Part shown: in pieces, positions 1 to 64,000 of the stretch
How positions within the stretch are numbered: position 1 is the first letter of the stretch
Layout: every line of letters starts with the position of its first letter
Assembly: GCA_965223265.1 (NCBI GenBank)
Contig: OZ244999.1
Coordinates: 4,160,001 to 4,224,000 of the forward strand
DNA length: 64,000 bases
Direction of reading: 5' to 3'
Source of the DNA: Planctomycetota bacterium
Lineage (GTDB): Bacteria > Planctomycetota > UBA8108 > SXIK01
Notes under the pieces: model-generated
Told to the model about the DNA's origin: nothing
Databases searched by the model: none
What the model saw: only the letters and a program-made list of their open reading frames with translations
Program-made: the position numbers and the translations under genes

Positions 1-2
1 CG

Positions 3-227
3 TGTGGCTTCGTCGAAATGGCCGTGCGCGAGCTGGGAGCGCGGCGCGTTCTCTTCGGCAGCGACGCTGGCGGGCGAAGCTTCGGATCGCAGCTGGCAAA
101 AGTCACGGGCGCGGCGGTCGACGACGACGCCAAGCGCGCTATCTTGGGCGACAACCTGCGCCGCTTGCTGGAGCCAATCCTGCGGGCCAAGGGGCGCGCC
201 GTCGACGATCAACCCGAACCCAAATGA
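3..227 (+). CDS. Amidohydrolase-family protein, C-terminal part (runs off left edge)
   Basis: Frame reads ...GFVEMAVRELGARRVLFGSD...AILGDNLRRLL, the typical amidohydrolase_2 C-terminus. Confidence 0.75.
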   Translation, partial: CGFVEMAVRELGARRVLFGSDAGGRSFGSQLAKVTGAAVDDDAKRAILGDNLRRLLEPILRAKGRAVDDQPEPK

Positions 228-273
228 ATCGTTCAGCACCCGCCGCGAAATCGTCTTCTGAGTCTCGCTGCAG

Positions 274-1047
274 ATGACTATCGACGTCAACGTTCTCATG
301 CCCCCGTGGCCGTTTCGGCACACTCCAGTGAACGACGCCACAGAGCTCTCGCGCGCACTGGCTGAGCGCGGCATCGTCGCCGCGTGGGTCGGCAGCGCCG
401 AAAGTTGTTTCGACCGTGACGTCGCAGGAGCCAACCGGCGACTCACACGCGCTTGCCATGAAGCACGAGAAGCGAAGCTAATCCCTTGGGGAACGGTCAA
501 TCCGCTCGCGCCCGATTGGCGCGACGACATCCGCCGCTGCCACGAGCAGCACGGTATGCCAGGGCTGCGCTTGACACCGGCGTGCCATGGTTACGGTCTC
601 GATGACGCGCGTCTCACAGAAGCGCTGAATCTCGCGGGCGAACGCGGCATGATCGTTAGCATCATCCTCGACTTTGAGGACGTGCGTACGCAGCATCCTG
701 TGTTTCGGATTCCGCGCCTTTCAGGCGCGCCGCTAGCGAGCTTGATCCAGGCGCAGCCGACCACCAAGATCGTCCTGCTGAACGCGTGGCGATCGATCTC
801 GCTCGAGGACGCCGGCAAGCTGGTTGCCGCAGGAGACGTCTACTTCGACCTCGCCATGCTCGAAGGCGTTGACCGTCTTACGCAGCTGGTGGAGCACGTC
901 GGCTCCGAGCGTGTGCTCTTCGGTTCTTGGTATCCTCTCTTCTACGTCGAGTCCGCGCTCTTGAAACTGCGCGAAAGCCAAATTGCGTCGGATGTCCTCG
1001 AGAGGATTCACCGCAAGAACGCGGCACGCCTTATTGGCAGCGAGTGA
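274..1047 (+). CDS. Amidohydrolase_2 family metal-dependent hydrolase
   Basis: IDVN start, GTVNP, VYFDLA, ERVLFGSWYP, NAARL; tandem with upstream amidohydrolase. Confidence 0.8.
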   Translation: MTIDVNVLMPPWPFRHTPVNDATELSRALAERGIVAAWVGSAESCFDRDVAGANRRLTRACHEAREAKLIPWGTVNPLAPDWRDDIRRCHEQHGMPGLRLTPACHGYGLDDARLTEALNLAGERGMIVSIILDFEDVRTQHPVFRIPRLSGAPLASLIQAQPTTKIVLLNAWRSISLEDAGKLVAAGDVYFDLAMLEGVDRLTQLVEHVGSERVLFGSWYPLFYVESALLKLRESQIASDVLERIHRKNAARLIGSE

Positions 1048-1361
1048 GCTCACGCGGGCGATCGTCCGCATCGATCTTCGCAGGTGGAGTCAGCGAATCG
1101 CGAAGCCTGCGTCGAGCGCGAACTATTTCGCAAGAATAAGGAGCCGAGATTTTACGCACACTCATCGTGCGTGCTTTCGGCGAAAACTTTCTCGTGTCCG
1201 CGGATTTCTTCGTCATCCGAAGCTCGCCAAGGTCGCTAGCTGCAGCCGTTTGTGCACGCGTGGCGACCACTTTCGCAATGAGGTCGCTTCACGTCGGCGA
1301 TGGAATACGATTTGCACGCGACGCTCGTGGACGAGGAGAGTGGTCGGTACAGGTTTCTTAG

Positions 1362-1520
1362 CAGCCTGTTGAAAAAGTGCTTCGAGCCGAAAACTGGTCT
1401 CTTCGCGTCCAGATCGGCCGCGGCAAACGCAGGTAATCTCCGAGATTTTCGAGTATTGACGCGGTCGAGCTGGGCGTGAAGAGGCCGGTTTCTCGGCCGA
1501 ATGACTTTTTCAACGGGCTG
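1362..1520. mobile_element. MITE, 159 bp, IS5/IS1182-like ends (copy 1)
   Basis: TIRs cagcctgttgaaaaagt / actttttcaacgggctg; TTAG on both sides (1358-1361, 1521-1524); related inverted copy at 59981-60152. Confidence 0.8.
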
Positions 1521-1556
1521 TTAGAGTACTGGGTCACTCTACGGGAGGACGCAGAC

Positions 1557-4500
1557 ATGGGACGCACACAACGACTCTCGACGTGTCTCTTGGCGTTTCT
1601 TGTGGGCAGCTCAGCGGTAGTACTTCTTGCAGGGGCACCCCCGCCGCAGTGTCCGGACGATCCAGTGAAGTGGTCGCAGCGTCCAGGCGATTCCTGGTTC
1701 CTTCCATCGAGCATCGATTGGTCTGACCAGGAGCCCAACACGGTCGCCGCAGACGACTTCATCTCAGATGGACGCCCCATCACGGGGGTCAGGTTTTGGG
1801 GATCCAACATGCCGCCGGAGGATCCCTTTGGCGATATCGACGGCTGGCTGATCAGCTTTCACGCCGACGACGGCGGTGATCGACCGACAGAGCTCCTCGG
1901 GCTCTACTTTTGTCCGGTGGACAAAGTTTCAGTGCAGCCGGCCGCGGTCGGCAGCTGCTTCGGCACACGCACCATTCAAGAGTACTGCGTGCAGCTGGCG
2001 GACTGCTGCCCCGTTCACATCGACCGCCCCGATCCGCGCGATGGCAGCACACCGGCACGGCGGAAGTTCTTTGCCGAGGTGAACCAAATGCGCTATTGGA
2101 TCGACATCCAGGCTGTGACTGGGCACACCTATGATGAGAACTGCGAAATCGTGACGACAGGGCACGAGACGAGCGAGGTGTTCTGGGCCTGGCACAAGGG
2201 GCCAGGCCTGACTCTCTCGCCCCCGGCCTTCGGTCAGGTGGAAATGGATGGTGAGGATTGGGTCTACAGCTGGGGTCTCGACTTCCCGGCGTTTTGCACT
2301 CAAGACGGCAACATGGCCTTCGAGCTCCTGGCGGGTGGGCCGCCAAAAGAGTGCCGCGGGCCGAGAGTCCAGTTGGACTTCGAAGATCTACCGCTCGGCA
2401 TGGTCTACAACTCGGGCGACACGTTCGTGACGGGCGGCGCGGTAGTCTCCGTGGGCGACTTCGCCTTTAGTCCGGGTGCCTGCACCGGCGGTACGACTAG
2501 CGGTGCGGCAGAAGTTGTCAGCGGCGGTGCGGCGTGCGGCGCTGGAAAGGAGTTGGGAATCAACAACGTTACCCTAGAGTTTGATTTTGGCAGGCGAGTC
2601 GAAGACATGTCGCTTCGCTACGGCGAGTTCGGCGGCACGGTGAGTCTCGAAATCAACGGCGTGTGCCGCGTGGCGCAGAACTTCGCGGACTTCGATGGCA
2701 CCACTCTCGGCGGCGTTGTGATCTCCGCGCTGGATTTCGGCACGCCAGGTCAGAGCTGTGGCTGGCTCAGATTCGCCGGCGACTTCAACTCTTTCACCAT
2801 TGGCGGCCAGGAACTTTGGATCGATGAGGTCTGCGGCTGCGAAGTCCCGAACAAGTGTCCAGAACGACGAGCCCAAGCTGACTTTGAGGACTTGGCTCCG
2901 TCCACTGTGTACACCGCCGGTGAGAGTTTCTTGACGGACGGCGCCGCAGTCACCGTCGGTGAGTTTCACTTTGCGCCTGGTGCCTGCACGGGCGGCACGA
3001 CCAGCGGCTTCGCCGAAGTGGAAACCGGGGGACTGGCGTGCGGTTCAGGCAACGAGCTCCAGGTCAACAACGTCACGCTCGATTTCGACTTCGGAAGCGC
3101 GGTGGAAAACCTCGGGCTGCTCTACGGCGAGTACGGCGGCACCGTCAGTCTCGAGATCAACGGTGACTGCCGCGTCGTCGCCAATTTCGCTGACCTCGAC
3201 GGCGCGACGCTCGGCGGCGTCGTGGTCTCAGCCGTTGACTTCGGCGCTGCTGGACAAAGCTGTGGCCGACTCTCTTTCGCCGGCACCGTGGACTCGTTCG
3301 TCATCGGTGGTCAGGAACTTTGGATCGACGAAGTGTGTGCCTGTCCTCGACCGAAGTGTCCTGACGTGAACCAGACGGACTTCGAGGATCTGGCGCTCGG
3401 CATGACGTACAACTCTGGCGATTCCTTTGTGACCGATGGCGCCACGGTGTCCGTCACCGACTTTTTCTTCAACCTCGGCGTCTGCGGCGGTGCAACGACG
3501 AGTGGTTTCACCGAGGTAGAAAACGGCGGCGTCGCCTGCGGTGCGGGCAACGAACTCCAGGTCAACAACGTCACTCTGAATTTCGACTATGGCACGCCGG
3601 TGGACAACGTTTCGCTGCGCTTTCGCTGGCTTGGCGGTGAGACCAGCCTCGAAGTCAACGGCGACTGTCTCGTCGTGCCAAACTTTGACGCGCTCGATAC
3701 AGTCATTCTTGGCGGTGTCGTCGTCTCCGTGAAGGGCACGCCAGGTCTTTGCCAGCGTCTGTCGCTTTCCGGTACGGTGAGTTCCTTCGGCATCGGGGGT
3801 CAAGAGCTCTGGATCGATGATGTCTGCACGTGCCCGGTTCCAGCGCTCTGCCCGGACTTGTCGGTGAAATGGTCCCAACCTCCCGGGGAGGCGTCGTGGC
3901 TGTCGCCGTCGAGTCTCGACTGGCTCGATATGGAGCCGAACATCGTTACGGCGGACGACTTCATCTCCGACGGGCGTCCGATAGCAGGAGTCCGTTTTTG
4001 GGGATCCAACTTGCCGCCCGGGGACCCGTTCGCGGACATCGATGGCTGGCTCGTCAGCTTCCACGCTGCCGACGAGTCCGATGCACCGACGGAGCTGCTA
4101 GGGCTTTACTTCTGTCCAAAGGAACGCGTGACGATCAGGCCAACGAACATCGGCAGCTGTTTCGGCAGTCGTGTCGTTCACGAGTACTGCGTTCTTCTCG
4201 CCGACTGCTGTCCCGTTCACATCGAACGCCCGGATCCGCGCAACGGAGTCGCACCCGCGTGGGCTGATCTGTTCACAGAGGTCGAGGGGTTTCGCTATTG
4301 GCTCGACATTCAAGCTGTCACGGGACACACCTACGATCCGGACAGCTGTGAGCTTGTGATCACCGACAAAGCAGCCGACGAGGTCTTTTGGGGCTGGCAC
4401 CGGAGTCCGGGGCTCGACCTCGACCCACCGGCGTTCGGCCAGGTTCACATGGACGGGGAGGACTGGGCTTACTCATGGGACCTCGACTTCCCGCAGTTCT

Positions 4501-5135
4501 GCGAGCAGGACCGCAACCAAGCGTTCGAGCTCTTCGTCGGGGAACCACCTGAGCCTGTCTTCAAACGCGGTGACGTCACCTGCGACGGCTGTGTGACCGT
4601 GTACGATGCGTCACGTCTCGCCGAAGCACTCTTCATCGGGTCGACAACGTTTTGCTGCGAGGACGCGGCGGACGCCAACGACGATGGCATAGTGAACATC
4701 ACTGACACGGTAGAGATCTTGAACTACATTGCGACCGGGAGTCCCGTGCCACCGGCGCCGGGCCCGACCGTCTGCGGCCCTGATCCGAGTGCCGACAGTC
4801 TGGGCTGCACGAGTTACCCACAACAGGCGTGCAAAGCCGTCTGCCGGCTGCGCCGACCCTGCGATTGTAACGAAGACGGTCTGCTCGACATCGCTGATCC
4901 CGTTTGCTTGTTGAACCACTTGTTCGTGAACCTGCCGCCGACGCTGCCGTGTGGACCGCTCGGGAGTCTCAACCTCTTCGACGCCAACGCCGATGGAGCG
5001 ATCGACATCTCGGATGCGGTGTGGAAGCTCAACTGGATGTTCGTCGGTACGCAGACGCCGCTCATGTGCCGCGACGGCAGCTGCATCGAGTGCATTCTGG
5101 TGCCGGACTGCCCGGAGTTGTGTACTACGCCGTAG
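1557..5135 (+). CDS. Large secreted Cys-rich modular protein, A-B-B-B-A' plus two dockerin-like domains
   Basis: ATG 1557 after ggagg RBS (ORF-track start 1476 lies in the MITE); signal peptide; two KWSQ.P...AADDFISDGRPI domains; three DFEDL...IGGQELWIDEVC repeats; FKRGDVTCDG, DANDDGIVNITD, DCNEDGLLDIAD, DANADGAIDISD. Confidence 0.85.
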   Translation: MGRTQRLSTCLLAFLVGSSAVVLLAGAPPPQCPDDPVKWSQRPGDSWFLPSSIDWSDQEPNTVAADDFISDGRPITGVRFWGSNMPPEDPFGDIDGWLISFHADDGGDRPTELLGLYFCPVDKVSVQPAAVGSCFGTRTIQEYCVQLADCCPVHIDRPDPRDGSTPARRKFFAEVNQMRYWIDIQAVTGHTYDENCEIVTTGHETSEVFWAWHKGPGLTLSPPAFGQVEMDGEDWVYSWGLDFPAFCTQDGNMAFELLAGGPPKECRGPRVQLDFEDLPLGMVYNSGDTFVTGGAVVSVGDFAFSPGACTGGTTSGAAEVVSGGAACGAGKELGINNVTLEFDFGRRVEDMSLRYGEFGGTVSLEINGVCRVAQNFADFDGTTLGGVVISALDFGTPGQSCGWLRFAGDFNSFTIGGQELWIDEVCGCEVPNKCPERRAQADFEDLAPSTVYTAGESFLTDGAAVTVGEFHFAPGACTGGTTSGFAEVETGGLACGSGNELQVNNVTLDFDFGSAVENLGLLYGEYGGTVSLEINGDCRVVANFADLDGATLGGVVVSAVDFGAAGQSCGRLSFAGTVDSFVIGGQELWIDEVCACPRPKCPDVNQTDFEDLALGMTYNSGDSFVTDGATVSVTDFFFNLGVCGGATTSGFTEVENGGVACGAGNELQVNNVTLNFDYGTPVDNVSLRFRWLGGETSLEVNGDCLVVPNFDALDTVILGGVVVSVKGTPGLCQRLSLSGTVSSFGIGGQELWIDDVCTCPVPALCPDLSVKWSQPPGEASWLSPSSLDWLDMEPNIVTADDFISDGRPIAGVRFWGSNLPPGDPFADIDGWLVSFHAADESDAPTELLGLYFCPKERVTIRPTNIGSCFGSRVVHEYCVLLADCCPVHIERPDPRNGVAPAWADLFTEVEGFRYWLDIQAVTGHTYDPDSCELVITDKAADEVFWGWHRSPGLDLDPPAFGQVHMDGEDWAYSWDLDFPQFCEQDRNQAFELFVGEPPEPVFKRGDVTCDGCVTVYDASRLAEALFIGSTTFCCEDAADANDDGIVNITDTVEILNYIATGSPVPPAPGPTVCGPDPSADSLGCTSYPQQACKAVCRLRRPCDCNEDGLLDIADPVCLLNHLFVNLPPTLPCGPLGSLNLFDANADGAIDISDAVWKLNWMFVGTQTPLMCRDGSCIECILVPDCPELCTTP

Positions 5136-5245
5136 TGATCATTTTTTGCTGACTCAACGTGTGGGCTGAGCAGCGCCCCTCGATGGCTTGGTGTCGCAGC
5201 GGACACTCGGCCTTCGAGGGGCGTGTGCTGGACGAACAGCCAGCA

Positions 5246-6103
5246 TCACTCCTTGCCGCCGCCGCGACGTCTGAGCGCTCGGAAAACACTCCTCCGATCG
5301 AGATCGAACGGCTCCCCTTTGAGCTCAGCCAGCTTGCTTTGTTGTTCCTCCGAGAGCACGACGAGCGCTGCAGCGTTCGCCTCGGCGCCAGCGGCTTCCG
5401 CGACCTCACGCAGCTTTTGCCACCCGCCACGCCCGGCCGAATCTCGGTCCTTCTTTGGACGATCTTCTCCGCCACGGCGAGCTGCGCGCCGCAGCTCGTG
5501 CGCCGACTCACGCACTTTCTCGTTGCGCTCTTTGATCACCTCTCGAAGCTTTGAGACCTGTTCGTCGCTCAGCTGCAGTGCGGTAACGACTCGCCCCGCC
5601 ACCAGCCCATTCACCCCTTGAACCTGTAAAACAATCTCGTCGATGCGCCGAAGCTGCTCTGGGTTGAGGACTGCATCGATCTTTGCGTCAGTCTCTTTGT
5701 TTAGTGCTTCGTGCTTCGCCTTCAGCTCAGCACGGGCAGCCTGACGATCCTCGGAACCACGATCACGATCGCGACCACGACCCTGGGCACGATCGCGCCC
5801 GCCAGCATGATCACGTCCGCCGGCGCGATCGCGACCACGACCTCGGCGTCGCGGTGCGAATTCCTCTCGGGCTTCGCGGTGTTCGGAGAGGATTCGATCG
5901 AGCTCCTGAGCCTGCTCGTCGGTGATCTTCAGCTCCTGCTGCACTTGGTCGGAAGCAACAATCTGATTCTTCTTGAGCGGCCCCCAAAGTCTCGCATCGC
6001 GTGGACCACGGCCTCGGCCATCCCGAGCCTGGGCGAAAGTCAACGACGGCATCGACACAACAGCGAGGCAGAGAGCAGAGAGTAGGACTTGGTATCGTTG
6101 CAT
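5246..6103 (-). CDS. Secreted helical protein (LTxEQ-type motifs, Arg/Gly/Asp-rich linkers)
   Basis: Signal peptide; ELKITDEQ, VLNPEQ, LQLSDEQ, VLSEEQ...ELKGEPFD. Confidence 0.65.
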   Translation of the reverse strand: MQRYQVLLSALCLAVVSMPSLTFAQARDGRGRGPRDARLWGPLKKNQIVASDQVQQELKITDEQAQELDRILSEHREAREEFAPRRRGRGRDRAGGRDHAGGRDRAQGRGRDRDRGSEDRQAARAELKAKHEALNKETDAKIDAVLNPEQLRRIDEIVLQVQGVNGLVAGRVVTALQLSDEQVSKLREVIKERNEKVRESAHELRRAARRGGEDRPKKDRDSAGRGGWQKLREVAEAAGAEANAAALVVLSEEQQSKLAELKGEPFDLDRRSVFRALRRRGGGKE

Positions 6104-6346
6104 GGCACTTCTCCTGGGTTAGTATCTGACTGAACACGCGAACACAAATCGTGGCTCGCGCGAACGCTGAATAGCCCGTTGAACCCCGTTGGTGGACGGA
6201 TGGCACGCCGTTTCTTTCAGAAAGCGCGATCGTCACGAGCTTGCGGGGGGAGCCGTAGGCCAAGTCAGGTGATTTTTTTCCGTCAGCCACGGTGCACCGG
6301 ACAGCGCGGAGAATCGCCGCGACAGCCCTGGTGATACCCTGGCGGC

Positions 6347-7426
6347 TCAGCCTCGAAACATCGCCTCGTCGATCCACCCGGGCCGCAGCGGCCGTGCCGC
6401 CCAATCGACCGGTACGCTCGCAACCGCAACAGGTGCTCCGCCGCGCTCAAGGTGGGAGTAATAGCCGGCGAGGAAGAGCTGTGTCTTCTTGCGGATGACG
6501 TCAAACGATTGAAACGGAATGCCGCTGAACGCGCGCTGCATGTCAAAGAGCTGCGGTGAGAAGTATTGATACAGTGTCTCGTGGCGCTCAGGGCTACGGT
6601 TGACCATCGTGCTCTCTTCCCCACGTTCGCCGACAACCCGAAGCGACAGGTACGGAACCTCGGTCCCTGCATGGAGTGCGGCGAGGAACGGCGGCTGCTC
6701 GCCGCTACCGCGAAAGCGCATGGTTTCCTGCAGGTACGTGCAAGCAGCGTCGTTGTCGGTGATGACGGAGACTTGGTCGACGTCGTAACCGAGGACACGC
6801 AAGACGAACCATTGAAGGTGAAAGTGCCCGGCGTACTCGCGGCTGTTGCCGATGCCGTGCACCGATTTGATCGTGCCGACGTTCTCGAGTCGCCGCTTCA
6901 GATCTGACGACTGCAAAAAGTGCTCTCCGACGCTGCTCGCCATAAGCGGCGTGTTGTGTTTGGCGGCAAGCTCAAGAATCATGTCGATGTCGCGGAGGCG
7001 ATAGCTAAAGGGGCGACTCAAGTAGGTCGGCACGCCAGACTCGACGTACGGCCTCGCGAGAAGGTGTTGCCACGGCACCTCATACATGCCGCCAAACGCG
7101 ATGGCGTCGACCTTACCGAGCATGCCGTCGTAGTTGGTGACCGCTTCGCACCCATACTTGGCGGCGAATTTCTGCGCTTGCTCCGGTTTGACGTCCCAAC
7201 AGTGCGTCAACTCCATGTTGAACATCGGCGTGCCGAGAGGCCCCTGCGCGGCGAGCAGATCGGCCCAGATGCCCCAGAACGTGAACTCGCCCACGTTGAA
7301 GGCACCGATGCGGATCTTTCGATTCTCCTGAGTGGCGTCCGGGCTCGCCGCTGGCGAAGCGGCAGCGAAGGGTGCAGCGAGGGTCGTTCCGGCGAGCGAC
7401 GTCAAGAAGGTGCGTCGATCTGGCAT
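6347..7426 (-). CDS. Tat-exported Gfo/Idh/MocA-like oxidoreductase
   Basis: MPDRRTFL twin-Arg signal; KIRIGAFNVG; WDVKPEQAQKFAAKYG; VPTYLSRPF. Confidence 0.7.
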   Translation of the reverse strand: MPDRRTFLTSLAGTTLAAPFAAASPAASPDATQENRKIRIGAFNVGEFTFWGIWADLLAAQGPLGTPMFNMELTHCWDVKPEQAQKFAAKYGCEAVTNYDGMLGKVDAIAFGGMYEVPWQHLLARPYVESGVPTYLSRPFSYRLRDIDMILELAAKHNTPLMASSVGEHFLQSSDLKRRLENVGTIKSVHGIGNSREYAGHFHLQWFVLRVLGYDVDQVSVITDNDAACTYLQETMRFRGSGEQPPFLAALHAGTEVPYLSLRVVGERGEESTMVNRSPERHETLYQYFSPQLFDMQRAFSGIPFQSFDVIRKKTQLFLAGYYSHLERGGAPVAVASVPVDWAARPLRPGWIDEAMFRG

Positions 7427-7575
7427 AGTTGTCTCCATTCTCCAGCGTCGACAACCTCGAGTTCGGCCATCTCTCGGCGGCCTGGCTCGACGAATTTGCC
7501 GGGATTCAAGACTTTGGATTCTTTCTACCCTGAAAAGAAAACGATGTGCACGTTCAAAAACTCTTGTCCGCAAAA

Positions 7576-7933
7576 GTAGCAGGCACACTCCGTGTGCCGT
7601 GGCCTGAGAAAAGAATGGGCGGCACACGGAGAGGCTGTGAAACTTTTAGAACTTGCCGTCGCAACGCACGGTCACGGTCCACGGTCACGGTCACGGCCGG
7701 ACGGCACACGGAGTCTGCCTACTACTTTGGAGACGCTCACGCTCACGAGAACGGACGCTCACGGTCCGGACGGCACACGGAGTCTGCCTACTACTTTGAA
7801 AATCGTCTTGGTGGAGGTTCGTGTCTATAGTAGCAGGCACACGCCGTGTGCCGTTCTGGAGGTGAGCGCGAAGCGTGACCGTGAGTTCCGCTAGCACGCT
7901 CGAAAAACTTCACAGCCAGTGTGCCTACTACTT
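7576..7933. repeat. Cluster of GTAG-type REP hairpins with hexamer tracts
   Basis: gtagcaggcacactccgtgtgccgt at 7576 and a variant near 7831 (+); variants cggacggcacacggagtctgcctactac near 7698 and 7767 (-); partial near 7920; cacggt/cacgct runs between them. Confidence 0.85.
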
Positions 7934-8046
7934 TGGTGCGCCGAATGGCCAAACTCGAGATAACAGACCGTTCAAAAAACCCGCCGCCTCACCTCACCGC
8001 GGTAAGACGGTGGCGAAGCTTCGCGGTCTCGATCGAAGTCCGTGCT

Positions 8047-9795
8047 TCACCGATTCCGGCGCGGTAGAAAATCCACAGTCTCTACGTCATTGGTCAGCGG
8101 CTTTCCCGGTCGGCTGCGCCCGCTTCGGATCACTTCCTCAAGGTGTGCAACCATGGCGTCGATGCGCTCCGGGTGTGCGCCCGCCAGGTTCGTCGCCTCG
8201 CCCGGATCGGCGTCGAGATCAAAGAGCTGGACGAACGGCGCCCGCGTCAGGTCAGCCTGGGTTGGCTCACGCCCGATGGCCGCAACCGCCGCAGTCCACG
8301 CCTCCTCGGCGCCGGGACGGTTTCCGTGTCGTCCGATGGACCCACTTCCGGGGCAAAGGGCCAACTTCCAGTTCGCACTGCGAACGACGAAGCTGCGCGG
8401 CGAGTTCAGGATGATGCTCCGACGCGGCGATCCGCCGGCAGGATTCTTCAGAAGTGGCAGAAAGCTGATCGAGTCGGGCGCCTGATCGTCGGCGAGCTCG
8501 ACGCCTGCGACCTCCGCCAGGGTCCCCATCAGGTCGTTGAGCCCGATGAGCCCAGACGACTCCGAATCTGACGGAACGACAGCGGGCCAGCGCGCAACGA
8601 ACGGCACTCGAAGTCCACCTTCGTAGATGGAAAACTTGTAACCGCGGTACGGTCCAGACGGGTAATGGCCGATCTTTTCGAGCTCACGGATCTGACCGGA
8701 GATCGCCTTGCGCTGCGGTCCTGCGTACGAAGCCGGGCCATGATCAGACGTCGCCATGATCAACGTGTTCGCCGCAAGCCCATGCGCATCGAGCGCTCGG
8801 AGGACGCGGCCGACGCAGTCGTCCGTCTCCATGATAAAATCGCCGTACGGCCCAATCTCACTCTGCTTTTGAAACTCCGCGCGCGGACTCACGGGAGTGT
8901 GAGGCGACGTCAGCGCGAGGTAGAGAAAAAACGGCCTACCACGTTTCGCCGCGCGGGCGTTCTCAGCGATGAAACGCTCAGCTTCGGTCGAAAACGTATC
9001 CAAGACCTTGTGGTCTTCGAAGTCGACCGCCGCCGGACCAACGCGGTTGAACGCACTCCATCCCTTCTGCGCTGTCACCTCACCGAGCCAGTGATTGTTG
9101 CGCAAGAACGCATACGGATACATGTCGAGCGAGCCAGGAAGGATAAAACTATCGTCAAACCCCAGCTGCGGTGGTCCCATGAGAAGCGGCTTCGTGAAAT
9201 CGATGTTGTCCTTGCCCTGCGTCTTGCCATCGGTCGTTTGCATGCGCGTGCCGAGATGCCACTTGCCGACGTAACCCGTGCGATATCCTGCCGCGCGGAG
9301 CATGCTGCCGAGAGTGAACTGGCTGGTCGCAAGGTGTGGCTGAAGAAAGCCCATGCGCCCTCGCGGCGATGGCTCTTTGAAGCGCCAGGCGTAGCGCCCC
9401 GTCATGATGGAAACGCGCGACGGAACACACACGGAGTAGATCGAGTGCGCGTCGGTGAATCGGACTCCTTCCGCTGCCAGGCGGTCGAAGTTCGGTGTGG
9501 CGACGCGGCAGCGATCCTTGCCGAAGCACTTGATGTCGCCGAAGCCGAGATCGTCCGCCATGATGTAGACGATGTTCGGTCGCGGGACACCGGTAGCAGC
9601 GGCAGCGTTGGAGGGCTTGGCATCTGAAACCGACGCGGGTTCGGCCCACAGGGAAACGTCGATACAGGAGACGAGCAGGACGGCCGCAGTCAACACGGAG
9701 GATGCCCAGTGGGTAAATGCTGTCATCGAGCTTCGCAATACGGTCGATGCCCCATGTGGCCGACCTTCTTTAAGCAAAAAACCATGTACTCGCAT
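8047..9795 (-). CDS. Arylsulfatase (FGly-dependent); start may be 9726
   Basis: RPNIVYIMADDLGFGD, CVPSR, GKWHLG, TSDHG, YEGGLRVPF. Confidence 0.92.
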   Translation of the reverse strand: MRVHGFLLKEGRPHGASTVLRSSMTAFTHWASSVLTAAVLLVSCIDVSLWAEPASVSDAKPSNAAAATGVPRPNIVYIMADDLGFGDIKCFGKDRCRVATPNFDRLAAEGVRFTDAHSIYSVCVPSRVSIMTGRYAWRFKEPSPRGRMGFLQPHLATSQFTLGSMLRAAGYRTGYVGKWHLGTRMQTTDGKTQGKDNIDFTKPLLMGPPQLGFDDSFILPGSLDMYPYAFLRNNHWLGEVTAQKGWSAFNRVGPAAVDFEDHKVLDTFSTEAERFIAENARAAKRGRPFFLYLALTSPHTPVSPRAEFQKQSEIGPYGDFIMETDDCVGRVLRALDAHGLAANTLIMATSDHGPASYAGPQRKAISGQIRELEKIGHYPSGPYRGYKFSIYEGGLRVPFVARWPAVVPSDSESSGLIGLNDLMGTLAEVAGVELADDQAPDSISFLPLLKNPAGGSPRRSIILNSPRSFVVRSANWKLALCPGSGSIGRHGNRPGAEEAWTAAVAAIGREPTQADLTRAPFVQLFDLDADPGEATNLAGAHPERIDAMVAHLEEVIRSGRSRPGKPLTNDVETVDFLPRRNR

Positions 9796-9941
9796 GGAGA
9801 CCTTTCATGACCGAGACGTTGTTCTTGGTTCCTGGTTCAATAGTCGTGTAATGTCATCCAGCCACGCAGCCGCACGCTGCACCGAAGCGCTGTGGCGAGC
9901 CGACTCATTCTACACACTCAAACGATCAGCGTAGCGGCGAC

Positions 9942-11978
9942 TCACTCCGAGATTCTTCGTCCGCGTCGCATCTGAAACGGAACAGACTTCGAGATCTCCA
10001 AGACCAGCTGCGAAAAACGATAGTCGGCGCTTTCAACGCCTGCCACGATGCGCTCGAGGGCGCAGTAGTCGTAGTACTCAAGACCGCGCCCAAGCGCATA
10101 GGTCAACATCTTCTCGGCAAGCGCCCGGGCGAAATCACGCGGTCGCTGCGTCAACAAAGCCTTGAGGTCACGAGGGCCGTTGACGAACGCCCCATCCGGG
10201 AGCGTCCCCGACGCATCGATCGGGAACTTCCCATCGCGCTCGCGCCACACTCCGACGGCATCGAAATTCTCGAGCGCGAATCCAAGGGGATCCATCTGCT
10301 CGTGACAGGACGCGCAAGCCGGATCAGCGCGGTGCTGCTCGAGCCGCTCTCGAAGCGTCGCCGCGGCGACAGCATCATCGTCTTCGTCGAGCTCTTTAAC
10401 CAACGGCGGCGGTGGTGGCGGCGGCGTGCCAAGGATCTGCTCCAGGATCCACTTGCCACGCTTGACGGGTGACGTCCGTGTCGGGTTCGACGTCAACGTC
10501 AAAACGCTGGCATGTGTGATCAGTCCACCACGAACCGTGCCAGCAAGACGCACACGACGAAACGCTTCTCCGTCGACGCCGTCGACACCATAGTGCGCAG
10601 CCAACTTGGCGTTGACGAAGGAAAAGTCGGAGTCGAGTAGATCGAGGAGTGTGCCACCGCCGCGCGCGATCGCATCGAAAAAGAGCTCAGTCTCTCGACG
10701 CATGTCGCGGCGCAGTGCTGCGTCGACAGCGGGAAACCGAGTTGGATCGGGCCGAAGACTTTCAAGGCGCCGCAACTGCAACCACTGTGCAGCGAAGTTC
10801 TCTGCCAACGCGAGCGCACGGTCGTCGTGGAGCAAGCGCAGGACTTGAGCTTCGAGGATCGTGGGGTCACGAAGGCCGCCGGTACCGGCGATTTCGAAGA
10901 GCTCATCGTCGGGCGGCCGACTCCAGAGGAAGAACGCCAGACGCGATGCGAGCTCGAAGCCGTTGAGAGGCTCGACGGGAAATCCTTGATCTGTTTTCTG
11001 GCGATCATCTCGCTTCGTCTCTGGCCTGGCCGTCGTGATGGGAGGGTCCTCGACGACGTGAAAAAGGAAATAGGGTGAAATGAGGATCGCCTGCAGGGCC
11101 ACCTGAACCGCATCTTCAAAGGAGCGCCCCTCGCCACCTGCGATCACAACCATGTCCAGGAGCCGCCGCAGCTCGGGTTTTCGCAGAGGGCGCCGAAACG
11201 CGCGACTGCCGACCGCGACAAGAATGTCTTGCGCGTTCGTCTCCCAGGCCTCATCCGAACTTGGCCGCTTGAGCAGCGCGTCCCTCACCGAAGCGTACTG
11301 TGAACGCGGCTGAGCGGCTGGATCCGACGGTAGAGCTCGGCGGGTGATTTTCTCGGCAGCGTCGAGATACTTCTCGAAAAGAAGCGGTGAAAGCGACAGC
11401 ACGTCGCCGATATTGTCGAAGCCGTAACCGACGTCGTCGGCGGGAAACTCGCCAGCCGCTTCGTAGCGAAACCCAAACAGGTCTTCGACGGCGTTCTGAT
11501 ACTCGGTGCGGTTGAGGCGCCGTAGCGTCACCCGGCCGGGATCGACCTCGCCGCGGCAGGTGGCGTCCAGTGCCGTGGCGATGATGTGTCGCACACGCTC
11601 ACGTTCTGCGTCGGTGGGCTGCGGCTGACTGGCGGGCGGCATCTGCTGGCGCGCCAGCATGCCGAGAGCGCGTTCCCAAGTGCGATGGTTGCGTAAGACA
11701 CGCGCTCGGTCGGAGGCAGCTGAAAGAAAATCGATGCCGGCGCTCGGTTCGTCACCGCTGTGGCAATCGCCGCAGTAGCGACCCAAAAACGGCACCAACG
11801 TCTGCTCCCACGGATCGTTCGCAGCACGGGCGACGGCGTGAACGCTCACGAGAATCACGACCAGGCAGATCCACCGCCTGCGCGTCAGGGAAACGTCGTC
11901 TCGTGGCTGCAAATTCGTGCGCCGCCCGTCAACCACTGCCCGAAACCTTGACCCGTCGATGCGGTAACGCTCGTTCAT
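9942..11978 (-). CDS. Planctomycete cytochrome-c-like DUF1587/1595/1592/1588/1585 protein
   Basis: CGDCH and CASCH haem motifs; RRLNRTEY; LASRLAFFLW; RTSPVKRGKW; MDPLGFALENFD. Confidence 0.9.
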   Translation of the reverse strand: MNERYRIDGSRFRAVVDGRRTNLQPRDDVSLTRRRWICLVVILVSVHAVARAANDPWEQTLVPFLGRYCGDCHSGDEPSAGIDFLSAASDRARVLRNHRTWERALGMLARQQMPPASQPQPTDAERERVRHIIATALDATCRGEVDPGRVTLRRLNRTEYQNAVEDLFGFRYEAAGEFPADDVGYGFDNIGDVLSLSPLLFEKYLDAAEKITRRALPSDPAAQPRSQYASVRDALLKRPSSDEAWETNAQDILVAVGSRAFRRPLRKPELRRLLDMVVIAGGEGRSFEDAVQVALQAILISPYFLFHVVEDPPITTARPETKRDDRQKTDQGFPVEPLNGFELASRLAFFLWSRPPDDELFEIAGTGGLRDPTILEAQVLRLLHDDRALALAENFAAQWLQLRRLESLRPDPTRFPAVDAALRRDMRRETELFFDAIARGGGTLLDLLDSDFSFVNAKLAAHYGVDGVDGEAFRRVRLAGTVRGGLITHASVLTLTSNPTRTSPVKRGKWILEQILGTPPPPPPPLVKELDEDDDAVAAATLRERLEQHRADPACASCHEQMDPLGFALENFDAVGVWRERDGKFPIDASGTLPDGAFVNGPRDLKALLTQRPRDFARALAEKMLTYALGRGLEYYDYCALERIVAGVESADYRFSQLVLEISKSVPFQMRRGRRISE

Positions 11979-12227
11979 GTTGATCGATGATGCGGTGTGG
12001 CTCGTTGGCTGTCAAAGCAGAACCGATTGAAGCGGCGATGCGCGGTCGGGTGCGGCACGGTGCTCTACTTGGGACGGTCCCTTTCTCGTGCGATCCTCAG
12101 CCCCAAAACAGGTCTGAAGGAATAGCGCTCCCGAAGATTTCTTGCGTGTGGCGCATGAACAGGGTGAAGAAAGCGATGGGTTTGGTTTATGATGCGCGAC
12201 CTCTCGGCGTACAAGTAGGAGAACGAA

Positions 12228-12839
12228 ATGAACGCGCGAAATGATCGAAGTCGTTGGATCGGCGGTGGAGTGGTGATCGTCGCCGCGGTCGCCGTGACCG
12301 TTTTTGTCGTCAACAGTTTTTGGTTGGGTGCTATGCAGGCTGATAGCCAACAAGTCTCGGCGGAAAAGCGAGTCCAAGAACTCGGGCTCAAGCTACCAAC
12401 TCCGACTCCCCCATCGAACCCGTATGTGTCGGCGGTTCGCGTCGGCAACCTGCTCTACCTTTCGGGCATGGGGCCGCGGCGCGAGGACGGAACGTTCATC
12501 AAGGGGAAGGTTGCGGTGCGTACGACGAGCACAGGAGACTTCTTAACGACAGATCAAGGCAAAGCGGCGGCCCGGCGAGTCGGCATCACCATGCTTGGCG
12601 TGGTGCGTTCGCACCTCGGCAGTCTCGACAAAGTCAAACGACTCGTGAAAGTGCTCGGCATGGTGAATTCGACGCCGGAATTCACGGCACACCCGGCGGT
12701 GATCAACGGATTCAGTGAGCTCATGGTCGAGGTGTTTGGCGAGGAGGCCGGCAAGGGCGCGCGGAGCGCGGTTGGCATGGGATCGCTGCCGGGAAACATT
12801 CCCGTCGAGATCGAAGCGATCTTCGAGGTAAGCGACTGA
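12228..12839 (+). CDS. RidA/YjgF family protein with N-terminal hydrophobic segment
   Basis: LYLSGMGP, VKVLGMVNS, INGFSELMVEVFG, ARSAVGMGSLP, VEIEAIFE. Confidence 0.9.
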   Translation: MNARNDRSRWIGGGVVIVAAVAVTVFVVNSFWLGAMQADSQQVSAEKRVQELGLKLPTPTPPSNPYVSAVRVGNLLYLSGMGPRREDGTFIKGKVAVRTTSTGDFLTTDQGKAAARRVGITMLGVVRSHLGSLDKVKRLVKVLGMVNSTPEFTAHPAVINGFSELMVEVFGEEAGKGARSAVGMGSLPGNIPVEIEAIFEVSD

Positions 12840-13062
12840 GGCGAGAGCAAGCGATGACCGCGGAGCGGGACGTGGTCGGACGACGGTTCAGTAGTAGCGG
12901 TGAAAGAGCGAAAAGCAGCGCACACTTCAGAGCATCGTGCGGTCGTCAATCATTGAGGAGTGTCGCGACCGTGGCCGACGTGGGTCGATCCATCTGGATC
13001 GGGTCAAAGTCCCGCGTCTGAGAGAGTGACCAAGATCCTCCGTACAGTCGCCTGACGCGCGC

Positions 13063-13091
13063 TTGACGCCCGTCAGGCCCGGTGCTACGCT
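13063..13091 (+). promoter_or_regulatory. Putative sigma70 promoter of tRNA-Pro
   Basis: TTGACG-17 nt-TACGCT with extended TG, 11 nt upstream of the tRNA. Confidence 0.6.
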
Positions 13092-13102
13092 CGCAACACT
13101 CT

Positions 13103-13179
13103 CGGGGTGTGGCGCAGTTTGGTAGCGCGTCTGACTGGGGGTCAGAAGGTCGTAGGTTCAAGTCCTATCACCCCGACCA
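13103..13179 (+). tRNA. tRNA-Pro (GGG)
   Basis: cggggtg...caccccgacca acceptor stem, D arm gcgcagtttggtagcgc, GGG anticodon in tctgactgggggtcaga, T loop ggttcaagtcc, encoded CCA. Confidence 0.97.
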
Positions 13180-13284
13180 CTTTTAACTCCCGCCGAATCC
13201 CATAGTTGGGATACCTTCCCCGCCCTTCAGGGGGCGGGGAGGAGCGGCCTCCAAGTCTATACAAGTCTATACGGAGGTCGCCCC

Positions 13285-14505
13285 ATGGAGCGCAGGAGGG
13301 CGAGTCAACGGAATAAGAGCGCGAGGAAGCGGACACCGCGCTACTGCCGGCAAAAGAGGACGGGGCGGCCAGACCTCGCCTATGTCGAATTCGCCGGGTC
13401 GCGGTGCTACCTCGGTGAGTACGGCTCGAAGGAGAGCCGGGCCGAGTATCGCCGGCTGGTTGCTGAGTGGTCGGGAGCGAGTGGACGCGCGCCTGAACGT
13501 CTGAACGACCAGCTAACGGTCGTCGAGGTGATCGCAAGGTTTTGGGAGCACGCGCAGGTCTACTATCGACGAGCCGACGGCACGCCGACGAGCGAGGTGG
13601 CAAACTTCAAGACCGCGCTGCGGACGCTGAAGGAGCTCTATGGTCACACAAAGGCGGGTGACTTCGGACCGCGGTCACTGAAAGCGATTCGCTCGCACCT
13701 CGTCAAAAGGGGACTGGCACGCACGACCGTAAACGCCATGACAAAACGTATCCGATCGGTGTTCAAGTGGGCCGTCTCGGAGGAGTTGGTGCCGCCCTCG
13801 GTGCATCACGGCCTGCAGGCGGTCTCAGGTCTGAAGCGCGGACGTTCGGAGGCGCGCGAGACAAGCCGCGTTCTACCGGTGCCCGAGGAGTTCGTCGAGG
13901 CCGTCAGGCCATACGTCTCGAGGCAAGTGTGGACGCTGATTCAGCTGCAGAAGCTCTCCGGGGCGCGTTCGGGGGAAATTTTGGGGCTCCGGCCGCGTGA
14001 CATCGATACATCGGGAGAGGTCTGGAGCTACTCACCTCCGAAACACAAGACAGCTCACCACGATCATTCGCGGGAGCTCTTCTTCGGCCCCAAGGCGCAG
14101 GCTTTGCTCCGGCAGTGGATGGAGTCGCGTCCGCTCGCTGCGTCGCTCTTTTCGCCGGCGGACGCCGAGACCGAACGACGAGCGCAGCAGCACGCGGAGC
14201 GAAAGACGCCTCTTCGCTACGGCAATCGCCCAGGCACGAACCGGAAAGAGTCTCCAAGACGAACGCCGCGCGACTGCTACACCGTGGACAGCTACGGACG
14301 GGCTATTCGCCGCGCGTGTGAAAAAGCAGGGATTCCCCCATGGCATCCCCACCAGCTGCGCCACAATGCGGGCACGGAGATCCGAAAGCAGTTCGGTATC
14401 GAGACGACACGGATCGTCCTCGGACACCAGTCCGTGGTCGTCTCCGAGCTCTACGCCGAGCGCGACCGAGCGATCGCTATCGACGTGATGGGGAAGTTGG
14501 GGTAG
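13285..14505 (+). CDS. Tyrosine integrase 1
   Basis: SGARSGE, KHKT, HQLRH, LGH...ELY catalytic set; adjacent to tRNA 3' end. Confidence 0.95.
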   Translation: MERRRASQRNKSARKRTPRYCRQKRTGRPDLAYVEFAGSRCYLGEYGSKESRAEYRRLVAEWSGASGRAPERLNDQLTVVEVIARFWEHAQVYYRRADGTPTSEVANFKTALRTLKELYGHTKAGDFGPRSLKAIRSHLVKRGLARTTVNAMTKRIRSVFKWAVSEELVPPSVHHGLQAVSGLKRGRSEARETSRVLPVPEEFVEAVRPYVSRQVWTLIQLQKLSGARSGEILGLRPRDIDTSGEVWSYSPPKHKTAHHDHSRELFFGPKAQALLRQWMESRPLAASLFSPADAETERRAQQHAERKTPLRYGNRPGTNRKESPRRTPRDCYTVDSYGRAIRRACEKAGIPPWHPHQLRHNAGTEIRKQFGIETTRIVLGHQSVVVSELYAERDRAIAIDVMGKLG

Positions 14506-14545
14506 AGGGGTAAAGCAATGAAGCAATAGAGCAGCGCGGAGTCGC

Positions 14546-14591
14546 CTCGACAAGCTGGGGGTCACTGGTTCAAGTCCAGTAACGCCCACCA
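14546..14591 (+). other. 3' half of tRNA-Val(GAC), att-core-like fragment
   Basis: ctcgacaagctgggggtcactggttcaagtccagtaacgcccacca: GAC loop, T arm actgg-ttcaagt-ccagt, ACCA end; no D arm or 5' acceptor strand upstream. Confidence 0.85.
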
Positions 14592-14697
14592 TTTTAAACC
14601 TCGCTGAATCCTTGTGTTAGGGATACCTGCTCGGTAAGAGCAGCGCGACCGTAGCCTGAAACAGACGTATCCGCGGATACGCTTTCAGGAGGTCAGA

Positions 14698-15921
14698 GTG
14701 CCCGAAAACACAGGAAGCAGTCCGAGAAACGCGCGGCGCCGCCGCATGGCGCCGCGCTATCGGCGGCAGCGACACAGCTTGCGGGCGGACCGCGCCTTCG
14801 TCGAGCTCTCCGGGCAACGAATCTACCTCGGCGAGTTCGGCTCCGAAGGCAGCTGGGAGATGTATCACCGCGTCGTGGCGGAGTGGGCTGCGAGTGGTCG
14901 ACGACCGAGAGAGGGGACGACGGACATCACCGTGAACGAGATCATCGTTCAATTCTCCCTCTACGCCGATTCGTACTACCGACGCGCTGACGGATCCCCC
15001 ACCGGCGAGTTCGACAACTTCAAGCAAGCCATGCGGCCGCTGCGGCGGCTTTATGGACGAACGCCGGCAGCAGAGTTCGGCCCGATGGCGCTGAAGGCGG
15101 TGCGGCAAACTCTCATCGACGACGGTCTTGCGAGAACCACGGTGAATGCTTCGACACGGCGGCTGCGTCAAGTCTTCAAGTGGGCAGTGTCGGAGGAGCT
15201 TTTGCCGGCAGACGTGCTCCACGCCTTGCAATCAGTTCCGCCGCTCAAGCGCGGCAGGACGGAAGCGCGCGAGCCCAATCCGATACGGCCAGTACCCCGC
15301 CAGGACGTTGAGGCGGTGAGGCCACATGTGTCGCGGCAGGTGTGGACGCTGATCCAAGTCCAACTCCTCACGGGGGCGCGCAGCGGCGAGCTCTTGCCGA
15401 TGCGGGCGGTCGATCTGGACACAACCGGGAGTGTGTGGGTGTACAAGCCGCAGTCGCACAAGAACGACTATCGCGACCAGGAGCGCCAGATCTATCTAGG
15501 GCCGCGTGCGCAGGATCTGATCCGAGGTTTCCTTGTGAATCGTTCGCTCACCGCACCGCTCTTTTCACCCAGGGAAGCTGAGGCAGAGAGATCCATAACG
15601 AGACACGCCGATCGTAGGACGCCGCCCGGCCGCGGCAACATGCCCGGATCCCACCTCAGCTCCGAAGCAAGAAGGAGATCGCCCGGCGAGATGTACGATA
15701 CGCGCAGCTACGCACGAGCGATTCGTCGCGCTTGCGAGCAAGCTATGATTGCGGTGTGGAGCCCGCACCGTCTTAGGCACACCCGTGCCACGGAGATCCG
15801 CCGCGAGTATGGCCTCGAGGTCTCGAGGGTGATCTGTGGCCACAGGTCCACAGCGGCAACGGAGATCTACGCGGAGGTCGACCACCAGCGAGCGATCGAG
15901 CTGATGGGGAAGATAGGTTGA
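14698..15921 (+). CDS. Tyrosine integrase 2 (paralog of integrase 1)
   Basis: TGARSGE, SHKN, HRLRH, CGH...EIY; shares YYRRADG.PT, VFKWAVSEEL, VSRQVWTLIQ with integrase 1. Confidence 0.95.
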   Translation: MPENTGSSPRNARRRRMAPRYRRQRHSLRADRAFVELSGQRIYLGEFGSEGSWEMYHRVVAEWAASGRRPREGTTDITVNEIIVQFSLYADSYYRRADGSPTGEFDNFKQAMRPLRRLYGRTPAAEFGPMALKAVRQTLIDDGLARTTVNASTRRLRQVFKWAVSEELLPADVLHALQSVPPLKRGRTEAREPNPIRPVPRQDVEAVRPHVSRQVWTLIQVQLLTGARSGELLPMRAVDLDTTGSVWVYKPQSHKNDYRDQERQIYLGPRAQDLIRGFLVNRSLTAPLFSPREAEAERSITRHADRRTPPGRGNMPGSHLSSEARRRSPGEMYDTRSYARAIRRACEQAMIAVWSPHRLRHTRATEIRREYGLEVSRVICGHRSTAATEIYAEVDHQRAIELMGKIG

Positions 15922-16058
15922 CGGGAGGGACACACTCTACAGCACATATAGTCAAAACTGTGGCGAACGTCGGACAAACTGGGAACCAAGTCGTCGTCGC
16001 GAGTCCAACGTTCGGAAAACGCGTCAGAGAGCGCCTTGGTCCTTTCTTCAACTAAAAA

Positions 16059-16086
16059 TTGACAACCATTCTGTCGCCATTAAGCT
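16059..16086 (+). promoter_or_regulatory. Possible sigma70 promoter for the M36 protease gene
   Basis: A-rich tract, then TTGACA-16 nt-TAAGCT. Confidence 0.35.
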
Positions 16087-16278
16087 CGAAGTATCGGAGT
16101 CGAGCATTCCTCCCGAAACGCCAGACGACGTTTCGTGGAGATCTCAATCTGGCAGGCGGGACTGTGGAGTACGGGTTCAGTTGACACGCTGCTACTCACC
16201 TGAGTCAGCGGTGACTGCGAGAGGCCGAGTCTTCGTCTCTCGGGTCGAACGTATGTCTTGGAGGGCAAATCTGTGAAG

Positions 16279-16468
16279 ATGGTTCGAGACGTCTGCGTTC
16301 CCACGAATGTGTTTGTCGGTGTCTTTGCGATGTCCTTGTTCACATCCGTCGCAAACGGACAGAACAACATCTACGAGTCGGACTACGTGATCAAGCCGCA
16401 GCCGGATCTGCGCGCAGAGTTCCGGCTCAGCGGTGATCCGGAGGAGATCGCCAGGGCGCGCCTGCGCG
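16279..16468 (+). pseudogene. M36 protease segment 1 (signal peptide, start of propeptide)
   Basis: MVRDVCVPTNVFVGVFAMSLFTSVANGQ...GDPEEIARARLR, cut by the RIT left end. Confidence 0.75.
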
Positions 16469-16616
16469 GCAACACATGGGGAGTTCGGAGTTATGTGGAG
16501 TAGCGGAGTGAAGTCGTTGCTTTACAACACGTTCCAGTTCTCGCTCTCCCCATAAACCGGTAGCGTCGGTCTCCTCAGCACCCGCGGTGGGTGCCCCTCA
16601 AATCGGGAGATCGACC

Positions 16617-17876
16617 ATGATCGAAAAAGCTGAATCGTTCCCAGGCAGATCGTCACTCAGCGGCCTCGTCGCCGCTGCTCTTCGCCACCTCGAAGGTCTC
16701 GGCTACAGCCGACGAACTGTCGGGTACTATCGGAATTCGTGGAACAAGCTTCTCGAGTTCGCTCGAGAGTCGAAGCGGCGCGCGTTCTCGTCCGAACTCG
16801 TCTGTCGGTTCTTGGCTCACCACGGGATCAGCTCCGACGCTGATCAGGGGAAGCTACGCTGGCGTGAGGTCGAGCTGCTCAAGGCGCTGCGGATCCTCAC
16901 GGAGTTCGCCGAAGGCGGCAGCTTTCGGCCGTACCGCAAGCGGCTTCCCGAGCCGGTCTTCGCCAAGACGATCGCGGCCGAGCTACTGGCCTACGAGGCC
17001 TTCTGCCGTGAGCACCTCGGACATCGCCCCTGCACCGTCGCGCAGCGCCGAAGAGTGGTCGTCCAGTTCTTTCAGTTCCTCAACCCTCGAGGCATCTCCG
17101 CCTTGCGAGGACTGAGGACGCGCGACTTCTGCGATTTTCTCGACTCTCTCACGCAGTTGAGTCCTCCGTCGCTCGCCGCCGTATCAGGAGCGCTCAAGTC
17201 CTTTGTCCGCTACCTGTGCATGCGTGGGATCGTCGAACCGAAGGTGGCGGATGAATGGGTTCCCATCCGCTTCGCGAAGGAGAGTCGGCTTCCGTCCGTC
17301 TGGCCGGCAAGCGCGGTAAAGGAACTCCTCGCCGCTGTGGATCGTAGCACCACACAGGGCAAACGAGATTACGCCATCCTTCTCCTCGCTTGCCGCTTCG
17401 GCCTTCGAGCCAGCGACATTCGGACGTTGCGTCTCGACGACATCCGTTGGTCGAACGGTCGCATTGACCTTCGTCAGTCGAAGACAGGTCAGCCGTTGAC
17501 GCTCCCCCTCGAGGACGACGTCGCCGACGCACTCATCGATTACCTCCAACACGGCCGGCCGGCGACGAGCTATCGCCAGGTGTTTCTGAAGACCCGTGCT
17601 CCGGTGGCACCTCTCGGGGAGCGAAACAATCTCGTCACCATCGTGTCTTCTCACCTCAGCGGCCTGAAGACGCCTCTGCCTGCGGAGACCCGACGCGGCC
17701 TCCATGCTCTTCGTCACACTCTAGCCACACGTCTCCTCCGGGCTGGCGAACCGCTCGAGACGATTGCGGCGATCCTCGGACACACCTCGGTCGAGTCGAC
17801 CAGGCTCTATACGAGTCTCGACCTGGAAGCTCTGCATTGCGTCGCTCTCGACCCCGAGGAGGTGCTCCATGGGTAG
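16617..17876 (+). CDS. ritA: RIT tyrosine recombinase A
   Basis: GKRDYAILLL, GLRASDI, QSKTG, HALRHTLAT, LGH...TRLY. Confidence 0.88.
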   Translation: MIEKAESFPGRSSLSGLVAAALRHLEGLGYSRRTVGYYRNSWNKLLEFARESKRRAFSSELVCRFLAHHGISSDADQGKLRWREVELLKALRILTEFAEGGSFRPYRKRLPEPVFAKTIAAELLAYEAFCREHLGHRPCTVAQRRRVVVQFFQFLNPRGISALRGLRTRDFCDFLDSLTQLSPPSLAAVSGALKSFVRYLCMRGIVEPKVADEWVPIRFAKESRLPSVWPASAVKELLAAVDRSTTQGKRDYAILLLACRFGLRASDIRTLRLDDIRWSNGRIDLRQSKTGQPLTLPLEDDVADALIDYLQHGRPATSYRQVFLKTRAPVAPLGERNNLVTIVSSHLSGLKTPLPAETRRGLHALRHTLATRLLRAGEPLETIAAILGHTSVESTRLYTSLDLEALHCVALDPEEVLHG

Positions 17877-18849
17877 CGAACAGTCAGCGTTTCGCAGTCC
17901 CGTGCGAGATCTGATGGTGAAGTTCCTCGAGGAGAAGCGCGGCTGTGGATACCGCTATGAGAGGGAGGAGTACCTTCTGCGAGCGTTGGACAGCTTCCTC
18001 GTTGCTCGAGGGCTTCAACGCCGGGAGCTGCCGAGAGTCCTCGTACAGGACTGGACCGCCGCGCGCGCCGATGAACGTCCCAGGACGCAGCGCATGCGGC
18101 TGACGATCGTTCGTCAACTGGCGATCTTCCTCTGTCGGCAAGGCTGCTCGGCCTACGTTACGCCCCTGAATCCAAGGCGCGGTACACGTCGTGAATTCAC
18201 GGCGCGCATCTTCAGCCGGGAGGAAATCGCAAAGATCCTTCAGGCAGCTGACGACCTCGCCCCCTGTCGATGGTCGCCTCTCTATCATCTCGTGATCCCG
18301 GAACTCTTCCGCGTGCTCTACGGCTGCGGTCTTCGCCGAGGAGAGGCTCTTCGCTTGACAGTCGGAGACGTCGATCTCGTGGACGGAGTCCTTCGAATTC
18401 GCGAAGGCAAGTTTCGCAAGGACCGCCTTGTTCCCATCGCTCCCGGCTTGACTGAGCGGCTTCGTAGGTACGCCGAAGCACTCGACCCCCGCGAGCCTGG
18501 ACAGCCGTTCTTCCCGTCCCCGCGCGGCGGCGCGTATTCCTCCGGGCGCGTGTACACGATTTTCCGCAAGCTCTTGGGAGCCGCTGGCATTCCACACCAC
18601 GGTCGCGGACGCGGCCCTCGTCTCCACGAGATTCGCCATTCCTTTGCCGTACATCGGCTCGAGAACTGGTATGCGGAGGGTGTGGATTTGAACGCGAAGC
18701 TGCCGCTGCTCTCGTCGTACATGGGCCACCGCTGCATGCACGGTACCCAGGTCTACCTCCAGATGACCGAGAGCCTGTTCACCAACGTCACGGAACGGCT
18801 CGAAGCCGTCTGCGGTCATGCCATTCCGAGCGGGAGCAGAACCTCATGA
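17869..18849 (+). CDS. ritB: RIT tyrosine recombinase B
   Basis: LYGCGLRRGEAL, GKFRKDR, PRLHEIRHSFAVHRL, LSSYMGH...TQVY. Confidence 0.88.
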   Translation: MGSEQSAFRSPVRDLMVKFLEEKRGCGYRYEREEYLLRALDSFLVARGLQRRELPRVLVQDWTAARADERPRTQRMRLTIVRQLAIFLCRQGCSAYVTPLNPRRGTRREFTARIFSREEIAKILQAADDLAPCRWSPLYHLVIPELFRVLYGCGLRRGEALRLTVGDVDLVDGVLRIREGKFRKDRLVPIAPGLTERLRRYAEALDPREPGQPFFPSPRGGAYSSGRVYTIFRKLLGAAGIPHHGRGRGPRLHEIRHSFAVHRLENWYAEGVDLNAKLPLLSSYMGHRCMHGTQVYLQMTESLFTNVTERLEAVCGHAIPSGSRTS

Positions 18850-19865
18850 CGATCGCGAAACCCACCGACTTCGCCTGTCGACTCACTTCTTTCCTGACCG
18901 AGTACCTCCCATCCCAGCGAGGTCTCAGTCCGAACACGATCAAGAGCTACCGCGATGCGTTCGTGTTGCTGCTGCGCTACTGCCGTGAGGTCTGCGAGAT
19001 GCGCATCGAGCGCCTGTCGCTGGAAGCGATCGACGCGTCTCTCATCGTGAAGTTTCTCGGGCATCTCGAGAAGGAGCGCGGCTCTTCAACCCGAACTCGA
19101 AACCATCGCCTCGCCGCATTCCACTCTTTCTTCAAGTACGTCCAAGTCGAGGAGCCGGATCGGATTCAACACTGCCAACGCATTCTCGCGATCCCGCTTC
19201 GGCGCATAGCGCAGACTGAACCCACCTACCTGTCAGTCGAAGAACTGGCCGCGATCCTGAGACAACCAGACTCAACGACGCCTCAGGGACGCCGGGACGC
19301 TCTCATGTTGAGTCTGCTTTACGACACAGGAGCTCGCGTGCAGGAGTTGATCGATCTCTCGATCGCGGACCTTCGTCTCGCCTCCCCTCCGCAGGTGCGC
19401 TTGACTGGAAAGGGGCGAAAGATCCGCGTCGTCCCGCTCATGAAAGGAACGGCTGCCAACCTCGGCGAGTACGTCAAGGAGCACGCTCTCGATCGTCCCG
19501 AACAGGCGAACGAACCGCTCTTCGTGAACCGGGCGGGTAACCGTCTCTCCCGATGGGGAATACGACATCTTCTGTCCAAGTACAGCGAGGCCGCTCGAGT
19601 CGAGTGCCCGACGCTACCGCAGAAGATCACTCCTCATACCTTACGCCACACGAAGGCGATGCACCTCTTGCAGAGCGGCAACCCCGCCGTCGTAATCCGC
19701 GACTTCCTCGGTCATTCGGACATCCAGAGCACCCAGATCTACGCGAAGGCCGACCTGGACATGAAGCGGCGCGCCCTCGAGAAGGCCAATCAGCTTCCGG
19801 AGAGCAAGAAGGACCGATCGTGGCAACGCGATCCGGACCTTCTCACGTGGCTCGGATCGCTGTAG
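18846..19865 (+). CDS. ritC: RIT tyrosine recombinase C
   Basis: SPNTIKSYRD, TRNHRLAA, YDTGARVQE, HTLRHTKAMHLLQSG, LGH...TQIYA. Confidence 0.88.
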   Translation: MTIAKPTDFACRLTSFLTEYLPSQRGLSPNTIKSYRDAFVLLLRYCREVCEMRIERLSLEAIDASLIVKFLGHLEKERGSSTRTRNHRLAAFHSFFKYVQVEEPDRIQHCQRILAIPLRRIAQTEPTYLSVEELAAILRQPDSTTPQGRRDALMLSLLYDTGARVQELIDLSIADLRLASPPQVRLTGKGRKIRVVPLMKGTAANLGEYVKEHALDRPEQANEPLFVNRAGNRLSRWGIRHLLSKYSEAARVECPTLPQKITPHTLRHTKAMHLLQSGNPAVVIRDFLGHSDIQSTQIYAKADLDMKRRALEKANQLPESKKDRSWQRDPDLLTWLGSL

Positions 19866-19986
19866 ACGCGCGGCCGATTTATGGAGAGTCCCAACGCGCC
19901 GAAGCGCCTCCGGTCGAGACAGGCGTCCGCTACTCCACATAACTCCGAACTCCCCATGTGATGAGTGATGTGGAGCTCCACATCAC

Positions 19987-20669
19987 CGCACAAGGAGCAG
20001 CTACGGGTGGTAGATTCAGACATCGACGACCTCGAAGTCGTCCGCAGCTACCGCGATGAGCACAATGGAATCACCCATGTGTACTTTCGCCAAACGGTGC
20101 AGGGGATCGAGGTGCTCGACGGCACGGCTGCCGCCCACATCCGAGGCGTCCGCGACGTCGTCGCCATCAGCTCGCACGTTGTCCCGCGCGCTCGGGAGCG
20201 GGTGAACACGTTCGAACCCACGCTGTCGCAGGAGGACGCACTCTGGATCTGTACCGTAGACTGCGATCTTGGAAACGCGCCAGCCAGCCCGAAGGTAACG
20301 GAGGAGGCAGACGATGCCAGCCTCAGAAAAACTTTCGACCTACCTGCGATCGCCCGAGGTCCGGTCCCCGTGCAGCTCAAGTTCGCTCCGCTGGGCGAAG
20401 AGCTCAGGCTGTGCTGGAGCGTGAAGATCTCTCGGCGCGACGGCGCCGATTCCTTCGAGAGGCTTTACGATGCGGTAGACGGCGAGGAGCTCAGTTACAG
20501 GAGTTTCGTCGCGCATGCCACGCCGGAATTCAAGGTGTTTCCGCTGGCGGACTATGGCAATCCGACGATGCCGCCGGTGGAGAGTCCGGCGCATGGGAGT
20601 CAAACGCGCGTAATAGATGGATCCGACCCGACCTTCGTTCTTCCTAGCACTATTCCAACGCCCAGCCCA
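19987..20669 (+). pseudogene. M36 protease segment 2 (FTP/PepSY-like propeptide, start of catalytic domain)
   Basis: DDLEVVRSYRDEHNGITHVYFRQTVQGIEV; LRLCWSV; YDAVDGE; FKVFP...ESPAHG. Confidence 0.85.
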
Positions 20670-22151
20670 CATGCGTGATCGGTTAGCCGTAAGCTCCATC
20701 GTAGTCATCGCTTACGACTCGAGCGATTCGTGCGTATAGAAAAAGAGGCCAAAATCTCGGACACTTCGTGACTCACCAAAGAAACGGAGTGAAGAGATCA
20801 TGGCCACAAGGAAGTGTATCGAACTACGATCCTGTCTCAAGAGCCTCTTTCCCGACAAGTTGATCCGCGATGAGTCTCGAGCGAGTGGTTTTGTGCTCCG
20901 GGAGCGAAAGATCAGGGCGGTTCCGTTCTTTTGGACATTGGTCCTGGGCTTTGGGGTTGGATCGGAGCGGACGATCTCTGCGCTGCGTCGAGCCTACGAA
21001 CGCTCGACGTCGTCGACCGTTGTTCCGTCCTCGTTCTACGATCGTTTCGACGCCAGTCTTGTGCGCTTTCTGAAAGCTGCGGTGAAGCGATCGTTGGCAA
21101 CCTTTCAGGCATCGTGGACTGAAATCGAGGAGCGCGTCGGAAAGTTTACGGACTTGATCATCGTTGACTCCACAGTGATGAAGCTTCACGAAAAGCTCAG
21201 AGGATCGTTCCCAGGGTGCCGAACGAACTCAGCGCCGGCTGCGGCGAAACTTCATGCAGTCCTCAGTGTGCGCGGCAAAGGAGGCTCGACGGTCGCTCTC
21301 ACTTCGGAGCGAAGTGCGGACCTGCGAAAACTTCGCACAGGTCCGTGGGTTCGAGACCGCCTTCTCCTCTTCGATCTCGGCTACTTCAAGTGGCAGCTCT
21401 TCCATCGCATCAGGAAAAACGGTGGCTTCTTCCTGACTCGATTGAAGCAAAACGCCAACCCGACAATTACCAAAATCCATCGCAGTGTTCGCGGCAACTC
21501 GATCCCCCTCGTGGGGGAGAGACTTCAAGACGTCCTACCTCGATTGAAAAGAGAAACTCTCGACGTTGAGATCGAAGCCTCGTTTGCAACCCGCAAGCAC
21601 CGAGGCCGAGCGCGTCGCGCTCACGAGCGTTTTCGACTTGTCGCCATCCGCAACGAAGACGACGGCCAGTATCACCTCTACGTCACCAACGTCGAACACG
21701 ACGATCTCATCGCCGAGGAGATCGCCAACGTCTACCGCTATCGCTGGGAAATCGAACTCATCTTCAAGGAGCTAAAGTCCGGCTACCGAATGGACCAGCT
21801 GACGAGCCGGCGCCCCCACGTGGTGGAAGCGATGATCTACTGTGCAATTCTGACACTTGTCGTCAGCCGAGAGCTTCTACGCCACCTTGCCTCACGAGTC
21901 CGCAGCGGTGCCGAGCGAGTCGCTGCGGGGCGTTGGTGGAAGCTTCTGGCGAACTACGCTCAGGAGCTTCAACTCCTCGTCGTTCGACCACGCCGAGACG
22001 CTCACCTCGCCGCTGGACTCGTCGACACCTTCCTGCACGAAATTGTCGACCCTCATACTGACAGACGCCCACTCTTGAGTCAGGTGTTTCGTTGATGTGG
22101 CGCCGTAAGTTTCATCTCTACAGAGCTTTGCGCGTTATCCGATGCCGCATG
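20670..22151 (+). mobile_element. IS4-family element (ISH8-like), 1482 bp
   Basis: Imperfect TIRs catgcgtgatcggttag / ttatccgatgccgcatg; 10-bp TSD gcccagccca at 20660-20669 and 22152-22161. Confidence 0.92.
20800..22095 (+). CDS. IS4-family DDE transposase
   Basis: IVDST, KLH, LFDLGY, YRYRWEIELIFKELK (YREK signature). Confidence 0.95.
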   Translation: MATRKCIELRSCLKSLFPDKLIRDESRASGFVLRERKIRAVPFFWTLVLGFGVGSERTISALRRAYERSTSSTVVPSSFYDRFDASLVRFLKAAVKRSLATFQASWTEIEERVGKFTDLIIVDSTVMKLHEKLRGSFPGCRTNSAPAAAKLHAVLSVRGKGGSTVALTSERSADLRKLRTGPWVRDRLLLFDLGYFKWQLFHRIRKNGGFFLTRLKQNANPTITKIHRSVRGNSIPLVGERLQDVLPRLKRETLDVEIEASFATRKHRGRARRAHERFRLVAIRNEDDGQYHLYVTNVEHDDLIAEEIANVYRYRWEIELIFKELKSGYRMDQLTSRRPHVVEAMIYCAILTLVVSRELLRHLASRVRSGAERVAAGRWWKLLANYAQELQLLVVRPRRDAHLAAGLVDTFLHEIVDPHTDRRPLLSQVFR

Positions 22152-22161
22152 GCCCAGCCCA

Positions 22162-24337
22162 TGGGTATACGACCTGGGGGGCGAAGCGTGCACGACAGAG
22201 GGCAATAACATCAAGGCCTTCGCTGTTGACAATACTTCAGAGTACCAGCCAACAACGAGCAACTGCCTATTCGTTTTCGAAGAACTCACACTCCAGAATC
22301 TCAGTGACCCAACAGACCCGGATGGTTTTGCTTCTGATCCTTCGCTCTATCTCGACGCCACCATCGCAAATGCCTTTTACAACACCAATGTCCTGCACGA
22401 CATCTTATATCGATACGGGTTCAATGAAGCAGCTGGAAACTGGCAAAACGACAACTTCAGCCGGGGTGGATCTCCGGGAGATCCCTTACACGTACAATAC
22501 ACTCCGGATATCGCATCCAGCAATTTCTTTTCGTCCTCTCAAGATGGTCTAATATCGACCCTCGATCTTGGCATCAATGCAATCATATCAATCGGTCGTT
22601 CAACGATCCCCCTTCCCCCAGATGCAGTCAGCCCCATCGCGGCTACCATAGCCGACTTTAGTCAAGATCAAGACGACAAACTCGATCTTGTGATCGCAAA
22701 TCATCTCTCTGGAAATGTAACTCTCTTTCTCAATGACGGAAACGGGGGGTTCATTCCCGAGCCGAGTTATTCCACCTTCGGAGTGTCTCCAACCGACATT
22801 GTCGCTGGGGTTCTCGACAGTGACGTCTACGTTGATCTCGCGGTAACGCATGCAACCTCCAACTCCGTCACAATTCTCCTAAACGACGGAAACTCCCCGC
22901 CTGGATTCTCCGCGACGGTCTATGTCCTTCCGGGATCTGACTATCCTGTTTCACTCGCTACGATTGACCTGGATGGAGACAGCGACCTTGATTTGATCGT
23001 CGCAAACCGCGATTCTCAAAACGTGACGCTACTGGAAAATGTCGGGTCGTCGTTTTCGATCCATGCGCCCATAGATATACCGGGGAGCCCAACGAGCGTT
23101 TGCGCAGCAGACGTTGACGGAGATGCGGACAACGACGGCATTTTGGCAATCCAAGACGTCGTCGGAAGCAGCGTCTGCGGCGCGACGCCGGCAGACGCTG
23201 TCGTTGTACTCGAGAATTCTGGGGGTTGGATTTTTTCTGTGGGAAGTGTAACGTGCATCGAGCCCGATAGAGACCCCAGTTCAGTAAGTGTCGCTAATTT
23301 TGACGGATACGAAGACGGAGACGAAGACGTCGACATAGTTGTCGCGCAAAGCGGAACTGAATTCGTCGACATATTCGACAACGACGGGGACGGCCAATTT
23401 TCTCTTCTCAGCTCAGTCTTCCTAGGGGGAACGGCGGTTGCAGCCACTTCGGTCGCCCACACGCCGACCGGAGCCCATGAGGAACTTAATCTAAGCTCTG
23501 AGACTAGACCCACCGACGAGCTGCCGGATGTGAGCGCTGTTTCATCAGCCCCAGGAACGTTGGCCAGCCGTATTAACCGAAGCACTAGTAAGAAGCGCGG
23601 ATTATTTGCTAGAGTTACTCAAGAAAGCCTTAACGCCCAAAGTGATTTTGAGTTGACAGATCTGGGAACAATTCACGACGTAGTTGCGGGGAACCTGGCG
23701 GGGGGAGCAGACCCCGATGTTGTCGTTATTTCGCAGCAAGGGTGCGAAGTTTTTACAAATGACGGTATTGGTTCGTTTACTGCTCCCGGGATTCATTCCT
23801 TCAGAAGCGGAGCTTTGGATCTCTCAGTCATTGCACATGAGCTCAGCCACGGCGTAGTTTCCCGCCTGACCGGAGGAATATTCAGGCCCGGAGGCGGAGC
23901 TTCTCAAGCGTCTGGCCTAGTCGAAGGCTGGGCAGACGCCATGAGCCTCCAATTGACGGGGCCACGCGACGGCGACAGCCCTCGAGGTATGTTCACGTTT
24001 TGGAGCGGCCATTTGCCTTCGGGATCCGGAGTTCGCATCCTCCCGTACAGCAACGATCAATCTGTAAACCTGTGGACGTTCGGAGATCATGAACTCCTAA
24101 TTAGCGAGGACCACGCTGGGCCGTTCGGCACTGGGCATGCAGCTGGAGAGATCTGGGCAGTCACGCTTTGGGATCTCTACTGGCTTCTCATCGGTCTCTA
24201 CGGCCAGAGCGGCGATCTATACGCGGCGTTTGGCTCAACGCTCGGCGGAGAAAACGTGTCACTTAAGCTGGCCATCGACGCACTAAAGTTTGCGCCCGGA
24301 AACCCCGCTACTTATGTGACACATCGGAATGCCTACC
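22162..24337 (+). pseudogene. M36 protease segment 3 (catalytic domain with inserted FG-GAP/VCBS repeats)
   Basis: Open from 22162: TTEGNN, NAFYNTNVLHDILYRYGFNEAAGNWQNDNF; DLDGDSDLDLIVAN-type repeats; IAHELSHG (HExxH), EGWAD, HAAGEIW. Confidence 0.9.
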
Positions 24338-24578
24338 TGCTGAGTCCCACAAACTCTGGCTCGTGAGCAGCGACGAGTCTCAGATTCACTGACCCGGAAA
24401 CGCCCCGGCATACCCCGCCGAACCGACCGTCCGATCATACCCCGCCTACCCCGCGCCCCCCGTTCGACGCTGCGCCCTGGACCTTCGCTCGACTCCTCGC
24501 CTCACCTCGAGTAAAGAGGGGAGCGGAGAGACCGGTGTTGGTGCACTTCTCTCCGCAAGTCCCCGTACGGAGAGAGCG

Positions 24579-25247
24579 ATGCTACCCCATTTGGTCAACG
24601 CGATACAGAGCTATGGCGAAGCTGTTCGCCGCCGTGAGATCCAGCCGACCTGTAACCGCTGCCCGAATTGCAGCGGGGAGCCAGATCGGTTCCGCTACCG
24701 CGGTCACCGAGAGCGCGTGTTCCTCGTTATCGTCAGGCGTCTGGTCGAACCTGTCCTGTCGCTTCTGAGTCGCTGGAAGTGTCCTCTGTGTAAGCGCTCC
24801 TTCACGCTCTACCCGCCCTTCGCGCTGCCGGGGAAACGCTACGTTCGCGACTGCGTTTTCGATCACGCTCGGCGCTACCTCCAGATCGACGAGCTTTCGT
24901 ATCGCGAAGCCGTCAAGGTCGAACACATGCCCGTCTTCCACGAGGGTGACGACAGGGGAGCGATCGACGAGCGCAGCCTCGCGCACTCAACACTTCATCG
25001 TTGGCTTTCGTTCTTTCGCTCTCTCAACGCCACGCTCCTGGAGGCTCTCCGCCTCATCCGAGAGCGCTCGGCGAGGTCCGACATCTTCCGCAAGGTCTTC
25101 GCCGTCCGTCCAGCCAAGTACCGAAGCGAATCACGGCGGGACACTCTCGTCGCGGCACTTCGAGCTCTCTCGATCGACCAGGTGTTCCGTTCCCTCTTCG
25201 GCCGATCGATCTTCCCCGACTTGGCAACCTCCGCAGCCTGGGCGTGA
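24579..25247 (+). CDS. Transposon ORF1: zinc-ribbon/HTH protein (DUF6431-like)
   Basis: CPNC...RWKCPLCKRSFTLYPPFALPGKRY; LAHSTLHRWL. Confidence 0.65.
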   Translation: MLPHLVNAIQSYGEAVRRREIQPTCNRCPNCSGEPDRFRYRGHRERVFLVIVRRLVEPVLSLLSRWKCPLCKRSFTLYPPFALPGKRYVRDCVFDHARRYLQIDELSYREAVKVEHMPVFHEGDDRGAIDERSLAHSTLHRWLSFFRSLNATLLEALRLIRERSARSDIFRKVFAVRPAKYRSESRRDTLVAALRALSIDQVFRSLFGRSIFPDLATSAAWA

Positions 25248-25287
25248 GCGAGAATCACGCCTCGCTCGCCCCATGCGAGGTGTGATC

Positions 25288-26850
25288 ATGAAAGCGAAAG
25301 ATCTCGATTGGGCTATCTTCTGGGCGGCTCTTCTCCAGCCCGTCGTCATCGGCGAGGTGCCGGAGGAGGAAGCCGCGCGATTTCTCCGCGAGCTCGCCAA
25401 AGAAGAGCGCATCTTTCCCGACGGATCGCGACGCAAGCCGGCTCTTTCGACCCTGAGGCGGAAGCTTCGCATCTATCGCGAGGAGGGCTTCGAGGGTCTT
25501 GCCCGCAGGCCGCGAAGCGATCGCGGGAAACCGCGTGCCCACGGCAAAGAGCTCGTCGAGAAAGCCGTCGAGCTGAAGCGTGATCAGCCACTGCGCTCCC
25601 ACTTCGCCATCAACAAGTTCCTCCAGGCTCAGCACGGAAAGACCATTCCGCGTTCGACCCTCTTCCGCTACCTCAAGATCGCCGGCGCGACGCGGCTGAA
25701 GCTCGGTGTCGAGAGGAGGAAAGTCCGGAAACGCTGGACTCGTGACTCCACCCATGCCCTCTGGGTCGGCGACTTCGCCGATGGACCCTACGTGCTGCAC
25801 GACGGCGAAGTCGTCCCCACCTTCCTCTGTGTTCTCATCGACTGCTACAGCCGCTCGCTCGTCGAGGGGCGCTACTACCTTCGGCAAAATCTCGAGGTCT
25901 TGATCGACTGCTTGCTGCGGGCGTGGGCCAAGCACGGTGCTTCGGACGAGCTCTATGTCGATCAGGCGAAGGTCTATATCTCCAAAGCGCTCAAGGCGGC
26001 ATGCCTTGCCGTTGTCACCCGGCTCATCCATCGCGGCAAGGGCGATCCGCCACCGGGTGGTCTCGTCGAACGACTCATCGAGACGATACAGGGCCAGTTC
26101 GAGGCCGAGGTCAGAGCCGGCGAGATCCTCACTCTCGACTCGCTCAACGGAAGCTTCGATTCCTGGAAGACCGTGGCCTACCACCGCCAGGTCAACACCG
26201 AGACCGGCGAAACACCCGAGGCACGAGCCGAGGCCGGCCTCAAACGGCCTATCCGACACGTCGACATTCAGCGCGTCACCGAGTTCTTCATGTGCCGCGA
26301 GACGCGGCGCGTTCACCCGGACTTCTCCGACGTCCAGCTCGATCGCCGCTTCTATCGCGTCGACAAGAGTCTGCGCGGTGACAAGGTCGAAGTCCGCTAC
26401 GATCCCTTCTCCGCGCCCGACACGGTTCTCATCTACTCCAGCAACGAAGAGTACCTCGGAAAGGGCGTCCTTCACGAGCGCGAAGAGGGCGAGGACGCCG
26501 GTGCTCCCGCCCCTCCCGCCAAAGCGAAGCACAACTATCTGGAGCTTCTTCGCCGTGAGCACGACGAGGAGCTCAAGAAGCGCGCCCAGGGGATCGACTA
26601 CCGTCGTGTCATCGCCTCTCGCCAGTGGCCCTTCACCGACTTCGCATGCCTTCTCGGCCGGCTCATGGGGCGCAAGGGCGCCCTCTCGAGCTTCACCGCC
26701 GAGGAGCTCGAGGAACTCAAGAAGTTCTACAACCGTACTCCCAGCCTCACCGAAGTCCTCTTGCTGAGGGCCTTCGAGAAGGCTCCGGAGAAATCCATTC
26801 CCTACATCGCCTACGAGCTTCAACGACTCGCAGGCAGAAAGGAGGACTGA
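25288..26850 (+). CDS. Transposon ORF2: DDE transposase (HTH, rve core, Mu-like C-terminus)
   Basis: RPRSDRGKPR, LWVGDFADG, IDCYSR, LYVDQAKVY, GLVERLIETIQ, VEVRYDP. Confidence 0.9.
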   Translation: MKAKDLDWAIFWAALLQPVVIGEVPEEEAARFLRELAKEERIFPDGSRRKPALSTLRRKLRIYREEGFEGLARRPRSDRGKPRAHGKELVEKAVELKRDQPLRSHFAINKFLQAQHGKTIPRSTLFRYLKIAGATRLKLGVERRKVRKRWTRDSTHALWVGDFADGPYVLHDGEVVPTFLCVLIDCYSRSLVEGRYYLRQNLEVLIDCLLRAWAKHGASDELYVDQAKVYISKALKAACLAVVTRLIHRGKGDPPPGGLVERLIETIQGQFEAEVRAGEILTLDSLNGSFDSWKTVAYHRQVNTETGETPEARAEAGLKRPIRHVDIQRVTEFFMCRETRRVHPDFSDVQLDRRFYRVDKSLRGDKVEVRYDPFSAPDTVLIYSSNEEYLGKGVLHEREEGEDAGAPAPPAKAKHNYLELLRREHDEELKKRAQGIDYRRVIASRQWPFTDFACLLGRLMGRKGALSSFTAEELEELKKFYNRTPSLTEVLLLRAFEKAPEKSIPYIAYELQRLAGRKED

Positions 26851-27641
26851 TGTTCACCACCCATTTCAAGATGACGACGCAGCCCTTTCTCGAGCGCGCG
26901 CCCGTCGAGCAGATTCTTTCCGACGAGCGCATCACCCAGGGACTCGCTCGACTGGAGTACCTCGCCAAGTCGGGCTCGATCGGCCTGGTGACCGGACTCA
27001 CCGGGGTGGGGAAGTCGTCTCTGGTGAAGCTCTTCGTGCGCTCGCTGAGCCGCAACCTCTACGACCCGATCTATCTCTCGCTGACCTACGTCGGGGCAAA
27101 CGGCATTCTGAAGCTCCTGGTTTCCAGCCTCGGCGAGCAGCCCCGCCGTGGCAAGGAGCGGCTCTTCCTCCAGATCCTGGATCGCGTCGGGGCGAACGAG
27201 CACACGACAATCCTCGTCATCGATGAAGCGCACCTGCTTCCTTCGGAGTCGCTCACCGATCTGAGACTTCTGGTCAGCTCCGGACTCGAGGACGGCCCGC
27301 CATTGAAGATCCTCCTCAGCGGACAAGAGACCCTGAGAAAGGAGCTTACCCGAGCGCGCCACGCCGATCTCACGCATCGGCTCAGCGTGCGCTACCACGT
27401 GCCGCCGCTCAGCAAGGAGCAGACGGTCGAGTACATCGACTTTCAGATGCGCGCAGCCGGCGCCTCGCAGAAAGTCTTCGAGCCTGAAGCGAAGTCGCTC
27501 ATCCACGACTACTCAAGCGGCGTGCCGCGGCGCATCAACAACATCGCCACCGCCTGCCTCATTCAGGCCGCGAGCAAGAACGTCCAGAAGATCTCCGAGG
27601 CGCTCGTCAACGACACCGCCCCCGAGTTCCATCTGCCCTGA
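26850..27641 (+). CDS. Transposon ORF3: ExeA/MuB/TnsC-like AAA+ ATPase
   Basis: Walker A GLTGVGKS, Walker B ILVIDEAH, SGVPRRINN; TGATG coupling to the transposase. Confidence 0.9.
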   Translation: MFTTHFKMTTQPFLERAPVEQILSDERITQGLARLEYLAKSGSIGLVTGLTGVGKSSLVKLFVRSLSRNLYDPIYLSLTYVGANGILKLLVSSLGEQPRRGKERLFLQILDRVGANEHTTILVIDEAHLLPSESLTDLRLLVSSGLEDGPPLKILLSGQETLRKELTRARHADLTHRLSVRYHVPPLSKEQTVEYIDFQMRAAGASQKVFEPEAKSLIHDYSSGVPRRINNIATACLIQAASKNVQKISEALVNDTAPEFHLP

Positions 27642-27660
27642 GAACGGAGACTGACGCGCC

Positions 27661-27954
27661 ATGTTCCACAAGACCCTGATGCCTCGAGTCAACGACTTCG
27701 CCGAGTATCCTGAGCTCGCCGTTTTGATGACCCTCGCGACGAACCTCGAGATCGCCCTGTTCGCTCTGAACGCCGCGTACCCCGATCTCGACTTCGACTA
27801 CACGCAACGCTCCTCCTACACCGAGCAAGACGCCTATCTCGCCGCCTTGGGCGCTCAGCTGCGAGCGCTCCAGATCGTCCTCGAAGAGTATCTCGAGAGC
27901 CTGCAACGAATCCGATATTTGAAGGCGCCGAGCGGTGGAGGTGGCGTCGCATGA
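27661..27954 (+). CDS. Transposon ORF4: small helical protein of unknown function
   Basis: 97-aa ORF co-oriented inside the element; ATGA overlap with ORF5. Confidence 0.6.
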   Translation: MFHKTLMPRVNDFAEYPELAVLMTLATNLEIALFALNAAYPDLDFDYTQRSSYTEQDAYLAALGAQLRALQIVLEEYLESLQRIRYLKAPSGGGGVA

Positions 27955-28268
27955 CAGGACGATTCTCCGGCAAGCTCCTGCGGTCGTTGAGAAACGATAT
28001 ACCGATCGCGTGGCTCCTCGATCTGCTCGGCGTCCCCGCGAAAATCTCCGAGGGCTACGTGCGCTTCCTCTGTCCGCGGTGTCGCGAATTCAACACCGCG
28101 ACGAAGGCGTCCACCAACCTCGCGCGTTGCTTTCGCTGCGAGACGAACTTCAACCCGATCGACCTGGTCATGATCGTCAAGCGGCTGAATTTCGTCGACG
28201 CCGTCGAGTTCCTCGCCGAGCTCCGCGATCGTCGCGGTGACGCTCGCGCCACGCCTCGCCCTTCGTGA
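27951..28268 (+). CDS. Transposon ORF5: stand-alone DnaG-type (CHC2-like) zinc-finger protein
   Basis: FLCPRC...ARCFRCETNFNPIDLVMIVKRLNFVDAVEFL resembles the primase Zn-binding domain. Confidence 0.7.
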   Translation: MTGRFSGKLLRSLRNDIPIAWLLDLLGVPAKISEGYVRFLCPRCREFNTATKASTNLARCFRCETNFNPIDLVMIVKRLNFVDAVEFLAELRDRRGDARATPRPS

Positions 28269-28273
28269 TTCCC

Positions 28274-28306
28274 CGGGTCGTCGTGCCGTCCGGGACACGA
28301 CGACCC
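28274..28306 (+). terminator. GC-rich hairpin after the transposon operon
   Basis: gggtcgtcgtg-N10-cacgacgaccc 11-bp stem; no U-tract. Confidence 0.35.
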
Positions 28307-28408
28307 GCGCCTTCTCGCCTCGCAAATCGCATCTCGCACCCGCGAATCAGCACCATGCCATTTAATCTGGGATTTCCGCGCCAGATACTGTGGGACTTAG
28401 CACCTACC

Positions 28409-29949
28409 TGATCGCAGACAGCCTGACTTTTTCGGGATCGCATCTCACCCTCATCTGGGAAGCATTCGCCGGTCGAGGCCTTGGACACGGAGCATGTGAC
28501 AACTGGGACGTCAATTCGAGTCAATGCAACCCACATGATCCTGCTGGTCAAGTCCTGGAGGACTTTTCCCTCCCCCCTCCTGGAACCATCCGCGGAAAAG
28601 TATGGGAGGCAGAGGACTGCGACCTGAACCCACTCGGCACTCTTTCGGGTTGGGTTGTGTACCTCGACCTCAACAAGAATAATTCTCTAGATCCTGGAGA
28701 ACCGACGGATTCCACAGATGCATCTGGGCAGTATGAGTTTTCCGGCCTAGGCCTTGATTCTTATTGGGTCGGACTTGAGATGCAAACAGGCTGGAATTTG
28801 GTGGCCCCAATCCCCGAATTTGGGCCGCCAACTCGGATATGGAGAGACCCAGATCCGAGCATTTTCTACACCGACGTCTGGGCTGTTGGGGATATAGCTC
28901 TCGTTGGTCACAGCGAAAACAAAGGCGTAAGCATAATAGATCTAACGAAAATCTATCAAGGACACATCGATCATGCGCTGATCACTCGATGGGCAGACGT
29001 AGACTCCTCCGGACAAAACACCAACACAAATACGATAAAGGACGTAAAAGCAGAAGGCAACATCGCTTTCTTTGCCAGCGACAACGGTGGCGGCGTCTAC
29101 ATCATAGACATCTCCAACCCCATGAACCCCAAAAAAATCTCGCAGGTGACATCACAAAATGGGGCTTTCGACAAGGTGCACAACGTCTCAATCGACGATA
29201 GTTTTCTTTATCTAGCTAGCGATTTGACAAGTACCGTTCCGATCTTTGACATCAGGGATCCGAACATTCCAGTCTTACTCCATACGATTGACACAAATGG
29301 AGGAGTGGTCCACGACATTACTGCCCTGGACGATCGACTTTATGTTTGTGATCGAGAGACCCCTGGAAATCCAGGAGTATCTGGAAAAATCCACATATAC
29401 GATATTGCACGGAATGCGGTTGGAGACTTTGTGTCCGCCACGTTCGTGACTTCATTCACCGCCGGAGACCAAACTCATTCTTGCTGGCCGACAAAGAACG
29501 GAGATTATCTCGTCGTCTGTAAAGAGGACCTAACTAATTCGGTCGAGGGGAACAAGGTCGATATTTGGAGAATTGATATCTCTCCTCCACAGAAGAAAGC
29601 GACAATTACTCGACACCCGAACTCAGCCACCACCGCGCACAATCCGGTAGTCGAGGATGATACCCTGTATATTTCTTGGTACGAAGCCGGATATTTTAGC
29701 TATGACATCTCGAATCCGGAGGCGCCGAGATTTCTCGGTTTAGTGGATACGTTCCCACAGGGAGCTACGGCACAGACCGGTGTTGGTTGCTGGGGAGTCT
29801 ACCCTTTCATTGATCAGGGCTGGACCATCGCGACAGATACAGTTTTCGGACTTCATGCAAATCGTAGTGATACTCGGCATTTTGTCCCGAACACACAGGG
29901 AGGTCTCCATGAAAACCATGATTTTTATGTTTCTCAAGATTGTCCGTAG
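28409..29949 (+). pseudogene. M36 protease segment 4 (end of M36, SdrD-B-like domain, LVIVD/choice-of-anchor-B-like propeller)
   Basis: IADS...IWEAFAGRGLG; GWVVYLDLNKNNSLDPGEP...TDASGQYEFSGL; YIIDISNP, IFDIRDP, AHNPVVE...ISWYEAG, CWGVYPF. Confidence 0.88.
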
Positions 29950-30284
29950 TACAGACTATCTATTGCATGAAAGTAGGAAACCTTCGAAGACTACATGATG
30001 TATCATCCTCCAAAACAGGTCTCTAAAATCACAACGAGCCACAATCGCTTGACAGCCTATAGACGCCCATCCTGCCCACATCTTGGTTGCGCCCGAGGGC
30101 CTGTCAGACTCGTCTGCTATTGAATTTGCTCAGAAGACTCGGTCTTTGCAGCAAGGCACCGTCGAGCGCACGGTCTTGGAGATTCGCCCACACGGAATTG
30201 AACCCGTAATCCTCACACACAGTAGTCGCTACGACGATCGAATCGATGTTGACGTGTCTCGAGTAAGAAAACCCGGAGTTGATC

Positions 30285-31205
30285 ATGAAAGTCACAAGAT
30301 TATCGATCCTGGCGCTGACAATGATCATTGACATCCTATTCGATCTACGATGCACGCATGCGAATTCCACGGATCAACGCTGGTGGCCCCTCGAGCCGGG
30401 AGCCGCGTGGTGTCTATTTGACGGGCGAGAAGGCTGGGAGGTCTTGATTCTTGGGCGGGAAGACGATGTCTTTCTCGTGCGATACCAGTTCGTAGCGTCC
30501 TTTGGCGACGGTCCTCTCGTAGTGCTTGATTCTCTTGACCTCCGCTTGCGAGAGCAGGGATCTGAGATCGACATCGAGATACAACCGGGAGAGTTTCACC
30601 CGTACGTACGTTTCGATCGAGAGTCATTTACGAGGCGTGATGCTGACTTCTGCTGGGACGATGTCGAGATCGCAGTTGACACCGTAGATTCGATTGAGGT
30701 ACCAGCGGGGCGATTCTCTCAGTGTCGACAGCTCTTTCTTGTCGGTCCCCAGAAGTGCTTTGACAATGGGACTGAAACTCAGGTCTTCTGCCCTGACATA
30801 GGGTTGGTTCATTGGTCATCGATCATCCCCACTGGTGTCGAAAGGAGCGATCTTCGTTCGGCGACCCAGATCGACTGGCCGTTCCGCCGCGGCGACGTCA
30901 ACGCCGACGCTGAAGTCGACATCTCAGATGCCGTTTTGACGTTGAATTTTCTCTTCGACCCCAACATCGACCCGGACGTCGTGCAGTGTCGCGATGCCGC
31001 CGATGTCAACGACGATGGCACCGTCGATATCTCGGACCCGATTTACTCCCTGAACTACCTGTTCGTCGACGGCCCCGGGATTCCGACGCCTACCGAGGAG
31101 TGCGGCGACGACCCGACCGAGGACGATCTCCGCTGCCTTTCGCATCTGCCGTGCGTCGATACTCGCGAGCCCGGGACAATACCAATCGAAGGCGAGTCCA
31201 ACTGA
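30285..31205 (+). CDS. Secreted protein with C-terminal dockerin-like domain
   Basis: Signal peptide; WWPLEPGAAW; IEVPAGRF; FCPDIGLV; FRRGDVNAD...DAADVNDDGTVDISD. Confidence 0.8.
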   Translation: MKVTRLSILALTMIIDILFDLRCTHANSTDQRWWPLEPGAAWCLFDGREGWEVLILGREDDVFLVRYQFVASFGDGPLVVLDSLDLRLREQGSEIDIEIQPGEFHPYVRFDRESFTRRDADFCWDDVEIAVDTVDSIEVPAGRFSQCRQLFLVGPQKCFDNGTETQVFCPDIGLVHWSSIIPTGVERSDLRSATQIDWPFRRGDVNADAEVDISDAVLTLNFLFDPNIDPDVVQCRDAADVNDDGTVDISDPIYSLNYLFVDGPGIPTPTEECGDDPTEDDLRCLSHLPCVDTREPGTIPIEGESN

Positions 31206-31427
31206 TGCACACGGGATTACTCGTCACACCACCTCACCGCCGGAGGAGGAAGCTGCAACGGAGTTGGAACCGTCGCCAACTCGCTCACACGACACTCGCA
31301 CGCTTTGCCGGTCCGTCCCCTCTGCGCATCCTTGGCCCGGCGGACGGGAATACGATGGCGCGCAATCCCGACAGCGGCGACCGAGCCCAGCAGGAGGCCG
31401 AAAGTGCAGCCCGGCTCCAGGTCTCTC

Positions 31428-31784
31428 ATGTCAACGAAGAGAGCAGTCTCGATTACCGTCATCGCCCTCGTCGTCACATCCTACGTATCGGGACAATCCT
31501 CAGAGGACCAGCGCTGGTGGCCTCTTGACCCAGGAAACGCATGGTCCCTTGCTGCGAGTGAAGCGGCCGGCTGGGAAATCCTCGTTCTGGCCCGTACGAA
31601 CGACGTTTCGACGGTTAGGTTTCAACGATGGGCAGCGTTCGGAGGCCCTCCCGAGCTGGTGGGTCCGCCGCTCGATGTACGACTGAGAGAGCAGGGTTCG
31701 GAGATTGACATCGAGCTGTCGCCTGGAGAGTTCCACCCGTGTCTCCGATTCGACGAAGAGACTTTTCTGCGGCGTGACTTTGAC
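31428..31784 (+). pseudogene. Truncated tandem paralog of 30285-31205
   Basis: DQRWWPLDPG, GWEILVL, LDVRLREQGSEIDIE..PGEFHP shared with the upstream gene; cut by the IS at 31785. Confidence 0.8.
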
Positions 31785-33010
31785 CCCGTACGGTCAAAAA
31801 ACTCATGCAGCCTCTCGATGGTAAAACTTCAGAAGCCCACCGAGTCGCTCGCGACGGCAAACGGAACCGTCGTTCGACGAGTCCTCCTTTGACGGGAAGA
31901 GAATGACGTTGCCCTTCCCCTGATGGTTTCGTTCGCCGTGGTGATGAGCGACGTACTCCTGAAGCGCTCGTCGTAGCGACGCTTCCCCGAAGAGGATCAA
32001 TTTGGACAGGCACTCTCCCTTGACTGATCTCACCCACCGTTCCGCGAAGGCGTTCAAGTTTGGGCTCTGCGCAGGCAGTTTGATCGGCTTCACTCCTCCG
32101 GCCTCGATCGTCTCCTGGAACTTCGGACAGAACTTCCCGTCCCGATCGTGAATCAAGTAGCGACAGCCTGCGAGGAAGCCGACGTCGACCATCGTCACGT
32201 TGCGAGCGATCTGCGTCATCCAGCATTCGTTTGGGTACGGCGTCATTCCGGCGACATAGACCCTACGGGTCGCCACCTGCATGAAGAAAAGAACGTAGTA
32301 GGTCACGAGACCGCTTTTCGTCCAGATCTCCGTCGTGAAGAAATCCGTCGCTCCGAGGACGTCCATGTGCGAGCGGATGAACTCCCTCCACGTGGTCGTC
32401 TTCTCTCGCTCCGGCGCTGGTGGGATACCGTTACGTTTCAAGACGTTCCCGACAGTCTGGTCGCTGACCTGGTGACCGAGGTTGGCCAGCGCGCCGGAGA
32501 TTCGATCATAACCCCACGACCGATTGTCCTTTGCGAAGCTAACGATGAGGTCCTCGACTTCCGTCGTCACCCCGGGCCGACCTGGGTACTTCCGTTTCTT
32601 CGAGCCATCAAACTTCTTCGCCACGAGCTTCCGGTGCCAGGCCAAGATCGTCTCCGGCTTGACGATCGTCGCCACCTCCTCGAGAACCTTCTTTCCGAGC
32701 TTCTTGCCGATCTCTGCCAACGTCTTTCGCTCGCCGTCGGTCAGTTGCAACCGTCCCTTGATCTGGGCGCGCAGGATCCGATTCTCGGTCACGAGATACT
32801 CGTTTCTCAGCAGCAACTCCTCATCGATTGAGCCTGTGATGTAGGCCAACATCTTCTTCCAGTCCATCGCCTCTCTACCGACCACGCTTCTGACTTCGAA
32901 ACCGGTCAGTATCCGATCGCGACCCGCGCTGAATCAAGCCCGACGGCAGGTCGTGGCGGGGACCATAAGTCGATCGATTCAAAGGCGTTCGCATATTTTG
33001 ACCCTACGGG
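31785..33010 (-). mobile_element. IS-like element with integrase-core transposase, 1226 bp
   Basis: 15-bp IR cccgtacggtcaaaa / ttttgaccctacggg; no TSD seen. Confidence 0.75.
31803..32867 (-). CDS. Integrase-core (rve) DDE transposase
   Basis: [55 protein letters not shown]. Confidence 0.9.
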
Positions 33011-33166
33011 TTCGCAGCTTTGTGCGCCGCCGCGTGGAGTTTCTCGAGGCGGCTCTGGCCGAGGGATCCCGAGTGCCCTAGTCCGACTCGTCCGCACTCG
33101 GTTCGCCGCGATGTTGTGGCGTAACACGGAGCGATTGAGCTCGTGTCTTCCCACACCACTCCGATC

Positions 33167-34060
33167 TCACCGCCGGCTCTGAGGAGTCCCGCCGCGGATC
33201 TTCAATAGCGCCTCCGCGACGGCCGCTTTCAGATCTTCGTCGTCGTCGCGCACCGCCATCTCTTCCAGCGCCGGGATCGCCGCCTCTGCAGTCGGTCCGA
33301 TCCGTCCCAGCGAGCGCACGGCGTAGAATCGTGCCGTTGCGTCGTCGTCCTCTTGCGCGAGCGCGACGAGATCGAGCACGGCTGGCGTGCCGTACGGGCC
33401 ATACTTGCCGAGCGCTTGCGCGGCATTCGCCCGCACGCCGGTCGTCGCGTCACTCAGCGCGGCTTGCAAAAACGGAACCGCAGATTTGGACGGTTCTCCA
33501 CCATGCACCTCAGCGACAATCTCCAGACACTCAGCAGCGAGCGCTCGCACCCCGTCGCTTGGATCGTCCCGCAGCAGCGCGCTGATGGCGGAGACCGATG
33601 CAGGGCCGATCTTCAGCAGCGCATAGAAGCCGAAAAACTTGAGCGTGTCTGATTCCTCACCGAGCAGATCAGCCAGCGGCGTAGCCGCAGGTTCGCCAAC
33701 CTGAATCAGAGCTTGAGACGCCGCCGGAAACACAGGATAGGCACCGCGCCCAGTGCCTGGAATGCGGACGTTTGGATCTCGCGGCTCCCACTCGATCGTG
33801 TCGAAGAGCTCACTGATATCTGACGGTAGCCCGTCGACACTTCTCCGCGCGGCGTCAACGAGACGCGGCACGACTCGCCGCGGATCAGCGCTAGCGAGCC
33901 ACGCAACCGCCTGGCCGTCGACCTCACTTCCGGACTCCAAGCGAGCAAGGTACCAGCGTTCCAGGATCGGTCGCCGCAGCGCGATCCCGGCCGCGACAAG
34001 GACGAGAACGCCGATTATGATGGCCACAGAGACGACCGGTTTCTTGCTCGAACGATGCAT
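33167..34060 (-). CDS. Membrane-anchored HEAT-repeat protein
   Basis: N-terminal TM; VRALAAECL, VRANAAQALG, ARFYAVRSLGRIGP, AVAEALLKI. Confidence 0.8.
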   Translation of the reverse strand: MHRSSKKPVVSVAIIIGVLVLVAAGIALRRPILERWYLARLESGSEVDGQAVAWLASADPRRVVPRLVDAARRSVDGLPSDISELFDTIEWEPRDPNVRIPGTGRGAYPVFPAASQALIQVGEPAATPLADLLGEESDTLKFFGFYALLKIGPASVSAISALLRDDPSDGVRALAAECLEIVAEVHGGEPSKSAVPFLQAALSDATTGVRANAAQALGKYGPYGTPAVLDLVALAQEDDDATARFYAVRSLGRIGPTAEAAIPALEEMAVRDDDEDLKAAVAEALLKIRGGTPQSRR

Positions 34061-34249
34061 ACAGAAAGTCCCCCGGCGAACCAAAACGACGAACAGTCAG
34101 CTCACCTGTTGTCGCCCAAACCGGCAGTGGGTTTCAGCGATTCCATGAATTCCTGAAATCCAGTACGACGATCTGCGTAGAGCGATCCACCGCCGCGCTG
34201 GCGCAAAGATCGTTGACCAGCCGGCTCTGCACGTGGACACTCGAGGTCT

Positions 34250-35332
34250 ATGAAACGTCGAGAAGCAACGTCAACCGAACTCATCCAGACGACTGCGAAG
34301 GGCGCTGCGACGATCAAGCCGGAGGACGCCCACGTCGCCATGGAGTTCGAGCACACCAGCCCGTTCATCTGCTGCCGCCTCGACCCGCAGGGTCGCTTTG
34401 CATTCGGCAGCGCCGAAGACAGCCGCATCCAGCGCTGGAACATCGCCACCGGCGCCAAGACGGAACTGCAACTCCACGACAGTTGGATCTTCGCCATGGC
34501 GCTTCTCCCGGACGGGGAAACGCTCATCTCGGCTGGTGGAGACGGCCGCGTCGTCTGGTGGCCCGCCAGCGCCGAAAAGCCCGAGCCGTCCCGCGTCGTC
34601 CAGGGCCATCCCGGCTGGATTCGGTTCGTTGCGGTGAGCCCCGACGGTCAACGCATCGCCTCGGCCGGCAGCGACCGAGTTGTGCGTTTGTGGAACGCCG
34701 TCGACGGAACACTCGAGCACGAATTGACGGGACACAAACTCGACGTCTACAGTGTCGCGTTTCACCCGAGCGGTGAGTTTCTCATTTCAGGCGACCTTCT
34801 AGGTGAAGTGCGGCAGTGGGAAGCAAAGACGGGAAAGTACATGCGCTCCTGCGACGCCAAGGCGCTCCACACCTACAATGGCGGCCAGGGCGTCCACTAC
34901 GGCGGCGTGCGCGACGTCTGCGTCAGCCTCGACGGTCAGCGCTTGTCAGCCTGCGGTCTCCACCGCGCACCAAACCCCCTCGCCGGCGTCAACGAACCGA
35001 TCGCGCTCGTCTTCGATTGGGAGAGCGGCGAGAAGGTCGAGCAGTTTGAAATGAAAGGCGTCCGTGCACTCGCGTGGCGCGCGATCTTTCATGCCTCCGG
35101 ATTTCTGATCGGCGGCGCCGGTGGGCACACGGGCGGCTACATTCTCTTTTGGAAGAACGGCGAGACCGACGAGGTGCACCGGTTCGTTTTGCCGAACACG
35201 GCCCGCAGCATGGACCTGCATCCCAGCGGCGTCGACGTGCTGACAGGTCACTACGACAACAAGGTGCGCCTCACCCGGCTGACGAAAAAGCCCGCAGACG
35301 ATCCGCAAGCGGCCCAGAAGCCGGACGCCTAG
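34250..35332 (+). CDS. WD40-repeat protein
   Basis: HDSWIFAM, GHPGWIRFVAVSPDG, GHKLDVYSVAFHPSG. Confidence 0.9.
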   Translation: MKRREATSTELIQTTAKGAATIKPEDAHVAMEFEHTSPFICCRLDPQGRFAFGSAEDSRIQRWNIATGAKTELQLHDSWIFAMALLPDGETLISAGGDGRVVWWPASAEKPEPSRVVQGHPGWIRFVAVSPDGQRIASAGSDRVVRLWNAVDGTLEHELTGHKLDVYSVAFHPSGEFLISGDLLGEVRQWEAKTGKYMRSCDAKALHTYNGGQGVHYGGVRDVCVSLDGQRLSACGLHRAPNPLAGVNEPIALVFDWESGEKVEQFEMKGVRALAWRAIFHASGFLIGGAGGHTGGYILFWKNGETDEVHRFVLPNTARSMDLHPSGVDVLTGHYDNKVRLTRLTKKPADDPQAAQKPDA

Positions 35333-35484
35333 ACGCAAACCGGGTGAAACAGCGCAGTCGAGCGGGTCCGTCAGCGCGCTGAAGCACTGCCTCGAAGGCG
35401 TCTGTCGGTGCTCCCCATGGGCCGCCCGAACGTCCTCAAAGGCTCATTTTTGTTGCACTTCGGACGCCCAACACGTCAGATGAG

Positions 35485-38448
35485 TTGGTCATCGTCTCAC
35501 GGACCTCCCTCACCGGCCGGTCCGTGCTGGAATTCGGTCCGCGCCAGAAATCTATCGTGTCAGACGCCAACGCATTCCCGCGCAGCCTCTTTGTTCGACC
35601 GCTCGGCCTCGCGTTCACACTACTTTGGGCCACCACCGCGCTGTCGTCACCCGCGCCGCTCCACCAGCGCATCGACGCGCGCATCGACGCAGGCCACATC
35701 GGGACAACCGGCGCCCTCACGAACGATGAGGACTTTCTCCGTCGTGTGCACCTCGATTTGACGGGACGCATCCCGCCGGCCGCCGAGCTCCGCGCATTCC
35801 TCGCTGACAAAGATCCCCTGAAGCGCAGCCAACGGATCGACGCTCTCCTCGCCAGCCCTGACCACGTCCGCCATCTGCAGACGGTCTTTGACGTCATGCT
35901 CATGGAACGGCGAAGCGCACGGCAGATCGGCGATGCGGAATGGCGGGAGTATCTCTACAGCTCGTTTCGCGAGCGCAAACCGTACAATCGGCTGGCGATG
36001 GAAATCCTGCGCGCCGACGCTCCGGCCGGCCCGCTGCGCCCAGCGACGAAGTTCTATCTGGACCGTGACGGCGAGGTGAACGCGCTCACGCGTGACGTCG
36101 GTCGACTCTTCTTCGGGCTCGATCTGGAATGCGCGCAGTGCCACGACCATCCGTCTATCGACGACTACCTGCAAAAGAACTACTACGAGCTCTTTGCGTT
36201 TTTGAGCCGCAGCTATCAGGTCGAAGAGAAGCGCTCGTCACTTCAGCTGATCGCGGAGCGAGCTGACGGCGAAGCCACGTTCAAGTCCGTGTTCACAGAC
36301 GAGGAAGGCCAATCCCAACCGCGTCTTCCGGGCGGTATGGAATTGATGGATCCGAAGTTTCACGACGGGCTTTACAAGCGACGTCCCGGCGAAGGGATGC
36401 CGGGCGTGCCGACCTACAGCCGACGGGAACGCCTGGCCGCCGCCGCTGGCGCTGGCACCAACGAAGCCTTCGCACGCAACATCGCCAACCGCCTTTGGGC
36501 GCTAATGATGGGCCGCGGGCTTGTGCATCCGCCAGACCTACACCACTCAGACAACCCAGCAACGCATCCGGCTTTGCTGGCCGAGCTGGCCACAGCCTTG
36601 ATGGATATGGAGTACGACGTCTCAAGATTCCTCGGCGAGATCGCTCGCTCACGCACCTACCAGCGAGCCAGCGCGCCGCCACCACTCGCCATCGATGCGA
36701 AACGCGCGAGCGATCTCTTGCAAACGCGCAGACAGGAAACCGAGGCACTGCGCGCCGCCGTGGAGCAGGCGAAGACGTTATGGAAGAAGCGCGAGACCGA
36801 ACTCAAGCGCGCAGTCGATGCCCTGGCAGCCAGCGACTACACCGAGGCCACGGCGGCCGAAGCGAAGGCCAAGGACGAGGTCTTCGGAGCGAATGCCGCG
36901 CTGGTGCAAGGCCAGCGAGCCGTCGTGGAGAAAGAAGCGGCCCTGGAGCTCGCGCGGCAAGCCGCGGAGCTCGCCGATGCCGCAGCCAAAAGCAGCGAGC
37001 CTCAGGCCGAGAAACTGGCTGAGACGGCGAGGAACCTGCGCGAACGCGCCACCAAACTCGTAGCTGAAGTCGATAAGGCTAGAGAAGCCTTCCCGGCGCT
37101 CGAAGCAAAGATTCGCACTGCTGAACTCGCGCTTCCCACTGCAGTAGCGCGAACATCAGCTGTCGCTGCGAGCGGTCGACCTCTCGCGGCCAACGTAACA
37201 GAGCATCATCGTAACGCCGACGTCGCCAAGCGAGACTTCGAGGCAGCGAAGCGCGGATGGGAAGAATCTCGATACGCCATAGAGGAAAACGAGCTTCTCG
37301 TTCGAGCTCTCGAGCTCGTTGCCGAGAGGGATGCCGCCCAACAAGCCTTTTCACCCGTCGCCGAACGGCATGGGACGCTACGCGGCGTGCTCGCAAAGAC
37401 GCGAGAAGAGCTCGCAAAAATGCAGGCTGCAAACACCGCCGCGTACGATCAGGCCAGTGCATCTGAAGTCACAATCGAAAAAACAAGAACCGCGCTCGCC
37501 CCAAAGCGGCAGGCTGCCAAACTGATCGACGATGCCCAGAAGCAAGTGTACTCCGCTCTCGAAAAACTGCCCGACGACAAGACCCTGAGGACGGCCCTGG
37601 CGTCGCTCGAGAAGGAAAGCGCTAGAGCGACGCAGGAAGTCAAAAAGCTGGAGGCGACGCTGGCGGAAGCGACGAAGAAACTGGAGTCCGCCAACAAGAC
37701 GATCAAGAGCTCCGAAGGCACGATCGCTAAGGCGCAAACGGACGCGGATCGGATCGAATCTGAAATCGACTCGTTCGCAGCGGAGTTCGACTCTTTGAAA
37801 GTCGTAGCGGACAAAGCCACGATCGCGGCGACGGAGGCCGAAAAAGAGCTACTCGAGGTGTGGCGCCGCCGCTTCGCCGTCGCCAGTCTGAAGCCGCTCT
37901 CGCCCGAGCAGCTGGGATGGAGTGCGCTGCGCGCGCTTGGCCTCGTCGATCGCCAACTGCAAAAAGAACTCGGTGGCACGAAATCCAAAGACGGCTCGAA
38001 AACGCAAGATGGTATCGAGATCGCGTTTGCCGCCGAACGCGCCACGCACAAGGCGCTTCGCGGCAAGGTCGACATCTTCATCCGTCTCTACGGCGGCATT
38101 CCTGGTTCTGATGAACGCGAGTTCCAAGCGACCGCCCAACAAGCGCTGTTCATGATGAACAGTGGTGAGATCCACGGACTGCTGAAGCCCGCAGACGACA
38201 ACCTCGCCGCAAAGCTCCTCCAGATCGAACCAGCTGCACTCGCTGACGAACTCTATCTGAGCGTACTCTCACGTCGTCCGACGGCAGCGGAGACGCAAAC
38301 CGTCACCGCCTATCTCGAGTCTGTCGCCGACGCGGCGACAGAAGAACAGTCGGCAACCACCAAAAAGACAACTGCCCACAAGACCGCAGCGGTTGAGGAT
38401 CTGATCTGGGCGCTTCTGACGTCGGCGGAGTTTCGCTTCAATCGGTAG
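35485..38448 (+). CDS. DUF1549/DUF1553 protein with long coiled-coil insert (start uncertain)
   Basis: FLRRVHLDLTGRIP, CAQCHDHP, NRLWALMMGRGLVHP, EDLIWALLTSAEFRFNR; Ala/Glu/Lys-rich insert. Confidence 0.88.
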   Translation: MVIVSRTSLTGRSVLEFGPRQKSIVSDANAFPRSLFVRPLGLAFTLLWATTALSSPAPLHQRIDARIDAGHIGTTGALTNDEDFLRRVHLDLTGRIPPAAELRAFLADKDPLKRSQRIDALLASPDHVRHLQTVFDVMLMERRSARQIGDAEWREYLYSSFRERKPYNRLAMEILRADAPAGPLRPATKFYLDRDGEVNALTRDVGRLFFGLDLECAQCHDHPSIDDYLQKNYYELFAFLSRSYQVEEKRSSLQLIAERADGEATFKSVFTDEEGQSQPRLPGGMELMDPKFHDGLYKRRPGEGMPGVPTYSRRERLAAAAGAGTNEAFARNIANRLWALMMGRGLVHPPDLHHSDNPATHPALLAELATALMDMEYDVSRFLGEIARSRTYQRASAPPPLAIDAKRASDLLQTRRQETEALRAAVEQAKTLWKKRETELKRAVDALAASDYTEATAAEAKAKDEVFGANAALVQGQRAVVEKEAALELARQAAELADAAAKSSEPQAEKLAETARNLRERATKLVAEVDKAREAFPALEAKIRTAELALPTAVARTSAVAASGRPLAANVTEHHRNADVAKRDFEAAKRGWEESRYAIEENELLVRALELVAERDAAQQAFSPVAERHGTLRGVLAKTREELAKMQAANTAAYDQASASEVTIEKTRTALAPKRQAAKLIDDAQKQVYSALEKLPDDKTLRTALASLEKESARATQEVKKLEATLAEATKKLESANKTIKSSEGTIAKAQTDADRIESEIDSFAAEFDSLKVVADKATIAATEAEKELLEVWRRRFAVASLKPLSPEQLGWSALRALGLVDRQLQKELGGTKSKDGSKTQDGIEIAFAAERATHKALRGKVDIFIRLYGGIPGSDEREFQATAQQALFMMNSGEIHGLLKPADDNLAAKLLQIEPAALADELYLSVLSRRPTAAETQTVTAYLESVADAATEEQSATTKKTTAHKTAAVEDLIWALLTSAEFRFNR

Positions 38449-38534
38449 ATAGCGGCGAAGCGCTCCGGGTACCCTTGTATTCACTGCAACACGAAAAAGA
38501 GTGACAGCCGCTCAGCGGCGGAGGAAGAGCAACC

Positions 38535-39824
38535 ATGAACTGTGACTATGCGTGCAACTCCCCAGAGCACACATTGGCGCGGCGGACTTTCCTTGGCGGG
38601 CTGTTGGCTGGCGCTGGTGGCGCGTCGCTGTTGAACGTCCCGGCGTTCGCGCAGCCGGAGATCGCCAAGCAGATGGCCGCGCAGCAAAAGAACATGCTGC
38701 TGATCTGGCTCGCCGGCGGCGTCAGTCAGTTCGAGACGTGGGACCCCAAACCGGGCACGCGGACCGGCGGCCCGTTCCGCGCCATTCCCTCATCCGTCCC
38801 CGGCACGCACGTCTCGGAGCTCATCCCCCACACGGCGAAGCAGATGCATCGCCTGTCGCTGATTCGCAGTATCGACACCGGCACGACCGATCACGGCTTG
38901 GGCGCCTACGAAATGCGCAAAGGGCACCGCAAGCAACCCGGACGCGAGTATCCTGAGCTTGGTGCGGTGTGTGCCAAAGGACTCGACGACGGCCAGCGAA
39001 CGCTACCAGGTTTCATCCGCGTCACCGGCGGCGGCGGCGGCACCGGCAGAGACTCGGCTTACCTTGGACCGCGCTATGCGAGCCTCAGCGTCGGTGCTGG
39101 AAAGCCGCCCATCTACTCGGAACCGCCAAAGGGCATCGAAGCGGCAGCCTACCGCCGCCGCCAACAGCTGCGTGCGCAACTCGGGCAGCAGTTCACGCAA
39201 AAGCGCCGCACTGCCAGCACGGATGCGTTCACCCACTCGTTCGACCAGGCTGCGGCACTCATGGAACGCCGCGACATCTTCGACTCGAGCCGTGAACCCG
39301 AGAAACTCAAGGAACGCTACGGCCATCACCAGTTCGGAAGGCACTGTTTGATGGCCCGCCGCCTACTCGAACACGGCGCTTCGTTCGTCGAGGTCACGCA
39401 CTCGAACTACGATACGCACAACGAGAACTTCATCTTCCACCTCGAACAGATGGGTGAGTTCGACCGCACGTTCGCCACGCTCATCGATGACATGGCGCAG
39501 CGCGGCATGCTCGAGAACACGTTCGTTCTCGTCATGTCGGAGTTCGGCCGCACACCAAAGATCAATCGCAAGTACGGTCGTGACCACTGGGGCAAGTCCT
39601 GGTCCGTCGCCATGGCAGGGAGCGGCGTCCATCCCGGTGCCGTCGTCGGCACGACGAACGAGACAGGCGAAGAGGTCACAGACCGTCCTGTCGACCACGC
39701 CGATCTCTTCCACACCTTCTTGAGGGCCGTCGGGATCGACTCGAAGAGCGATTTCATCATCGCGGGGAAACCGGTCCCGGTTGCGGATCCCGCTGCTGAC
39801 GCGATCGAAGAGATCCTGATCTGA
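38535..39824 (+). CDS. DUF1501 protein (Tat signal)
   Basis: [38 protein letters not shown]. Confidence 0.92.
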
Positions 39825-39907
39825 TCTCGCACACTCCTTCGAGGCCACCGAACTCTCTCGTCGCAACCGCGCCCCTGCGGTACGTGAGAAGCATTCGAGG
39901 ATTCCGC

Positions 39908-42487
39908 ATGAAGAACGTCCGCACGCTAGCCCTTTGCCTTGCCGCTGTGCTGCCGTTGGCCGGACGCGCCGAGACGTCACGACCGAACGTGCTCTTCATT
40001 GCGGTCGACGACCTTCGCGCTGAGCTGGCCTGCTACGGCAGCGATCATGTGAAGTCGCCTCACATCGATCGCTTGGCGTCGCGGGGGACCTTGTTTGAAC
40101 GCGCCTACTGTCAACAGGCGGTGTGCAACCCATCGCGCGCGTCGCTCATGACCGGACTTCGACCTGACACGCTGCGCGTCTGGGATTTGCCAACGCACTT
40201 TCGCGAGACGACACCAGACGCTGTCACTCTGCCGCAACTCTTCAAGCGGCACGGATACCACGCTCAGGCGGTCGGCAAGATCTATCACAACTGGCGGCAG
40301 GACGACTGGAAGGGTGACCCAGGGTCGTGGAGTGTGCCGTCCGTTCTCCACTACAACAACCACAGCCACGACAAGCCGCAGGTGGAGGGAACACTGCCGC
40401 CGAACTTGGCCTCAGGTGAGCGCGGCATGGCGTGTCGCGACGTGCCTGACGATGCGTACTTCGATGGCCGCGTCGCCACGACCGCCATCGAAACGCTCCG
40501 CGGGCTCAGCCGAAAAGACCAGCCTTTCTTTCTCGCTGTGGGTTTTTGGAAGCCGCATGGCCCGTTCAATGCGCCAAAGAAGTATTGGGATCTCTACGAC
40601 CGCGAAAAACTACGCATGCCGGAGCACGTCACGCCGCCGGAAGACGTGCCGGAGATCGCTCTGACGGGCTCGCGCTACAAGGGAGGCCGTGACGCCGAAA
40701 TCTTGCGCGAGATGCAGCACGGCTACTTGGCGGCGATCAGCTACCTCGATGCGCAGGTCGGCCGCGTCGTTAGCGAAGTCGACCGACTTGGCCTCGGTGC
40801 CAAGACCATCATCGTCTTTTGGTCTGATCACGGGCTTCACGTCGGCGAACACGGCCTTCTGCGCAAGACGACAGCATTCGAACTCGATGCTCGCGTACCG
40901 CTCATCATTGCCTCACCACATCACAACGTACGGCAAAGGACCCGGTCGCTCGTTGAGCTTGTCGATCTCTACCCAACACTCGTCGAGCTTTGCGGACTCG
41001 ACGCGCCGCATGAACTGGAGGGAGTCTCGCTCGTACCTGTGCTTCGCAATCCAGCTCATGCCGTCAAGCGCGCCGCACTCACGCAGGCACCGCGCCCGAA
41101 CTATCTTCGCGGCGAGGCACCAAGAGTCATGGGGTACTCATTGCGCACGGCACGCTACCGCTACACCGAGTGGCGCGACCACCAAACCGGCGCAGTGAAC
41201 GCGCGCGAGCTTTACGACCACGAAGTCGATCCACTGGAAACGGTCAATAGAGCGCGACGCGCGGAACACACCGCTGCGCTGACAGCACTCGCGACTGAAC
41301 TACGTGAGACGCTGCGGTCGCAGGCAGCGCACCGCGACGCGTCAGCCCGACGCAGGCCCGATCCCGTGATCAACCCGGAAAGCCCGCTCATGCTCGACCT
41401 GAAAGCGACGGGTGCCGACGCAGCAGCGATCGACTTCAATGCACTCAGGCGCATCCCCCACGAACACAGCGTCATCAGCGACGTGCGCGACCGCGGCGGA
41501 CGCTGGGTGCATCAACACGCCTATCTCGCCCACCACGACGGACTCTACTTCGCCATGTGGAGCGACGGTCCGGGCGTGCCGAAGAAGGGCGCGACAGCCA
41601 AGGAACATCGCAACCTCACTCCCGGGCATGATCAACCTGACACACGCGTCTCCTACGCCATCAGCGAGGACGGAGTCCGCTGGACGGGTCCGAGGGAGCT
41701 CTCCGGTCCACCACGAACACCCGGGTTTGGCTGGATCGCGCGTGGCCTCTGGCAGCGGGAAGGCGAACTGCTCGCGCTGGCGTCGCACTTCAATGCGCCG
41801 GGATATTCAGGCAAAGGCTTAAGCCTCGAAGCGTTTCGCTGGACAGGAGGCGACCGCGGCTGGCAGGCGCACGGCACGGTGCTCGACGACACCCTCAACA
41901 ACTTTCCGCCGAAGAAACTACCCACCGGCGAGTATCTGGCGACGCGTCGCGACCATCAAAAACAGGTCTCCGTGATCGTCGGTGGCCACCAGGCGTTCGA
42001 TCGCTGGGAGATACTTCCACTTGCGACCTATAGCGACAAGGAAAAACCCGAGGAACCCTACTGGTACATCCTTCCGGACGGAAAGAACATCGTCGGCTTG
42101 ATTCGCGACAACAGCGGATCGAAACGCCTCCTGCGCACGTTTTCCATCGACAATGGGCGCACGTGGAGCCGCATTGTCCGCACCAACTTTCCCGATGCCA
42201 CGAGCAAGTTCTTCGTCTTACGGACTTCGCGTGGCTACTACGCCATGGTCTCCAATTCGAATCCGCATCGGCGCGATCCGCTGACGCTCGCCATCAGCCA
42301 TGACGGCCTAGTCTTCACGGAGCTCTTCTACTTGGTGGGTGGCCGCCATGTCGACTACCCACACATCATCGAACGGAATGGGCATCTCTTGATCGCGTTC
42401 TCTGGAGCGAAGCAGACCATGGAGGTGCTCAAAGTCGACCTCAATGACCTGGACGAGCTCATCAAGACAGGGCCGAGTGCCCGATGA
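39908..42487 (+). CDS. Iduronate-2-sulfatase-like sulfatase fused to a BNR/sialidase-like propeller
   Basis: [28 protein letters not shown]; C-terminal Asp-boxes [22 protein letters not shown] and DYPH. Confidence 0.88.
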
Positions 42488-43580
42488 GCGGCTCTTGATG
42501 AGCTCGCAGCCGCGACGGTGACACCAGCGGTACGGCTCGCCGCGGCACGTCGGGAAAACCGCGGAAGCTCGGCGCCGGTTCGTCGAGGAAACGCTGCGTG
42601 ACATGTTCGAACTCCTCTCGAGCGCGCTCCGCGCCCAGGGCCATGAGTTCCTCAATGTGTTCAACGCCATCCAAGGTCCAGCTGTCGTCGGCTAGTCCGA
42701 AGTTGATGTGGTAGTAACGCTCGCCCAACAGGTATTCGAGTGGCCCTTCGACACCTTGCACCTGAGAGATGCCCATCACGTTCGCAACGTGCTTACTCCA
42801 GAACAGGATTCCAGCGTCGTCCCCAGGCGGTGAAAGCGAATAGGTTGTCCGGCCAGTCCCTATCGAGAGGATTTCGATCGCCGAGGTGTCGTGGGCCGGA
42901 TCACAATCAGGTCGATCGCAAAGCTGCTGGATCTTCATCGCCTCAGCGAACGCAAGGACGCTGGGGTTCGTCGCCCAGAGTCCGCCATCGCAGTAATCGT
43001 CGCCGTCGGGCAACGTCGCGTGAGGAAAATAGGTCGGCGCTGCCGTCGCGGCCCGCACGACATCGGCGATACGAAAATCGGTGTGCGGACCAGGGTCCGG
43101 AAGATGCGGCGTGCGGAAGACCACCGTCCGCCCTTTGGTGAGGTTCACGGCGGGAACAATCAAGCGTGCGCGAGCAACCTCGGCAAGCGTCGCATCGCCG
43201 AATCCTTGTCGAAGCGTCTCAGCGAGATGCTCTGGACAATATCGAGCCTGAAAAAAATGGTCGAGGTCGCTCTGCGTGCGGCGTCGAAAAACTTTTCGCA
43301 CCAGCTTGTAGGGAATCCGCAGCCAGCCCCGCGATTCGTAGTTCCTCTGCGGGTGAAAGATCTCGCGTCCGTAGTCGAGATAGAACCGCCGCATTTTCTC
43401 GGCGGAACGGCCGTAAGCGAGCCCCGATCCGATGATCGCGCCGGTTGAGGTACCGGCGATGAGATCGAAGTAGTCGACGAGAGGGCGACCGAGTCGCCGT
43501 TCAACCTCAGCAAGAAACGCGGTGGCGAAGGCGCCGCGTATGCCACCACCATCGAGCGACAAGATTCGAAAACGCGCCAT
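42462..43580 (-). CDS. Patatin-like phospholipase
   Basis: [24 protein letters not shown]. Confidence 0.92.
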
Positions 43581-43596
43581 TTGTCCTCCAAGGTGT

Positions 43597-43938
43597 CTAC
43601 TGATTGACCAGCGAGTCCCGAGCCTTTTCCAGCTCCCCCCTGAGAGTGCCCGTGACGAAGTGAAGAAACATACGGAGGTCGCTCAAGAGCGACCATAGGG
43701 GATGGCCAAACGTTTGCGGGCGATTGCACTCCACGCACGCATGTCCCACCCACGCGAAGCCGTAGCCCAGCAGAATGGCGACGCCGCCCAGCCACCAGAC
43801 CCGAAACGTGGTAGCCGCGACGACCAACACGACGCCAAGCAGCGTGCCGGCGTAGTGCCAGGCGCGCGTCAGCGGTTGGGAATGGGCACGCAGGTAACGC
43901 GGCCAAAACTCGCGAAAGGAGGAGATCTTTCTACTCAT
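43597..43938 (-). CDS. DUF962/Mpo1-like membrane protein
   Basis: FWPRYLRAHSQP..RAWHYAGT, YGFAWVGH...ECNRPQTFGHP; ATGA overlap with the Coq4-like gene. Confidence 0.85.
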   Translation of the reverse strand: MSRKISSFREFWPRYLRAHSQPLTRAWHYAGTLLGVVLVVAATTFRVWWLGGVAILLGYGFAWVGHACVECNRPQTFGHPLWSLLSDLRMFLHFVTGTLRGELEKARDSLVNQ

Positions 43939-44654
43939 GAGGAGGCTCCGGCAAGCTCGTCGCAACACTCGAGCCGCAAATCACTGCCGCGGTGAGGTTG
44001 GACGCCGAGCTCCTCACGCCACTCGCTGACTGGCTTCTCCCACTCGAGCTCCCACTTCTGCGACAAGAGAAGGTTGGCTTTCAGCCCGAGCTGATAGCCT
44101 TCCGAGATTCCCTGCAGAACGTTCGCAAGTTCGTTTGGGTCTTTGATCAAGTAGCGCATGACGCCGCCAGCCGCAATGACAGCCGCCATCGGCCTGCGTG
44201 TTTGCGCCAGCTCGACAGCTTTGAGACTGATCTCACCGATGCGGTCCGTATCGAAACCGGTGATCACATGCCAAATGTCGTGCGTCTGCCGCAGCCGCAT
44301 GAGGACATAGTCGGTGTCGTCTTTGACGTCGATCTTGCGATAGTAGTCGGGATCGAACCCGCGATCGTCAAGGTGGTGCGCGTAGCAGTACCCCAGCGAT
44401 CCCTTCGGGTAGCCCAAGAGCCTCTGGGTGTCCGGAAGCGGTGAGAGGTAGCGCTCCTCCATGAGCGATTGCATGGCGGGGTCGTCGCGTACGAACTCCA
44501 TCGCCAACTGAGTGGCTTCATGGTGCCGTAGGCCATCCTCTATGTCGAACACCGACGACGTGTGCTCGGGGCTGACGAGCATCCCCAACGCACCCTTGAT
44601 CGTGGGCAGGTACTGTATGTGCTTTTTGTGGTTCCGGTGACGCTCGAAGAACAC
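43935..44654 (-). CDS. Coq4-family protein
   Basis: YPKGSLGY, RLRQTHDIWHVITGFDTDRIGE (HDxxH-x11-E), EWREELGV. Confidence 0.85.
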   Translation of the reverse strand: MFFERHRNHKKHIQYLPTIKGALGMLVSPEHTSSVFDIEDGLRHHEATQLAMEFVRDDPAMQSLMEERYLSPLPDTQRLLGYPKGSLGYCYAHHLDDRGFDPDYYRKIDVKDDTDYVLMRLRQTHDIWHVITGFDTDRIGEISLKAVELAQTRRPMAAVIAAGGVMRYLIKDPNELANVLQGISEGYQLGLKANLLLSQKWELEWEKPVSEWREELGVQPHRGSDLRLECCDELAGASS

Positions 44655-44741
44655 GATTCACCTCCTGGTTGAAGTCGAATGGTTGATGTGGGAAGTGATC
44701 ACCGCCGCGCTCGGGACCGGCGACGTGATCTGATCGCCGCG

Positions 44742-45860
44742 TTAACGTGACGCTCGCGCAGATGCCGTCTCTCGCCGGTCAGATGCGACCGCTCGGGCTA
44801 AAAACTCGCGCATGCGCCTAGCGATCACATCGCCGTCCTCTTCGAGGGCGAAATGTCCTGTGTCGAGGAGATGAAACTCGAGATTCTGAAGGTCGCGCTT
44901 GTAGGGATGCGCACCCGCAGCGGGAAAAATCTCGTCCTTGTCGCCCCAGACGATCAAAGTCGGTGGTTGGTGCTCACGAAAATACTCCTGCCAACTCGGG
45001 TAGAGAGGTGGATTGCTGCCGTAGTCGTAAAAGAGCTGCAGCTGTATTTCGGCGTTGCCTGGTCGATCAAGCAGACGCTGCGTGACGTGCCAATTGTCGG
45101 GACTAATCGTCTCCTTGTTGCGGGCGCCGTTCGTGTACTGCCACTGCGTCGCAGTGAACGTCACGAGAAATCGCAGCGCCTCCTCGTTCGACATGTTGGG
45201 GCTCTTGTAGGCAGCCTTGACGTTCTTCCACCACGGGTTATCGAGGCCTTTGTTCACGGCAGCGCGATCTTTCCAATACTCCTTGATTGGTTCCCAAAAA
45301 TCGTTGTCGATGCCTTCGTCGTAGGCGTTGCCGTTCTGGATGATCAACGCGTCGACACGCTCAGGGTGCTTTGCTGCCAGTCTGAAGCCAATCGGAGCGC
45401 CATAGTCCATCAGGTAGAGGCTGTAGCGCTCGAGGCCGAGCTTTACGGTGAGCTCTTCGACGATGCGACTGAGGTGATCAAAGGTGTAGTCGAACTCGTC
45501 GACGCTCGGCATGGAGCTGTTCCCGAAACCAGGATAGTCGGGAGCCACGACGTGGTAGCGGTCGGCGAGGGCTGGAATCAGGTCTCGAAACATGTGCGAA
45601 GAGGTTGGGAAGCCGTGCAAGAGGAGGATCGTTGGCGCATCGACCGGCCCAGCCTCGCGATAGAAGACTTCGACGCCGTCGATCTTCTGCGTGCGGTAGA
45701 AGACGCGAGGAATGACGGTTTGGGCTGGCGAGTCCACGCGAGCTTCCGCCGCGTCCAGCGGCGCAGCGACATCGTTTCGGCTCGAGCGCCATGAGACAGC
45801 TACGGCCACAATCGCGGTCAGAACCAACAGCAAGCGAACGGTCATTCGGCGAGAGTTCAT
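44742..45860 (-). CDS. Secreted alpha/beta hydrolase (epoxide hydrolase/dehalogenase-like)
   Basis: [29 protein letters not shown]; start MNSRR (the longer ORF-track start crosses REPs). Confidence 0.9.
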
Positions 45861-46224
45861 GGGAGTCCCCCTTTTGTGCGTCGAGGTGGCGAAAAGAGAA
45901 AGCTGAGAATTGCCAATCGATTTGGCACGACGGGGGCCATAGAACAAAGCCCGTGCCATGGACGCCACGCACCGGAGAATCTTCCGTAGCATGAGTCGCA
46001 AGAACACGTTACGGAGACCAACGTCACGCAGCGTGGCAGGCGCGAACACCACGAAGTCTCGTGGGGAACGGAATCTCGTGGTGGTTCGCGGTGGGATCGA
46101 AAGCGGCGGAGGCGGACGGAGTCGGAGGCAGAGGCAGAGTCGGAGACGGAGTCCCGTGTCTGTGTCCTCCACGCACGCGCAAACGACTCCGAATGACGGC
46201 ACGCGTGCTGTGTGGCCACGTTCA

Positions 46225-46420
46225 CAAGACCGGACGGCACACGGGAGTGTGCCTGCTACTTTGATAAGACCCGCTGGAGACATGTGTCGAAAGTAGCAGG
46301 CACACGCCGTGTGCCGTCGCCAAGCAAGAACGGACAGCCATAGGATTGTGGCTAGTTTCTTGCTAAACGAGCTGCCGGCGGTATGTGTCGAAAGTAGCAG
46401 GCACACGCAAGCGTGCCGTC
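46225..46420. repeat. REP copies upstream of RAYT
   Basis: acaagaccggacggcacacgggagtgtgcctgctacttt (-); gtagcaggcacacgccgtgtgccgtc at 46292 and a variant at 46394 (+). Confidence 0.85.
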
Positions 46421-46499
46421 GCTGAGCAAACCCGGGCGGCTACGTTCGTTTGTTCGGGTCCATTGCCCGTCTCCTGACCGTTCTTAAGTCGCTACCCAT

Positions 46500-47147
46500 A
46501 TGTTCGAGCTGTTCGACCCGAGTGCCGAGGTGCGTGTGACAGGTGGAGCCAACCTTCCGCACTGGTTTCAGTCGGCCGCAACCTACTTCATCACGTTCCG
46601 CACCGAGGATTCCATTCCCGTCGACATCGCGAGGCGATGGCACGCAGAACGTGATGCATGGCTCTCACGGCATGGAATTTCGAGAAATTCGCGGCAATGG
46701 CGGGAGAAAGTGTCGAACCTTCCTCGGACAAAGCGCGACGAATACCATGGGCGATTCTCACATCGGTACATGGACAGCTTGGACAGTGGGTGGGGAGCCT
46801 GCATTTTGCAGCGATCGGAGCTGTCAAACATCGTCGCCGACAGTTTGCTCTACTTCGATGGTGTTCGTTACCACATGGGCGACTTCGTCGTGATGCCGAA
46901 CCACGTGCATCTGCTTGTCTGTCTTCGCGGTCAAACCGACGTTGTTAAGCAATGCTGTTCGTGGAAGAGATTTACAGCCAGAAGGATCAACGAAGTGCTC
47001 GGGACATCAGGGCGTTTCTGGCAGGAAGAGAGTTTCGACCATCTCGTACGATCGCCAGCGCAGTTCCATAGAATTCAGAAGTACATCAGAGATAATCCTC
47101 GGAACCTCAGGACGGGGCAGTACTTCTTGTACCAGGCTCTGCACTAG
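46500..47147 (+). CDS. REP-associated tyrosine transposase (RAYT/TnpA-REP, Y1 HUH)
   Basis: NLPHW, YFITFRT, VVMPNHVH (HUH), SWKRFTA, FWQEESFDHLVR, YIRDNP; GTAG REPs on both sides. Confidence 0.9.
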   Translation: MFELFDPSAEVRVTGGANLPHWFQSAATYFITFRTEDSIPVDIARRWHAERDAWLSRHGISRNSRQWREKVSNLPRTKRDEYHGRFSHRYMDSLDSGWGACILQRSELSNIVADSLLYFDGVRYHMGDFVVMPNHVHLLVCLRGQTDVVKQCCSWKRFTARRINEVLGTSGRFWQEESFDHLVRSPAQFHRIQKYIRDNPRNLRTGQYFLYQALH

Positions 47148-47194
47148 GGTCGTAGTAGCAAGCGCACTCGTCGGTGTTTCGTCGGCGAGCACGG

Positions 47195-47647
47195 CCGGAC
47201 GGCACACGGGAGTGTGCCTGCTACTTTCAGCACACGCTCACGCTCACACAAGACCGGACGGCACACGGGAGTGTGCCTGCTACTTTCGGCACACGCACAC
47301 GCTCACGCTCACACAAGACCGGACGGCACACGGGAGTGTGCCTGCTACTTTCAGCACACGCACACGCACACGCAAGACCGGACGGCACACGGGAGTGTGC
47401 CTGCTACTTTCGGCACACGCACACGCACACACAAGACCGGACGGCACACGGGAGTGTGCCTGCTACTTTCAGCACACGCACACGCTCACACAAGACCGGA
47501 CGGCACACGGGAGTGTGCCTGCTACTTTCGGCACACGCACACGCTCACACAAGACCGGACGGCACACGGGAGTGTGCCTGCTACTTTCGGCACACGCACA
47601 CGCTCACACAAGACCGGACGGCACACGGGAGTGTGCCTGCTACTTTC
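47195..47647 (-). repeat. Head-to-tail array of 8 identical 34-bp REP units with 25/31-bp linkers
   Basis: ccggacggcacacgggagtgtgcctgctactttc at 47195, 47254, 47319, 47378, 47437, 47496, 47555, 47614. Confidence 0.95.
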
Positions 47648-47667
47648 GGCGGAGCGAGCCTGCGCGG

Positions 47668-50307
47668 CTAGGTCTGGCGCAGAATCTCGAGTGGTGACGC
47701 CCGCAGCACGCGCGCGCTGACAGCGATGCCGCAGAGCGCGACGAGCGCACTCGTGAGTGCGACCGCGGCGAAGGCGAATGTGTAGGGAAGCTGGGGCGAA
47801 ATCTCGAGCACGGAGTCGAGGAATGCCGCCGCCAGCGCGAAACTCCCGAGCGTGCCGACCACACCAGCGACCGCTCCGACGAGCGTGAACTCGATCGCCA
47901 GGAGAAGCGCGACGCCGCGGCGAGTCAAACCGAGGGCACGAAGGAGCGCCGCCTCGCGTGCCCGTCGCATCGTCGCCGCGCCGATGGCGCCGGCAAGCAC
48001 CACGAGGCCGACGATGACGCTGAATCCCGCGAGCACGCGAACGGCGGCGGCCAGTCGCGAGAGAATCTCCCGCAGTTTCTCGAGAATAGGCCGTACACGG
48101 ATGACGGTGACGTTGGCGTACTCCGCCCCAAGGCGTCCCTGAAACCCCAGCTCAGACTCAGCTGGCAGTCGTGCACCGACGAGCCGAAACTGCGGCGCAC
48201 CATCCAGCGTCCCTGGTTCGGCGACGAGAAAAAAGTTGATGTCAAAGCTGCGCCACTCGACTTCCCGAAGGCTCGTCACCAAGAATTCCATGGGAACCCC
48301 TTGTACGTTAAACTCGAGTCTCGTTCCGACGGTGGCGCCGAGGTTGCGCGCGAAGTCCACTTCGAGGCTGATCTCACGCGCATCAGGGCGTGACCAAAGC
48401 TCGCCGCTGACGATGCGGTTGCTGCTCGGGAGCGACTCGAGTGACGTCAAGCGCTGCTCGCGCGTCAGCATCCAGCGCCCACGTCGTCGCGCGCCTGGGG
48501 CATCCTCGCCGCCGTTCGAATCGGATCGCGTTTCTGCTCCCGAGGTGCGAGCTTCACTTTGACGCGCCTTGCCGCGCTGCGTCAGCAGCTCGGCGACTGA
48601 CACACCGTCGACCGCGGCGAGGCGAGCCATGACGACCGGCACCGACTTGACATGCAGCGCTTGTTCCTCTTCTAACAAGCGCCGCACGCCTGCGCCTTGA
48701 GACGGCTGCACGTCCCAGAGATAGACGCTCGGCGCCGACTCTGGAAGCTCACGACTGAGTTCGCCGTCAAGTCTCCGGGCGACCAGCTCCAGGGTGACGA
48801 TGACGAGGATCCCGAGTCCGAGCGAAACGATGGCTCCGGTCGTGCCAGCACTCGGTCTCGCCAAGGCCGCAACGCCGTGGCGCAGATATGGACCGAGTCG
48901 AGTGCGCGGCGCACGCCGTGCAAGCATGATGAGCAGCCGAGCGCCGGCGACGAGAAGCACTCCGGTGACGACGACCGCGAGTGTGAAACCGATCGCCAGA
49001 TCGAACCTGCGTCCCTGCAGCCAACTCGCCGCAAAGATACCGATCGACACAAGCCCCCACGTCACGCAGCGCGTCCAGCGCGGCACATGAAGAGGCTCCG
49101 CGCTGCTGCGAAGGGTACGTGCCGGCGGCACGCTCCAGGCAGCCATGAGCGGCGAGAGGCTGAAGAGGAGTGCGGTCGAGACACCGAGGAAAAGCCCCTT
49201 GCCGACGGCACTGGGATGCCAAAGCAATCCCGCCATGCCCGCCGGAAAGTCAGGGACAAACCACGCCGCTAACTGCGGTGCAGAACCACCGAGAAGGCCT
49301 CCGAGTACGGAGCCGAATGCAGCGACGATGGCGATGTGAGACAAATAGATGATGCCGACGTCGCGAGGTCGAAAACCTAGGCAACGAAGGATGGCGATGT
49401 TTTGCGTGCGACTCTCAAGCCACGTCCGTACGATTTGCGCAACGCCGACGCCACCCAGAAGCAGGGAAAGCAGCGCGACGAGTCCAAGGAAGTCTTCGAC
49501 GCGCGACAAGCTGCGCCGCACCATCGGCTGTCCCTGGTCGTACGATTCCACGGTGAAGTAGTCGGCGTCGGGTAGTTCCGTTTTCAAACGCTCGCGCAAA
49601 CGACCGAGTTCCCTCCGATCGACGTCATCGCCGACGCTCAAAAGCGTCTTGTAGGTGATCCGGCTGCCGAAGGTCACCAGCGCGGCGCGCTCGAGCCCTG
49701 CCTTGGTCACGAGCACCCTTGGTCCCGCGGCAAACGAGAAACCAAGCTGATCCGTGCCTTCGAGGAGGACGGCAGCGATGTCAAACTCAGCGTGGCCGAT
49801 GCGTACGCGGTCTCCCTCCTCAATGCCGAGCTCGTTCAGAAGCTCCGGCGCGACAATCGCAGTCGTCGCCGACAAGAGATCCTCAAGATCACCAGGCCTC
49901 GAGAGCTTGAGTGTCCCGCGGAGTGGGTAGAACCCGTCGATCGCTTCCAGGCTAGCAAGTCGACTCCGGGTCGCACCGTGGGCGAGCGTCGCGGCAACCA
50001 TTGTGGGCAGTTCGAGGATGTCGGTGCGCGCCGTCGCACCGCCGACGTCGGCGAACCACGGGTCAACATCGGGCACGGGTGCTCGCCTCGAGCTGATCGC
50101 GACATCGCCACCGAGGAGCTCCCGCGATTGGGTCCGCAGCAGCGTACGGAGGCTCGAGCTCAGGCTTGAAACACCGGCAACTGCAGCAACGCCGATGGCG
50201 AGGCAGCTCACCAGCAGCACCATGCGCATTCGGGCGCCGCGAAACTCGCGAGCGACGCTGCGGACGGCAGTGCGAGCGAAAACGCCGAACGACGCGGAAG
50301 ACTTCAC
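47668..50307 (-). CDS. ybbP: YbbP-like ABC permease (FtsX family)
   Basis: LAIGVAAV, RELLGGD, IAILRCLG, LREVEWRSFDINFF, REAALLRALG; downstream of the ATPase. Confidence 0.85.
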   Translation of the reverse strand: MKSSASFGVFARTAVRSVAREFRGARMRMVLLVSCLAIGVAAVAGVSSLSSSLRTLLRTQSRELLGGDVAISSRRAPVPDVDPWFADVGGATARTDILELPTMVAATLAHGATRSRLASLEAIDGFYPLRGTLKLSRPGDLEDLLSATTAIVAPELLNELGIEEGDRVRIGHAEFDIAAVLLEGTDQLGFSFAAGPRVLVTKAGLERAALVTFGSRITYKTLLSVGDDVDRRELGRLRERLKTELPDADYFTVESYDQGQPMVRRSLSRVEDFLGLVALLSLLLGGVGVAQIVRTWLESRTQNIAILRCLGFRPRDVGIIYLSHIAIVAAFGSVLGGLLGGSAPQLAAWFVPDFPAGMAGLLWHPSAVGKGLFLGVSTALLFSLSPLMAAWSVPPARTLRSSAEPLHVPRWTRCVTWGLVSIGIFAASWLQGRRFDLAIGFTLAVVVTGVLLVAGARLLIMLARRAPRTRLGPYLRHGVAALARPSAGTTGAIVSLGLGILVIVTLELVARRLDGELSRELPESAPSVYLWDVQPSQGAGVRRLLEEEQALHVKSVPVVMARLAAVDGVSVAELLTQRGKARQSEARTSGAETRSDSNGGEDAPGARRRGRWMLTREQRLTSLESLPSSNRIVSGELWSRPDAREISLEVDFARNLGATVGTRLEFNVQGVPMEFLVTSLREVEWRSFDINFFLVAEPGTLDGAPQFRLVGARLPAESELGFQGRLGAEYANVTVIRVRPILEKLREILSRLAAAVRVLAGFSVIVGLVVLAGAIGAATMRRAREAALLRALGLTRRGVALLLAIEFTLVGAVAGVVGTLGSFALAAAFLDSVLEISPQLPYTFAFAAVALTSALVALCGIAVSARVLRASPLEILRQT

Positions 50308-51080
50308 GTGGCGTCTCCGCTCCGTGCACCTTGAAAGAGATCTGGGTCCGCCGCAACTTTCGCATCGCGAGCGGCCGACTCTTCACTCGGCGCAGAGCTA
50401 TCGCGGACGATGCGGCCGCTCTCGAGCTCGATCCGTCGTTCGGCGCGAGAAGCGATCGCCTGGTCATGCGTCACGAGCACGAGCGTCATATCTTCCCGCT
50501 CCCGGAGCTCGAGCAGAAGATCGAGCACTTGGGCGCCTGTGCGTGCGTCAAGATTTCCGGTCGGTTCGTCGGCGAGCAGAAGCGATGGCCGTGGTGCGAA
50601 CGCACGCGCAATCGCGACACGTTGCTGTTCGCCGCCGGAGAGCTGCGCAGGATAGTGGTGTCCGCGGTCAGGAAGCCCCAAGCGTTCGAGCAACTCCTCG
50701 GTGCGAGGCCGGGCGTCGCGGGCGCCGATGAGCTCGAGCGGTAGGAGAATGTTCTCGCGCGCTGTGAGGTTGTCAATGAGCTGAAACGACTGAAAAACGA
50801 AACCGATGTGTCGTCGTCTCAGAAGCGCAAGCTCATCCTCACTGAGCTCGCCAAGGGACTGACCATCGCAGCGAATCACACCCGAGGTCAGGCGTTCGAA
50901 ACCAGCCATGAGTCCGAGAAGGGTCGACTTGCCACTACCTGAAGGTCCAAGGATCGCGACGAACTCGCCGCGTTTGACGGTGAAGTCGACGCCGTCGAGA
51001 ACGCGAACTCGGTGGTCTCCGGAGCGAAACTCTTTGCTGACGGCAAGGCACTCGATCCGCGGCGGTTGGGAAATTGTCAT
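50304..51080 (-). CDS. ybbA: YbbA-like ABC ATPase
   Basis: GPSGSGKS, LSGGEQQR, LADEPTGNLD; divergent from tesA. Confidence 0.88.
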   Translation of the reverse strand: MTISQPPRIECLAVSKEFRSGDHRVRVLDGVDFTVKRGEFVAILGPSGSGKSTLLGLMAGFERLTSGVIRCDGQSLGELSEDELALLRRRHIGFVFQSFQLIDNLTARENILLPLELIGARDARPRTEELLERLGLPDRGHHYPAQLSGGEQQRVAIARAFAPRPSLLLADEPTGNLDARTGAQVLDLLLELREREDMTLVLVTHDQAIASRAERRIELESGRIVRDSSAPSEESAARDAKVAADPDLFQGARSGDAT

Positions 51081-51171
51081 GGGCTCTCAGGATAGGAGTC
51101 GCAGGAGTTGGTGTCGCCATCGGATCTTCAGCGAAGTCGAGGCCAACCTCGAGTCTGGCATTCTGTGCACC

Positions 51172-51244
51172 AAAGTAGCAGGCACACTCCGTGTGCCGTC
51201 GCTCTTGTCAGAGACTGCGGCACACGGAGTGTGCCTGCTACTTT
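51172..51244. repeat. Inverted REP pair (REPIN-like)
   Basis: aaagtagcaggcacactccgtgtgccg ... cggcacacggagtgtgcctgctacttt. Confidence 0.9.
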
Positions 51245-51411
51245 TCCGGACAAGAGTTGTTCAACAGTCACAAACTTACTCAGAGGGCACAAAAGTGCGA
51301 AGGCCGCTGGAACTCGGTCAACTTGTCCAGCCAAGCCAGCTCGAAGTAGCCAAACTCGAGTTCAAGTTGATAGTCTACATCGAAACGTTGCAAACTGCTC
51401 TCAGGTGACTC

Positions 51412-52158
51412 ATGCGATACGAAACGGACGCTTCGAAGTTTCAGCAAGGGCGAACTTGGATCGGCGCTGCGATGCTGCTGGTGAGTTGGACCGCCGGCTG
51501 TGACCATCGCGTCGAGACCGCCACGCCGCCAGCGGCTGAACCCACTCAAAACACGGGCCAGACGTCAAGATCCGCACCAGCCTCCGACGATCGCCCTCTG
51601 GTGATTTTCTTGGGAGACAGTATCACCGCCGGGTTCGGCGTCCATCCCGAAGAAGCGTTTCCGCAGCGATTGGCAACACGGCTGCAGGCGGAGGACGTCG
51701 AGATTCGCGTCCTCAATGCTGGTGTAAGCGGTGATACGACGGCTGGCGGTCTCTCGCGACTCGACTGGCTGCTGCGCCAAAAACCGCAACTGCTCGTCGT
51801 CCAGCTCGGCGGCAACGACGCACTGCGAGGTCAGCCGCTCGAGTCGATCGAAAAGAACCTACGCGCCCTCCTGAAGCGAAGCCTCGAAGCGGGCTGCAAG
51901 ACTCTGTTCCTCGGCATGCGCATCCCCCCCAGCTATGGGCCCGACTACGCCGAGGGCTTCGCGGCCCTCTACGATCGGCTCGCCACCGAACTCGAGGTGG
52001 ACTTCGTCCCGTTCTTCATGGACGGTGTCGGCGGCGTCGCCGACTTGAATCTCGCCGATCAGATCCATCCGAACCCTCAAGGTCACGAGAAACTCGCTGA
52101 CAATGTCCTGCCCCACCTCAGGAAGCTGTTGCGCGCACCGCCGCGGCTCCCAAAGTAG
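51412..52158 (+). CDS. tesA: SGNH arylesterase / acyl-CoA thioesterase I, probable lipoprotein
   Basis: FLGDSITAG, NAGVSGDTTAGG, LGGND, DQIHPN; TAGC lipobox-like. Confidence 0.88.
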   Translation: MRYETDASKFQQGRTWIGAAMLLVSWTAGCDHRVETATPPAAEPTQNTGQTSRSAPASDDRPLVIFLGDSITAGFGVHPEEAFPQRLATRLQAEDVEIRVLNAGVSGDTTAGGLSRLDWLLRQKPQLLVVQLGGNDALRGQPLESIEKNLRALLKRSLEAGCKTLFLGMRIPPSYGPDYAEGFAALYDRLATELEVDFVPFFMDGVGGVADLNLADQIHPNPQGHEKLADNVLPHLRKLLRAPPRLPK

Positions 52159-52182
52159 CAGGCACGCTCCGCGTGCCGTCCG
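52155..52182 (+). repeat. Single REP overlapping the tesA stop codon
   Basis: gtagcaggcacgctccgcgtgccgtccg; the TAG of GTAG is the tesA stop. Confidence 0.8.
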
Positions 52183-52356
52183 GTCTTGCGTTTGCGTAGG
52201 CGCGGGCATGGGCGTGTGGGCGCTTTCTAAAAAGCAGACACGCTCGGAGTCAACAACGGAGTGCCTGGGCGTAAGGTTGTCCAGAGAATCTCCTTCCGAG
52301 TTCTTCTGAACGGATGCGAGCTACGGAATCTGGCAGTCCTTGGACACGCAGAGCTC

Positions 52357-52737
52357 TCAAGAGCGGTTCCCGCCATTCTTACGGTCGTATCGCTTCCGCG
52401 CCTTCTCGACGTCGGTCATGTGCTTGTCCCCCCACGCGTCAATGGCCTGCCCAACCGGTCCCAAGCTTTCTCCGAGCTGCGTGAGGGAATACTCGACGCG
52501 CGGTGGAATCTCCGCGAAGTACTTCCGTGAAACGATTCCGTCGCGTTCGAGCTCACGCAGCTGTTGAGTCAACATGCGCTGACTGACACCCGGAATGAGT
52601 CTTCGAAGCGCGTTAAACCGGAGCGTGCCCTCATTCTCCAAGGCATAGATAACCGCTGGCTTCCACTTCCCGCCGAACACATCGATGACGCGTTCGACTG
52701 GACACAGACCGTCGTGGCGAACTTGCTTCTTCGGCAT
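52357..52737 (-). CDS. HxlR-family transcriptional regulator
   Basis: CPVE...GGKWK, RFNAL, SQRMLTQQLRELE, PPRVEYSLT. Confidence 0.92.
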   Translation of the reverse strand: MPKKQVRHDGLCPVERVIDVFGGKWKPAVIYALENEGTLRFNALRRLIPGVSQRMLTQQLRELERDGIVSRKYFAEIPPRVEYSLTQLGESLGPVGQAIDAWGDKHMTDVEKARKRYDRKNGGNRS

Positions 52738-52855
52738 TCGTATACTCAGTTACCAAAATGTACCTGATTGACAAAAGGTACCAACAGAGCAACCATACCG
52801 CAAGACCGAACACGAAGGTCAGACGTTTCCGAAGCCAGTACGACGGAGAAGGACG

Positions 52856-53584
52856 ATGAACGACAAGATCAACCTCACGAGAAGGCAAGTGATCAAGGCG
52901 GGAGCCGCCGGTCTCGGGCTCTTCGGAATGTCCGAGCTCGCCCGTGTAGTGGTTGCCGAAGAAAAGCAGGGTGACGGACTGGACAAGATTCTGAGGAAGA
53001 ATTCCCAGATTCCCTACATTGGGCTCGCCGAAGACGGCCCTCTCTACCCGCCGGTCGAAATACCTTGGCTGAAGGACTTGACCTCGGTCGGCGCTGAAGG
53101 TGCCAAGCCGAACGGACAGGTGCTGTATCTGTTCGGCAAGATTCTCGACGCACGCGGTCGACCTCTACCGGGGGCATCTGTCGAAATCTGGCAGTGCGAC
53201 AACAACGGTACGTACAAGCACCCACGAGTCGACAAGCCCCTCGACCCCAACTTCGGATATTTCGGAAAGGTCAAGACCGGAGAGGACGGAAGCTACCTCT
53301 TCAAGACCATCGTCCCGCGCTGGTACGACATGTTCGGTACGAAGAGAGCGCCACACATTCACCTGAAGATGCGACATCGTAGGCACGGAGTTCTGACCAC
53401 GGAGACCTATTTTCACGGCAAGGAAGATGAGGAGATTCGCAAGAAGGACCGTGTGTTCCTGAGCCGTTTCACGCCGGACCGCATGATCGTCGAGAAGGAG
53501 TCGCCGACGAAATACAAGGACCTCAAGGTGTCATTCGACAAGGACGCAGTTTGCTGCAAGTACGACCTGGCATTCATTCTCTAA
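52856..53584 (+). CDS. Tat-exported intradiol ring-cleavage dioxygenase-like protein
   Basis: TRRQVIK; EDGPLYP; VEIWQCDNNGTY; RAPHIH. Confidence 0.85.
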   Translation: MNDKINLTRRQVIKAGAAGLGLFGMSELARVVVAEEKQGDGLDKILRKNSQIPYIGLAEDGPLYPPVEIPWLKDLTSVGAEGAKPNGQVLYLFGKILDARGRPLPGASVEIWQCDNNGTYKHPRVDKPLDPNFGYFGKVKTGEDGSYLFKTIVPRWYDMFGTKRAPHIHLKMRHRRHGVLTTETYFHGKEDEEIRKKDRVFLSRFTPDRMIVEKESPTKYKDLKVSFDKDAVCCKYDLAFIL

Positions 53585-53659
53585 GGAATCTCGCATGATC
53601 CAGAAGACCTTTGTCCTCCCCGCTCGCGCTGGAGGGAATCGCACTGCGGAGCAAAGAAC

Positions 53660-54265
53660 ATGAAGATCATTCTTGTGGGCGCCAGCGGCAAGATCGGCAA
53701 AGAAGTCGATCGCCTTCTGTCTGAAGAACACGAGCTGGTTCGCGTCGGGGCGACAAGTGGAGACGTGCGATGTGACTATTCGGATGAGGACTCTGTCCGA
53801 GAAATGTTCCATCGTGTGACAAGGTTCGACGCCCTGATTTGCGCTGCCGGACGTGATAGCTCCTTCAAGTCGTTTGAGACACTGACTAGCGACGACTATC
53901 GATACGGATTCGAGCGGAAATTTCTAGGTCAAGTCCGCCTCGTGACACTCGGTCAGCAGCACATGCTCGACGACGGCTCGTTCACCTTGACGAGCGGCTT
54001 TCTGAGCCACTACCCGAACGCCGCGAGCATAGCGACAGGACCGCTCAATAGTGCTGTCGACACCTTCGTATCCAACGCTGCGCCGCTGCTTCCACGCGGA
54101 ATTCGCTTGAACGTCGTGAGCCCAGCGCCGGTTGTGGAGTCCGGTCAGGAAACGAGGGGGACGGTCACCGCGGAACAGACGGCGAAATACTACGTCAAGG
54201 CTATCCAGGGCGACATGACTGGCCAGGTCTTGCGAGCTTGGGGCGGGCTTCCGGTTCCCGGTTGA
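53660..54265 (+). CDS. Short-chain dehydrogenase
   Basis: IILVGASGKIG, KFLGQV, GSFTLTSG, IRLNVVSP. Confidence 0.88.
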   Translation: MKIILVGASGKIGKEVDRLLSEEHELVRVGATSGDVRCDYSDEDSVREMFHRVTRFDALICAAGRDSSFKSFETLTSDDYRYGFERKFLGQVRLVTLGQQHMLDDGSFTLTSGFLSHYPNAASIATGPLNSAVDTFVSNAAPLLPRGIRLNVVSPAPVVESGQETRGTVTAEQTAKYYVKAIQGDMTGQVLRAWGGLPVPG

Positions 54266-54459
54266 GCCGCTTCGTCACCGTTGATGCACGCATCTCGTCG
54301 GTACTCAGCGACGGGTTTCGAGCAGACGGTACAAGTCCAAGGCATTGTTCGTGCCCTGCAATGCGACGGGTCTCGAGGTCACCAGAACTCGCTGACAACA
54401 TGCTCAGGCGTGGCTTGCCTCCGTCGGCGAGGGCGTTTCGACTCCGACGAATTGACCCC

Positions 54460-55854
54460 TTACAGCAACTCTCTGATCACCGAACCGCCTTCGGTGACGA
54501 TCGGCACTGGACGACCCTGGGGGTTCACCCAGTGTGCCTGCGTGTCGATGCCGAGGAAGTGGAACACCGTCGCCGCGAGGTCAGATGGGGACACCGGACG
54601 ACGAGTGATCGCGCCGCCCTTTGCATCCGTTGCCCCGATGACCTGGCCGTGCCGCAGGCCACCGCCTGCCACCAGCATCGACATCACCGGGAGCCAGTGG
54701 TCGCGTCCCGCGTCCTTATTGATGAAAGGCGCACGGCCGAACTCGCCGAGCATCAAGACGAGCGTGCTGTCGAGGAGCCCGCGGGCTTCTAGGTCTGTGA
54801 TCAGCGCGTAGAGTGTGCGGTCGATCGTCGGCAGGATCGGCGTGAGGCCCTTCTCGATGCCGCCCCAGCGGACGCTGTCGCCATGGTGATCAAAGTATCC
54901 CCAGGCGCCGCTGACGAGGACATACGTGACGCCAGCCTCGACCAGTCGGCGCGCGACGAGGGCCTTCTCGCCGATGCTATCGCGGCCGTAGGCGTCGCGC
55001 ATGGTCTCCGGTTCCTGCTCGAGCTCGAACGCTCTTTGAGCCCGTCCCGACAGCACCATTTCGAAAGCCCGTTGGCTGTAGTGGTCGAGTTTCGCCATCG
55101 TGTCTCCGCGGTCGACGGTACGCGAGAGCCGATCGAACTGCAGGCGCAGGCTATTGCGGTCTTCGAGACGGTCGAGGCGAATTTCCGGCGGAAATGCGAA
55201 GCGTCCGGCGAGCTCCGCCCCCTTCACCGGTTCGAACTCACTGCCCAGGTGTCCGGCACCCCAAACGTCAGCACGCATCGAGTCCGCCATACCGACGAAT
55301 GCGGGCATGTCAGGGTTGTTCGGGCCGCGGAACCTTGCCGCCACCGAACCCATCGACGGGTAGCCGCCGCCATCGCGGCCATCATTCGTCCGCCGCGCCA
55401 GCGGGTTGCCGGCCTGCAGCGTGATCGGGGTATGGTTACTTGCCAGACAGTCCACCGAGCGAATCACCGTCAGCTTGTCCATGATGCTCGCCTGGCGTGG
55501 CAAGTGCTCGGAGAAGCGGATCCCGGGGACATTCGTCGCGATGCTACCGAAGGGGCCGCGGCTTTCGACCGGTGCATCTGGCTTCGGATCCCACATGTCG
55601 ACCTGACTGGGACCACCCGAAAGCCAAAAGAGGATGACGCTCTTCGGGTCGTTGGACGCGGGAGTGTGTGCCGCGGCTTCAGCCTGGGCCCTCAAGATCG
55701 AAGGAAGAGACAGCCCTGCCACGCCAGCGAGCCCAGTCTGGAGAAACCAGCGGCGGGACGAACCGGCGCGGATGAGGTCTCCCCCCGCCGGTCGGAGACG
55801 GGACTGAGGCGTTCCCCTGACGTGCTCGAGATCGTGAGCAATCTTGGCTCTCAT
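54460..55854 (-). CDS. DUF1501 protein (Tat signal)
   Basis: SRRWFLQ, WLSGGPSQVDMWDPKP, GEFGRAP, GRDHW. Confidence 0.92.
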   Translation of the reverse strand: MRAKIAHDLEHVRGTPQSRLRPAGGDLIRAGSSRRWFLQTGLAGVAGLSLPSILRAQAEAAAHTPASNDPKSVILFWLSGGPSQVDMWDPKPDAPVESRGPFGSIATNVPGIRFSEHLPRQASIMDKLTVIRSVDCLASNHTPITLQAGNPLARRTNDGRDGGGYPSMGSVAARFRGPNNPDMPAFVGMADSMRADVWGAGHLGSEFEPVKGAELAGRFAFPPEIRLDRLEDRNSLRLQFDRLSRTVDRGDTMAKLDHYSQRAFEMVLSGRAQRAFELEQEPETMRDAYGRDSIGEKALVARRLVEAGVTYVLVSGAWGYFDHHGDSVRWGGIEKGLTPILPTIDRTLYALITDLEARGLLDSTLVLMLGEFGRAPFINKDAGRDHWLPVMSMLVAGGGLRHGQVIGATDAKGGAITRRPVSPSDLAATVFHFLGIDTQAHWVNPQGRPVPIVTEGGSVIRELL

Positions 55855-56005
55855 GAGTGCCTCCGGCGTGAATTGAGCGTTCTATAGCTCTGCGCAGGAT
55901 TATACGAATTCTACCGACTGGATTGCGAGCCTGGGGGTCTCATCAAGCCACCGAATTCGCGGGCTGGCGACCACAGATCGTCCAAAAAATCGCACTGCGG
56001 GCCAC

Positions 56006-57661
56006 TCACTCCGGCTTCTTGAGCCCAAGCTTCTTCATCCGCGACGAAAGCGTCGTTGGATTCACTCCGAGCAGCTCAGCCGCACCTCCCGTGCCGTAGA
56101 TCTTCCAGCGTGACTTGGTGAGTGCATTCAAAATGTTGTCGTGTTCACGTCGTCGCATCTCATCATCTGGGATCACTTCGGCATCAGAGTCTTCGCTGCT
56201 CCTCGGCACGCCGTCCGTCACCGAACTTGTTGCAGAGATCGGGCCCGAAGCCGGTCTCGACACCGCCGAAGACGGAGTCAATTCGTCGAGACGCAAGTCA
56301 CCCGAGCGCGAGAGAATGACGGCCCTTTCCATGACGTTCTGCAGTTCACGGACATTTCCAGGCCAGTCGTAGCTCTGCAGTCGCATGACATTCGCCTGCG
56401 TGAGTCGAGGACGTGCGAGGTTGAACTTCTTCGCCCCAGAGTTGAGAAAATGGCTGGCAAGCAGGGGAATGTCCTCCTTTCGCTCGCGAAGCGGCACGAC
56501 TTCCACCGGGAAGACGTTGAGCCTGTAGTAGAGGTCTTGGCGAAAACGCCCCTCGGTGACCTCCTCCTTAAGGTTTCGATTCGTCGCTGCGACGATTCGC
56601 ACGTTCACGTTCCGTGTCCTTTCCTCGCCGACGCGCTCAAACTGCCCTTCCTGCAAGACTCTGAGCAGCTTACTTTGCAGTTCGAGTGGAATCTCCCCCA
56701 CTTCATCGAGGAAGAGTGTTCCCCCGTCCGCGAGCTCGAACCGTCCCGTCCGATCCTTGACAGCCCCGGTGAACGCTCCTTTGACGTGACCGAAAAACTC
56801 GCTCTCGTAGAGTTCTTTGGGAATGGACGCGCAGTTGACTTTGATGAGCGGTCGATCATGTCGCGGGCTTTGTTTGTGGATTTCCCGGGCGACGAGTTCC
56901 TTGCCAGTTCCGGACTCGCCGAGGATCAGCACACTCGCTTCGGTCGGCGCGACAAGCTCGATCTGTTCGAGTACCTGCCGCAAGCCGGCACTCTCTCCGA
57001 TGATGTCACCGAATGCCTTCGCCTCGGTCACTTCTTCCTTCAGGTAGGCGTTTTCGAGTTCGAGCTGGGCGCGGAGCTGCTCGATCTCTTCGAAGGCGCG
57101 AGCATTGGCGATGGCCGAAGCTGCGTGGTCTGCGATCATCCGCAGCCACACGAAGCCCTCGTGAACGAACGGAACGCGCGTGAAGACGGCGATGACCCCG
57201 AGCACCTCTCCCTTGAAGACCAGAGGCTGCCCGCCGAAGCCCCGGATCCCTTCGTCTTCAGCCCACTGCGGTCGCGCCAGCCACCGGCTGTCCTGACCCA
57301 CGTCGGCAACCTCGACCGGCTTCCCCGTCGCGGCGATGTGACCCACCTTCCGCACACCAATCGGAAAACGTCTGAAGTCCCCGTCGAGCCGCGACCAATC
57401 GCCGCCAGCATTTGAGAGCGACTGGCCGGCGCTTACCACGAGGTGCAGGCACGAGGTTTGATCCGGGCATGTCTCTCGCATCGGACACGAGTCACAAATG
57501 TCACCGGCTTTCACGAGCCAGATTCGCACTAAAGCAGTGTGCGTTCGTGCTGCGAGACGGCTGACGATCAAATCGAGCAGCGCGTCAAGGGATCTCTCCT
57601 GCGCCATGTCGAGGAGCAGGCACTTGAGTGATTCAAACTCCCCTTCGGTCTCGGTACTCAT
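56006..57661 (-). CDS. GAF-domain sigma54-dependent activator (FhlA/NifA-like)
   Basis: [31 protein letters not shown]-terminal HTH; start may be 57676. Confidence 0.93.
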
Positions 57662-57797
57662 GCAGTCAATTTCCATGAACTCTCGTGGCCCTTCAACGGC
57701 TTTTCGTGGCGAGGGGTGGCATCTCGCGATCGCGCGCGGGGTGCGGCTGAGCTCACAACTTACTCTTGAACCATGTTTTACAGAGCGCACGAGCCAA

Positions 57798-57813
57798 TGG
57801 CACGCGCCGTGCT
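57798..57813 (+). promoter_or_regulatory. sigma54 -24/-12 promoter
   Basis: TGGCACGCGCCGTGCT, 51 nt upstream of the AhpD-like gene, divergent from a sigma54 activator. Confidence 0.8.
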
Positions 57814-57864
57814 CTCCCTTCCATCGCTTTTGCTCGCCCAAGGTACACCCAATGGAGACATGAC

Positions 57865-58404
57865 ATGACCCAGCTCAAAACCGTCGATCCCAATGCGTCG
57901 CCGCCAAAGACCAAGGATCTTCTGGATGGAATCCAGACGCGACTCGGGATGGTCCCAAACATTCTCGCGGCCATGGCGAACTCGCCGGCGGCACTCGAGG
58001 CCTACACAACCTTCAGTAACGCACTTTCGAACGGCGAACTGCCGGCGAAGCTGCGCGAGCAAATCGCACTTGTCGTAGCGGAAGCAAACGACTGCGACTA
58101 CTGCGTGGCGGCGCACAGCGCGGCCGGGAAAGCACTCGGCCTGAGCGACGAGCAGATTCGCGACAGCCGCGCCGGAAGCTTTCCCGAGCGCAGAGTCGAT
58201 GCAGCGCTCCGCTTTGCGCTGGAGCTGGTCGAGAAACGCGGCTGGGTGGACGAGCAAAGCGTCTCTCGATTGCGCGCCGCCGGATTCGGCGACGGCGAAA
58301 TCGTGGAAATCGTGGCCAACACGGCGTTCCACATCTTCATGAATTACTTCGACCACGTGGCGAGGCCGCGACTCGATTTTCCAAAGGCATCTGACCTGGC
58401 GTAA
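57865..58404 (+). CDS. AhpD/CMD-family peroxidase-like protein
   Basis: GMVPN, MANSPAAL, REQIAL, CDYCVAAH. Confidence 0.9.
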   Translation: MTQLKTVDPNASPPKTKDLLDGIQTRLGMVPNILAAMANSPAALEAYTTFSNALSNGELPAKLREQIALVVAEANDCDYCVAAHSAAGKALGLSDEQIRDSRAGSFPERRVDAALRFALELVEKRGWVDEQSVSRLRAAGFGDGEIVEIVANTAFHIFMNYFDHVARPRLDFPKASDLA

Positions 58405-58437
58405 TCGCCAATTGTTGAGAGCCGAAAGGAGCCATCC

Positions 58438-59175
58438 ATGTCCCTACAAACCAACACAGCGTTGATTACCGGTGCCTCCAGCGGCATCGGTTTGGACATC
58501 GCTCGCGCCTTCGCTGCCAAAGGAGTGAATGTCGTCATCAACGGTCGCGACGAAAGCAAGCTCATGCAAGTGGCGGAGCAGTTAGGGCCTGCAGACAAGG
58601 TTGCCGCTGTCGCCGGGAACATCGGCGATTCCGAAACCGGCCAGGCGATGGTGAGCATCGCCGTCGAGCGATTCGGGAGTGTCGACGTGCTCGTCAACAA
58701 TGCGGGGACCTTCGGCGTCAAGCCTTTCGTCGACGTCACCCAGGCCGATCTCGACGGATACTTGAGCGGCAATCTCAAAGGCACTTATCTCACGACGCAG
58801 GCAGCTGTTCGTCAGATGCAGCGTGAAGGAGGTGGTGCGATCGTCAACATCGGCACCGTGCTCGTCGATCACGGCATGTCTGGCCTGCCGGCGTCCGCGG
58901 CGCTCGTCTCAAAGGGTGGCATCCACGCACTCACGATCAGCCTTGCCGCCGAACTGGCAAGCGACAACATCCGCGTCAACGCCGTCGCCCCTGGTGTGAT
59001 CCGAACTCCCATCTACGCGGGCGCCGACGTCGACGTTTTTGGGGACGTCGCGCTTCTCAACCGCGTCGGTGAAGTCAACGAAACCACCGAAGCTGTGCTC
59101 TACCTCGCCAACGCCAACTTCACGACCGGACACATTCTGCGCGTCGACGGCGGCTATGTCACGGGTCGGCGCTGA
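58438..59175 (+). CDS. SDR oxidoreductase
   Basis: TGASSGIG, NNAG, VSKGG, VNAVAPG, RVDGG. Confidence 0.92.
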   Translation: MSLQTNTALITGASSGIGLDIARAFAAKGVNVVINGRDESKLMQVAEQLGPADKVAAVAGNIGDSETGQAMVSIAVERFGSVDVLVNNAGTFGVKPFVDVTQADLDGYLSGNLKGTYLTTQAAVRQMQREGGGAIVNIGTVLVDHGMSGLPASAALVSKGGIHALTISLAAELASDNIRVNAVAPGVIRTPIYAGADVDVFGDVALLNRVGEVNETTEAVLYLANANFTTGHILRVDGGYVTGRR

Positions 59176-59511
59176 AGAGTAGACGAGCGCGTCATAGGCG
59201 GTGAGCAGCGATTTCGACTCGCGACGACGTGTGTCGACGCATCGAGGTCCGAGACAGCGCCCCCGACCGTACGATGAGCGCTCGAGGTCCGCGGGGTTGA
59301 TCCGCGTCATCCGCACCCAGCTTCGGCGGACAAGTCTCGCATGCTGTGTGGCCTCGGTCGAGCACTCGGGTGAGTTCTCATCGGGACGTCTTCCGCTCCG
59401 TTTCAAAGTTGGCTATTATCGATCGCGATCGTATCGCTCGCTCGGGGTCGACAGAATCGTCTGGACCCTGAACGCCATATCGTGTGTACAGGAAAAGAAA
59501 GGGGTGCACGG

Positions 59512-59766
59512 ATGTACAGTTCACGCGACGTCACGCCGACTACGGAGACGCGCCGACGACCGACCGTTCGCTACGCGCGTCTCACGGTTCTGGCCTTACT
59601 CTTCGGCGCGCTCATCGGAGTCACTGGCTGCTCTGTATTTACGGGCCAGATAGAAGTGACCGGCACAGACCAGCGGCTCATCGTTGGTCACGACGCCTGG
59701 CCGTTCAAGCGCATCTGGGTACTCGAGAACGGTAAGTTTCACAACGTCAATGTGAGGTTCCAATGA
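59512..59766 (+). CDS. Small putative lipoprotein
   Basis: RBS aagggg; hydrophobic stretch ending VTGC. Confidence 0.55.
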   Translation: MYSSRDVTPTTETRRRPTVRYARLTVLALLFGALIGVTGCSVFTGQIEVTGTDQRLIVGHDAWPFKRIWVLENGKFHNVNVRFQ

Positions 59767-59975
59767 ACAGAACGATTCGAAGATTGGTTACCTCCGCGAT
59801 TCTTCTCGGCAGCTTCGTGACGATGCTCGGTTGCAGCGCGTTCACGTCAATCAGCCGCGACACGAATGGGGATTACGTCATCACAGGCTGGGAGGCACCG
59901 GGGCCTCACGGCATCGTGTGGATTTGTGACTATGACCCAGCGACGAAAACGTTGACTGTGAAAGAGAGGTACTAA
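59763..59975 (+). CDS. Small putative lipoprotein
   Basis: ATGA overlap; MNRTIRRL...MLGC lipobox. Confidence 0.6.
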   Translation: MNRTIRRLVTSAILLGSFVTMLGCSAFTSISRDTNGDYVITGWEAPGPHGIVWICDYDPATKTLTVKERY

Positions 59976-59980
59976 CTCAA

Positions 59981-60152
59981 CAGCCCGTTGGAAAAGTCAT
60001 TCGGCCGAACAAACTCTTCGCGCCCAGCTCGACCGCGTCAATACTCGCCATCAGAATCGAAAGAAGAGGGCCGGAAGATTGCCTGCGTTTGCCGCGGCCG
60101 ATCTGGACGCGAAGAGACCATTTTCGGCTCGAAGCATTTTATCAACAGGCTG
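59981..60152. mobile_element. MITE copy 2, 172 bp, inverted relative to copy 1
   Basis: cagcccgttggaaaagt...ttttatcaacaggctg; interior is reverse-complementary to 1362-1520; flanks tcaa/tcag. Confidence 0.8.
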
Positions 60153-61428
60153 TCAGGCTCCCCACACACCGAAAACCGAGACAACGCCCCCGCGCGAGTG
60201 GAGGGCGCCCTCGACGGTATGACGAACGAGCGAGGTCCGCGGGGCCGATCCAGCTGCCGCCGCGCTCGCTCTTGACTCCGGTCGAGCCTCTGCACACCGC
60301 GTTCGTCTGACGTGCCGTGTCCGCTGCGTAGAACGCGGGATCGTAGTCATCTCGGCACCAATGCCAAACGTTCCCGGCCATGTGTCGAAGGCCGAAAGGC
60401 GAGAGTCCCAGTTGCTCGTTGACGTCCGCCAGCGGGAGATCCTGCAGACTGTATCTCTGGCGCCAGCGGTGGCACGCGACGCGCGCTCGCTCCGGGGTCG
60501 CATCTTCGTCGCCCCAGGGAAACCGTCGCCTGGTCGCGCCACGAGCCGCGTACTCCCACTGAGCTTCCGACGGCAGGCAGCTCAGGTCCGTCGCGTCGTC
60601 TCGCCAGTCCAAGCCGTTCGCCCACAGCGAGTAGGCGTTCGCCCCATACCAGGAGACGAGAACGACCGGCCACTGCTCCGTGCCTCGAACCGGCTCCCAA
60701 ACGCTGCCGCGCTTCTTGATGGGAGCGTGCTCCACGCGACGATCTCCAGGCGCTAGGACAAACCAACGACCTAGCGTTTCCGAGTTCGCGATCGAAATCG
60801 AGTTCAGAAATCGAGCAAAAGCCGTCGTCGAGACAGGCTCAACGTCGATCAGAAATGCGTCGAGCTTCACCTCGTGTAGCGGCTGCTCATCGGCGTGGGC
60901 GCCGTCCTCGGCCGCACCGATCTCCACCGTAGCGCTCGGCACGAGCACGCACTGCATACCATCCGTTTGGCGGCGAAAAAGCGCGAAGCCCTGATCATTC
61001 TCGCCGAGCGGATCGTAGAGGTCCTGCTGGTCTCGCGCAGCGTCCGAGGCTACCCCTCCAAGCTGGGTGAAGAGCGCCTTCGCGCCCGGTCGCAGCTTCT
61101 CCGACGCTTTCGTCCACTCGCTCCGCTCCAGGTAGCCCGCTTGCGACTGCAGATAGATAGTCTCCGCGAGATCCCTGATCCGGAAAGGCGCCCGGGTAAA
61201 AACCTGCTTGCAGACCGGATTCTCGGGTTTGTCGGGAAGCCGGACATCGAACGCCTCTTCGAGTTCCATGACGAGCTCGATCAACGCCAGGCTATCCATT
61301 CCCAGATCACCCAAAATCGTCAGGTCGAGGTGCAGCTCGCGTCGATCGACGCCCGTGTGCTTCGCGACCACGTCGCAGACACGACGTTCGATCTCTGCGA
61401 GTGAAGGCGGTGTGGAAAACTCGCTCAT
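60142..61428 (-). CDS. Acyl-carrier-protein domain fused to an FGE-sulfatase (SUMF1/EgtB/PvdO-like) domain
   Basis: DLGMDSLALIELVMELEEAFDV; DEQPLHEV, PVVLVSW, LPSEAQWEYAARG, MAGNVWHW, RGGSW, GFRC. Confidence 0.85.
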   Translation of the reverse strand: MSEFSTPPSLAEIERRVCDVVAKHTGVDRRELHLDLTILGDLGMDSLALIELVMELEEAFDVRLPDKPENPVCKQVFTRAPFRIRDLAETIYLQSQAGYLERSEWTKASEKLRPGAKALFTQLGGVASDAARDQQDLYDPLGENDQGFALFRRQTDGMQCVLVPSATVEIGAAEDGAHADEQPLHEVKLDAFLIDVEPVSTTAFARFLNSISIANSETLGRWFVLAPGDRRVEHAPIKKRGSVWEPVRGTEQWPVVLVSWYGANAYSLWANGLDWRDDATDLSCLPSEAQWEYAARGATRRRFPWGDEDATPERARVACHRWRQRYSLQDLPLADVNEQLGLSPFGLRHMAGNVWHWCRDDYDPAFYAADTARQTNAVCRGSTGVKSERGGSWIGPADLARSSYRRGRPPLARGRCLGFRCVGSLTAC

Positions 61429-61496
61429 GTGTCTACCTCAATTTCATTGCGCCCGCCAGGCGACCACATCCGCGGATCCAAGACTCTCCGGCTCTT

Positions 61497-61576
61497 CTCT
61501 GCGCGACTCTGCGTCCTCCGTGGTGAAAGATCTTTTCTTGGAAGAAGTCCACCACAGGACGCAGAGTCGCGCAGAG
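61497..61576. repeat. Intergenic inverted repeat of a second REP-like class
   Basis: ctctgcgcgactctgcgtcct (61497-61517) pairs perfectly with 61556-61576. Confidence 0.75.
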
Positions 61577-61712
61577 TGAGAGTGAAGAGAATCTCAAGAA
61601 AATCCTAAGTTGAGTGAATCCGCCCCGCGCGATCGCGCGTACTGAACTACAAAGCGTCGCGACGTAGCTGACTGATTCGATCTGCAAACTCACTCTTCTT
61701 GGAGACCTCACG

Positions 61713-63170
61713 ATGTCCCGAAAATCAATCTCTGTCCCGGTGCTGATTCTCAGCCTCTTCGCTGCAGGCCAAGCAAGGGCCGCCAGCCACAGTGATGCTC
61801 CGCGCATCAAGCAAGATCCGCAAGCCAACATAACAGACGTCTATGCATTTATCGGCGAACGCTACAACGACCCGAGCCGCCGGGTCCTGAATGTGATCGT
61901 CCAAGTACGCCCGTTCTCCGAGCCCGGCGATGGGCCCCACTACGAACGATTCGCCGATGACGCGCGCTACAGCATTCACATAACAAGCCCGACGACGGGC
62001 AGAACGCTGATGCGCTACGACTTTCACTTCTCCGAAATCGACGGCGACGTGAAGAATCCCGACACGATTCTTTCGTACGGCTTCGCGAATGAAGCCGGAC
62101 CCATTCAGGAGATCGGAGACGCGCGTCAGAACTTCACGCAAACCTATTGGGTTGGACGCGTTGGTGAAGGATCCGAATGGACTCTTGGTACAGACCTACT
62201 CACCGCCCCACCGAACGCTGGCGGCAACGTCACGCCGAGCTACAACGATGCGGACGGACGCGCAGTCTCCGGAGCAGTCGACTTCGCAAGCCTCGACGTC
62301 TACACGCAGCAAGCCATCCAGGAGCTCCCGAACGGCGAGGTGGTCTTCGCCGGCTCTCGCGACGACGGTTTCTACGCTGACATCCCTGGAATCTTCGATC
62401 TGCTCAACGTACGAATCCTCGACAACAACGGCAACCTCGAGGACGGTCTCGGACAGGACGGCGGCGGTGTCGACGGCTTCAAAGGGTTCAACGTGCTGTC
62501 CTACGCCATTCAGATTCCTGTTGAAATGCTCCCTGCCAGCGACTTCGACACTGTATTCTTCGGAGAACAGGTCGGTGTTGGCGTCTACGCTTCGGTGAGC
62601 CGACGCGCGGTGCGCAAACTCAAAGCAGACGGTACGCGTCGCCATAGCGGTCCTTGGGTCCAGGTGAACCGCATGGGAAACCCCGTGTTCAACGAGGCCT
62701 TCGTTCCTCTGCGTGACAAAGACCGCTACAACGTCACCTCACCGGTGAACGACGCCCAGTTCGCGACGTACGCACGAAACCCCGAACTGGCGTTTCTCAT
62801 CAACACCCTCTATGGACTCACCATCCCTGAGGGTGGTCGTGAAGACCTCGTCGCGATCTTCATTCCGGACGTCCTCCGAGTCGTCACAACCACAGGCCCG
62901 GTGACTCTGGCTGGTCAACCGGGTTTCCGTCGGCTCGGTTTCCTTCAAGGGGACAACACGGCTGGCATCTCCAGCGGATTCCCCAATGGTCGCCGATTAG
63001 GCGACGACGTGATCGACGTCGCACTGACGGCCCTCGCGAGTGGACCAACATTCGAAGCAATCACCGTCGTCGGCGACAACGTTGCTGCAAATGACGTTCC
63101 CTTCCTGCAGGTGTTCCCTTACTCGGCGACGCCTCACTCCGGCACGAACAATCGGAAAGACCCCGAGTGA
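61713..63170 (+). CDS. DUF4331 family secreted protein
   Basis: AASHSDAP, ITDVYAF, FAGSRDDGF, QVNRMGNP, GFPNGRRLGDDVID, FPY. Confidence 0.9.
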   Translation: MSRKSISVPVLILSLFAAGQARAASHSDAPRIKQDPQANITDVYAFIGERYNDPSRRVLNVIVQVRPFSEPGDGPHYERFADDARYSIHITSPTTGRTLMRYDFHFSEIDGDVKNPDTILSYGFANEAGPIQEIGDARQNFTQTYWVGRVGEGSEWTLGTDLLTAPPNAGGNVTPSYNDADGRAVSGAVDFASLDVYTQQAIQELPNGEVVFAGSRDDGFYADIPGIFDLLNVRILDNNGNLEDGLGQDGGGVDGFKGFNVLSYAIQIPVEMLPASDFDTVFFGEQVGVGVYASVSRRAVRKLKADGTRRHSGPWVQVNRMGNPVFNEAFVPLRDKDRYNVTSPVNDAQFATYARNPELAFLINTLYGLTIPEGGREDLVAIFIPDVLRVVTTTGPVTLAGQPGFRRLGFLQGDNTAGISSGFPNGRRLGDDVIDVALTALASGPTFEAITVVGDNVAANDVPFLQVFPYSATPHSGTNNRKDPE

Positions 63171-63265
63171 CCCTTTCCTATGACGGCGGAGCGCCGTGAG
63201 CAGTCCGAACGGTTCACCAGCTCCGCCGTCCCCCTTCGCCTATCAACACCCGCAAAGGAGTCAAC

Positions 63266-64000
63266 ATGAACTACGCAAGAGCAATTCCCTCGCTGTCCGC
63301 TCTGCTCCTCTCGACGACCGTTACCGTCTCCATCGCCGCTCACGAGTTTTGGATAGAACCCGCGTCCCACCGCGTCGAAGCCGGTCAACTCCTTCGCGCT
63401 AGTTTGAGGGTCGGCGAACGATTTCAAGGCAAGACCGTGGCACGCGACGAAACAGTGATTAAGCGTTTCTCTCTGTTCGACCGCGAAGGCGAACACGCAG
63501 TTGTCGGGCGCTCCGGGTCTCCCGTCCATCTCGTGCGCGCCCAAGGTGTCGGCGTCGGCGTCTTGGCTTACCGCAGCCACCGGAGCTCTCATCGTATGGA
63601 CGCCGATCAATTCGAACGGTACCTCCGTGGAGAGGGGCTCGACTTTGTCATCAAACGCCGCGCGGTGTTGAATGAGTCCGACGCGCCCGGGAGGGAGGTG
63701 TACTCGCGCTGCGCCAAGGCGCTGGTGCTGATCGGAAAGGGCGACGACGTCGAGAATGGGTATGACCGACGTGTCGGCCACCCCCTGGAAATCGTCCCGA
63801 ACACGAGCCCGTTCGCTCTGGCAGCTGGTGAAACGCTGCGGTTCCAGGTCCTCTTCCACGGCCAACCGCTAGCAGGTTCCAAGGTGGTCTTCGTGAACCA
63901 ACGCGAACCGAGAAAGCTTCGCACTTCAGTCACAGATGCCAGCGGCAAAGTCGAGCTTCAACCAATCACGTCGGGACGCTGGATGGTAACGACGATTCAC
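63266..64000 (+). CDS. DUF4198 family protein (runs off right edge)
   Basis: RBS aaggag; AHEFWIEP, VGERFQG, FERYLRGEGL, EVYSRCAKAL, LEIVP. Confidence 0.85.
   Translation, partial: MNYARAIPSLSALLLSTTVTVSIAAHEFWIEPASHRVEAGQLLRASLRVGERFQGKTVARDETVIKRFSLFDREGEHAVVGRSGSPVHLVRAQGVGVGVLAYRSHRSSHRMDADQFERYLRGEGLDFVIKRRAVLNESDAPGREVYSRCAKALVLIGKGDDVENGYDRRVGHPLEIVPNTSPFALAAGETLRFQVLFHGQPLAGSKVVFVNQREPRKLRTSVTDASGKVELQPITSGRWMVTTIH

Follow-up and report, generated by a model that had tools for sequence, protein, structure and literature searches.

The locus raises the question whether a transposase gene, an ATPase gene and three small companion genes constitute one complete mobile element and, if they do, whether that element belongs to a described family and what its companion genes contribute to transposition. 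Table 1 lists the relevant features of the window, i.e. the whole 64-kb stretch of DNA that was analysed.

Table 1. Position and nature of the element's features in the window
Feature	Position	Strand	Description	Basis
Host gene split by insertion	22690..29949	+	5' part 22690-24337, 3' part from 28409	
Left target-site duplication copy	24332..24337	.	6 bp, cctacc	Flank sequence, 10-copy comparison
Left terminal inverted repeat	24338..24363	+	TGCTGAGTCCCAC...	Repeat pair I1; boundary fixed by 10 copies
Left-end pair of putative transposase-binding sites	24344-24359, 24377-24392	+	Direct repeats, RTCYCA-N7-TGR	Pattern match
Direct repeat	24409..24451	+	CATACCCCGCC x2, untranslated left end, upstream of ORF1	Repeat D20
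ORF1	24579..25247	+	222 aa; DUF6431-type zinc ribbon (CxxC...CxxC), possible HTH, helical C-terminus	
ORF2	25273..26850 (start could be 25288)	+	525 aa; DDE transposase, HTH_32 + rve + Mu-transpos_C	Domain scans, alignment
ORF3	26850..27641	+	263 aa; AAA_22 (MuB/TniB/GspA-like) ATPase	Domain scan, alignment
ORF4	27661..27954	+	97 aa; helical accessory protein, fast-evolving and clade-specific, no family	
ORF5	27951..28268	+	105 aa; stand-alone DnaG-type zinc-binding domain	Alignment, model, structure comparison
Right-end pair of putative transposase-binding sites	28381-28396, 28358-28373	-		Pattern match
Right terminal inverted repeat	28377..28402	-	...GTGGGACTTAGCA	Repeat pair I1; right terminus also in relatives
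Right target-site duplication copy	28403..28408	.	cctacc	Flank sequence, 10-copy comparison

Boundaries, ends and copies of the element

The transposon is complete, has a length of 4065 bp and occupies positions 24338-28402 of the window, starting with TG at 24338 and ending with CA at 28402. These exact TG...CA boundaries and the flanking cctacc duplication had been proposed in the first-pass annotation, and were confirmed by a whole-genome search that returned 10 full-length 4065-bp copies, all listed at 100% identity (eight scoring 7331 bits and two 7327 bits). An exact 6-bp duplication is present at 10/10 copies, and its sequence differs from copy to copy. In public contigs of one sample, a unitig spans exactly the same interval in 4/4 runs (to 28403 in one of them), with a depth of 23-122 versus 2-12.6 in the flanks. 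In silico excision of the element together with one copy of the duplication joins the flanking ORFs as one 1062-codon ORF. The element is called active because of its 10 identical copies with their own duplications, the high-depth unitig and the copy that splits the 1062-codon ORF. As part of an explanation that, taken as a whole, we consider very probable, the window copy is an intact, recently active and compact IS-like transposon.

The terminal inverted repeats (pair I1) are imperfect, being 81% complementary over 26 nt. Two related sites per end had also been proposed, and the pattern RTCYCA-N7-TGR was matched twice at each end, in inverted orientation between the ends; the putative sites are ~22 bp long. 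Four of the five matches to this pattern in the 64-kb window are located at the element ends. It should be noted that the count itself is within chance (3.69 expected; at least 5 in 30 of 100 shuffles), and that the sites carry weight because they are placed two per end, are inverted, and recur at the ends of relatives; comparison by eye showed that related elements have both the two-site layout and the right terminus. The direct repeat D20 upstream of ORF1 is a possible regulatory site.

Core enzymes and comparison with named elements

The plan of a transposase and an AAA+ ATPase combined with multiple end sites, as put forward initially, is correct. ORF2 is a transposase of the DD(35)E type with rve and Mu-C domains, whose catalytic residues D167, D230 and E266 do not vary among 21 transposases. 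It matches Mu-transpos_C with 32.7 bits (cut-off 21.7) and, also in Pfam, HTH_32 and rve, the latter with a score of 31.2 bits that is slightly below the cut-off of 32.6; in addition, it matches the phrog_310 transposases (E 8.9e-29). ORF3 overlaps ORF2 by 1 nt and hits phrog_296, 'DNA transposition protein', with E 2.6e-25; neither its Walker A motif (G49-K55) nor its Walker B motif (D125-E126) varies across 22 ATPases. Among the five element proteins, no resolvase, TnsA or TniQ family was detected with Pfam and NCBIfam, in agreement with the earlier description of an element without cargo, resolvase, TnsA or recognisable TniQ.

A rival explanation would be that the element is a plain member of a characterised family, namely Tn6049, Tn552, IS481 or IS21, which we consider improbable. 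The closest named elements are Tn552 and Tn6049 and, as far as sequence comparison goes, only the transposase/ATPase core is in common with them. Tn552 of Staphylococcus aureus encodes the p480 transposase, the p271 ATP-binding protein, the Bin resolvase and bla genes. It resembles the element in having an rve-type transposase and a small ATPase, in making 6-bp target duplications (an excerpt of PMC3276174) and in having transposase sites of about 20 bp arrayed at both of its ends (an excerpt of PMC8649781). However, ORF2 is 22% identical to the p480 region (E 7e-8), ORF3 matches p271 at the profile level only (hhalign probability 77%, 83 columns), and Tn552 differs by its resolvase, its about 120-bp inverted repeats, its cargo and its preference for res sites. 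No recombinase family corresponding to a Tn552-like serine resolvase was found among the five element proteins in Pfam and NCBIfam, and DUF6431 and primase-finger genes are absent from the examined Tn552 stretch.

In the case of Tn6049 of Cupriavidus metallidurans CH34, the likeness concerns its compact, cargo-free and multi-copy nature (3.5 kb, 12 copies, with a 'gspA' ATPase, according to part of PMC2864759) and its four-slot layout, in which a small gene, an IS481-like transposase gene, an AAA_22 ATPase gene and another small gene follow each other. Against this, its transposase and ATPase are 21% and 25% identical to ORF2 and ORF3, and its first and fourth genes have no similarity to ORF1 and ORF5 (hhalign probabilities of 1.3% and 0.5%, respectively). 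Membership in a Tn6049-like group was rejected since similarity is confined to the core pair. According to a section of PMC4739549, a Tn6049 copy on a Pseudomonas plasmid has inverted repeats of 12 bp and 4-bp repeats.

IS481 is the best NCBIfam match of ORF2 (E 8.1e-30), and the 6-bp duplication with a central TA, which is weak here, can be compared with the NCTAGN duplicated by the IS481-family element ISRe46 (portion of PMC6794481). Nevertheless, the score of 104.3 bits is far below the cut-off of 224, ORF2 has a Mu-type C-terminal domain, and the element has three or four companion genes, whereas IS481 elements are known as single-gene elements. IS21 elements (IstA/IstB) likewise combine a transposase with an AAA+ helper and repeated end sites, and IS21-type pairs also carry the primase-finger gene. 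The IS21 and IstB models, however, were far below their cut-offs: ORF2 scored 21.8 bits with NF033546 (cut-off 160, E 1.1e-4) and ORF3 13.3 bits with NF038214 (cut-off 200, E 0.051).

The same general plan, a Mu-C DDE transposase with an AAA+ target ATPase and several end sites, is found in Mu (MuA/MuB) and Tn7/Tn5053 (TnsB/TnsC/TniQ), and ORF2 and ORF3 match phage transposition families. Structure matches to TnsB (E 0.009), MuB and TnsC (E 0.42) were weak, as was the PADLOC match to V-K TnsC (E 0.0011). In contrast to these systems, the element lacks TnsA, resolvase and phage genes, a recognisable TniQ and a specific attachment site; each of its ends has just two sites, and its duplication is 6 bp long, not 5 bp as in Mu and Tn7/Tn5053-type elements. 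A Tn7-like, TnsA-type endonuclease partner was sought in the scans of the five proteins, which gave no such family.

Conservation of the gene set and the accessory proteins

A total of 224 related loci was confirmed in genome contigs, of which the best 80, from many phyla, were inspected. Among these 80 loci, ORF2 is present in 80, ORF1 in 79, ORF3 in 78, ORF5 in 72 and ORF4 in 1. In six of the eight loci lacking ORF5, the element is interrupted by a contig end or by another insertion, and the other two loci have room for ORF5 yet lack or replace it. The family plan is therefore one of four genes (ORF1, ORF2, ORF3 and ORF5), and the five-gene operon that the first-pass annotation took as the unit was not borne out. 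That annotation had made its proposal dependent on ORF4 and ORF5 being kept in relatives; this holds for ORF5 and fails for ORF4, while the conservation of ORF1 and ORF5 as accessory genes is upheld. Within the very probable overall explanation given above, the element represents a widespread family that combines a MuA/IS481-like DDE transposase and a MuB-like AAA+ ATPase with a DUF6431 protein encoded upstream and ORF5 downstream. We found no published description of a gene set consisting of DUF6431, transposase, ATPase and primase-finger genes, consistent with the earlier suggestion of an undescribed system, and the family is apparently undescribed.

ORF4 evolves fast and is an addition seen in a single clade. 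In the single related locus that contains it, it is placed after ORF5 and not before, and only 2 other relatives were recovered among 5.8 billion clustered proteins. It overlaps ORF5 by 4 nt, and could be a lineage-specific modulator that is translationally coupled to ORF5. With this fifth gene being a lineage add-on, ORF1 and ORF5 become the experimental focus.

ORF1 matches DUF6431 (Pfam PF20020) with E 2.8e-4 and 21.1 bits, below the gathering score of 26.6, and 29/30 of its Atlas feature matches fall within the DUF6431 set (top score 0.99). Its cysteines C68 and C71 are invariant, and C28 and C31 nearly so. In structure comparison, no known fold was recovered for its model (pLDDT 76), and weak matches (Z 3.9) make a helix-turn-helix possible. 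DUF6431-annotated genes also precede distant transposase/ATPase pairs on Streptomyces and Cupriavidus plasmids. An end-binding or a regulatory function is probable for ORF1.

The proposal that ORF5 is primase-like was borne out, as its model (pLDDT 89) covers the whole zinc-binding domain of DnaG. It superimposes on 1d0q with E 2.5e-4 and TM 0.65 in Foldseek, and with Z 10.9 and an rmsd of 2.2 A over 92/102 residues in VIA-align, which also gave Z 10.2 for 2au3 and 3.5 for the next unrelated row. The PF01807 score is 22.0, below the cut-off of 24.9. ORF5 has both the whole-domain fold and the four invariant cysteines of a DnaG zinc-binding domain: an alignment of 34 sequences contains 20 invariant columns, including C41, C44, C60 and C63. 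The Toprim RNA-polymerase and helicase-binding domains of DnaG are absent from ORF5, which consists of the zinc-binding domain alone, and 1314 relatives of similar size are present among the 5.8 billion clustered proteins.

ORF5-type genes are not restricted to this family. They lie directly 3' of IstB ATPase genes in the element's own genome (L116 and L117) and on a D. autotrophicum plasmid, and one follows an AAA_25 ATPase gene, beside three tyrosine recombinases. The domain also occurs as a C-terminal fusion on IS3-type transposases without an ATPase; one such fusion, P0303, scores 164.5 bits with the IS3 model (cut-off 160), and its zinc-binding domain (residues 388-469) is 54% identical to ORF5. 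Because they are found after IstB and AAA_25 ATPases and fused to IS3-type transposases, ORF5-type proteins look like a cross-family transposition cofactor.

Target sites and possible roles of ORF5

An exact 6-bp duplication was present at 22/30 insertion sites from four genomes. With T at position 3 in 14/22 and A at position 4 in 15/22, these duplications display a weak central-TA preference. The sites are dispersed, about half of them inside long open frames. Only one genome has a clean GC skew; of its 10 copies, 7 are co-directional with replication and 3 head-on (two-sided binomial p about 0.34). This 7:3 orientation and the dispersed sites lend no support to the suggestion of the first-pass annotation that insertion is directed to replication forks or single-stranded DNA.

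We prefer, tentatively, the view that ORF5 binds single-stranded or branched DNA of the intermediate, be it a strand-transfer or a figure-eight structure, and links it to priming and replication by the host. Ranked next, and rather doubtful, is a role of ORF5 as a target-DNA adaptor. In its full form, put forward in the first-pass annotation and also doubtful, ORF5 would join ORF1 and ORF4 in a module for target selection, acting as a small TniQ/TnsE-like adaptor that reads forks or single-stranded DNA and directs the ATPase. Such a module would agree with the reading of single-stranded template by the primase zinc-binding domain, with the occurrence of ORF5-type genes behind three different kinds of ATPase, and with the location of ORF5 directly 3' of the ATPase gene, where tniQ is found in Tn5053 and CASTs. 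The general Tn5053/CAST-type plan is described in an excerpt of PMC8649781. However, besides the non-significant orientation count and the dispersed sites, ORF4 is missing in 79/80 loci, and the fusions to IS3-type transposases without an ATPase fit a TniQ-like ATPase adaptor poorly. Moreover, Pfam and NCBIfam gave no family match to a TniQ/TnsD selector, and the fold matches listed for ORF5 and ORF1, including the top 50 rows for ORF5, contain none.

It is unlikely that ORF1 and ORF5 are regulators of expression or copy number (repressors, antitoxin-like brakes) acting outside the transposition reaction. Both are small zinc proteins of a DNA-binding type, D20 lies upstream of ORF1, and ORF5 is dispensed with in 2/80 loci, which would suit regulators. 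On the other hand, ORF5 is highly conserved, and a one-operon repressor is not expected in four transposase settings or fused to a transposase.

Returning to the preferred intermediate-binding role, a likely course of transposition can be outlined. The transposase would bind the two sites at each end, pair the ends, and attach their 3' termini to the target, staggered by 6 bp and with an IS481-like weak central-TA preference, while the ATP-bound ATPase would coat or mark the target DNA and activate the transposase, like MuB, TnsC and IstB. Because neither a TnsA-type second nuclease nor a resolvase is present, movement most likely involves copying, by a copy-out-paste-in or a Mu-like replicative/repair pathway. 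ORF5 would act on the transpososome DNA, and may be dispensable, given the two loci that lack or replace it. The basis of the replication-coupling idea is the fold of ORF5 and its gene company only, and the AAA_25/tyrosine-recombinase setting, which lacks a DDE intermediate, counts against it.

Little is understood of how copy-out and Mu-type transposons enlist host replication for completing transposition. Free-standing primase zinc-binding domain proteins accompany Mu/IS481-like, IS21-like and IS3-like elements, separate or fused, and it is conceivable, though questionable, that they are a so far unrecognised pan-family cofactor of DDE transposition that hands the branched intermediate to host priming and replication, for example through an action in trans on host DnaG's catalytic domain. 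If true, this would explain how elements without resolvase and TnsA finish the copying step. A primase-derived domain kept across a large family and three other transposase settings is a concrete candidate for the replication link; alternatively, it could represent a novel type of DNA-sensing adaptor. The intact and evidently active element, with its ten identical copies, provides a good base for a four- or five-gene reconstitution. The ten copies are compatible with a copying pathway or with cut-and-paste followed by repair.

Boundaries, copies and movement of the element

The element starts with TG at position 24338 and ends with CA at 28402, has a length of 4065 bp and contains five genes (see table); its description in the first-pass annotation, which was made from the sequence alone, proved accurate in these respects. 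The hexamer cctacc adjoins it on either side, and it is bounded by terminal inverted repeats of 26 nt with 81% complementarity. A whole-genome search (9.18 Mb, one contig) revealed 10 full-length copies in the genome from which the window comes, every one listed at 100% identity (bit score 7331 for eight copies and 7327 for two), and a script locating the ends of each copy found an exact 6-bp duplication, different each time, in 10 out of 10 cases. Identical copies that each have their own exact 6-bp duplication indicate that the boundaries are exact and that the element has moved recently. The window element is an intact, evidently active member of its family, present in ten copies. In addition, in silico excision of the element together with one copy of the duplication turns the two flanking ORFs into one continuous frame of 1062 codons, from which we conclude that the window copy split a gene. 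A 431-aa ORF located just upstream (20800-22095, plus strand) resembles, on visual inspection, an IS4-type DDE transposase.

Features of the element in the window, and the number of the best 80 of 224 confirmed loci at which phmmer matched each protein
Feature	Position	Description	Loci matched
ORF1	24579-25247	222 aa; DUF6431-type zinc ribbon; two CxxC pairs	79/80
ORF2	25273-26850	DDE transposase; HTH_32, rve, Mu-transpos_C	80/80
ORF3	26850-27641	AAA_22 ATPase; Walker A and B motifs invariant	78/80
ORF4	27661-27954	97-aa helical protein	1/80
ORF5	27951-28268	105-aa stand-alone DnaG-type zinc-binding domain; four invariant cysteines; model pLDDT 89 (confident)	72/80

In the public contigs, a unitig spanning exactly 24338-28402 (to 28403 in one run) is present in all four runs of one sample. 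Its depth is 23-122 versus 2-12.6 in the flanks, which fits a multi-copy repeat, such depths not being copy numbers. Neither an empty site nor a circle joint was found in these contigs (four runs, one sample), which proves nothing. In two or three runs, contigs follow the element as far as the internal positions 25552, 26128 and 26957 and then run on into unlike sequence; rearranged or diverged copies may explain them, as may other organisms in the sample. A scan for sigma-70-like promoters gave 0 sites and Rfam gave 0 matches.

The motif RTCYCA-N7-TGR occurs five times in the 64-kb window, and four of these matches lie at the element ends, two at each end and in inverted orientation. This number is within chance (3.69 expected; at least five in 30 of 100 shuffles), so that what makes the putative end sites credible is not their count but their placement and the same two-site layout observed by eye at the ends of relatives. 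Three further multi-copy genomes (loci L054-L083) have a right end reading ...AGAC(T/G)TAGCA, with ...TTAGCA retained, and a left end starting with TCCTA..., i.e., with TC, versus TG in the window element. An exact 6-bp duplication flanks the element at 12 of the 20 sites in these genomes; inspection by eye of the other eight showed duplications of 7 bp in three and of 5 bp in one, a mismatch in one, and none in three. Three of 30 copies without a matching duplication is as expected from recombination between copies. Pooled over all four genomes, the duplication is exact at 22 of 30 sites; of these 22, 14 have T as the third base and 15 have A as the fourth. As an IS481-family element is reported to duplicate NCTAGN (PMC6794481), which this T3/A4 bias recalls, the target preference of the family may resemble that of IS481-like elements.

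Gene content across the family

The two conserved catalytic components are a transposase and an ATPase. ORF2 scores above the cut-off for Mu-transpos_C (32.7 bits) and slightly below that for rve (31.2 versus 32.6 bits), its residues D167, D230 and E266 are invariant, and its best PHROG match is the transposase family phrog_310 (E 8.9e-29). ORF3 matches the PHROG family 'DNA transposition protein' (E 2.6e-25). Across 21 sequences, the cysteines C68 and C71 of ORF1 are strictly conserved and C28 and C31 almost so; the protein scores 21.1 bits against DUF6431, below the cut-off of 26.6, and 29 of its 30 Atlas feature hits belong to the DUF6431 set. In its model (pLDDT 76) a long beta hairpin separates the two cysteine pairs, and helices follow; for this model Foldseek found nothing at E <= 0.001 and the best VIA-align match (Z 4.8) is within noise; matches at Z 3.9 only suggest a possible HTH around residues 83-149. 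ORF2 overlaps ORF3 by 1 nt and ORF4 overlaps ORF5 by 4 nt, so the two genes of each pair are probably translated in a coupled manner. Pfam and NCBIfam gave no match to a resolvase, TnsA or TniQ family for any of the five proteins, in agreement with the earlier reading that the first two are missing and no TniQ is recognisable.

A library clustered at 50% contains 2325 relatives of the transposase at E <= 0.001, and 219 at the stricter E <= 1e-30. A locus scan with an alignment of nine sequences, that of 21 sequences being too diverse, confirmed 224 loci (one genome per species). According to the record titles, the best 80 of these belong to Planctomycetota, Thermodesulfobacteriota, Chloroflexota, Cloacimonadaceae, Victivallales, Caldithrix and Bacteroidales, and include two archaeal bins; bin assignment is uncertain, many contigs being short. 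It should be noted that these 80 loci are not independent, several genomes being multi-copy, among them Desulfobacterium and Desulfatiglandales assemblies, and that a greedy filter reduces them to 32 distinct ones. When the window proteins were compared by phmmer with all ORFs of the loci, the common family map was found to consist of ORF1, ORF2, ORF3 and ORF5 within ~3.7 kb. Thus, of the five-gene order previously proposed, these four genes are kept (72-80 of 80 loci) and ORF4 is not. At the eight loci missing ORF5, tblastn likewise gave no match; six of them are truncated ahead of the ORF5 position, by the end of the contig or by another insertion, and the remaining two (L085 and L094) have room for it. 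An unrelated 116-aa ORF replaces ORF5 in L085 (3583-3933), showing that the fourth slot is exchangeable. The Desulfoferrobacter suflitae element (L054) is 4.3 kb long, and the distance from its left end to ORF1 is ~835 bp (3447-4282), versus ~240 bp in the window.

ORF4 matches no Pfam, NCBIfam, PHROG or PADLOC family, and its best Atlas score, 0.79, is uninformative. Among 5.8 billion clustered proteins it has only two other relatives (86% and 58% identity), and a metagenome scan yielded two ORF4-like loci, one with the order ATPase, ORF4-like gene, ORF5 (L118) and one in which the contig ends after the ATPase and ORF4-like genes (L119). The related genome G003 has its ORF4-like gene downstream of ORF5. 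ORF4 is a genuine gene whose length and YP(D/N)L motif are kept, also in L118 and L119. Identity to these two loci is 36% for ORF4, and 86%, 75% and 75% for the ATPase, the transposase and ORF5, respectively. Judged from its sequence, ORF4 is a fast-evolving, clade-specific fifth gene, a lineage add-on.

We considered whether the element belongs to an already characterised family and regard this view as unlikely. Tn552 and Tn6049 have the core pair alone in common with it, at 21-25% identity, and the first and fourth genes of Tn6049 are unrelated to ORF1 and ORF5. The window proteins also score far under the cut-offs of the IS481, IS21 and IstB models; the best NCBIfam match of ORF2 is IS481, with 104 bits versus a cut-off of 224. 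Elements on Streptomyces and Cupriavidus necator plasmids, annotated as DUF6431, DDE and AAA, are closer (~30% identity) but are without ORF5. No published description of the gene set was found in the literature, ISfinder and TnCentral being outside the scope of the search.

The primase-type domain in other settings

The primase-like character attributed to ORF5 was confirmed, as its model superposes on the entire zinc-binding domain of Geobacillus DnaG (Foldseek E 2.5e-4, TM 0.65; VIA-align Z 10.9, rmsd 2.2 A over 92 of 102 residues), followed in the VIA-align ranking by Aquifex primase (Z 10.2), T4 primase (5.6), Twinkle (4.9) and a next row at 3.5. ORF5 has 1314 relatives of 57-184 aa, many of them on ~4 kb contigs, as with collapsed repeats. 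Among 251 sampled genomes of the phylum, eight have strong stand-alone matches (at least 66 bits), and the weaker matches lie mostly in frames of about 570-1060 aa, presumably DnaG itself. In 11 contexts examined the preceding gene encodes an AAA_22 ATPase in three, has no Pfam family in four and is out of view beyond a contig end in three; in one context no zinc-binding-domain ORF was called.

The genome of the window holds three further ORF5-type genes (62%, 50% and 47% identity). The most similar one directly follows an IstB ATPase gene (L116 9249-11479; NF038214, 207 bits, cut-off 200), upstream of which a 375-aa ORF has no family match. Another, with an in-frame TGA, follows an IstB fragment (L117 6070-6761). 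The third, with one TGA within the match, stands last in a row of genes at L116 11773-16808 (G000:C1:2473773-2478808), behind three tyrosine-recombinase genes in tandem (Phage_integrase E 2e-27, 3e-20 and 2e-33) and an AAA_25 ATPase gene. The row resembles a recombinase-in-trio element that also carries a helicase-like ATPase and a primase finger. Pieces of a further Mu/IS481-like transposase (HTH_32, rve_3 plus Mu-C, rve) lie at L116 3265-6332 and seem to derive from a decayed relative of the element. A CHC2 protein with 48% identity to ORF5 comes after an IS21-like transposase and IstB on a plasmid of Desulforapulum autotrophicum. Besides, ORF5 has matches at E <= 1e-10 in 27 proteins of more than 184 aa; a precomputed Pfam listing gives the zinc domain alone or no family for 24 of them and rve domains for three. 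In our own Pfam scan, the proteins P0301 and P0303 have the zinc domain C-terminal on an IS3-type transposase (the alignment and IS3 model score of the fusion refer to P0303), and P0302 has rve domains only. The ORF5-type domain accordingly accompanies DDE transposition machinery of several families and travels also with IS21-, IS3- and AAA_25-type modules. It is unlikely that its function depends on one kind of ATPase. The predicted complex of ORF5 with the ORF3 ATPase scored 0.02, versus a mark of 0.32, which weighs neither for nor against binding.

Proposed transposition pathway and possible roles of ORF5

Alongside the anatomy, copy number, duplications, domain identities and conservation shown here, a pathway can be proposed by homology, in which the transposase would bind the end sites and transfer the 3' ends with a 6-bp stagger, and the ATPase would act on target DNA as MuB, TnsC and IstB do. 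A copying pathway is most likely, given the absence of a second nuclease and of a resolvase. Within it, we tentatively favour a role for ORF5 in which it might link the branched intermediate with priming or replication by the host, over the somewhat less probable view that it is a target adaptor and the still more doubtful one that it is a pure regulator.

Targeting to replication forks, as envisaged earlier, received no support. By cumulative GC skew, the window's genome has its origin at about 7.95 Mb and its terminus at about 3.52 Mb, and seven of the ten copies are oriented along replication and three opposed to it (two-sided binomial p about 0.34, own arithmetic); ten sites are no strong evidence against fork targeting either. 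In G167, a closed 4.4-Mb genome with 17 full ORF5 copies, the GC skew at 20 sampled places is scrambled without a two-phase pattern, which suggests heavy rearrangement and means that strands cannot be assigned, making this genome unusable for the replichore test. In one copy on Desulfoferrobacter suflitae contig_18 (L061 6575-9106), the ATPase gene is truncated and a second transposase gene comes after it; this looks like a copy inserted into a copy, in which case target immunity, if any, is not strict.
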